The translations under genes were made by a program, and so were the position numbers. From Balanoglossus misakiensis (Eukaryota > Animalia > Hemichordata): DNA of 64,000 nt. Location: assembly GCA_040954595.2 (NCBI GenBank), contig CM082576.2, positions 10,171,129-10,235,128 on the forward strand, in the 5' to 3' direction. Below, in pieces: positions 1 to 64,000 of this stretch; position 1 is the first letter of the stretch, and every line of letters begins with the position of its first letter. Below the pieces are notes generated by a model. It was not told where the DNA came from, made no database searches, and worked only from the letters and a program-made list of their open reading frames with translations.

Positions 1-547
1 CGAAATGATGATCACGGGGGCGAGCAGTCCTATCGGCCAACCTTCTATGCAGCAATCGCAACTCTGTCGCGTTTGTCTACTATGTGCGGGGAAACTCCCA
101 CCGGAGTCCAGTGATGGTAGTACATGTAACTTGTGTGCGAGTTGTCCATCCATCAATTATTGAAGCGCAGCAATCGATGGCCTAATCCCCCAACACCCAG
201 TGCGTTGTAAAGCCGAAATTACGCGTGAAATTGAAAAGAAGCGAGATGATTGTTTGCTTTATTGATATGATATTGTCCGGGCTGAAGTGACAATGTCCTT
301 GAGTATTGTCCGTAGCAAAGCATTGCTAATGAGGCGCTATTAACAAGCAGAAACTCGGCTAAATTCCGAAACCACATGCATGGCCACGTTAGACATTAGC
401 TTTATGTCGGTTGACTTAAAATAATCTTTACGGCCCTGATGGCGTTCAAGGTGTTCGGTGAAAGGTTCCCAACCTTGGGACAGAAGAATAAGTAAAATCG
501 GTTCGAGCAACTGTCTCGGAAATCTTATTCAGTTGCACTCGTGGACA

Positions 548-655
548 GATGGATGGATGGATGGATGGATGGATGGATGGGTTGGTGGTTGGTTGGTTGG
601 TTGATTGGTTGGTTGGTTGGGTGTGTGGACGGACGGTGGATGGATGGACGGATGA
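548..655. repeat. Compound (GGAT)n/(GGTT)n microsatellite
   Basis: Runs of ggat and ggtt are directly visible; they explain the spurious W/G-rich ORF 541..789. Confidence 0.9.
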
Positions 656-1188
656 ATTTAATAATCAATAAATCGATCAATAATAAAAATAATCTTTATT
701 TTAACTCTTTTCACAAGGGTCAAGTACGAATAAAACTAATTACAGTGTACATAGATGATATACAGCACATAAACGACGAAATCAAGTAACACTCTGATCA
801 ACTAGTAACATTATCTGTAAAGCTTTGTAGATAAAAACTTTTTTATTTCGGTGGGCAACTTGTTGTACAGGCCAAGAGTAATCACTGTAGAAGACTTCTT
901 AACAGTCGGTTCCATTTGTACATAAAAAGGGGGAAAGCTTTTAAAATTCTACGCATAATTAATGTCATCAACTTCACATTGAGTGAAGCATTTATTTACA
1001 AACGCCTTTCGCTGGATTCGCCGTCAGTCTGTCTTGGGGATTATACATGCACACTCAAACGTGACATGTTTTCCTTACAAAAGTCGATCGAAATGTCAAT
1101 AATGTTTGAAGTGCAACTTAATCTATGACTTGTAAAATTGGTATGTGAACTTTCTATGCAGGTTAAGAACTTCCGCAGAGCGCGCTCA

Positions 1189-3088
1189 TCACGGCGTGGT
1201 GTGATCAAAATAGTTCGGAGGAGAGTATTCTGGTGGTGGCGGCACTTCTTGGGAATACAGTGGTGGGTTAGCTGCCGGAGGATTGTGTGCATTGGAAAAC
1301 GTCGGTTGTCGGTGGTAATTCGCTGGTTGTCCATTAACAGGTGCCACTCGATCTGTGTCGAACAAAACAAAGAGAATGCATTGTGTGTCGATGGTTAACA
1401 TTTTAAACCCAAGGGCTCTTTTTAAGCACTTTTAATTCATAGGATATCGTTGAATCTCAAGTTACTCTCTCTGACGCTTAACTATAGGCCGTTATGTTAT
1501 GTTAACTTTGCTGAAATTAATTTGCTTTAATTTTCAACCGTGCACCCCTCAATAATGTGGTTGGTTTCGCCTCGCATACCTCTAAATGTTTCATTTCATC
1601 CATTGTGGGTCATTTATGTGTACATATCGTCAGTTTTAAGCAGTTTAGTTCTTTGAAAATGATTAAGAGTCTTTTCTCAAGGAAACCGATGACCCTGTTT
1701 ACTCACTGTTTGCAGCCATCTTCGGTGCTGAAGGGGTTTTGTAGGTTTGAGCTATCCAGAAACATAGGATGCCGCCCACGGCGACCGAAAGTAAAAGGAA
1801 TGCGGTCACTCCACTGACCACACAGGTAATGGTGAACAATCTGGGGGGAAAAACAATAATCATCATGACCTGTTCAAAAACGTGTAATAATGTCACATGG
1901 CATGAAGGATAATACCGAGAGATGAAAGCGAGTTGAAGGGCCGTCGTCCCTCCACCCGGAGGAGCTGTCATTTTTTACCCCCCCCCCTCCCCCAACGTAT
2001 GGCTCCTAGTAAAAGGAAGAGGGCTTAATTGTCGTTCGTGTTCGTGGATTATATATTGTTCCGAGATACCAGGCCACTGAATTGGAAGGAACGTGTACAT
2101 ATACTTAGAAACATAGACAGTGATAGAGACAGACAGACAAACAGCTAGACAGACAGGCGTAGACACACACACAAACACACACACAGACCCACAGACACTC
2201 TCCCATTCTATCACTGGACTGTATCCACAAAACACAGCATTGTTGCTAATGTTTCTTCGTACACCGTGACCTTTACGCCTGGCGGGCATTTCTCGTGCCT
2301 CAGTTGCTAACCCACCTAAACCGCAGTATATGCAACGAGTTGCTCCTGATATACACAGAGACTTCACGGTCGCAGCTTTAAAAAATGACTTACTCGTCGT
2401 CCGTCAGTTCGTCGGCAGCCCCTTGCTGTTGCGTAGTTGCTGCTCTCTCCGTGCTGACCACGGTGGAGACGGCACAAGTTCTCTGGTCGAAGTCATTTGG
2501 GTCTGAACAGCAGTACTTGTTCGAACAGGTTCCGCAACAGTTGTCAAAGAGTCGCAAGATGAAACTCCACGAACACATAAAACCGTTCTGATAATCTCCG
2601 TCGTCGTCATAATACGGCTCACAATATTCGTTACATTCAACTCCTTTCGTCATAATGAAAAAAAGATAGTCCGGTATTTTCAAAAGTCAGGCAGAATAAA
2701 GACATATTTGTATAATGATTTTGAAAAAAAAGATCAATTCCGGGACTATTTCTCGACTCCGAAAACAACCAGAAGTGGCGAAGAAAAACCCTGTAAACAC
2801 CACTACCGCAACAGAGTTGGCATTTTAACACTTGCCAGCATTGGAAGTAAACACCGTGACTAAATAGCCGTCGAAAAACCATCAGCAAAGCAACGCCATC
2901 ACTGATCGATGTCAGCGTGGAAACTTAACGTATTTGGTTGTGACGAGAAAAACAAACTTGGCAACTTTCCGCCAACTTCAATTTTCGGAAACTACACACT
3001 AAATAGAACAAGGGGGAAATCAAGCATCCTTACCGATAAAGAGCAAACTTAGACCCAAGCCAAGTCTAATACCAAGCCGTATATCCAT
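1189..3088 (-). CDS. Shisa-family single-pass membrane protein, paralog 1 (4 exons)
   Basis: Exons 3088-3034 (signal peptide MDIRLGIRLGLGLSLLFI), 2643-2394 (EYC..GFMC..CCGTC..YCC..FDQRTC, 8-Cys Shisa pattern), 1840-1707 (TM LFTITCVVSGVTAFLLLSVAVGGILCFW) and 1352-1189 (Pro-rich tail with PPLY, PPEY, PPNY). All introns are GT-AG; phases 1,2,1 join in frame. Confidence 0.88.
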
Positions 3089-3479
3089 ACCCCACATTGC
3101 CTCCGTGTTATGATGCGAATATGGAGGTTCCGTCCAAAATCGCGAAGCGGTCAGTCAACCGATCATCGATTTTGCGTAAATAGGTTTTGTTCCAGGATCA
3201 GCTGCAATCAATCCCTTTATCCAAACTCATCGATGACGTTTAGAGCGTCAATAATTCAGCCGTAGCCTCTATTCATATTTTGCGCATGGCTTACCCCATT
3301 TGCCTTGGTCACTAGAATAATAGATCGCCCATGAGGTCGGGCGGTAGACAAACAACTTAATATCAGAAATCTCCAGACGTTCTAGTCCACGGAGTCGTAG
3401 CAACTGAAATCAAAGGGGCCCTTGATGCGGCACGTATCGTCATAATATCCGAGGATTAAGCACAGAATGCAAATCGAGT

Positions 3480-6400
3480 TCAAAAACGACAAAAATCACC
3501 TAAGTTCGCAAAGTATGGAAATTATCATTTTAGGACAAGAATTTGTCATTTTGCCTATATTCATGAGTATTAACCCATGAAAAATATCAAAGATCAAAAC
3601 ATCACCAAAGTTGGGAATATCGACAATTCGTCATATTTTGACAATTTTCATGAGCTGTAACCCATGAAAAATGTCCGAAAAATGACAATTTCATCAAAGT
3701 CTAAAAAGTCGGGAATTTATAATTTTTTGACAATTTTCATGAGCTGTAACCCATGGAAAATGTCCGAAAATGACAATTTCATCAAAATCTGCAAAGTTGG
3801 GAATTTATCATTTTTTGACAATTTTCATGAGCTATAGCTCATTAAAATCATCAGAAAATGGCAATTTTTCGACTTTGGGAATTTTCAAAATTTGGCCATT
3901 TTTCACAAAAAATCATGGGTTATAGCTCATGAAAATATCAAAACATGACAATTTTTCGACTTCGGGAATTTTCAAAATTTGGTCATTTTTTGATAAAATC
4001 ATGGGTTATATAGCTCATGAAAATCATCAAAAAATGACAATTTTTCGAATTTGGGAATTTTCAAAATTTGGCCATTTTTCAAAAAAATCATGGGTTATAG
4101 CTCATGAAAATCATCAAAAAATGACAATTTTTCGACTTTGGGAATTTTCAAAATTTGGTCATTTATTGATAAAAATCATGGGTTATAGCTCATGAAAATC
4201 ATCAAAAAATAACAATTTTTCGACTTTGGGAATTTTAAAAAATTTGGCATTTTTCACAAAAAATCATGAGTTATAGCTCATGAAAATCATCAAAAATGAC
4301 AATTTTTCGACTTTGGGAATTTTCAAAATTTTGTCATTTTTCACAAAAAATCATGGGTTATAGCTCATGAAAATCATCACAAAATGACAATTTTTCGACT
4401 TTGGGAATTTTAAAATTTGGCCATTTTTCACAAAAAAATCATGGGTTATAGCTCATGAAAATCATCAAAAAATGACAATTTTTCGACTTTGGGATTTTCA
4501 AAATTTGGTCATTTATTGATAAAAATCATGGGTTATAGCTCATAAAAATCATCAAAAAATCACAATTTTTCGACTTTGGGAATTTTCAAAAATTTGGTCA
4601 TTTTTCACAAAAATGATGGGTTATAGCTCATGAAAATCATCAAAAAATGACAATTTTTCGACTTTGGGAATATTCAAAATTTGGTCATTTTTCACAAAAA
4701 ATCATGGGTTATAGCTCATGAAAATCATCAAAAAATGACAATTTTTCGACTTTGGGAATTTTCAAAATTTGGCCATTTTTCACAAACAAATATGGCTTAT
4801 TGCTCATGAAAATAATCAAAAATGACAATTTTTCGACTTCAAGAATTTCCAAAATTTTTGCATTTTTCACAAAAAATCATGGGTTATAGCTCATGAAAAT
4901 CATCAAAAAATGACAATTTTTTGACTTCGAGAATTTTCAAAATTTGGCCATTTTTTGATGAAAATCATGGGTTATAGCTCATGAGAATCATCAAAAAATG
5001 ACAATTTTTCGACTTCGGGAATTTTCAAAATTTGGCCATTTTTTGATGAAAATCATGGGTTATAGCTCATGAGAATCATCAAAAAATGACAATTTTTCGA
5101 CTTGGGGAATTTTCAAAATTTGGACATTTTTCACAAAAAATCATGGGTTATAGCTCATGAAAATCATCAAAAAATGACAATTTTTCGACTTTGGGAATTT
5201 TCAAAATTTGGCCATTTTTCACAAACAAATATGGCTTATTGCTCATGAAAATAATCAAAAATGACAATTTTTCGACTTCGGGAATTTCCAAAATTTGGCC
5301 ATTTTTCACAAAAAATCATGGGTTATAGCTCATGAAAATCTTCAAAAAAGACAATTTTTCGACTTTGGTAATTTTCAAAATTTGGTGGTTTTTCGACAAA
5401 AACCATAGGTTATATCTCATGAAAATCATCCAGAAATGTCAATTTTTCGACTTCGCGAAATTTCAAAATTTGGTGGTTTTTCGACAAAAACCAGGGGTTA
5501 TAGCTCATGAAAATCATCCAGAAATGTCAATTTTTCGACTTCGCGAAATTTCAAAATTTGGTGGTTTTTCGACAAAAACCATGGGTTATAGCTCATGAAA
5601 ATCATCCAGAAATGTCAATTTTTCGACTTCGCGAAATTTCAAAATTTGGTGGTTTTTCGACAAAAACCATGGGTTATAGCTCATGAAAATCATCCAGAAA
5701 TGCCAATTTTTCGACTTCGCGAAATTTCAAAATTTGGTGGTTTTTCGACAAAAACAATGGGTTATAGCTCATGAAAATCATGCAGAAATGTCAATTTTTC
5801 GACTTCGCGAAATTTCAAAATTTGGTGGTTTTTCGAAAAAAACCATGAGTTATAGCTCATGAAAATCATCCAGAAATGTCAATTTTTCGACTTCGCGAAA
5901 TTTCAAAATTTGGTGGTTTTTTGACAAAAACTATGGGTTATAGCTCATGAAAATCATGCAGAAATGTCAATTTTTCGACTTCGCGAAATTTCAAAATTTG
6001 GTGGTTTTTCGACAAAAACCATGGGTTATAGCTCATGAAAATCATCCTGAAATGTCAATTTTTCGACTTCGCGAAATTTCAAAATTTGGTGGTTTTTCGA
6101 CAAAAACCATCGGTTATAGCTCATGAAAATCATCCAGAAATGTCAATTTTTCGACTTCGCGAAATTTCAAAATTTGGTGGTTTTTCGACAAAAACCATGG
6201 GTTATAGCTCATGAAAATCATCCAGAAATGTCAATTTTTCGACTTCGCGAAATTTCAAAATTTGGTGGTTTTTCGACAAAAACCATGGGTTATAGCTCAT
6301 GAAAATCATCCAGAAATGTCAATTTTTCGACTTCGCGAAATTTCAAAATTTGGTGGTTTTTCGACAAAAACCATGGGTTATAGCTCATGAAAATCATCCA

Positions 6401-9400
6401 GAAATGTCAATTTTTCGACTTCGCGAAATTTCAAAATTTGGTGGTTTTTCGACAAAAACCGTGGGTTATAGCTCATGAAAATCATCCAGAAATGTCAATT
6501 TTTCGACTTCGCGAAATTTCAAAATTTGGTGGTTTTTCGACAAAAACCATGGGTTATAGCTCATGAAAATCATCCAGAAATGTCAATTTTTCGACTTCGC
6601 GAAATTTCAAAATTTGGTGGTTTTTCGACAAAAACCATGGGTTATAGCTCATGAAAATCATCCAGAAATGTCAATTTTTCGACTTCGCGAAATTTCAAAA
6701 TTTGGTGGTCTTTCGACAAAAACCATCGGTTATAGCTCATGAAAATCATCCAGAAATGTCAATTTTTCGACTTCGCGAAATTTCAAAATTTGGTGGTTTT
6801 TGGACAAAAACCATGGGTTATAGCTCATGAAAATCATCCAGAAATGTCAATTTTTCGACTTCGCGAAATTTCAAAATTTGGTGGTTTTTCGACAAAAACC
6901 ATGGGTTATAGCTCATGAAAATCATCCAGAAATGTCAATTTTTCGACTTCGCGAAATTTCAAAATTTGGTGGTTTTTCGACAAAAACCGTGGGTTATAGC
7001 TCATGAAAATCATCCAGAAATGTCAATTTTTCGACTTCGCGAAATTTCAAAATTTGGTGGTTTTTCGACAAAAACCATGGGTTATAGCTCATGAAAATCA
7101 TCCAGAAATGTCAATTTTTCGACTTCGCGAAATTTCAAAATTTGGTGGTTTTTCGACAAAAACCATGGGTTATAGCTCATGAAAATCATCCAGAAATGTC
7201 AATTTTTCGACTTCGCGAAATTTCAAAATTTGGTGGTCTTTCGACAAAAACCATCGGTTATAGCTCATGAAAATCATCCAGAAATGTCAATTTTTCGACT
7301 TCGCGAAATTTCAAAATTTGGTGGTTTTTCGACAAAAACCATGGGTTATAGCTCATGAAAATCATCCAGAAATGTCAATTTTTCGACTTCGCGAAATTTC
7401 AAAATTTGGTGGTTTTTCGACAAAAACCATGAGTTATAGCTCATGAAAATCATCCAGAAATGTCAATTTTTCGACTTCGCGAAATTTCAAAATTTGGTGG
7501 TTTTTTGACAAAAACCATGGGTTATAGCTCATGAAAATCATCCAGAAATGTCAATTTTTCGACTTCGCGAAATTTCAAAATTTGGTGGTTTTTCGACAAA
7601 AACCATGGGTTATAGCTCATGAAAATCATCCAGAAATGTCAATTTTTCGACTTCGCGAAATTTCAAAATTTGGTGGTTTTTCGACAAAAACCATGGGTTA
7701 TAGCTCATGAAAATCATCCAGAAATGTCAATTTTTCGACTTCGCGAAATTTCAAAATTTAGTGGTTTTTCGACAAAAACCATGGGTTATAGCTCATGAAA
7801 ATCATCCAGAAATGTCAATTTTTCGACTTCGCGAAATTTCAAAATTTGGTGGTTTTTCGACAAAAACCATGGGTTATAGCTCATGAAAATCATCCAGAAA
7901 TGTCAATTTTTCGACTTCGCGAAATTTCAAAATTTGGTGGTTTTTCGACAAAAACCATGAGTTATAGCTCATGAAAATCATCCAGAAATGTCAATTTTTC
8001 GACTTCGCGAAATTTCAAAATTTGGTGGTTTTTGGACAAAAACCATGGGTTATAGCTCATGAAAATCATCCAGAAATGTCAATTTTTCGACTTCGCGAAA
8101 TTTCAAAATTTGGTGGTTTTTGGACAAAAACCATGGGTTATAGCTCATGAAAATCATCCAGAAATGTCAATTTTTCGACTTCGCGAAATTTCAAAATTTG
8201 GTGGTTTTTCGACAAAAACCATGGGTTATAGCTCATGAAAATCATCCAGAAATGTCAATTTTTCGACTTCGCGAAATTTCAAAATTTAGTGGTTTTTCGA
8301 CAAAAACCATGGGTTATAGCTCATGAAAATCATCCAGAAATGTCAATTTTTCGACTTCGCGAAATTTCAAAATTTGGTGGTTTTTCGACAAAAACCATGG
8401 GTTATAGCTCATGAAAATCATCCAGAAATGTCAATTTTTCGACTTCGCGAAATTTCAAAATTTGGTGGTTTTTCGACAAAAACCATGAGTTATAGCTCAT
8501 GAAAATCATCCAGAAATGTCAATTTTTCGACTTCGCGAAATTTCAAAATTTGGTGGTTTTTTCGACAAAAACCATGGGTTATAGCTCATGAAAATCATCC
8601 AGAAATGTCAATTTTTCGACTTCGCGAAATTTCAAAATTTGGTGGTTTTTGGACAAAAACCATGGGTTATAGCTCATGAAAATCATCCAGAAATGTCAAT
8701 TTTTCGACTTCGCGAAATTTCAAAATTTGGTGGTTTTTCGACAAAAACCATGGGTTATAGCTCATGAAAATCATCCAGAAATGTCAATTTTTCGACTTCG
8801 CGAAATTTCAAAATTTGGTGGTTTTTCGACAAAAACCATGGGTTATAGCTCATGAAAATCATCCAGAAATGTCAATTTTTCGACTTCGCGAAATTTCAAA
8901 ATTTGGTGGTTTTTCGACAAAAACCATGGGTTATAGCTCATGAAAATCATCCAGAAATGTCAATTTTTCGACTTCGCGAAATTTCAAAATTTGGTGGTTT
9001 TTCGACAAAAACCGTGGGTTATAGCTCATGAAAATCATCCAGAAATGTCAATTTTTCGACTTCGCGAAATTTCAAAATTTGGTGGTTTTTCGACAAAAAC
9101 CATGGGTTATAGCTCATGAAAATCATCCAGAAATGTCAATTTTTCGACTTCGCGAAATTTCAAAATTTGGTGGTTTTTCGACAAAAACCATGGGTTATAG
9201 CTCATGAAAATCATCCAGAAATGTCAATTTTTCGACTTCGCGAAATTTCAAAATTTGGTGGTTTTTCGACAAAAACCATGGGTTATAGCTCATGAAAATC
9301 ATCCAGAAATGTCAATTTTTCGACTTCGCGAAATTTCAAAATTTGGTGGTTTTTCGACAAAAACCATGGGTTATAGCTCATGAAAATCATCCAGAAATGT

Positions 9401-12400
9401 CAATTTTTCGACTTCGCGAAATTTCAAAATTTGGTGGTTTTTCGACAAAAACCATGGGTTATAGCTCATGAAAATCATCCAGAAATGTCAATTTTTCGAC
9501 TTCGCGAAATTTCAAAATTTGGTGGTTTTTCGACAAAAACCATGAGTTATAGCTCATGAAAATCATCCAGAAATGTCAATTTTTCGACTTCGCGAAATTT
9601 CAAAATTTGGTGGTTTTTGGACAAAAACCATGGGTTATAGCTCATGAAAATCATCCAGAAATGTCAATTTTTCGACTTCGCGAAATTTCAAAATTTGGTG
9701 GTTTTTCGACAAAACCCGTGGGTTATAGCTCATGAAAATCATCCAGAAATGTCAATTTTTCGACTTCGCGAAATTTCAAAATTTGGTGGTTTTTCGACAA
9801 AAACCATGGGTTATAGCTCATGAAAATCATCCAGAAATGTCAATTTTTCGACTTCGCGAAATTTCAAAATTTGGTGGTTTTTCGACAAAAACCATGGGTT
9901 ATAGCTCATGAAAATCATCCAGAAATGTCAATTTTTCGACTTCGCGAAATTTCAAAATTTGGTGGTTTTTCGACAAAAACCGTGGGTTATAGCTCATGAA
10001 AATCATCCAGAAATGTCAATTTTTCGACTTCGCGAAATTTCAAAATTTGGTGGTTTTTCGACAAAAACCATGGGTTATAGCTCATGAAAATCATCCAGAA
10101 ATGTCAATTTTTCGACTTCGCGAAATTTCAAAATTTGGTGGTTTTTCGACAAAAACCATGGGTTATAGCTCATGAAAATCATCCAGAAATGTCAATTTTT
10201 CGACTTCGCGAAATTTCAAAATTTGGTGGTTTTTCGACAAAAACCATGGGTTATAGCTCATGAAAATCATCCAGAAATGTCAATTTTTCGACTTCGCGAA
10301 ATTTCAAAATTTGGTGGTTTTTCGACAAAAACCATGGGTTATAGCTCATGAAAATCATCCAGAAATGTCAATTTTTCGACTTCGCGAAATTTCAAAATTT
10401 GGTGGTTTTTCGACAAAAACCATGGGTTATAGCTCATGAAAATCATCCAGAAATGTCAATTTTTCGACTTCGCGAAATTTCAAAATTTGGTGGTTTTTCG
10501 ACAAAAACCATGGGTTATAGCTCATGAAAATCATCCAGAAATGTCAATTTTTCGACTTTGGGAATTTTCAAAATTTGGTCATTTTTCACAAAAAATCATG
10601 GGTTATAGCTCATGAAAATCATCAAAAAATGACAATTTTTCGACTCTGGGAATTTTCAAAATTTTCATGAGCTATAACCTATGAAAAATATCCAAAAAAA
10701 CGACAAAATCACCAAAGTTCACATAGTCAAGAATTTGTCATTTTTTGACAATTTTCGTGCGCTATAACCCACTAAAGTCACCATGCGTTCGTTTCTAGCA
10801 CGACATGTGGGAAATGAAAAAAAAACATAGACAGTAGTGTCTATGGAAGAACTCACCTTTTTCATTTGGAAGAGAATGTACACATGTAATATTTTATTTT
10901 ATTTATTTTATTTTATTTACAAGTGCTGAAAATACTCGAAATTTCAAAATTTGGTGGTTTTTCGACAAAAACCATGGGTTATAGCTCATGAAAATCATCC
11001 AGAAATGTCAATTTTTCGACTTCGCGAAATTTCAAAATTTGGTGGTTTTTCGACAAAAACCATGGGTTATAGCTCATGAAAATCATCCAGAAATGTCAAT
11101 TTTTCGACTTCGCGAAATTTCAAAATTTGGTGGTTTTTCGACAAAAACCATGGGTTATAGCTCATGAAAATCATCCAGAAATGTCAATTTTTCGACTTCG
11201 CGAAATTTCAAAATTTGGTGGTTTTTCGACAAAAACCATGGGTTATAGCTCATGAAAATCATCCAGAAATATCAATTTTTCGACTTCGCGAAATTTCAAA
11301 ATTTGGTGGTTTTTCGACAAAAACCATGGGTTATAGCTCATGAAAATCATCCAGAAATATCAATTTTTCGACTTCGCGAAATTTCAAAATTTGGTGGTTT
11401 TTCGACAAAAACCATGGGTTATAGCTCATGAAAATCATCCAGAAATGTCAATTTTTCGACTTCGCGAAATTTCAAAATTTGGTGGTTTTTCGACAAAAAC
11501 CATGGGTTATAGCTCATGAAAATCATCCAGAAATGTCAATTTTTCGACTTCGCGAAATTTCAAAATTTGGTGGTTTTTCGACAAAAACCATGGGTTATAG
11601 CTCATGAAAATCATCCAGAAATGTCAATTTTTCGACTTCGCGAAATTTCAAAATTTGGTGGTTTTTCGACAAAAACCATGGGTTATAGCTCATGAAAATC
11701 ATCCAGAAATGTCAATTTTTCGACTTCGCGAAATTTCAAAATTTGGTGGTTTTTCGACAAAAACCGTGGGTTATAGCTCATGAAAATCATCCAGAAATGT
11801 CAATTTTTCGACTTCGCGAAATTTCAAAATTTGGTGGTTTTTCGACAAAAACCATGGGTTATAGCTCATGAAAATCATCCAGAAATGTCAATTTTTCGAC
11901 TTCGCGAAATTTCAAAATTTGGTGGTTTTTCGACAAAAACCATGGGTTATAGCTCATGAAAATCATCCAGAAATGTCAATTTTTCGACTTCGCGAAATTT
12001 CAAAATTTGGTGGTTTTTCGACAAAAACCATGGGTTATAGCTCATGAAAATCATCCAGAAATGTCAATTTTTCGACTTCGCGAAATTTCAAAATTTGGTG
12101 GTTTTTCGACAAAAACCAAGGATTATAGCTCATGAAAATCATCCAGAAATGTCAATTTTTCGACTTCGCGAAATTTCAAAATTTGGTGGTTTTTCGACAA
12201 AAACCATGGGTTATAGCTCATGAAAATCACCCAGAAATGTCAATTTTTCGACTTCGCGAAATTTCAAAATTTGGTGGTTTTTCGACAAAAACCATGGGTT
12301 ATAGCTCATGAAAATCATCCAGAAATGTCAATTTTTCGACTTCGCGAAATTTCAAAATTTGGTGGTTTTTCGACAAAAACCAAGGATTATAGCTCATGAA

Positions 12401-15400
12401 AATCATCCAGAAATGTCAATTTTTCGACTTCGCGAAATTTCAAAATTTGGTGGTTTTTCGACAAAAACCATGGGTTATAGCTCATGAAAATCACCCAGAA
12501 ATGTCAATTTTTCGACTTCGCGAAATTTCAAAATTTGGTGGTTTTTCGACAAAAACCATGGGTTATAGCTCATGAAAATCATCCAGAAATGTCAATTTTT
12601 CGACTTCGCGAAATTTCAAAATTTGGTGGTTTTTCGACAAAAACCATGGGTTATAGCTCATGAAAATCATCCAGAAATGTCAATTTTTCGACTTTGGGAA
12701 TTTTCAAAATTTGGTCATTTTTCACAAAAAATCATGGGTTATAGCTCATGAAAATCATCAAAAAATGACAATTTTTCGACTCTGGGAATTTTCAAAATTT
12801 TCATGAGCTATAACCTATGAAAAATATCCAAAAAAACGACAAAATCACCAAAGTTCACATAGTCAAGAATTTGTCATTTTTTGACAATTTTCGTGCGCTA
12901 TAACCCACTAAAGTCACCATGCGTTCGTTTCTAGCACGACATGTGGGAAATGAAAAAAAAACATAGACAGTAGTGTCTATGGAAGAACTCACCTTTTTCA
13001 TTTGGAAGAGAATGTACACATGTAATATTTTATTTTATTTATTTTATTTTATTTACAAGTGCTGAAAATACTCGAAATTTCAAAATTTGGTGGTTTTTCG
13101 ACAAAAACCATGGGTTATAGCTCATGAAAATCATCCAGAAATGTCAATTTTTCGACTTCGCGAAATTTCAAAATTTGGTGGTTTTTCGACAAAAACCATG
13201 GGTTATAGCTCATGAAAATCATCCAGAAATGTCAATTTTTCGACTTCGCGAAATTTCAAAATTTGGTGGTTTTTCGACAAAAACCATGGGTTATAGCTCA
13301 TGAAAATCATCCAGAAATGTCAATTTTTCGACTTCGCGAAATTTCAAAATTTGGTGGTTTTTCGACAAAAACCATGGGTTATAGCTCATGAAAATCATCC
13401 AGAAATATCAATTTTTCGACTTCGCGAAATTTCAAAATTTGGTGGTTTTTCGACAAAAACCATGGGTCATAGCTCATGAAAATCATCCAGAAATATCAAT
13501 TTTTCGACTTCGCGAAATTTCAAAATTTGGTGGTTTTTCGACAAAAACCATGGGTTATAGCTCATGAAAATCATCCAGAAATGTCAATTTTTCGACTTCG
13601 CGAAATTTCAAAATTTGGTGGTTTTTCGACAAAAACCATGGGTTATAGCTCATGAAAATCATCCAGAAATGTCAATTTTTCGACTTCGCGAAATTTCAAA
13701 ATTTGGTGGTTTTTCGACAAAAACCATGGGTTATAGCTCATGAAAATCATCCAGAAATGTCAATTTTTCGACTTCGCGAAATTTCAAAATTTGGTGGTTT
13801 TTCGACAAAAACCATGGGTTATAGCTCATGAAAATCATCCAGAAATGTCAATTTTTCGACTTCGCGAAATTTCAAAATTTGGTGGTTTTTCGACAAAAAC
13901 CGTGGGTTATAGCTCATGAAAATCATCCAGAAATGTCAATTTTTCGACTTCGCGAAATTTCAAAATTTGGTGGTTTTTCGACAAAAACCATGGGTTATAG
14001 CTCATGAAAATCATCCAGAAATGTCAATTTTTCGACTTCGCGAAATTTCAAAATTTGGTGGTTTTTCGACAAAAACCATGGGTTATAGCTCATGAAAATC
14101 ATCCAGAAATGTCAATTTTTCGACTTCGCGAAATTTCAAAATTTGGTGGTTTTTCGACAAAAACCATGGGTTATAGCTCATGAAAATCATCCAGAAATGT
14201 CAATTTTTCGACTTCGCGAAATTTCAAAATTTGGTGGTTTTTCGACAAAAACCAAGGATTATAGCTCATGAAAATCATCCAGAAATGTCAATTTTTCGAC
14301 TTCGCGAAATTTCAAAATTTGGTGGTTTTTCGACAAAAACCATGGGTTATAGCTCATGAAAATCACCCAGAAATGTCAATTTTTCGACTTCGCGAAATTT
14401 CAAAATTTGGTGGTTTTTCGACAAAAACCATGGGTTATAGCTCATGAAAATCATCCAGAAATGTCAATTTTTCGACTTCGCGAAATTTCAAAATTTGGTG
14501 GTTTTTCGACAAAAACCATGGGTTATAGCTCATGAAAATCATCCAGAAATGTCAATTTTTCGACTTTGGGAATTTTCAAAATTTGGTCATTTTTCACAAA
14601 AAATCATGGGTTATAGCTCATGAAAATCATCAAAAAATGACAATTTTTCGACTCTGGGAATTTTCAAAATTTTCATGAGCTATAACCTATGAAAAATATC
14701 CAAAAAAACGACAAAATCACCAAAGTTCACATAGTCAAGAATTTGTCATTTTTTGACAATTTTCGTGCGCTATAACCCACTAAAGTCACCATGCGTTCGT
14801 TTCTAGCACGACTTGTGGGAAATGAAAAAAAAACATAGACAGTAGTGTCTATGGAAGAACTCACCTTTTTCATTTGGAAGAGAATGTACACATGTAATAT
14901 TTTATTTTATTTATTTTATTTTATTTACAAGTGCTGAAAATACTCGAAATTTCAAAATTTGGTGGTTTTTCGACAAAAACCATGGGTTATAGCTCATGAA
15001 AATCATCCAGAAATGTCAATTTTTCGACTTCGCGAAATTTCAAAATTTGGTGGTTTTTCGACAAAAACCGTGGGTTATAGCTCATGAAAATCATCCAGAA
15101 ATGTCAATTTTTCGACTTCGCGGAATTTCAAAATTTGGTGGTTTTTCGACAAAAACCATGGGTTATAGCTCATGAAAATCATCCAGAAATGTCAATTTTT
15201 CGACTTCGCGAAATTTCAAAATTTGGTGGTTTTTCGACAAAAACCATGGGTTATAGCTCATGAAAATCATCCAGAAATGTCAATTTTTCGACTTCGCGAA
15301 ATTTCAAAATTTGGTGGTTTTTCGACAAAAACCATGGGTTATAGCTCATGAAAATCATCCAGAAATGTCAATTTTTTGACTTCGCGAAATTTCAAAATTT

Positions 15401-17553
15401 GGTGGTTTTTCGACAAAAACCATGGGTTATAGCTCATGAAAATCATCCAGAAATGTCAATTTTTCGACTTCGCGAAATTTCAAAATTTGGTGGTTTTTCG
15501 ACTAAAACCATGGGTTATAGCTCATGAAAATCATCCAGAAATGTCAATTTTTCGACTTCGCGAAATTTCAAAATTTGGTGGTTTTTCGACAAAAACCATG
15601 AGTTATAGCTCATGAAAATCATCCAGAAATGTCAATTTTTCGACTTCGCGAAATTTCAAAATTTGGTGGTTTTTTGACAAAAACCATGGGTTATAGCTCA
15701 TGAAAATCATCCAGAAATGTCAATTTTTCGACTTCGCGAAATTTCAAAATTTGGTGGTTTTTCGACAAAAACCATGGGTTATAGCTCATGAAAATCATCC
15801 AGAAATGTCAATTTTTCGACTTTGGGAATTTTCAAAATTTGGTCATTTTTCACAAAAAATCATGGGTTATAGCTCATGAAAATCATCAAAAAATGACAAT
15901 TTTTCGACTCTGGGAATTTTCAAAATTTTCATGAGCTATAACCTATGAAAAATATCCAAAAAAACGACAAAATCACCAAAGTTCACATAGTCAAGAATTT
16001 GTCATTTTTTGACAATTTTCGTGCGCTATAACCCACTAAAGTCACCATGCGTTCGTTTCTAGCACGACTTGTGGGAAATGAAAAAAAAACATAGACAGTA
16101 GTGTCTATGGAAGAACTCACCTTTTTCATTTGGAAGAGAATGTACACATGTAATATTTTATTTTATTTATTTTATTTTATTTACAAGTGCTGAAAATACT
16201 CGAAATTTCAAAATTTGGTGGTTTTTCGACAAAAACCATGGGTTATAGCTCATGAAAATCATCCAGAAATGTCAATTTTTCGACTTCGCGAAATTTCAAA
16301 ATTTGGTGGTTTTTCGACAAAAACCGTGGGTTATAGCTCATGAAAATCATCCAGAAATGTCAATTTTTCGACTTCGCGGAATTTCAAAATTTGGTGGTTT
16401 TTCGACAAAAACCATGGGTTATAGCTCATGAAAATCATCCAGAAATGTCAATTTTTCGACTTCGCGAAATTTCAAAATTTGGTGGTTTTTCGACAAAAAC
16501 CATGGGTTATAGCTCATGAAAATCATCCAGAAATGTCAATTTTTTGACTTCGCGAAATTTCAAAATTTGGTGGTTTTTCGACAAAAACCATGGGTTATAG
16601 CTCATGAAAATCATCCAGAAATGTCAATTTTTCGACTTCGCGAAATTTCAAAATTTGGTGGTTTTTCGACTAAAACCATGGGTTATAGCTCATGAAAATC
16701 ATCCAGAAATGTCAATTTTTCGACTTCGCGAAATTTCAAAATTTGGTGGTTTTTCGACAAAAACCATGAGTTATAGCTCATGAAAATCATCCAGAAATGT
16801 CAATTTTTCGACTTCGCGAAATTTCAAAATTTGGTGGTTTTTTGACAAAAACCATGGGTTATAGCTCATGAAAATCATCCAGAAATGTCAATTTTTCGAC
16901 TTCGCGAAATTTCAAAATTTGGTGGTTTTTCGACAAAAACCATGGATTATAGCTCATGAAAATCATCCAGAAATGTCAATTTTTCGACTTCGCGAAATTT
17001 CAAAATTTGGTGGTTTTTCGACAAAAACCATGGGTTATAGCTCATGAAAATCATCCAGAAATGTCAATTTTTCGACTTCGCGAAATTTCAAAATTTGGTG
17101 GTTTTTCGACAAAAACCATGGGTTATAGCTCATGAAAATCATCCAGAAATGTCAATTTTTCGACTTTGGGAATTTTCAAAATTTGGTCATTTTTCACAAA
17201 AAATCATGGGTTATAGCTCATGAAAATCATCAAAAAATGACAATTTTTCGACTCTGGGAATTTTCAAAATTTTCATGAGCTATAACCTATGAAAAATATC
17301 CAAAAAAACGACAAAATCACCAAAGTTCACATAGTCAAGAATTTGTCATTTTTTGACAATTTTCGTGCGCTATAAGCCACTAAAGTCACCATGCGTTCGT
17401 TTCTAGCACGACTTGTGGGAAATGAAAAAAAAACATAGACAGTAGTGTCTATGGAAGAACTCACCTTTTTCATTTGGAAGAGAATGTACACATGTAATAT
17501 TTTATTTTATTTATTTTATTTTATTTACAAGTGCTGAAAATACTCGAAATTTC
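3480..17553. repeat. ~14 kb tandem array of an 88-bp satellite with higher-order structure
   Basis: Monomer gggttatagctcatgaaaatcatccagaaatgtcaatttttcgacttcgcgaaatttcaaaatttggtggtttttcgacaaaaaccat recurs every 88 bp (e.g. 6551 and 6639). Roughly 150 monomers, with a 166-bp non-satellite block at 10771, 12907, 14779, 16035 and 17379. The left edge is approximate. Confidence 0.97.
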
Positions 17554-18144
17554 GAAAAGTGGGTGATGAGCATCAACTGACAATTTCCTTGATGGGCTCC
17601 TTCCGTGTCAATTAACTCCTTTCTAGTCGTCTGAGCAACTCAGGCTTGGCCTGGCTCCCGATTAAACGTTTTTTCTTCCTCTAATTTATTCATTTCGAGG
17701 ACAAATGATAATTGCCCGGACATTCTCTACGTTTAGTAATTATTTGACCAGTTGATAAAGTGAAGAGCTTTATACGAAAACATTCTCAAAAGTTGTCGTG
17801 CGAGTTCAATACGTTTTATTGTTTGTTACTCAATAGAGCGAGAAAAAATGGAAATTTCAATGTCACATGTTTACAGTTTATGGTACATGTAAGTAATATA
17901 TCTTTCCATAAAATACTAGGCTTCAGGACAAATTTTGAGTGTTCAAAACTACAGATTTGGCCAAACGATAAATACAAACGTGTTCCAGTTTACCTTCGAG
18001 AAAGTTTAAGAAATGTTGACATATGTATACATAATATCTGTTGATATTAAACGAATCTGCATTCTTTTGGTGACGTCACGAGTCCAAAGAATAACAATTG
18101 TCACTTGGTAACCAAGAGATGGTGACGCGCGGTCCATCATGGAT

Positions 18145-18841
18145 TCACTCCGGAAGAGGCATCTTTCTCGAAGGACCGGCTCCAAACTCGTCGGTGTGCA
18201 AAGTTGAAGTTGGCGGGATATACGTGGGTGGTGGCGGCGGTGGAGCCATTCCAGTAGAATAACCGGGGGGTGCCACGTCAAAGCCGCGTGGGTTGTACGC
18301 TGCTTGTTGCAGAGATGGCTGAAGTAACACATTAGTCCGTGGCGATGGTAGTGGGACGACAGGGTGTGTTGGCTGGCTCTCTGGAGAAAATTGAGAACAT
18401 AGATAGAAATCGGAATAGATTACAAGAGAATAAACGTTTAGGTACTTAGCCTACTACACAAGTACAACATATACCGGGCGGCTCGTGATAATTTTAGAAT
18501 GTACCGCTGGTTGACCAAACTGTAACAGAGACAGTCAACGCTCTTTCAGCTACCCTCTCTGTCGATTAAATAATTTATGATGGAATCGTTGTTTCGATTT
18601 TCACTTTATTTGCTGTACTCGCGACATGTTGTACACATCTTCAGACAACGTATAACCAGCCCCACGTTTTCGACAGAAGAAATCGACGTCTATGTTATAG
18701 TATAGACCAACTTACGAATCACATTGGGGGCGTTGTTCCTGGATTGCTGGGAAATGGCGTGGCAGCACACACACGAGATGATCAGAGTCGAGACCAGGAA
18801 GACGACGGTGCCAGAAACTACACAAACTACTATGATCCACC

Positions 18842-18913
<72 letters not shown>

Positions 18914-19431
18914 ATAATATACATCATCGCAAATAACAATGTGGTTGTTACTTTGTTTTGCACTCAACATCGCGCCGAACAATGCGTCGTTACTTTTTTA
19001 TCATATTTCCAATCAACTCGCTTTGGTTAGCAGGGTCTCCACGAAAACTGGGAACAATGTGTGTTTACAAACAACTTGTGCAGTCCTGGCGACATTCTCC
19101 CTTTAAGCAACGAAGAAGGTCATTACCCGTTGTCGGCAACAGCGTCGTCATATTCGGACGATGATTCAGACGATTCTCCGTCGTCGTCAGCGCAGTCGGC
19201 AACCTGATCAAAACCGTAGTCATGGTCACAGCAGAACTTATAGGAACAGCTGCCGCAACAGTACTGGTCAAACCACGAATCCCAATATCCGGGACAGTTG
19301 AAGCCACTCCAGTATGATCCTCCGCTGAAGTAACCGGTGCAGCGCTCACCCTTACAACCTGAGAGAATGGGGACGAACGGAGAGGCAGAGAAATAGATAG
19401 AGAAACAGACAGACACACACACAGACACATA

Positions 19432-19463
<32 letters not shown>

Positions 19464-19902
19464 CGTACACAAACGCACAGACAGATAGTTACGCACTAAG
19501 TCTTGTGAAATTCGGAGTGTATTCAAGATTTGGGGTAAAAAACTACAACTTGGTATGAATTTGCCATAACCATCATTTTGAGGGAAACAAACCAGTTCAA
19601 TCAATGATATATATCATAAAGTAATCGATGTGTTTCTTCACTGTGAATTCAGAAACTGTAAATATTTACAACCGTGACCAACGACGGTCATCCGGCTTGC
19701 TTTCCATCATTGTAGCTCGCCGCAGTAATGGCTAAAATCGAAGACAGTCACACACACGACACAATATCATTAATGATTGCGTACTAAATCCACAAGTAAA
19801 AGAAGTGTGATATGATATGGTATGGTACATGTATATCGTACCTGCAATGGAAAGTATGAACAGAAACGAAAAAGCCAATCCAATCTTCTTCATAAAGCCC
19901 AT
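18145..19902 (-). CDS. Shisa-family single-pass membrane protein, paralog 2 (4 exons)
   Basis: Exons 19902-19842 (MGFMKKIGLAFSFLFILSIA), 19358-19127 (ERC..GFNCP..YCCGSC..FCC..FDQVADC), 18840-18716 (TM WIIVVCVVSGTVVFLVSTLII followed by SCVCC) and 18380-18145 (PPGY, PPTY). GT-AG introns, phases 1,2,1. Confidence 0.9.
18844..18911. repeat. (GA)n microsatellite
   Basis: Perfect GA dinucleotide run abutting the acceptor of Shisa paralog 2 exon 3. Confidence 0.97.
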
Positions 19903-20853
19903 CGTAAACAAGTGACAGCAGTGACGCCCCACCACCAACCAAGATCTCGATGTGGGTCGTACAGCGAAGGAAATGAACTACGCAACAGGTGTGTGGACGA
20001 TCAATTATTTAAGCAAAATCCATTGTTACCCCCCCCCCCTTTTCTCTGGATCTCTCCTTGTCTTGTTGTTGTTCTTTTGGGTTTATCGAACAGGTTGAAT
20101 GTCCTTCGTGAAGTATTAGCGATGATCGGGGACGACACCCCGGGAGGGCGTCGCCGTGGGTATCTATTGTGGCCAACGGCATTTTGGCGAGAGGGTCGTT
20201 TGATATTAAAGCTTCATTTTCCCAAACAGAATTTTTTACAAAGCGTGACTTTCACCTTCGTTATTTAGTTTGACCGCTCGATTGATTAAATCGCCGCGTC
20301 GTCAGTAAGCTAGTGGTGTGGTAATCGATTCTGCCACTTGGTGGCAGGTTTCAAGTTCCCATTCATATCTTGAAAGATCAAATTGACGATTTTCAGTTTT
20401 AACCGAGGGTTGTCAACTGTGCACCAACACTGGTCTCGATTGCGCAAGAAAACGTCTTCAAAGAGAAACTGCACCCACGAGTGAACTTGAAAGGATTTTG
20501 TCGTTTGTTTTTATGACCTTTAATATTTTGGTTTAGTTCTGGAAATTATTTAACAACACTTGCATAATACATTAATACTCAGAAGTCTTGACTGAAATCA
20601 CGAAAATTACTAGTACTTTAAGTCTGCGGTTATATAAGGCCTGGCTGTGAAGACGTGCAATTGCATTGGTTGGCATGGCCGGCTGTCCCCGGACACTACA
20701 CTCCTAACAATGTGGTGGCGCTCTTGCTCTCCGCATGCGCACCACTTTCAGAGCATGATTGTTCAGAGTGAGGGCGCATGAATAAAGGCGCCGTTTACAT
20801 GCTTTATTCTGCAATTTTGGAACTAAAATTAACCACAACTAATTCCTGACAAA

Positions 20854-20879
20854 CAGACAGACAGACAGTCAGTCAGGCG

Positions 20880-20928
<49 letters not shown>
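20854..20928. repeat. (GACA)n microsatellite
   Basis: Interrupted run of acag/gaca tetramers. Confidence 0.9.
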
Positions 20929-20929
<1 letters not shown>

Positions 20930-21520
20930 GAAAGCCAAACGTGTAATCTAATCGAAAAACAAAACAAAAAATATCATTTTCAACTAAGCAAAGCAATTAT
21001 TTATTACATTTGAGAAATCCTACAAATATTATACTACATGTATTATTTAGTATTTACACGAAAAAGCTGCATGTCTATTTACAAATCTGATATGCTACCT
21101 TGTTTTTGTTAGTCTTCCATGCCCTAAAATAACGTATATGGATGTGATTTTTTAGGCTGGAGTTAATTTTTGTCCTTGTCCATTTCTTAAAAAAGCGTTT
21201 AAAATTCCAACCTTGGTATATTTCACAGTGAATATAACACAAAGACTCACGCGCAATTCTAATATATAAAAAACACCAGAAATTATTCCGTAAATATCAA
21301 ACGCATAAGATGGCGATATTTGGATAAAAGGTCGGCACTGTAAATACACGATGCTGTGTAAAAAGATTAATATCGAATAACTGTGTTTGCTGCATGGCCA
21401 TACGTCAATGCTGTAGTCTTGCATGTTTGTTTGTTTGTTTGCTTGCTTGTTTGTGGATTAAGCTTACGTGTTTGATTAAACGCAGAATTTGACACATGCG
21501 CACTGGACGATCGTGACCCT

Positions 21521-24012
<2,492 letters not shown>

Positions 24013-26108
24013 CTTCTTGCTCGTCCGGCGGGATACTGTTTTGTTGACGTCACTTTCTATTGCCACTAATCGATGCAGGACAATGAATAGTTAAAAAAGC
24101 TCCCGTTACCATTGGCGACGCCAAAACACTGCAAAGCCGCGTTGCGTCATCACCATGCCCTCCATCGCCGGCGCGGTCGTTAGTGAACGGCTTCGGCAAG
24201 TCGTCAAACTCGCCATTCTTGCGTGACGGTTTCGCTGAGCGTGGCATTTTTGAAAGAAGCTGCGTTCAATACCTGTCCATAGGGGGGGGGGGCTAATGGA
24301 AACAGCATAGGCCTACAGGTGTCTGTCCGATGAAATGCGACTCACCCAGAAACTGCCTGTTTTCCCCTCGGGACATAGCCCGGTCTGTGGAAAACATGAG
24401 TGAGAGGGACTCGCGAACCAGAGCCCCTTTTCTTTATTTCAAGTTTGTTCATTGTCGGCTGCACTTTTGAAAAAAGGAACCTTACCCTCAAAAGATACGA
24501 CAACCGGTTTCTCAATGGTTTTCTGTAGTATCAGATCATGGTCTAAAATCTTGGACGTTGCTGAGTCAGCACTTTTCTTGCATTCCTCATGATATAGTTT
24601 TCCTATGGAGAAAATATATCACAAAACGAAGCAGAAAAAAAGTGTCGTCAAAATTGGACAAAAAAATGCGAACTTTGCATTCCTCCAACTCCCCACCCCC
24701 ACATCAAATGGGTTACCCCTTATTTTTGTCCTGGTTTAGCAAGTCTAATCAGGCGTGCCCCATCACATTAAGGAGCCCCGATTCCGGCAGATTCGAGGAA
24801 AGGTAAGTAGTAGTACATGCGCAGTTGCTGGATTAAGAAGTCCATACTAAAACGGGAAAACACCTCAGCACATCGACCGTCATATACTATAGCTTTCATT
24901 TTGCGGCTGTATTGTGCACTTGTGCTTTCGCAATGGCGAGGCATGGCCAGATAGATCTCTGTCATCCTTTAAGGCTATGAGTTGAGGACATCTAAAACTA
25001 TCTCTGAGTCAGTCGTCGAAATGCAATTTTTGCCTGTTGTTGTACATTCCTGCTGCCAGATTACAAATTTCTCCAAGTGTTTGATCATAAACCCTGCGAT
25101 AGAGTGAGCAGTCAGCCCCAGCGTCTATGGTTTGGTATGTGCCCTTATGCATGTTATGATCGTTGCAGTGTTGGCAGCTGCATGGGTTGGCTAGACTTTA
25201 CATAACATTACATAACAAATTCTAAACACGCAAGCCGTGTATTATTTTTCAGGGCCGATCTCGTAGTTTTGAGTCTTGGGAGTCCGTCGTGTTTCATGTT
25301 GTTTGTGGAATCCATCAGGAGCTGTTAAACTTGTGGGCATCATTTTCTTTGAAAGCTGAGTTCTGTGTGGAAGTTTTAGTTTCGGAATGGTCAGACTGAA
25401 TTTCGTTCAGCGCCTCTCAGTGCCCAGGGCATTACTGCTACACGTATCTCCATCTGGTCTGATGGAAAACGTACGTGGTCCGACGAAATAAATTAACCCT
25501 GCTCTCGAGCAAACGTATTTGAGATATATTACTAAAAGGTATGCCTTGATTTTATGAACACTGTATATGTCATATAGTAGGCTGTCCTTAGAATTAATAA
25601 AAACTCTGATTACTCTAATTTTCTAAATTAGCTGATCTCCCATAACTGTGCATAAAACGTCATGTTAATTGTTTCTGATTAGCCTCCTGAGAACGGAGGG
25701 GTGTCTCACTGTTTGCGAACTTTGTCCTCAGGGAAATCCATTTTGCATTTTCTCTCATAGGGGGGGGGGGGGTCAGCGTCCTTTTTGACGTGAAAGTTAT
25801 GTTGACTGGCACCAGACCAGTCTCGCAGAAATGTATGAAGAGCTCCCGGGTGAAAATGTATTTTATTTGGGTCACGGCCAGTGACCCAACCGTTCAGCCG
25901 TTGAGTGCAAAATACGCAAATAGCCATCCAGGCAGCTGACAAAGAGATCAAAGTTCGCACTGTGTTCGTTATCTCACACTGACTGTTAATACAATTATCA
26001 TGACATATCAGGCTGGGCCGCACACTGGTAAAAGTAACTGCTGAGGTGGGAAGCACTCTGCAAGGTCTCCATTGTACATACATACACTCACACACTCACA
26101 CAGATCAG

Positions 26109-29100
26109 ATGGCACTCACGGGCAAAGTCGTGCTGATCACCGGAGCGGCAGACGGCATCGGCAGGAGCCTCACCGAGGAGTTTCTCACGATTGGCGCCAA
26201 GGTATAGTACAAATGTGCATGCAATGTCCCGTTTGCAAGATTTCACAATTTTGTGCAACAAATCTTTTACTAAGGATACCTCCACGACTACATTACCCTC
26301 CTTGCTTGCTGCGAGTTCGTAGCCCATCTGTAGGTTGTTGGGAAGAGGGGCTTGGAACTCGCAGCAACCTCCTCGCTTGCTTGCTTGCTTCCATTTTATT
26401 CTACGTTGTAGCCGGCGTGGCATGTCTCATGAACGTCAATTCTTAGAACTGCTGTTGTCTGTCAAAACACGGTCACTCCGTGATCACGAGTACGGTTCAC
26501 GATTTTTCGGGTACGGTTCAATACACTCCACCGTCCACTACAAAATGCCACTGGAAGACATGAACGTAATGCAATTGCTGTATCCGGCCGCGAGTGAAAC
26601 TATAAAATATTGTTCAGGTCTCCTTCCTCATATCCTCATGTCACCTCTTTTTTTTTAGTCACCGCATCATTCCCCGCCCCGCCTACCGATTATAACTTCA
26701 TAAGACTTCTGTCAGTGGACACACTCCCACACAAAGGGCTAAGTGAGAGTATGTCGAGAGTGTTCTGCAATGTCTTCGTTGCCTGCTGCGCGGAGCATTG
26801 TGACCCCAGTGGCACTCTGCCATAGCTGCACAAGGGACATTTGATAACCTGTATTTCTAAAGTTGTTTCTCGTAAATGTTCAGGTTTGCATAGTTGACAT
26901 CAACGAAAATACCGGGCAGGAAGCTGTCAAAAAGCTGACTGAACAATTTGGCGCCGGCAGAGTGTGTTTTTCGAAGTGCGATGTGACGTCCAAGGAACAA
27001 TTGGAAGGTAAGAGACACGGCCGTTTTTACCGATGACTGGCAATTTATGGAAACACAGCCTTTTCAAAACTTCCTATGCGAGAACCAGATATTCAACATT
27101 GCCCCCTTTGGCGATTGCAGGAACAAATTTGGTGTACATGCGCGAAACGAAAGGTGGTGGTCAGGTCACATATTTCAAACACAGTGAGCGAAAATGAAAA
27201 GGGGCGTTTGAAGACTGCAATTATATAACATCTGTGGCTTTGGTTATAGCTCAGTTTTTTGGCTGCGATTAGAAGCTCAAAGTTGTATGTTTGTGCAACC
27301 GATCGTGTGACTACTTCACAAGGACAGGCAGATAGCACGCTGATATATTCAAGTATATTAACATCTGAACTCCATTTTCCCATAGAGTGCAGCAGTCATT
27401 TTGAAGTTTCATTTTTGTAAACTTGTGCCAGGTTATAATATTTCAAAAAGGAAAATCTGCAAGGTGCTTTTGCAGCGAACTTTCCCAGACGGTAGATCTT
27501 ATCGTATTTCAAACACAGTGAGCGAAAATGAAAAGGGGCGTTTGAAGACTGCAATTATATAACATCTGTGGCTTTGGTTATAGCTCAGTTTTTTGGCTGC
27601 GATTAGAAGCTCAAAGTTGTATGTTTGTGCAACCGATCGTGTGACTACTTCACAAGGACAGGCAGATAGCACGCTGATATATTCAAGTATATTAACATCT
27701 GAACTCCATTTTCCCATAGAGTGCAGCAGTCATTTTGAAGTTTCATTTTTGTAAACTTGTGCCAGGTTATAATATTTCAAAAAGGAAAATCTGCAAGGTG
27801 CTTTTGCAGCGAACTTTCCCAGACGGTAGATCTTATCGACTGATAATTTTGAAATCTTATCACTGATGTGTGCACGTAACTGCCTGAAACATTCACCTCC
27901 GCTGCTAAGATTCAAATAAAAGACATGTTTGTAAGTCAACCAGCCTGTCATTTCATGCCAAAGTATTATAATTTAAGAGGCATTCACTCTTTGAAACAAA
28001 TCGCGTGATTTGTGGCCCCATTGTGGTTGCATGTGCCACGTTTGCACGCACGACTCTTTCTCGACATCCATCAATGCATTGACAGTCATGGTTGGGGTAG
28101 GGTGGGGTGGGATGGGGTACCTAGCAGGCACTTATGCAGGTAACCTGAGCATTTTATCATAAAACGTATTATTGTCACATATGACAGCTTTACAGCGGTT
28201 TTTTGTCTGCTTGTATTTCAGCTGCGTTTAAATGCTGCGTCGACACATTTGGGCAGTTGGACGTGGTCTGCAACAATGCTGGTATTTTGAATGAATTCAA
28301 GTGGCAACTTATGTTAGCAATAAACTTGGTAAGGCGGGAATTAAAAATTAATAATATCTAACCAATTGATTGATTTACTGATAGATAGATAGAGAAATTG
28401 ATCGATTAACATCAGTAATACCTTCTTAGTCTAAATTTTAGCAAGATTTTTCTCTGATATAGTGATAATTCTATATTTTGATATTTCTGCATCTACAGAA
28501 TGCCGTCATTGAAGGCACTTATTTGGCCGTGAAGTACATGGGAACCCAAAATGGCGGGAAAGGTGGTGTCGTCGTCAATACGTCATCTGTGGTGGGTGAG
28601 TAACCGTTACCAAGTGGTTAAATGTTTTCGTTCATTTCACCAATTCAAAATCAAGAATTGACTACACATATTTATTTATTCGTTTATTTATTATATATTT
28701 TCCTTTAAGGTCTGATACCACGTGATCTAATTCCTGTATACACTGCAAGTAAACACGGTGTCGTTGGTTTCACAAGGAGTGTTGCTGTAAGTCTTTGGTG
28801 TTGTGAAGGTGCCGGTCACGAGATTTAAGATTCGTCGCTTCGGGGCGCCCTCGAGCGACCAATCTTTCGATGCGGCCGGCACTTTCATGAATTTATCACT
28901 GGGTGTATTTATATGGGCTTTCATGGACCGTCAAGAATGCTAATTTGCACATACGCTCATGTGTTAACACAGTGAGAGAGTAGTACATTCTACCGTGAAT
29001 AATAAACATGCGTGACCCAGTGCCATTCTTTCGTTTTTTTCTTGACCAGTTTGCTTGGTTCGACATCACTATAAAAAATATAGTGTTTTGAATTAATTCT

Positions 29101-29748
29101 CTGAACAGATTGAAGGGACAAAAACACACTGGTAAGCTCAATTTGATTAATCGAACAAAATTATATCGGTTGTCTATGTTGTCTATCGTTTGTACAGTAT
29201 GAACCGATGCTACTGGACAACGGTATACGTGTTGTGGCCATCTGCCCCATGGCAGTGGAGACATCCTTCATGCCGGTGGGAATCGAGAAGGGAATGCGCT
29301 ATACAGAGCAGTTCAAGAAAGGACAAGCAGAAAGAAATCTTCCATACGTTAAGTGAGTGAACGTTTCTTTGTGAATGATACCAATTTCAACTGTTGTTGA
29401 CTATGAATTGCATTTTCTCATTGATAACCAAACTCATAATATCCCAGAACGCCAATCTTTGCGGACAATCTTCATGCAATATCTCAAAACCGGAAGTATT
29501 TACGCTAGAATTGGAAAAGTAAGCCTGTTTTAGTTTAGAATCTTACACTTTTCCTACGTATTTGTTATACCTAATAAATAAATGAATGCAAATTAAATCG
29601 CATATTGTTTGAACGTTATTTCCCTAGATTGAGTGAAGTGACATCTACAATAATAGCCTTGGTCAAGGACAGCAGTTCGAATGGAACAGCCAATGTCATT
29701 GAGCCAGGAAAGGGATTCCGAAACGTTCCACCGCCCAAGTTGGAATAG
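26109..29748 (+). CDS. HPGD: 15-hydroxyprostaglandin dehydrogenase-like classical SDR, 257 aa, 7 exons
   Basis: Exons 26109-26201, 26884-27007, 28222-28328, 28499-28595, 28710-28786, 29198-29352 and 29628-29748 join in frame (774 nt). Motifs: TGAADGIG, acidic VD after beta-2 (NAD preference), CDVT, NNAG, NGGKGGVVVNTSS and catalytic YTASK. AATAAA near 29926. The symbol indicates family, not proven orthology. Confidence 0.9.
27171..27838. repeat. Tandem duplication of 334 bp in HPGD intron 2
   Basis: 27171-27504 and 27505-27838 both run tatttcaaacacagtgagcg...ggtagatcttatcg and appear identical; the ORF track shows the same peptide twice. Confidence 0.95.
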
Positions 29749-32700
29749 ACTCCCCTCACATTTTGCGCACTAGAGGAAGCGATGAACCGACTCAGGGAAC
29801 GCAAACATCTCTCTGTGATTATTGCCAAAATGAAGGCGATTGCGTGGTAGACCATGAAAGTACGGACACTTGTCATTTTATATTACGCTTATCATAATTA
29901 CGTTTTTTCTTCGTATACATAATGAAATAAAAATGACTATCACGTACATCAGTGTGTCCAAGTTCTCTTGACGAACGATCCACTGACTGCGCATGCGCTG
30001 TGCTGACACGATGTGTGACCGAACGTGACCAGGACATTTGTTGTTCTGGAATAGTAGACGTTTATAGACCAGAATTATGACTAAAATAATTTTAAATACT
30101 AGTAAATAACGTCTAATTAAAAATTGTGTTTAAAAGTACTAGTTTGACAAGAGCGTAACTTATGCATTCCGAGTTAAATTATTATTATTCAGTGGACCAC
30201 AAATAATATAAAAGACCCATCGACGTATATATAGTTTCAGAGAATTGCGGAAATGCGCTAATAGTCGCTATTAAACTGTTTCGATTTTTTTCATCCGAAA
30301 TAAGAAGAACAGGGTATAGAAGGGGTTTACAGTCAAGTGGATATTTAATGAAAAGTCACCGTTTTGTGCGATTGAAAGAGCTCAACACCACACCTAGTTT
30401 TCAAGGCAACTCCGTTCTAATCACGAAAGACCAGGCTAATTGTTTTCTCTTTAGAAGCCAGAGAGTGCGTCACCGGCGTGCCCGCTTATTCGTCGCATAT
30501 ACACGCGGCACTGTCGGGGGGAATAACGGCGAGTCTATCTGTACTGTGGACGGTGCAACTTGCGCGGCACACTGATTCGCAGACGGCCTGCGGGGAGAAG
30601 TGCGCTACGATTTTTGGGCGGCAAGGGTCAAATGTTCAAATCTGCAATCCGGCATGAATGTAGACAATGGTGGCGTAAGACAGGTAAGGGCTCTATACTG
30701 GTGTAAGTTGTAGAACCAGGTGCAAAGATAGATATGTGTGAAAGGCCAAGTGAGTCTCTTTGCTATACTTTGGCATTATGGCCAGATAAGTTCACCGTCA
30801 CCTCTTCATTAGTTCATTACCAGGTCATCGAAGTTTAAAATATTAGCCGAGAGCCTGCTAAACTGTGTTGAGGGTAACGTAGTAGCGTTGATGTTGGCCG
30901 AGAAAAGTGAAATGGGGAATTTTTTCGGCCGACCCAATTTCATTAACTTGGAGAGTGACAGCTGTGTAGGCTCTATCGTCATTCTCCGGTTTATTTGACA
31001 TTGCCCATGATGCTATACAGGTAAACGTGTGGGATAACAAAGAGGTATTGAGTGCCGGCCATCTAATAACCAAGGAAAGACGTATTGTCACAAATACTTG
31101 TGCCAAAGTTCAAGTTTAAAACATCGTATAGTACACTTTTTATCACAACAGTTATTCGAAAAATCTGACCATAATACAAAAATGTAGCTCCCTTGTCCAG
31201 TTGCGGGAGTTTTCTCGTATATACGTACGCGCTTTTTATGTGCGATGTAATTTCTGCAAACAAAGTTTTAAGTAAGAAAAGAAAACAACCGATTTAGCAA
31301 AGAAATTCGTTCAGGCAACGAAGGTGACTGTTTATAAAAACGGAGCAAAAATGACGACTAACTTTTGTCACTCCATTCCAAAGGTAAATAAAGGTTTCTT
31401 TGTCGTTCCAACCTCCTGCAGCTATTCTTGTCATTACGGTGACTTGATTACAATTGTATTTTTCCGCTCGTTTTTTTTTTCTAAATATTTCTTTGCTGTG
31501 CCCACTTCTTCGTATTACTGTAGCTGTTCCATGCGACAGCTTATCAAACGACGCGAAGCATAAGGGGGGACCGTGGTTGACTGCGGAGCTAAGAAACTGC
31601 GACGTCGCGACTCAAATTTAGAAGTCGCCTTAGGACTTTCCTCGGGTTGGGTGTTCATTGAGCATTGTATGCGGGTGTCTACGTGCGAGATCGTGTAACT
31701 AAGAAAGTATCCGGGGCGACTGTTTTTCGCTACTCCCCGACCCCCATCTGGTCGCCTCCTAACCCGGTCTATCGTTACCCCAACGGCATTGTTCAGTGCA
31801 GTATCAAATCACAACATCGAGCCGAACTTTAAAAACGAGGCTAGTATTAGCTTTCAACGGGGTGAGGCAAAACATGGCAGACAGTCGACAGTTTCACCGA
31901 GAGACGCTAAAAAGGACGAAGACATTTACAAGGCTGTAGGTGGGTTCATCATTTTGGTCCAGGGACATCACGAATCAGTATGATATCTATATTGAGTTTA
32001 TTTCATTGTCCGGATCCGCAAACGTCCAACTTCATCTTGAAGCCAACTGTGGATTAGTCGGTTATGATGGCAGAATGTTGTTCCAATTTCTGCTCAAGAA
32101 TACGAAATGCGAAATTAGCGTGTTACGTTGACTTCTAACGCATCATTTTCAGTAAGCCAGGTAGAATGCCGAATAACACGTGAACGAAAACTCGTTTTAG
32201 AAAAAAATGACGTCGATAAAAAGAAACATGTCGCAAATTAGGAGGGCGATTGTTCTGTAACTTGTGGTAATTAATTCTTGTAAAGTCCATCGTTTGAGTT
32301 TGCAAAGTTGGACTCGCAGTAAGCTAAGACGTATGCACTTACATAAATGGTTGTTGAATAATACAGCCACGTTGTTGACACTATTTTAAAGATAACTTGA
32401 AAATAATCAACATTTTTGAAAAGTTCCTGACAAACCAGTGTTCGCCATTCTATCCTGGTGAGATCAAAGTTGAAACACCGACACAGCACAGAGTGCATGT
32501 TTATTTTCCGTGGAACGACATTTTTCGACGACATTTAAACAATTATCGAAGTAATTGATACTCCGTTTCTCAAGCCAACAATATAACACGCTTGGTGAGA
32601 TGCGAACGGCCCCTTTTATTCGAACATGGCGAGTTGTGGGTTAGGAATATTGGAATGTTTCAACAACAGTATATCATATTGCTCGGCATTTTTTGTGGTT

Positions 32701-33913
32701 ACGGGTACACGTAAAACTCGTAGATGCGGCTTTAAAATTGCTTCCATTTGGAACGGAAACAGACTGAATTTGAGATTCGAAACATTTCCGAGACTTCCAT
32801 CAGGAATTTCCCTCTCTTACTTTGGAAAGCAATGTCGACGACCGACGCCAATGCCCGGATGTACTGACGATAAGATAACCTTGCTCTTTATCACGATTGT
32901 CAGTACGCATTTCATTCACCGATTGTTATAAATGTTGGAAAGTAGATTGCGAATGTCTTTGAAGAAGGAAAGTCACGTATATTCTCCCAGACAGATGTAT
33001 GAGTACGTATGGCAGACTGTCACACCGCAATTTGGGGATTAAAATTACCAACTTCACAGATTTTGGCTTTTTTTCGACCAGTTTTGAATATTTTTGTTCT
33101 GTGTACCAACCATGGTTTTTTGTTCAGTCCTCTGGAGGAGGTTTGTATGCCAATTCTTTACCCTTTCAATATAACCCATGTGAGTATAATCGACATTGTT
33201 ATTGTTAAAATTGTGTTCAAGTATACGGACTTCAATGCATTTGGCAACAACAACAATGGTCGGTACCGTCACATACGCATGATTTGTTGACAAGCAGAAA
33301 ATAGTTTGTTGAGATACTGTTGGGAGAACATGAAAATGGAATTGATACACGGAACAAATATTACTGAAAAAAATAACCAGATATCTGTTCGCTTGGATGG
33401 TATCAATGACGCAAAAGGCAAGACTTACTTTAACGACCGTTCAATCGCGCCACTGTTTTCTATACAAGGAGTTACAATTGATGCGAAGCATATTGCCAGC
33501 GGTGAACCGTTTGAGAAACAGATAGGTGTGTAATGTAGATAAGTAACGGATAGTCACCGTGCAGTGAATGTCGTAAACGAATGAACGAACATTTGAAACT
33601 TACTGGGGGACTTTTCACTTTTCAACACCACTTCAACATTGATACTTAAGAAAACGCATTAGCTTTGCCTTGGTGCATGGGGATGTGTATATTTTGTGAC
33701 TAAGTATAGTGGTTGTGATGTCACAAAATTGTCCATGGGTGTTAAAGGGGTGTAGTCATTACGTTGATTTTAAGAATTCACGCAAGAAGTTTCTTTGCAT
33801 ATTCGAAATCAAAATAACCCCAATAATATGTTTATCTATCACTTAGGATTGTGGATGACCATGCCACCCCCTGATGCGGTCACGTGGTAACAGTGCTGCC
33901 CCGACTTGTTGCC

Positions 33914-36900
33914 ATGGTGACCGATCTGGTGTACAACAATACAGAGACGCCTCTGGATGCACCGGATGCAACATTTCGTATTATCTCGTCGGAACTTCTC
34001 CGCGTTGTCATGTGGACCGTTGCCTTGGTAGCCGTCCTTGGTCACGCCGTCATTCTCTTCACGAGGCTATATCATCGGAAAGAGACGCCATCTTTTGCGG
34101 TGCTTTTCACATCACTGTCAGTTGTACACGTTCTCATCGCCTGTTACATTGGAATACTTGCATCAATGGATTCGTATAGCAGTGCTGTCACGGGTACGAC
34201 AAAACTGGAGTGGACCTTCCGTCCCGTATGTAAATTTATTGGATTTTTAGGCGCATTCTCCACTCAGATGTCGCTATGGATTCTGCTGTCTGTGTCTGTT
34301 ACGACATATTCACAACAACTTTTCCCACGGAGACTCAAAATAAAAAAGAATCACACGCTTGCTTTTGGTGCCATTCTCACAGCTGAAGTTTGTTTTGTAG
34401 CAGTGGTTGCAGCATTACCTTTGATCCCTTACTTCGAGTCTGCACTTCAAGCAGACGACAATGTATTTTGTCTCAGGATATTCTTCCCGCCTAATTCATC
34501 GTGGGACTACAGCGCCTTCGTGACGTCACTCACCGGCATTTGGATCGTCTTCGTCTTCGTGTGTTTTTGTTTAGCCAGCTGTCAGTTGCGCAGGCGGAAA
34601 CGAACAAGTGTACACGCCATCCCAAACGAACTCATGAACACCAAAGACGGCAGTACCAGAGTAAGGAGACTGGCCTACGTTTTGCTGTTGCACGTTGTCT
34701 GCTGGACACCTGCGATGGTGGCCATATTTTGCATTTATGCCAATGTACCAGTCACCGTCGAGATCGGAGAGTGGTTGGTCGGTGTGGTTATACCTTTAAG
34801 TTCGGCACTCCATCCGATTCTATACTTTGTGCAAGCAGTCAGAAGTCAGGATGAGCTAATAGAGCTATTTACATCATTCAGGACAAAGGGTAGGTCGGTG
34901 AAAGCGCAATTTTAGCACAGAGTCCAATATTGACATTCGTGTTTCCTGATCTTGGCTCCAGAACGATTTGGACCACCACATTTTGATATCGTTTGTTTAT
35001 CGTTCAATAGAAAAGCCTAATTTTTGTCAACATTTCATGTTACATGATGATTATTACAATTGTTCAAGAACATATTGCTAAAATACTTCATGTATGGGCA
35101 TGACAATTAATATTGGCATACTTCATCGACAGCTCCACCAGAGAAAGCACCCATAATGCAAGTCAGCAGAAATGCGCCAGTCAGTGTGACCTGGCTAGAA
35201 TCACAAATTACATCAGCCGAGGAGAGTAAAGAGGTTAGATTTGTGGGAGCTCTTGATTCAACAGCTCGTAATATTTTGTCACATTTGCGAAAAGGTGTCG
35301 TCTGGGAATTTTTACCGTTCTGAGAAACTTAAGATTAGGCTAACAGTATTTCGTCTACTTCCAAAAATGTACATATTCCAGGTGGGGCAATAAAATCCGC
35401 ATCGCTTCTTGGATCAGTGCTGTATTTTATGAAAGGTTCAATTCTACTTAGTTTGATATTTGTCCATGGTTTGTTTTCAGAGTAAAGCCCTCGTTGAGTG
35501 GAGCGAAAATGATGAAACCACTCCACTTGGAAGCCTCAAATTATTCCACCCGTCCAGGGCCAAAATGTGGCAAAAAGAAATCAAGATTCTTCTGAGATTA
35601 TCGACTCACGGTCGCCATGTTAATATCTCTGAATATATGTGGCATTCAGACAGCAGTCACACGACGATCGCAAACTGCCCGCCAAATATCTGGCGCCATC
35701 TTGAAAATCATAACAGGCAAGTAAATCGTACTCAAACTCACTGATAACAAAATGGCCAGGGTACAATTTCACTGGCGATTTTTCTTTGCCCAGACTTCTT
35801 ATCTACACAGCATTCATGAAAATCAGCAATTTTTCAAAATGGGTAAATATTTGTTGTACGATGTTATCTGATTCGTCAACCAGCGCAAACAGGAACATGT
35901 CCGAATCGTGTCCTTTTCTGCACGATGCAAATGTGGCCAAAAGTCAGGCCGACTACAAATCCCAGCACGTTTACCCATTCATGTGTAATTGATGATTGTT
36001 CGTACTTGGGATGGACAGAGTTGATATCCTGGGGGATCTGGAAGATTTGTTGAAAAAAGGACATAAATATTGCCACAGTAAATAGAAAAGACAAACCAAA
36101 AGGATGCTGGATTTTATTTTCTACTATCAGTCTACCTGGTATCTGGTGGTCATTGTATATTTTTTCAGCATGCAAGTCAACGATATATCCAAAGAAGATC
36201 ACCTGGGCTATCTGTTTTTCCTGAGCCGCACTTGTTTCATATCCTCTGTTCATATCATACTCTTCAACCCCAATTAGAATCGTTCTTCATTTGTAAATTT
36301 TGCACAGATATATCTGCTGTACCTTCTACAAACATGGACCACTCAGACGCTTCTTCATCAACCACAAAAGTAGCCTATCAGATGCACATATCCATTCAAT
36401 AGCCAATCAGATCGTTGACGGGCTTCGATATTTACATAAAGCGAGTATTGTACACAACAACGTCACCTCAACGAGTGTTTTGATTGGTGGAACCACCCAG
36501 GTAAATTAACATTTTTATCGTACAACAGTTTTAATTAATAATAATAACAGCTGGAACACGGTAGAGTTGTAATCCAACATGCAAGTAGACATGTAAATAC
36601 CTCACGACGTAATTTTTGGTCCGTATCATAAATTGTGTTATGGAAAAATTCACACACGATGATGTAAGAACCCATACTGAATTGCGACGATTCAACTGAC
36701 ATTTAGCATTCAGCACACCTGAATGAGGGAATATGAATCAAGCGTCACATACCCTTCTCTTGTTTTATGCAGACAATGGTCCTGCAGGCGGTTCTGTCGG
36801 ATTTCACGAAGGCCATTGACGTTTCCGATGCAAACGATGGTCGACCCGCCGATTCCTCCACGCGCGCGGCCGGTTCTGACAGAACTCCGAAGTTCGCCGG

Positions 36901-39900
36901 GAGATATCGCTTCTGTGTCGACATAAGATCTTTCGCGCTGGTCTTATTAGAAATGCTGTCGTGGTTGCACCAGAACACCGTTTCATCGGCACCAGCCAGG
37001 AGTTCCGCACAGAAAAAATCATACAACCAAATCGCAGTTTATCATGTTTCATCAAGAGGAGACGCGGTTTACGATACAAAGCAAACTCTGTCGGGGAGAA
37101 CAGCCGACAGTCGCCAACCACAGAAAGTGAACGGCATCAATCCGATAGCACCCATCTCGATCTCGGAGCCCCCGTCCAAGCAAACTGGTCCGTACCACCA
37201 CAACCCACATATAGGGAAGGCCAATCACAACCACGTGAGATCAACCCCAAACCTCATCCAGTTCACGGAAAAGCCAAACGTGACAAACCCTGCCATCCTC
37301 ACTCGACCAACCCCAGCGCAGCCACCGAGAGACAGCAAAACTACCGTCGCGACGCCGCCGGACAAAAGCACCATCCTGAATGTCCGACAGGCGCCTCTGG
37401 AGAATCAAGTGGACACCACGATGGACGACCACGATTCGCCGCCGAAGTTCCGACATTCGCTGTGGAGTCCGTTTACCGCTCCGCCGCCGAAGAAGGGAAA
37501 CGCCTTCTTTGTTACAGAATCTTCCTCGTATAAGGGTACGGGGAAGAGTTCTACATTGAAACACGTTCACCACTCGAACGACATCAACGCAATTAAACCG
37601 CCATCTCAGGGAATCTCAGGCGATGCAAGACCAAGCATTCAACGAGGACAGTTAAAGGCTTGGCCCAGTGACAATTCGTGCTACTACGAGGACATAACGG
37701 AGCGCGAATACGAAGAAGTGTTCGTGAAAGCCGCGGATGCAAAATTGATATCTGGCCAAACATCAGACACGAGTTACGAATCTCACACAAGACAAAATGC
37801 TCAAAATACGTTCCTGAATTCCAGCTCAAAATCAGACGTGCATTATAATTCTCACATGAGAAATCCAAACCAAATCGCGAACAGTAGAGTTTCGCACAAG
37901 CATGCCAAATCATTACATCCTCCACGGGGCTTGACTGGAGTTAATGTTTATGATTCTCGAGAGACAGACCATTGCAATATTTCCAGTAAAAATGTTTCAA
38001 ATCTCCGTCCGCGCACAGGCAACGTCGCGAAATCGAGGCCTTTGGGTGCGGGACTGGGGTCGGACAACAGGGCACCCCAAGAGACATCGATTCGCAAATC
38101 TTTGGAGCAACACGGTCAGCCCAAACCGAATCAAAACTTTCAAAAGAGTGTCTCTCGCACTCGGGAGGATGTGAAAGAACAGAGGTCGTACAACAAATCG
38201 CACGTTTCGCGCGCAACGGCTGCACCGATTCCGATTCCAGTCACCACTGATTCAACTATAGTTACACTTATGGGTTCGGGAGAACTGGCCCCTGGCTATT
38301 CCGTGCCACAGGCCCAAGGCAGGCCTGCTAACAACTCCCAGAAAGTGAATACACCTGCGGTGGGTTACTCGTCACGTAATGCTAACGAGAACGTTGGCAG
38401 GACAGACGCGGACACCGGGAAAATCTTCCCAGGGGCTTATGAAAGTGTATTGAGCAACAGCAATCAACAGCGACCAAAAAAGTTCCCCCAAACGGTAAGA
38501 ACGCGCAGTGCGGCCAAATCGCCAAGTTCACAAAGACCTGGAAATCGTGACAGAAAGAAGCCGATGCTACATCATGTACATAGACACACGGGGAACGGTA
38601 AGCGCATTAATTTGGCGGACAAGATGCAGAAACTTGCAGCCACCAAGAAGCAAAACCGCAAGAGAGCGCCCCCAGCGTCGCCTTCGCATTTTGAGAACAC
38701 GACTGGATCTAGTACCACGATGTATTCGGTCAGTTCAGTTTCGGATGACCCTGATCAGGCAAACCACGAACTTACTTCCGCAGTTACGACCGAAAACTCA
38801 TCAACGGCGCCCGTTTCCATGGCAGCATCTGGTACCAAAACAACGCCATCAGGAGGAATACCGAAGGAATGTATTTCGACGCAAGTGCACTGTCACCACG
38901 TACCATCAAAGCATTCAAACAAAACCCCGGCTGTTAAAGGGGAAACGTCTAAATTTTTAAAACTGTCAGTTCAAGAAGATGATCGCAAAGAACGGAGGAT
39001 TTGGTCTGAAAAAGACCCTAATACTATTGCGGAAACAAAACAAAGTAGGTTGGTTGAAAATTCCGCTGGAGTGGCGCACGCAAATGGAACTATGAAGCAG
39101 TTGTCTTCAGACAAAGGAAGCGCATTTGGTATGAAACTCGCCGGTGGACAAAATCGACCGAAAAATGCAAACGATTCTCCTCACACCCGCAGTAAAGATA
39201 CAATTCAGAAAGCACCTCGCGAAATCTCTCCAAAAACGCCAAGAATCGCGAAAACCGCCAATAATGTTTCCAGTAGAATCATTGTTTTCGAGAGATACGC
39301 TGAAAAATCGACCGCGAAAGCCATAGTCGGAAATCCGTCATCAAATACTGGATACCGAGTGCAAAGTGGCGACCCAACCGGTCAGTCGGCCGGACCGTTG
39401 GGAGGGAGCCAATCACAGCAGCGCACGGGACCATCTGCCAAACATCACGACCAATTACACAGTGAGTCGGGGACGTCATTAAAACTTGCCAACCAATCAC
39501 AACAGCGGGGGCGACCACAGCAGGCAGATGTCAGCGACGAGGACATAAATCTGTCGGATAACGAAGCTTTATCTGGAATCCATCAGCAACACGTGGAGTA
39601 CCATCGGGAATTGAAGATGCTCTTTCCTTGGTTGGTTTCAGAGCATTTATTTCCATGTAGCCAGGATAAGCTGGTCGAGATTCTGAAGCCACTTGCCATG
39701 GAATCTGAAACCGGAAATCTTCGACAAAGTGTGAGTAGCAGTATTTGTACCTTCCTGTTGTTTACGTATTTGGTTGTTTACAATCAATCAATAATTAATT
39801 AATTAATCAATCAATCAATAATTAACATTGAATGCAGTCAACATTGTTATGGTTGAAAATTGTCATTCTCTGGCAGTATCAGTATCAGCAGAAGCACAGT

Positions 39901-40096
39901 CCCTCAAGAAAGAGGGACTGCGGCAGAAGACAATCAACTTTGAAGACAGCTCCCTCGGTGGTGACTTTTTACGTATAACTTTGTTTTTCCTCAGCTCCTG
40001 AAGATCGTTGTGCACTGTTGGACGAGCCGACCAGCGCCGACAGCTGATCAAGTGAAGGCAATGCTGACGGATTCTCTCCCTGTCACAGAAATATGA
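33914..40096 (+). CDS. Predicted class A 7TM receptor (RXFP/GRL101-like TM domain) fused to a C-terminal pseudokinase, ~1521 aa
   Basis: Exons 33914-34889 (7TM; start at gccATGG), 35133-35233, 35481-35716 (LK, WQKEIKIL, HVNI), 36308-36500 (QIVDGLRYLH..IVHNNV), 36773-39730 (SDFT, DIRSFALVLLEML, long insert) and 39995-40096 (HCWTSRP). Phases 1,0,2,0,0 all match; one donor is GC. The N-terminus is uncertain. Confidence 0.75.
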
Positions 40097-41458
40097 ATCG
40101 TGGATAATTTAATTAAGAGCCTACTAAAATATTTTATCTCGGAGAAACCAAAGCCAGGATCCTACATACCAGTCACTTGTTTATCGCCTTTAGGGAATGT
40201 ACATTTTCAACTTCAGTATTACATGTAATCAATTTTGAAATACTGTGCAATGAAAATTTAAAAGCGACCATTTCTATCAACAACTGATGGTGGAACACAA
40301 AAGAAATGAGTGTAGTCCGTGACAAACAATGCCAAGTGCTACACACCATCAGGGATTTCAAAATGAATGAGCGAACAAGAACACTGGAATGGCGAGAATT
40401 AGCTGGACCAAAACAATTCCCTTTGTCCATCAATTACTGATGTGCAGCATGCTATATCCAATGCTAAATCTCAGAGAAATCTGCAATTCTGGAGCACAGA
40501 AGGGTACATTGTGGTAGGCTGGAAGATCTATCACTTTCCTCAGGGAATACAGGGAAATCGACTGTTCCACACCTCACAAGAAGTTATCTGGTCAAATACA
40601 GTTTCCCAATATTTTTATTTGCATGGGACATTTTCTTTAATTATCAATATTTCTTGTCGACTAGGCAAACTGTATTCAGTTAATCTTGTTTGAATTGAAT
40701 ATATTTATTGCGTATTGCTTTAATGTACATTATTTTATACAGCTGCCCCAGAAACATATTTACAAACATCGACCCAAAACAGCTAGCAGTTGTCTATTTA
40801 TAAGTAATCTACAATCTACGTTTACAGTACTGAGACTTGTTTAATGGAGCAAAACGTTTCATTCAGCATTTTCGGGGGCTGAGTAGCACATTATACAACA
40901 ACACTAATTAGTTATTGCTACCACCTGAACGCAAAGTTTGTTCATAAAAATCAAATATGGACCATATGGAGGGAGTTCCTTGTCAAATCAAACATGTTGT
41001 CTGATACCAGAGGCCAATGGGCCTGTTTTTCAGAAATTTACCTGTATACCTAATAAAGAGGGTCAATCAGTGGTTTTTGCGTTTCTTGGAGAATGACCGG
41101 GTGTGTTAATTTTTCCAGCATTTTTTGCACACACTCATTGAATTTGGTACACACCCCTTAGAGTGTTTTACTAAGCCTACCTTGCAACAGGTTGTTGTGC
41201 GTATTCTGCATTGATATCACAAATTTTCAACTGTTAAAACCCAATAATATGCTTTGTACAGAAGTTTTACTCACACACCAATTCATTCAGTAAACAATCC
41301 AGCCTTTTCTGCTTGCTTGTCGTCTGCTCAAAACTGATAGTCTGGACCCTACATTTGCATTCAACATTTGGTAGCAAACAGCAGTTGCTTCTTCCCACCC
41401 CTTCCCCCCACATTTACACGACTTTTAAATTTACAGATAACAAAAAGTTTGGGACTTA

Positions 41459-42397
41459 CCGTATATTCTCACAAATAAGCGCCACTTTTTAACCATTTCA
41501 AATTTTGGTGGCGCCTAAACAAAAGCAGAAATGAGTCTTTCAAGAACCGATGGCGCTTATTCATGGGTCGCCCTGTATATACTGACTGTACCCTGTTGAT
41601 TCATATGCAAATGATTTGGGACGTTCCAATCAGTGTTCTGGTAAGGGGTGTCCGCACTGAATGAATGGCTGTTTCGAATTCATATGTAAAGTTTTAACAT
41701 TTTCTATTCAAATACAGTCAGTTCAATGTATTGTCTAATAAATATTCCAGAAATAAAAAGTTGTCAACGAAGTGAATACTACGAGCAGCATTACAGTATG
41801 CTGGCTGAACCATCAACAAAATCTACTGACGTATAGTAGTTTAGTCCAAGTGCGTCTTTGTAATGCTCTCACACATGTAAGGTCAGGCAAGGTTGCTGAA
41901 TACTCACGTTGCGTGAATATTCATGAGAAAATTAATACCGCAAACATTCACAACTTGAAACTAGTCCTATATATTTCAAAGCCCTGGCAATATGGTCAAA
42001 CTTGGGTGGTAGTGCCGGTAAGCGGCTGCCGATCGATCGACAGGAAAAAGACGAGTGTCTAGACGCCCGGCACCTGTGTCTTTTGCAGTGAATAATAATT
42101 TACATAAATTAGGAGGTTGACATGTGCCGATTTCATCTTGTAAATAAATAGCACATCAGCCCAAAGCATGCATTGTCTGCTCAGGTCAATTATTATTCAC
42201 GCAGCAAGCCCCCGTTGTTTTTGACAAGACCCCTAAACAGGTGTTACCCCGGTAGTACTTGCCATGATTCACGTACGTCCACACACCTCAAAAAAAAAAA
42301 AAAAAAATTCCTGGCGCTTAATTTTAAGTAAAAAGTAGCAAAGTCAGGTATCACTGGCGCCTAATCAAGGGTGGCGCTTATTTGTGAGAATATACGG
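41459..42397. mobile_element. Non-autonomous Tc1/mariner-pogo-type DNA transposon (MITE), 939 bp
   Basis: Perfect 27-bp terminal inverted repeats ccgtatattctcacaaataagcgccac (41459-41485) and gtggcgcttatttgtgagaatatacgg (42371-42397), flanked by TA on both sides; no transposase ORF. Confidence 0.9.
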
Positions 42398-43135
42398 TAT
42401 TTCAGATTCATCAAAACTTCCACACAAGACAAGCAGATTGCCCTTATTATACAGAAACCTTGAAAGTAATATGTGAATCACTATGTGACGATAGTTTCAA
42501 GAATACACACATCGAAAATTAGTGACTTGTATAACGCATTTTTTTTCTCAAAATGGTAAAATCACCCACAATACAAGATGAGTTAGTGGACCAAAAAATG
42601 TCACTAGATATGTCTAGGCCTTATAGGGTATCTGCACATCAACAGACCAATCCCCCCCCCCCCAAAAAAAAAAAAAAAAATATGTTAAAGATTCCATTTA
42701 AAATGCTTTGTAATTCTAATATTATAGTCCCAGCAAAGCACACACATCAGCATTTAGTCTGAATTCAAGTAGATCAGTGAAAATATTTGTCTCGGTGGAT
42801 TATGTGAAAACTGACTCAGTGAGTATACGGGTGTTTTATGAAATCCACTACTGGTACATATCAGCAGTTCTACCCATTATGTAAAGCTGAAAGGAATCTG
42901 CAGGAAATTTCTGAACATAAAATCTAAAACTTCATCCTTTGTAATGTTTTCAATGTATTTAAAAAAACTTTTGCGCGCGCGCACACACACAGACAAGAGT
43001 TGTCCACTATTTGATGATCTGATGGCTTTGGCCAGATCTCTCTCATCTTCACAATTAAATAAGACCGGATAATGTTCATGGAGTATACCAAGTATGACTT
43101 GCACTTTAAGACACAGCAATGATTGACAGGCACAC

Positions 43136-46100
43136 TCAGAACCTGAAGAGGCCATTACCATTACTACCCGCACCCCCTCCCTGACCCCCACCCATGCCCA
43201 TACCCCCACCACCCATAGCCCCACCCATACCCCCAGCATGAGGCAAGAACGGGTGGTGCATTGGCGGCAACCCAGCTGCAGCCATGGCGCCCTGGTTTGG
43301 ATTGATGTTTACCATGGCCACGTCGGCCGGTTGCGGTGGCATGTCGGATACACTGGGCACAGCAGAGGCCGGTTGAGATGGCGCTGGTGGCTCCTCTTGG
43401 CTGGCACCGTTCAGTTGGGCCGGACACTCAAAGTGAACGCAGTGGAACACCTGCAAGAGATGAGAACAACAGGATTATTATTTTCTAACAGAACAGAATA
43501 GGAAACGCATATTCCATATCACACCAGTGCAGCTATCTCACGCCCTACTTTCTGTTTTTACTTTGTAAATCGCTCACCTCATTGGCAGTATTGTGAGTTC
43601 CAACAATCTTTATGTATGTCATTGGTCTCTTGTCAAAGAAGACTGTCTGCCAAGATCTGCAATCAAAGCACAAGTGGTTTTAAAAAATGTGTAAATTCAA
43701 GAGATATATCTCATGTATGTAAATACTGGCATGCTAGTGATCAGATACAAGCAGCAAGGGTAGTGTTGGAATCCTTATATCACCGAGACTGATCAACGGA
43801 ACTGCGTCACTTACTTGCACTGGTCCTTCGTTTTGTCAGCCACACGAGTCCAGTTGTGCTGGTCACATGACACCTCAATGGAATAGCTGTAACTTCTGTC
43901 ATCACAGTCCCATAACAAGAGCCTGTCAGGCCAAAACAAAATGACCTTGTCAGTTTTTGGGACAATTCAAACTATATATCCAACATTCCCATGTGGACCA
44001 CAGGAAAGATTGCGTCTGTCTTTAAGATTTTGTCTTAAGATTGGGTGTACATGAGTTGAGGGATTGGGGTAAGAATGGGGAAACACACACCTCATGGATC
44101 CTATGATGAATGGCTGTGCAAGTTGTACAACAATCGCTCCACTGCCCAGCTGGTGGCACGTATAACCAGAGTCCCAGTCGTAATTCTTGGTGTCGCCATT
44201 CAGCAGAGCATTGCGACTTCTACTTACACCTTCTATCACACACGCACTGTTCTGGATTGTCGCTACATTCTCGTTCGGTACTGGAGAACAAAAACATCAA
44301 CAACTGTAACTAAATTTCAATTCCATTATACAAGCACTGAGGTTTTTTTACTTTTGTCACAAGAGCAACTATTGAGTGACAAGTACAGTTTTATAGTAAT
44401 CCGACAAGAATATACAACAAGTATTCAGCAATATGTTTCAACAAAAATCTTATCAATAGATACTAATAGTCTATAAACTGAATCTGAAGCCAAATGTATT
44501 GCTAAATAAAATAGACATATATACATGATGGTGTGCATACATGTATGCACATAATCACACGTACATGCATACACACATTGGAATACTTACCAATAATACC
44601 AGAATCAAGCACAAATGGTTTGTTGGTACACATACATTCAAATGACACCAAGTGAAACACTTTGTTCACAGTGTTGTGTACGCCAACTATTCTGATGTAC
44701 CTGTCAATATGAAATGCCAAAAACAGAACTTCAACAATCAATACAGAAGCTGGACCTCTCTACATTTTATGTGACGGAATCTGATGAGAAGCTCTCACTG
44801 GTTTCTTAGATCACTGTGGTTGTAGAACAGTTCAGAAAATGACCCTTAACTGGTGCAATAGTAATACTACTACAAGAAATGGATGGCGCCTTCTGGGTTA
44901 CCGTACCTGACAACCCTCTGTGCAAAGTGCAATGTTTGCCATGATCTGCACAGATAGTTAGAATGATCTATCACTCTGATCCAGTCTTGTTCATCCATGG
45001 ACACTTCAATGTAGTAAGAATATGACCTGAAAAATAGTTAGAAATATGCAGAGAGAGGGTGACTCAGCCAGACACATCAATAAACTACATGTATATGCAC
45101 ATGAAATGGGAGAAATAACTTGTAGCATCATCCTTTTCACAGATGCATAGTAAATGTGGTTATGTTTAGATACATTTAAAAGTTTCCCATATTGTACTGA
45201 TTATTCAATTTTGTATTTAAAGGTACACAGTCACCTATAATTCACATATGTCCCAAAATGGGTGGCCCTCTCTTTTGCACGTGTGCCACCCACTGAAAAT
45301 CTAGATCTCAATTTGCCATGGTAACTGTAGTTAAATTTCCACAGGTGACCTGATATACCTTTAATGTCATAACCAAATATCCTCAGTTGTATCCACTGAT
45401 GCTACAAGTAACGCACCTCATATCTCTGTCCCACAGCAACATTTTGATTGTATTGATTATGCAAGGCTTCCCTAGCTTAATGACAATTCCACCATTTCCA
45501 GCAGGTTCTTCGATGGGATGCCTGGTAAAGCCTCTGTCCAGGTCATAGTTGGTGGTGTCACCATCCAGCAGAGCCGCTTTCATCTCACCCCGGATCACCT
45601 GACCGCCGTGTCTCATACATGCGACATTTTCTTCAGGTGCTGAAAGTGGCAGACAGAATTTTTTTTTAATTTGAGTTCCTGTACAGTTGTGAAAATGATT
45701 GTGAAACAAACATCTTGGTATGGTTTTTTCTAGTCTGGTAGCTTCTTTCACATTTATGTTTTATGATACAAAGTTACATATACATGTATGATAAATTCAT
45801 CACTTTTCTTTCAGTTTGTTTTTAAAAATATACATTTGGTCATTGATTGGTACCAGTGAAGGGCTTTACCATGTGTTCAAAACAAAGAGCATCTAATAGT
45901 AAATAAAACACTTTCAAACAGTGTTTGATTTTTTATACACACCAAGGTAACCTCTGTAGCACAGCTGCATGTCACGACTCTCCTCCCTCAGCTTGATGGC
46001 ATCCAAGATGGCGTCGGGCGACACCAGGTTGGTCGGTCTGACGGTGTTCAACAAATCTTGCAGACTCATCAATGGAAGTCTGACTGCAGTGACAATGTGG

Positions 46101-47499
46101 GTTGGATCCACCTCTGAGTTGGTCTTGCTCCAATCCAACACTGCGTTGAAGATGTCAATCTCAGTGCCGCAGAACGAGTCCCGGGACATTACATCTCTAA
46201 GTGCTGCCTGGAGATGGAAAATTTCAACTCAGATAAGGATATGTTCTACAGTTGTTATTAAGCAAGTGCACCTTCTACATTTTACACCACTGGTCCTGAG
46301 ACACATTGTTGGAGGGTAAATCTGTCACCTTTCAACTAGATAAGATCATGATTCCTACATGTACTTTAAACTCATAAGCCTACATGTATGTCATAATTTC
46401 TCTATAAAACAATCGGCCCTTGACCTGTACCATATCTAAAACATAAAACCACCATTATTTGTCTCATTTCATTATTATTATTAGACTTCAATGTCATCAT
46501 TTCCCCATACCTTTTGGGTCACAAAATTTTAAGTGAAGCACCACCTCAGTAGGAAAAACGGCTCAGCACAAAACTCACCTCCGATAACGCTAAAAACGAT
46601 TCACTCTTCATGACCTCGCTGGCGTTATTATCCATAAAAGTGAAACAGGTCTCCTTGAGCGAACGCAGCTGATACAGACTTGCTACATCATAGATCAGAC
46701 ACACATTACCAATATTCAAAGTGGCCCTCAGATAGTCAGATATGGAGAGTTCTAAATCGACAAATCCGTAACGATGGGCAAGTCCAAGGATGTCCAACAG
46801 GGAGTCGTCTTTCAGGTCTTGTAAATTCATTTTGCCGGTGTAAATGTACTTAAGTAACGCATGGAAAGCCAGCGAGGTCGTATCTTTTAATTCAATCTCT
46901 GTGCAGTCTGGTCTTGATTCTCGCATCCCGCCAAACAGCAGAGCTCTGAAATAAGATGCAAAAAGTTTATGTTACATGCACGTTTGCTAATGTCTTCTAG
47001 ATGCACATACTCAGTGCTAGTAACTTGGCACAATTCACAGCACATCAAAATACCACCCCCTCCAAAAACAAACTACTAACATACATCTACATTCAGTCAC
47101 ATACATGGAAAGTACGGCCTACAGAATGTTGGCTGATATTCCCATTTTTTTTCTTTTAGAGACACTATACATGGAATATCCACAGATACATTTTGTACTA
47201 AAACCATGTCATACAAGATATAGTGACCATGGTTTCTTCCCAAACAGATCATAAAGGCAGAGGTATTCGATCCAAGTCATCAAATCTCAGAGGTACAATG
47301 ATCGAGAATTTTACCTGAAATATTCGCATCTTGCTGCCAGTATGACGCGGTGTGCATGGAATCGGGTGGTCTCGACGACGAACGTGACATCGCTGTATTC
47401 CTGGTTGAGGAACAAATTTCCAATTTGTTCCGACAGATGGTGGACGTGCTCCACCTCTCCAACCGGAGTGTGCGGTCTCAGTAGATGACTGTCACACAT
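43136..47499 (-). CDS. BTBD9: BTB/POZ domain-containing protein 9 (BTB, BACK, two discoidin-like domains), 10 coding exons
   Basis: Exons 47499-47315, 46945-46579, 46207-45943, 45639-45417, 45026-44907, 44700-44591, 44280-44091, 43922-43815, 43656-43578 and 43450-43136, all GT-AG and phase-compatible. Diagnostic peptides: AHRVILAARCEYFRALL, LLDGDTTNYDLDRGFTRHPI, IEGVSRSRNALLNGDTKNYDWDSGYTCHQLGSG, VFHCVHFECP. Confidence 0.96.
45221..45360. mobile_element. Short TTAA-flanked MITE (Kolobok/piggyBac-like termini) in a BTBD9 intron
   Basis: ttaa|aggtacacagtcacct ... aggtgacctgatatacct|ttaa: imperfect inverted termini with TTAA on both sides. Confidence 0.6.
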
Positions 47500-48286
47500 C
47501 CTGCTGTCAAACCAGAGAATTTTCACGGAGAAGTTATTGAGTTTTGTCCCAACAAACTCTTCACATCTGGAGTACAGACTCGGTCAGTACACGAGACTGA
47601 CTACAACCCCTGCAAGAAAATAATTCGACTGTTTACAATGGTACCATCAACTTTTTGATGACTGTCTGTGCTTTCCTGAGGTCATATAACAGTCTAGAAT
47701 AATAACAGTCCCTCCATCATGGTAAGATATGGTGTGTCCATCTTTATACATTTTTGTCCCATAGCTGTAAATGTAGTTTTCATTACAGCTTTGGACATGG
47801 ATGCTTCTCATTTTCACAAAAAACATCTTTCTAATGCATGAGTGAAAGATTCTTTACGAAGCCTTTTGGTCGAGTCTACAAGCTCGCCATAGACCCTAGG
47901 GTCTATGGTTTAGCCACTAGTAACCGTGGTTTAGCACAGTACTTGTCACGTCAGGCACTATGAACTTCATCTGTCACGCATAACCGTGCAGTGTTTACCC
48001 TTGAATGTTTACCCAAAATTAAAACGACACCGAGACACAAAGATGGCGTACAGTAGTGTCGATCTGTCGTCCAATACCAATATGTAAGGTATTTAGTAGT
48101 TTAGAAGTACGCGACTGATTTATTTTTACAACTACTCGGAGATGATGGATGGTGGAGCTGCGCACTGTAGATTCAACTTTCAAGCAGAGATGCGGTTCCA
48201 CTGCCATGTCCCTCTCCCATAATAATTCTCACGACACTTAAAAATTACCAGTGTGACGTAATTAATTAAACTTGGGAGGTACTCAC

Positions 48287-48345
48287 CCATTCAAACCGGC
48301 GTTTGGTAAACAAGTCGTTGTCACACCCGGAAGAAACTAGAAAAC
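48287..48345 (-). promoter_or_regulatory. Probable non-coding first exon and promoter of BTBD9
   Basis: Strong donor G|GTGAGT at 48287/48286 and an ETS-like ccggaag near 48327. The first coding exon has an acceptor 1 nt before its ATG, so an upstream exon is required. Boundaries are approximate. Confidence 0.45.
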
Positions 48346-51300
48346 CTTCACCATGTTTACCGTGAAAATACAACGCCGCCCTCAGAATGGATCCCACAAT
48401 GCATCAGAGCTAATATAAACCGGATGTAGGTGAGGCCCGCAGGTCCAGAGATGATTGCTTGCCAGACAAAAATAAAAGCATCCTTTAACTTCTGAGACTG
48501 GAAATTCAACGAAACTGAAGCAGAGCTGTTGGACTTGAGCACGGGGTGGGGGTGGGGGGGGCCGTACATGCATATATTGGACCCTTTTTCACGTGCTTGG
48601 ATTTCCAAGGTCTAGCGCCACCAACGGGCTATCTAGGCATGTAGCCAACCTTGCCTTTAGGGATTCGCATTTCCAGAAATGTACGATTTCAATCGATGGT
48701 AGAAAAACCAATACATATATCATTCCAAAAAGAAACACAGACACTTTGTATTATATATTCACATTACTTTATTAACTTGTGCATGGACATACACTATATT
48801 GAAATTGACTAACTACTAAAGAAGTGAATTATTTTGAAGGGCACCCCCAATTATCAGTCAGTTTTCACTTCATCACTGACAAAACTGTCCTGTATAGAAG
48901 CATGCAGGCATAAAAATTTGAAAGAGCAAAATATGATATAAAAATACACAAAAGATTTTGGTCATAATAACGCAAGCCCTAACACATGAAACGCTGTGTG
49001 CAATACCGCAAAAAGAAAAAGAAAAAAGGTGTCCGAAAACAACCTCAAAGTAGTGTATTTTCAATTTAATTTTCATCTAGTGGCAGTGGTTTTTTTTTTC
49101 TATTGTGTGTGACATGGCTGCAGAGATCAACAACACAAGAAAGTACATGAAATGCCATAGAAAGTGCCAATCACATTAGCTGGGTGTGACAAAAAACTGT
49201 TGATATTATGCCCCATTTTTCCAAATATCAATTTCGGGTTCCAAGCATGACTGAGGTAAATGCCCAGTATGCCTGAAGACTCCCTCCTTCGAATAAAAGG
49301 CTAGTTCCGGAGATAAATTGCTTTACAGTGGTCAAAGGTACTGCAGCAGCTCAATTCAAACACTGCAAAACAATGGGCGTGAATTCTGTCCAAACTTTGC
49401 ATCCAAGCACCAACTCTGACGCGAGTGCAGAAACTGCTGGTCGACAGACTACACTCAGTTGTATGCAAGAGGTCAAGTGAGGTCAAAACTCATCCCACTG
49501 TTGCAGTATTGTCTTTAGCCACTGTGCAAGACATAATCCTCTATTTCATGGATAATTGCAAATAACCAATGGGGATCTAGGAAAAGTATATCCACTACAT
49601 GACAATAAACGGAAACCTTGGTTGAGTTGGATGAAACTGAGCTTGCCTTCTCCAAGAGGAAAACATCAGCAAACACTGCAGGAAGTAAGCATCTAAAATG
49701 GTGCTACAAAAAATCAAACTTGATTTCTACAAAGTTCCACCTTCCTTGTACCAGTACGAATTTTACAATTCAAGATTTGAAACAGCAGATCTGATACAAG
49801 GAAGACAGATTACAGATATGAAGGTACGGGAACAAAACTTCACATGAAAGGCGCATCTAAGATGGCAATATACAGTACTTTAAACACTGAAGTTGTTTCT
49901 TATAACACGAATAGTTTGAATGCGACGTCTAATTACTGTGACGACAGGCTGCAGCCACTAGTGCACAGCTATAAAGTACAATATGACTGCTTGGACATAT
50001 GGTGCATATCACATTAGCCTGACAATAAATGTAACAGAAAAAAATTTAATACATGTATATACAACATATCTTTCTCAGAAAAAAATCAACATAAATAAGT
50101 TTTACGCTTTGCTTTTTCCCTCTAAAAAAAACATTGCGAGAGAGCAAAAGGCTCTGTACTGGTCGGAAGAAATCCATCGCATGGCAAATCCAGTGTCAGT
50201 TTTATCAACAAATTTTTTGCAAAATTTTGGCATAATTGCAAAATACACATCATTTATACACTATACATCACAACTTACTTGTGCTTAAAAAGTTTACTGG
50301 ATAAAAACAATGGGCAGACTTCATATTGCCAACCGCTAAACCTCGTAATGATCCCAACTGCGTACATGGTACACACAAATCAACTCAAACGTAATCAGAA
50401 AAATGTACACATCATTAAATTTGCTGACTCAATAAGCAAACTGATTATTCTCTGTTCATGATTCTAAACTGTCTTTTTCATATAATTTCTCCATTTCACA
50501 ATACACACTGGTGATAGGTTCTTTTTTCGTTTCAAATATGTACTACAGAATTCTGAATTGCGATGGCTGCTTGGTTCAAGACATCAGCTTCTATTAGAAA
50601 GCAATTGCTGACACAAGTTTCAATTTTTTCATGAACACAGAATGAAAACAACTTTTGAAAAGAAAATGTCCACTGTTGATGGGCTGGAAAGCTTAATCTT
50701 TATGCAGTACGCACAGAAACACATTGTAGATTCACTGACTGACTACATTTGTACTATGCTAGCCACATTTCTAAGAAGCTCTAGTCATGTACATGAAGCG
50801 AAACTGACAGAAGTATTGCCATGGGATGGCACCTTATGACGAGTTGGGGGGACAATTTTGTGCAAGAATCTCGTGAATATTAATGATTTGTATCTAGCTA
50901 ATTATTGACACGTTATATCTGCAGCATCTGTAACCAAATCCTACTTACATTAATTTAATGTACTCGATTTTTAAACAGTGACTTGACATTGATTTCTCGT
51001 AGAAACGGTTAATTCGTGAACAACACTAACTTCTGACGACTGCTGCTAAAAGACTTAAACTTTCCATTGCAACCACTTTGCTTTTCAATCGTCAGCTTTT
51101 TTAATATCACAAGGCCCGAAAAGCTTCACCAGAATGGTTATAATGTATTGACACAGAGAATCAACCAGGTGCAATTTGAAGCCTGCAATGACTTGAATGA
51201 ACACAGAATTTTTTTCTTCCCCAGACACCTACGACAGAATGACTACCAGGTTACTGCTGGGAATACACAAACATGTGGACACACAGACACACACAAATGG

Positions 51301-51419
51301 GACTAGAGTTTCAAACCTCACTAAATTTCTGGAATTACAACACTTGGTTTGAATATTCACAATGACAGGTTCATTCTTAACAAATAGTGATGAGGATTTT
51401 TCTTTTCTCTTTTTTGTTT

Positions 51420-63516
<12,097 letters not shown>

Positions 63517-64000
63517 CTGCAAAATACAAACAACATGCATCAGCCGCAGCTCTGCTAAAAGTATGACATCAGACTGAGAAACAAAGCTGGCTTGCCGTTT
63601 ATTAACTGGATTCATGAGTCACCCTTACCACAGCTACAAATCCTTTTTTTTTCTGTTTTGATCTCGCAAATTATTCAATTACTGCCTCTAAGGACATTAC
63701 GCCATCGATGTCCTTCCTGTCAATTTCATGTGATTAAACACTGACAATTATTTCAATGACTTTGCAGCTTTTAAATATTGACATATTTGCGTGTGTTTCT
63801 CTTTACTGGTTATTTGTATATACATGCTATCCAAGTTAATATTAACACAACTGACACAAAATTGAAAAATTAGTATGGGCAACCATGCTTCCCCGATGAC
63901 TGTTAGTGATGACACATGACGGTTTTTGACAAGTCCAGACACCAACAGTTGATAATTACGCAGCAATGCGCCTGAGCAGTATCCTGATGTACCCGGTAAT

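What the first reader, a model, noticed from the sequence alone, without database searches (positions are those of the whole stretch)
33914..40096. 7TM receptor fused in frame to a kinase-fold domain: candidate undescribed animal receptor architecture
Seen: a donor (AAG G|GTAGGT, 34889) just after TM7/helix 8 links through a 101-nt exon to kinase subdomains II-XI; five consecutive junctions are phase-compatible, and I see no separate start for the kinase part. Established: animal receptor kinases are single-pass and animal class A GPCRs do not normally carry enzyme folds; GPCR-kinase fusions are known mainly from oomycetes and amoebozoans (GPCR-PIPK, Dictyostelium RpkA). The TM sequence (LLRVVMWTVALVAVLG, W....CKFIGFLGAFSTQMS, CWTP, IPLSSALHPILY) most resembles the relaxin-receptor/GRL101 group. 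Inference: a receptor wired directly to its own intracellular signalling scaffold. I cannot establish novelty without a database search.
Basis: partly seen in the sequence, partly recalled or inferred. Interest (0 to 1): 0.88.

Follow-up and report, generated by a model that had tools for sequence, protein, structure and literature searches.

The report
Stripped hormone receptor with split pseudokinase
This animal gene, predicted to be spliced from six exons, joins a seven-helix hormone-receptor-type membrane domain that lacks its G-protein switch residues to a likely inactive kinase fold split by an ~870-residue insert; the same design is annotated in acorn worms, a starfish and sea urchins, and it likely signals as a scaffold rather than through G proteins.

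Summary
The fusion is very likely real, though no RNA evidence could be seen here. Six exons (33914-40096; one GC-AG intron) give one open 1521-aa frame. It is colinear end to end with RefSeq models from Ptychodera and Saccoglossus and matches Acanthaster and Diadema models. The 7TM part is LGR-derived (closest solved: TSHR, RXFP1). It has no ectodomain and lacks R3.50 in 6 of 6 family rows, against 138 of 140 other LGR hits that keep it. The TKL/TK-like kinase fold lacks the HRD aspartate in 5 of 6 species. Its last helices lie 559-887 residues downstream and are predicted to dock back on the C-lobe (ipSAE 0.80, best control 0.30). Kinase-derived tails also occur on 14 of 87 other LGR tails, including a mollusc's, so this looks like a stripped-down branch of an older LGR-pseudokinase lineage. 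Ten literature searches found no description. GPCR-kinase fusions are published for oomycetes, amoebozoans, choanoflagellates and sponges only. Best reading: a G-protein-uncoupled 7TM-pseudokinase scaffold.

The parts
33914..34889 (+). Exon 1: start ATG in GCCATGG context, a ~26-residue N-terminus (no ectodomain), seven TM helices and helix 8 of an LGR-type class A receptor. H at 2.50 (34127), TTY at 3.49-3.51 (34301-34309), CWTP (34700), HPILY (34811); both disulfide Cys kept (34229, 34469).
   Evidence: in-frame stop 13 codons upstream of the ATG
34890..35132 (+). Intron 1 (243 nt, GT-AG, phase 1): the 7TM-to-kinase junction. It contains the read-through stop TAG at 34913-34915.
   Evidence: splicing inferred, not seen in reads
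35133..35233 (+). Exon 2: linker, unconserved Met334 (35156), kinase strand beta1 and a degenerate glycine-rich loop
   Evidence: the beta1 stretch aligns with Ptychodera, Acanthaster and Diadema
35481..35716 (+). Exon 3: beta2, beta3 with Lys (35538), helix C with Glu (35577), beta4-beta5; ends at a GC donor
   Evidence: (59% identical to Ptychodera)
36308..36500 (+). Exon 4: hinge, helices D and E, catalytic loop reading HNN instead of HRD (36453), beta7
   Evidence: PK_Tyr_Ser-Thr E 9e-10; 69% identical to Ptychodera
36773..36970 (+). Start of exon 5: beta8, DFT in place of DFG (36800), a variable segment with no APE motif, helix F
36971..39583 (+). 871-residue Ser/Pro/Thr-rich insert inside the kinase C-lobe, likely disordered, with short islands shared by the three hemichordate sequences (e.g. 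37241-37270 and 38600-38668)
   Evidence: 26% identity; composition
39584..39730 (+). End of exon 5: first part of the displaced C-terminal kinase helices
39995..40096 (+). Exon 6: last kinase helices (subdomain XI-like), a C-terminal T-x-I end (PDZ class I-like; motif recalled) and stop
   Evidence: (70% identical to Ptychodera)

Best explanation
The gene is predicted to encode one 1521-residue membrane protein in which an LGR-derived seven-helix domain without ectodomain or G-protein switch residues anchors a likely inactive, split kinase fold, and it likely works as a G-protein-independent signalling scaffold. Shown by sequence and comparison: the open six-exon frame, orthologues in two hemichordate and three echinoderm species, loss of R3.50/D2.50/N7.49 with the disulfide and helix prolines largely kept, and loss of the HRD Asp in most members. 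Predicted: the terminal helices fold back onto helices E and F and close the C-lobe, so the ~870-residue insert hangs out as a loop. Inferred: the pseudokinase surface, conserved short motifs in the loop and the PDZ-type end recruit partners at the membrane. The input likely comes through the 7TM bundle, from a small ligand or from pairing with an ectodomain-bearing LGR, and passes via helix 8 to the N-lobe ~20 residues away. Inferred origin: a GRL101/type-C LGR that already carried a kinase tail, and then lost its ectodomain and G-protein coupling before hemichordates and echinoderms split.
For: Gene: open frame; every exon is hit in order by Ptychodera XP_070579022.1 (exon 2 only weakly, E 0.10). 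The fused layout is in RefSeq models of Saccoglossus, Acanthaster and both Diadema species. Acanthaster isoforms X1/X2 differ only by 4 residues right after helix 8, which suggests an alternative splice site at this junction (inference). The kinase is better conserved than the 7TM (62% vs 45% to Ptychodera; 37% vs 27% to Acanthaster). The 6 family rows form one clade, support 100 (FastTree). Uncoupling: R3.50 in 0 of 6 vs 138 of 140; D2.50 0 of 6 vs 131 of 140; N7.49 0 of 5 vs 137 of 140; both disulfide Cys 6 of 6. Pseudokinase: the catalytic loop reads HNN, HNN, HND, HGL, HTR, HTR; DFG reads DFT, DFN, DFT, NFS, NFT; no GxGxxG. Split fold: ipSAE 0.80, best of 3 controls 0.30, at least 76% of contacts shared between runs, partner pLDDT at least 63, contacts on helices E and F. 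That mark was reached by 51 of 78 solved and 2 of 108 mismatched microbial pairs (39 of 65 and 2 of 126 for eukaryotes). Halves of a known fold can pass by likeness to solved kinases.
Against: No transcript was seen for this locus. All orthologues are automated gene models. The Saccoglossus model lacks TM5-TM7 and the exon-2 region, so it does not test the junction, and the D. antillarum model is partial. Saccoglossus keeps Lys, Glu, the loop Asp and Asn, and the D of DFG, so inactivity is not uniform. No partner or ligand is identified. The insert's motifs are conserved among hemichordates but hardly at all with echinoderms. The tree does not place the family next to the kinase-tailed LGRs: its sister is unresolved and its branch is long. 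AlphaFold confidence for the kinase half of the Ptychodera model was low (10-residue block means about 28-76).
Confidence: 0.6

Rival explanations
1. The fusion is real but still works as a ligand-gated GPCR with atypical coupling (G protein or arrestin); the pseudokinase tail only tunes trafficking or desensitisation.
For: The seven-helix fold is predicted with high confidence and matches LGR structures. The disulfide, W6.48, P6.50, P7.50 and Y7.53 are mostly kept. Some receptors signal without a canonical DRY (recalled).
Against: R3.50, D/E3.49, D2.50 and N7.49 are all lost in every family row that could be scored, while at least 131 of 140 relatives keep each. The ectodomain and hinge Cys that LGRs use for ligand sensing are absent (0 of 6 vs 105 of 140).
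Confidence: 0.13
2. The kinase is an atypical but active enzyme, making this a true seven-pass receptor kinase.
For: Lys (beta3) is kept in 4 of 5 and Glu (helix C) in all 5 full-length members, and Saccoglossus keeps the catalytic Asp and Asn. The kinase is the best-conserved part.
Against: The catalytic Asp is missing in 5 of 6 species, the G of DFG in all, the D of DFG in both echinoderm genera; there is no glycine-rich loop or APE motif. Variation at these sites is the pattern expected of a pseudokinase (established knowledge).
Confidence: 0.1
3. Two adjacent genes, an intronless 7TM gene ending at 34915 and a separate pseudokinase starting at Met334, are joined only by gene predictors.
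For: Exon 1 read through ends neatly after helix 8. An in-frame ATG precedes beta1 (35156). An AATAAA lies in intron 2 (35389). Two ENA records, P0007 and P0154, are 7TM-only.
Against: The same join appears in models of Ptychodera, Acanthaster and two Diadema species. Met334 is not conserved. Only 243 nt separate the exons, with a clean GT-AG and the right phase. Acanthaster isoforms vary at this junction. The ENA records diverge from each other just after helix 8, as unspliced gene calls would (inference).
Confidence: 0.07

Closest known systems
Type-C leucine-rich-repeat GPCRs (RXFP1/2, GRL101) and other LGRs (TSHR, LHCGR, FSHR, LGR4)
   Same: The 7TM domain is LGR-derived: best PDB hits TSHR E 7e-15 and RXFP1 E 2e-13 for exon 1; RXFP1 is first with the family profile (70.7 bits); the Foldseek top hits are LGRs.
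   Different: No LRR/LDLa ectodomain, no hinge Cys, no E/DRY, D2.50 or N7.49, and a ~1200-residue cytoplasmic part with a kinase fold. Roch and Sherwood set the LGR tail aside as poorly conserved (PMC4079206, passage).
GPCR-kinase fusions ('GPCR-bigrams'): oomycete/amoebozoan GPCR-TKL, acanthoecid GPCR-TKL/K, choanoflagellate and sponge GPCR-TK
   Same: 7TM followed by a protein-kinase fold in one chain; the kinase profile is closest to TKL/TK members (RAF, LIMK, Eph, EGFR).
   Different: These are reported from protists and sponges, 'not in other metazoan lineages' (PMC12716839 section 26; PMC5784254 passages). The 7TM here is a rhodopsin-class LGR, so the origin is likely independent. The kinase here is degenerate and split by a 559-887-residue insert.
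Receptor pseudokinases and kinase-homology domains (PTK7, ROR, RYK, EphB6; receptor guanylyl cyclase KHD) (recalled)
   Same: A membrane receptor whose cytoplasmic kinase fold lacks catalytic residues and would act as a scaffold or allosteric unit.
   Different: Those are single-pass receptors with large ectodomains and compact kinase domains.
Unannotated GRL101-like LGRs with kinase-derived tails (e.g. Ptychodera XP_070533608.1, Glandiceps XP_077989864.1, Haliotis XP_071080748.1)
   Same: LGR 7TM followed by a degenerate kinase fold; profile-profile match of their tails to this family has probability 96.6%, E 5e-10.
   Different: They keep ectodomains and G-protein switches (R3.50 in 13 of 14), and most hold only a ~120-residue C-lobe remnant.

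Membership tests
LGR (leucine-rich repeat GPCR) | 7TM domain homologous to LGRs | tested here: met
LGR (leucine-rich repeat GPCR) | N-terminal LRR (and, for type C, LDLa) ectodomain | tested here: not met
   In-frame stop 13 codons before a GCCATGG start and only a weak acceptor between them; no LRR/LDLa pattern in + strand frames 29800-33914; the Ptychodera, Acanthaster and Diadema models also start 16-29 residues before the TM1 Trp
LGR (leucine-rich repeat GPCR) | Hinge cysteine motif just before TM1 | tested here: not met
   0 of 6 family rows vs 105 of 140 others
Class A GPCR (G-protein coupling) | E/DRY arginine 3.50, D2.50, NPxxY | tested here: not met
   R3.50 0 of 6, D2.50 0 of 6, N7.49 0 of 5; P7.50 4 of 5 and Y7.53 5 of 5 kept
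Class A GPCR (G-protein coupling) | Activates a heterotrimeric G protein | not testable with these tools
   needs a cell assay
Protein kinase (TK/TKL-like) fold | Bilobed fold with beta1-5, helix C, helices E and F and terminal helices | tested here: met
   Pfam above the cut-off; secondary structure of the Ptychodera model; terminal piece docks on helices E/F
Active protein kinase | HRD Asp, DFG and glycine-rich loop | tested here: not met
   HNN, DFT and no GxGxxG in the window's gene; Asp kept only in Saccoglossus
GPCR-TKL/K and GPCR-TK families | 7TM plus C-terminal kinase in one chain | tested here: met
   (gene models; transcript not seen)
GPCR-TKL/K and GPCR-TK families | 7TM or kinase domain groups with the choanoflagellate, sponge or oomycete members | not tested
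   Those sequences were not fetched. The 7TM's best matches are LGRs, whereas the acanthoecid 7TMs cluster with no other GPCRs.

The most novel reading that the evidence does not exclude
A kinase domain fused to a type-C LGR early in animal evolution and has gone unnoticed as the 'poorly conserved tail' of GRL101-type receptors. In ambulacrarians one copy shed its ectodomain and G-protein switches and became a new receptor class: a seven-pass receptor pseudokinase whose fold is closed around a 600-900-residue docking loop and which relays signals from partner LGRs without G proteins.
Probability: 0.4. Interest if true: 0.85.

Novelty: new variant of a known kind. Interest (0 to 1): 0.72.

Why it matters
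The 2025 survey of GPCR-kinase fusions found them in protists and sponges but not in other animals. This is a conserved bilaterian example built from a rhodopsin-class hormone receptor and kept in both hemichordates and echinoderms. It offers a natural test of how a 7TM bundle can signal without G proteins, and of whether a kinase fold can assemble across a ~870-residue insert. It also points to an overlooked kinase-derived tail on the orphan GRL101-type receptors. Sea urchins and starfish allow knock-down and expression work, so the questions can be tested directly.

Tried and rejected
No genome is held for the window, so copy number and paralogues outside the window were not checked. No RNA holder was listed for 33800-37200; this is no evidence either way. 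The third homologue search, with the five-sequence alignment, returned only the Ptychodera protein and one nematode LGR. It missed even members of its own alignment, so it says nothing about range; chordate, protostome or cnidarian orthologues of this stripped form are not excluded. The ESM Atlas gave generic kinase clusters for the Ptychodera N-terminal part and mostly unnamed clusters with some kinase sets for the Haliotis tail: leads only. Foldseek of the two-domain model listed only GPCRs among the rows shown, and the wide VIA search of that model could not be queued, so the family's kinase half was not fold-searched alone. Foldseek of the Haliotis tail gave no match at E up to 0.001, although the listed rows were kinase-fold entries. 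Alternative intron-3 donors 35638 and 35680 were rejected on homologue scores, and skipping exon 2 breaks the frame. An upstream ectodomain exon was sought and not found. My first boundary guesses and first motif columns were off by one and were redone. Ten paper searches found no description of an LGR-kinase fusion. Subscription papers on the sea urchin kinome and on Saccoglossus GPCRs (recalled) could not be seen, and no supplements were read; these may list the gene.
Full report
Observation. The region holds a six-exon frame on the + strand: 33914-34889, 35133-35233, 35481-35716, 36308-36500, 36773-39730 and 39995-40096. It gives 1521 residues with no internal stop. Four introns are GT-AG; intron 3 uses a GC donor with the consensus AG|GCAAGT. 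Of the three donors that keep that frame open it scores best against all four homologues tested. Introns are 243-591 nt with GC 0.35-0.39, against 0.43-0.53 in exons. The start ATG has a GCCATGG context and an in-frame stop 13 codons upstream. Exon 1 matches Pfam 7tm_1 and exon 4 PK_Tyr_Ser-Thr, both above the curated cut-offs. No genome is held and no RNA run was listed, so splicing is inferred, not observed.

Orthologues. A search for longer relatives of exon 1 returned one protein, Ptychodera flava XP_070579022.1, 1460 residues. It aligns end to end: 44% identity in the 7TM, 59-70% in exons 3, 4 and 6, 26% in the insert, and the same last residues. Its kinase region found Saccoglossus LOC102809902, whose models lack TM5-TM7 and the exon-2 region. 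A full HMMER search (1362 hits at E up to 0.001, best 150 returned) added Acanthaster LOC110979617, Diadema antillarum (partial model) and, through its cluster, D. setosum, plus two unnamed 7TM-only ENA records. The four full-length models carry the displaced terminal kinase piece, after inserts of 559-887 residues. In a FastTree tree of 146 7TM rows (144 of the 150 hits that span the domain, plus the window and Saccoglossus) the six family rows form one clade at support 100, split into three hemichordate-like rows and three that include the echinoderms; the window sits with Ptychodera. The window is therefore probably from an acorn worm (inference). The two Acanthaster isoforms differ by four residues directly after helix 8, which suggests an alternative splice site at the very junction in question; I could not see the reads behind it.

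The receptor half. Its closest solved relatives are TSHR, RXFP1, LHCGR, FSHR and LGR4 by sequence and by fold (AlphaFold model of the Ptychodera protein). It is not an ordinary LGR. There is no ectodomain: no LRR or LDLa pattern lies upstream and the Ptychodera, Acanthaster and Diadema models start 16-29 residues before the TM1 tryptophan; the Saccoglossus model has 78. The hinge cysteine is missing (0 of 6 vs 105 of 140). R3.50 is present in 0 of 6 family rows and 138 of 140 other hits, D2.50 in 0 of 6 and 131 of 140, N7.49 in 0 of 5 and 137 of 140. Both disulfide cysteines are kept in 6 of 6. This is a kept fold with lost activation switches; by established class A mechanics it argues against G-protein coupling.

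The kinase half. Exon 2 already encodes strand beta1, about 20 residues after helix 8. The family profile is closest to RAF, LIMK, Eph and EGFR kinases. The beta3 Lys is kept in 4 of 5 full-length members and the helix-C Glu in 5 of 5. The catalytic loop reads HNN (window, Ptychodera), HND (Saccoglossus), HGL (Acanthaster) and HTR (both Diadema). DFG reads DFT, DFN, DFT, NFS, NFT, and no glycine-rich loop or APE motif is seen. After helix F comes an 871-residue Ser/Pro/Thr-rich stretch, then about 80 conserved residues. Folding the two Ptychodera pieces together gave ipSAE 0.80 against a best control of 0.30; the runs shared at least 76% of contacts, partner pLDDT was at least 63, and contacts lay on helices E and F. 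That mark was reached by 51 of 78 solved and 2 of 108 mismatched microbial pairs, and by 39 of 65 and 2 of 126 eukaryotic ones; halves of a known fold can pass by likeness to solved kinases. It supports, but does not show, a kinase fold closed around a very long loop.

Wider context. A profile built only from five family kinase domains scored 8 of 87 other LGR tails at 10 bits or more (best reversed tail 3.3); iteration brought this to 14 of 87 (reversed at most 3.6). Pfam independently finds kinase hits in three of them. Named examples come from Ptychodera, Glandiceps, Holothuria and the mollusc Haliotis. Their alignment matches this family (96.6%) and PDB kinases, and the Haliotis tail folds like a kinase C-lobe. 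These receptors keep ectodomains and switches. They are scattered across the tree (8 changes) and none is shown to be sister to this family, so a single origin is likely but untested. Three unchecked notes from this scan report LGR-pseudokinase fusions in a sea urchin and a placozoan; they are leads, not support.

Mechanism. Best reading (0.6): a G-protein-uncoupled, seven-pass pseudokinase scaffold. The 7TM anchors the protein and may sense a small ligand or a partner LGR; helix 8 couples to the nearby N-lobe; the pseudokinase surface, short conserved islands in the loop and a PDZ-like end in the hemichordate sequences recruit partners. All functional steps are inferred. Rivals: atypical G-protein or arrestin signalling (0.13), an active atypical kinase, most plausible in Saccoglossus (0.10), and two genes joined by predictors (0.07).

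Literature. PMC12716839 (passages and section 26 in full) reports GPCR-TKL/K in acanthoecid choanoflagellates and GPCR-TK in choanoflagellates and sponges, not in other metazoan lineages, and says none is functionally characterised. PMC5784254 (passages) limits GPCR-TKL to oomycetes and amoebozoans. Passages of PMC8286064, PMC4079206, PMC11521371, PMC2396169 and PMC11863921 that I saw mention no kinase tail on LGRs; other papers were seen as search listings only. Ten searches found no description. Supplements and subscription papers were not seen.

Verdict. A real, conserved ambulacrarian gene family with an architecture that I did not find in print: a new variant of the GPCR-kinase fusion theme, likely of independent origin from an LGR. 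Interest 0.72, limited by the lack of transcript and functional data and by signs that the broader LGR-pseudokinase design is widespread.

Noticed in passing
P0088, P0028, P0105, P0145, P0111 and nine further hits: 14 of 87 other LGR tails (60 residues or more) carry a kinase-derived remnant; reversed tails score at most 3.6 bits. A profile of 13 of them hits only kinases among the 60 PDB rows shown. The Haliotis tail folds at pLDDT 86 and matches kinase C-lobes (best Z 12.0, rmsd 3.2, 111 aligned). The tails were picked with a kinase-derived profile, so the test is partly circular.
   Followed up: yes
P0003 (Saccoglossus LOC102809902): The only member that keeps the catalytic-loop Asp and Asn; its model also lacks TM5-TM7 and the exon-2 region, possibly an assembly gap.
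   Followed up: partly
window:33847-33913: A probable 5' UTR splice acceptor at 33846/33847, followed by an 11-codon upstream ORF (33855-33890) just before the main ATG; it could dampen translation.
   Followed up: no
window:35717-36307: GC-AG intron with a consensus AG|GCAAGT donor inside the kinase domain.
   Followed up: yes
window:28185-29748 (+): Exons of a short-chain dehydrogenase gene (weak adh_short hit, E 6e-4; 15-hydroxyprostaglandin dehydrogenase-like by recall), the upstream neighbour.
   Followed up: partly
window:43800-46230 (-): Exons with BACK and F5/8-type C domains (BTBD9-like by recall), the convergent downstream neighbour.
   Followed up: partly
window:21521-22099 (-): Pro/Gln/Tyr-rich open frame preceded by a long four-base microsatellite; no family was sought.
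   Followed up: no
P0004, P0005, P0099, P0008: Database models with two or more LGR 7TM domains in one chain, probably merged tandem genes.
   Followed up: no
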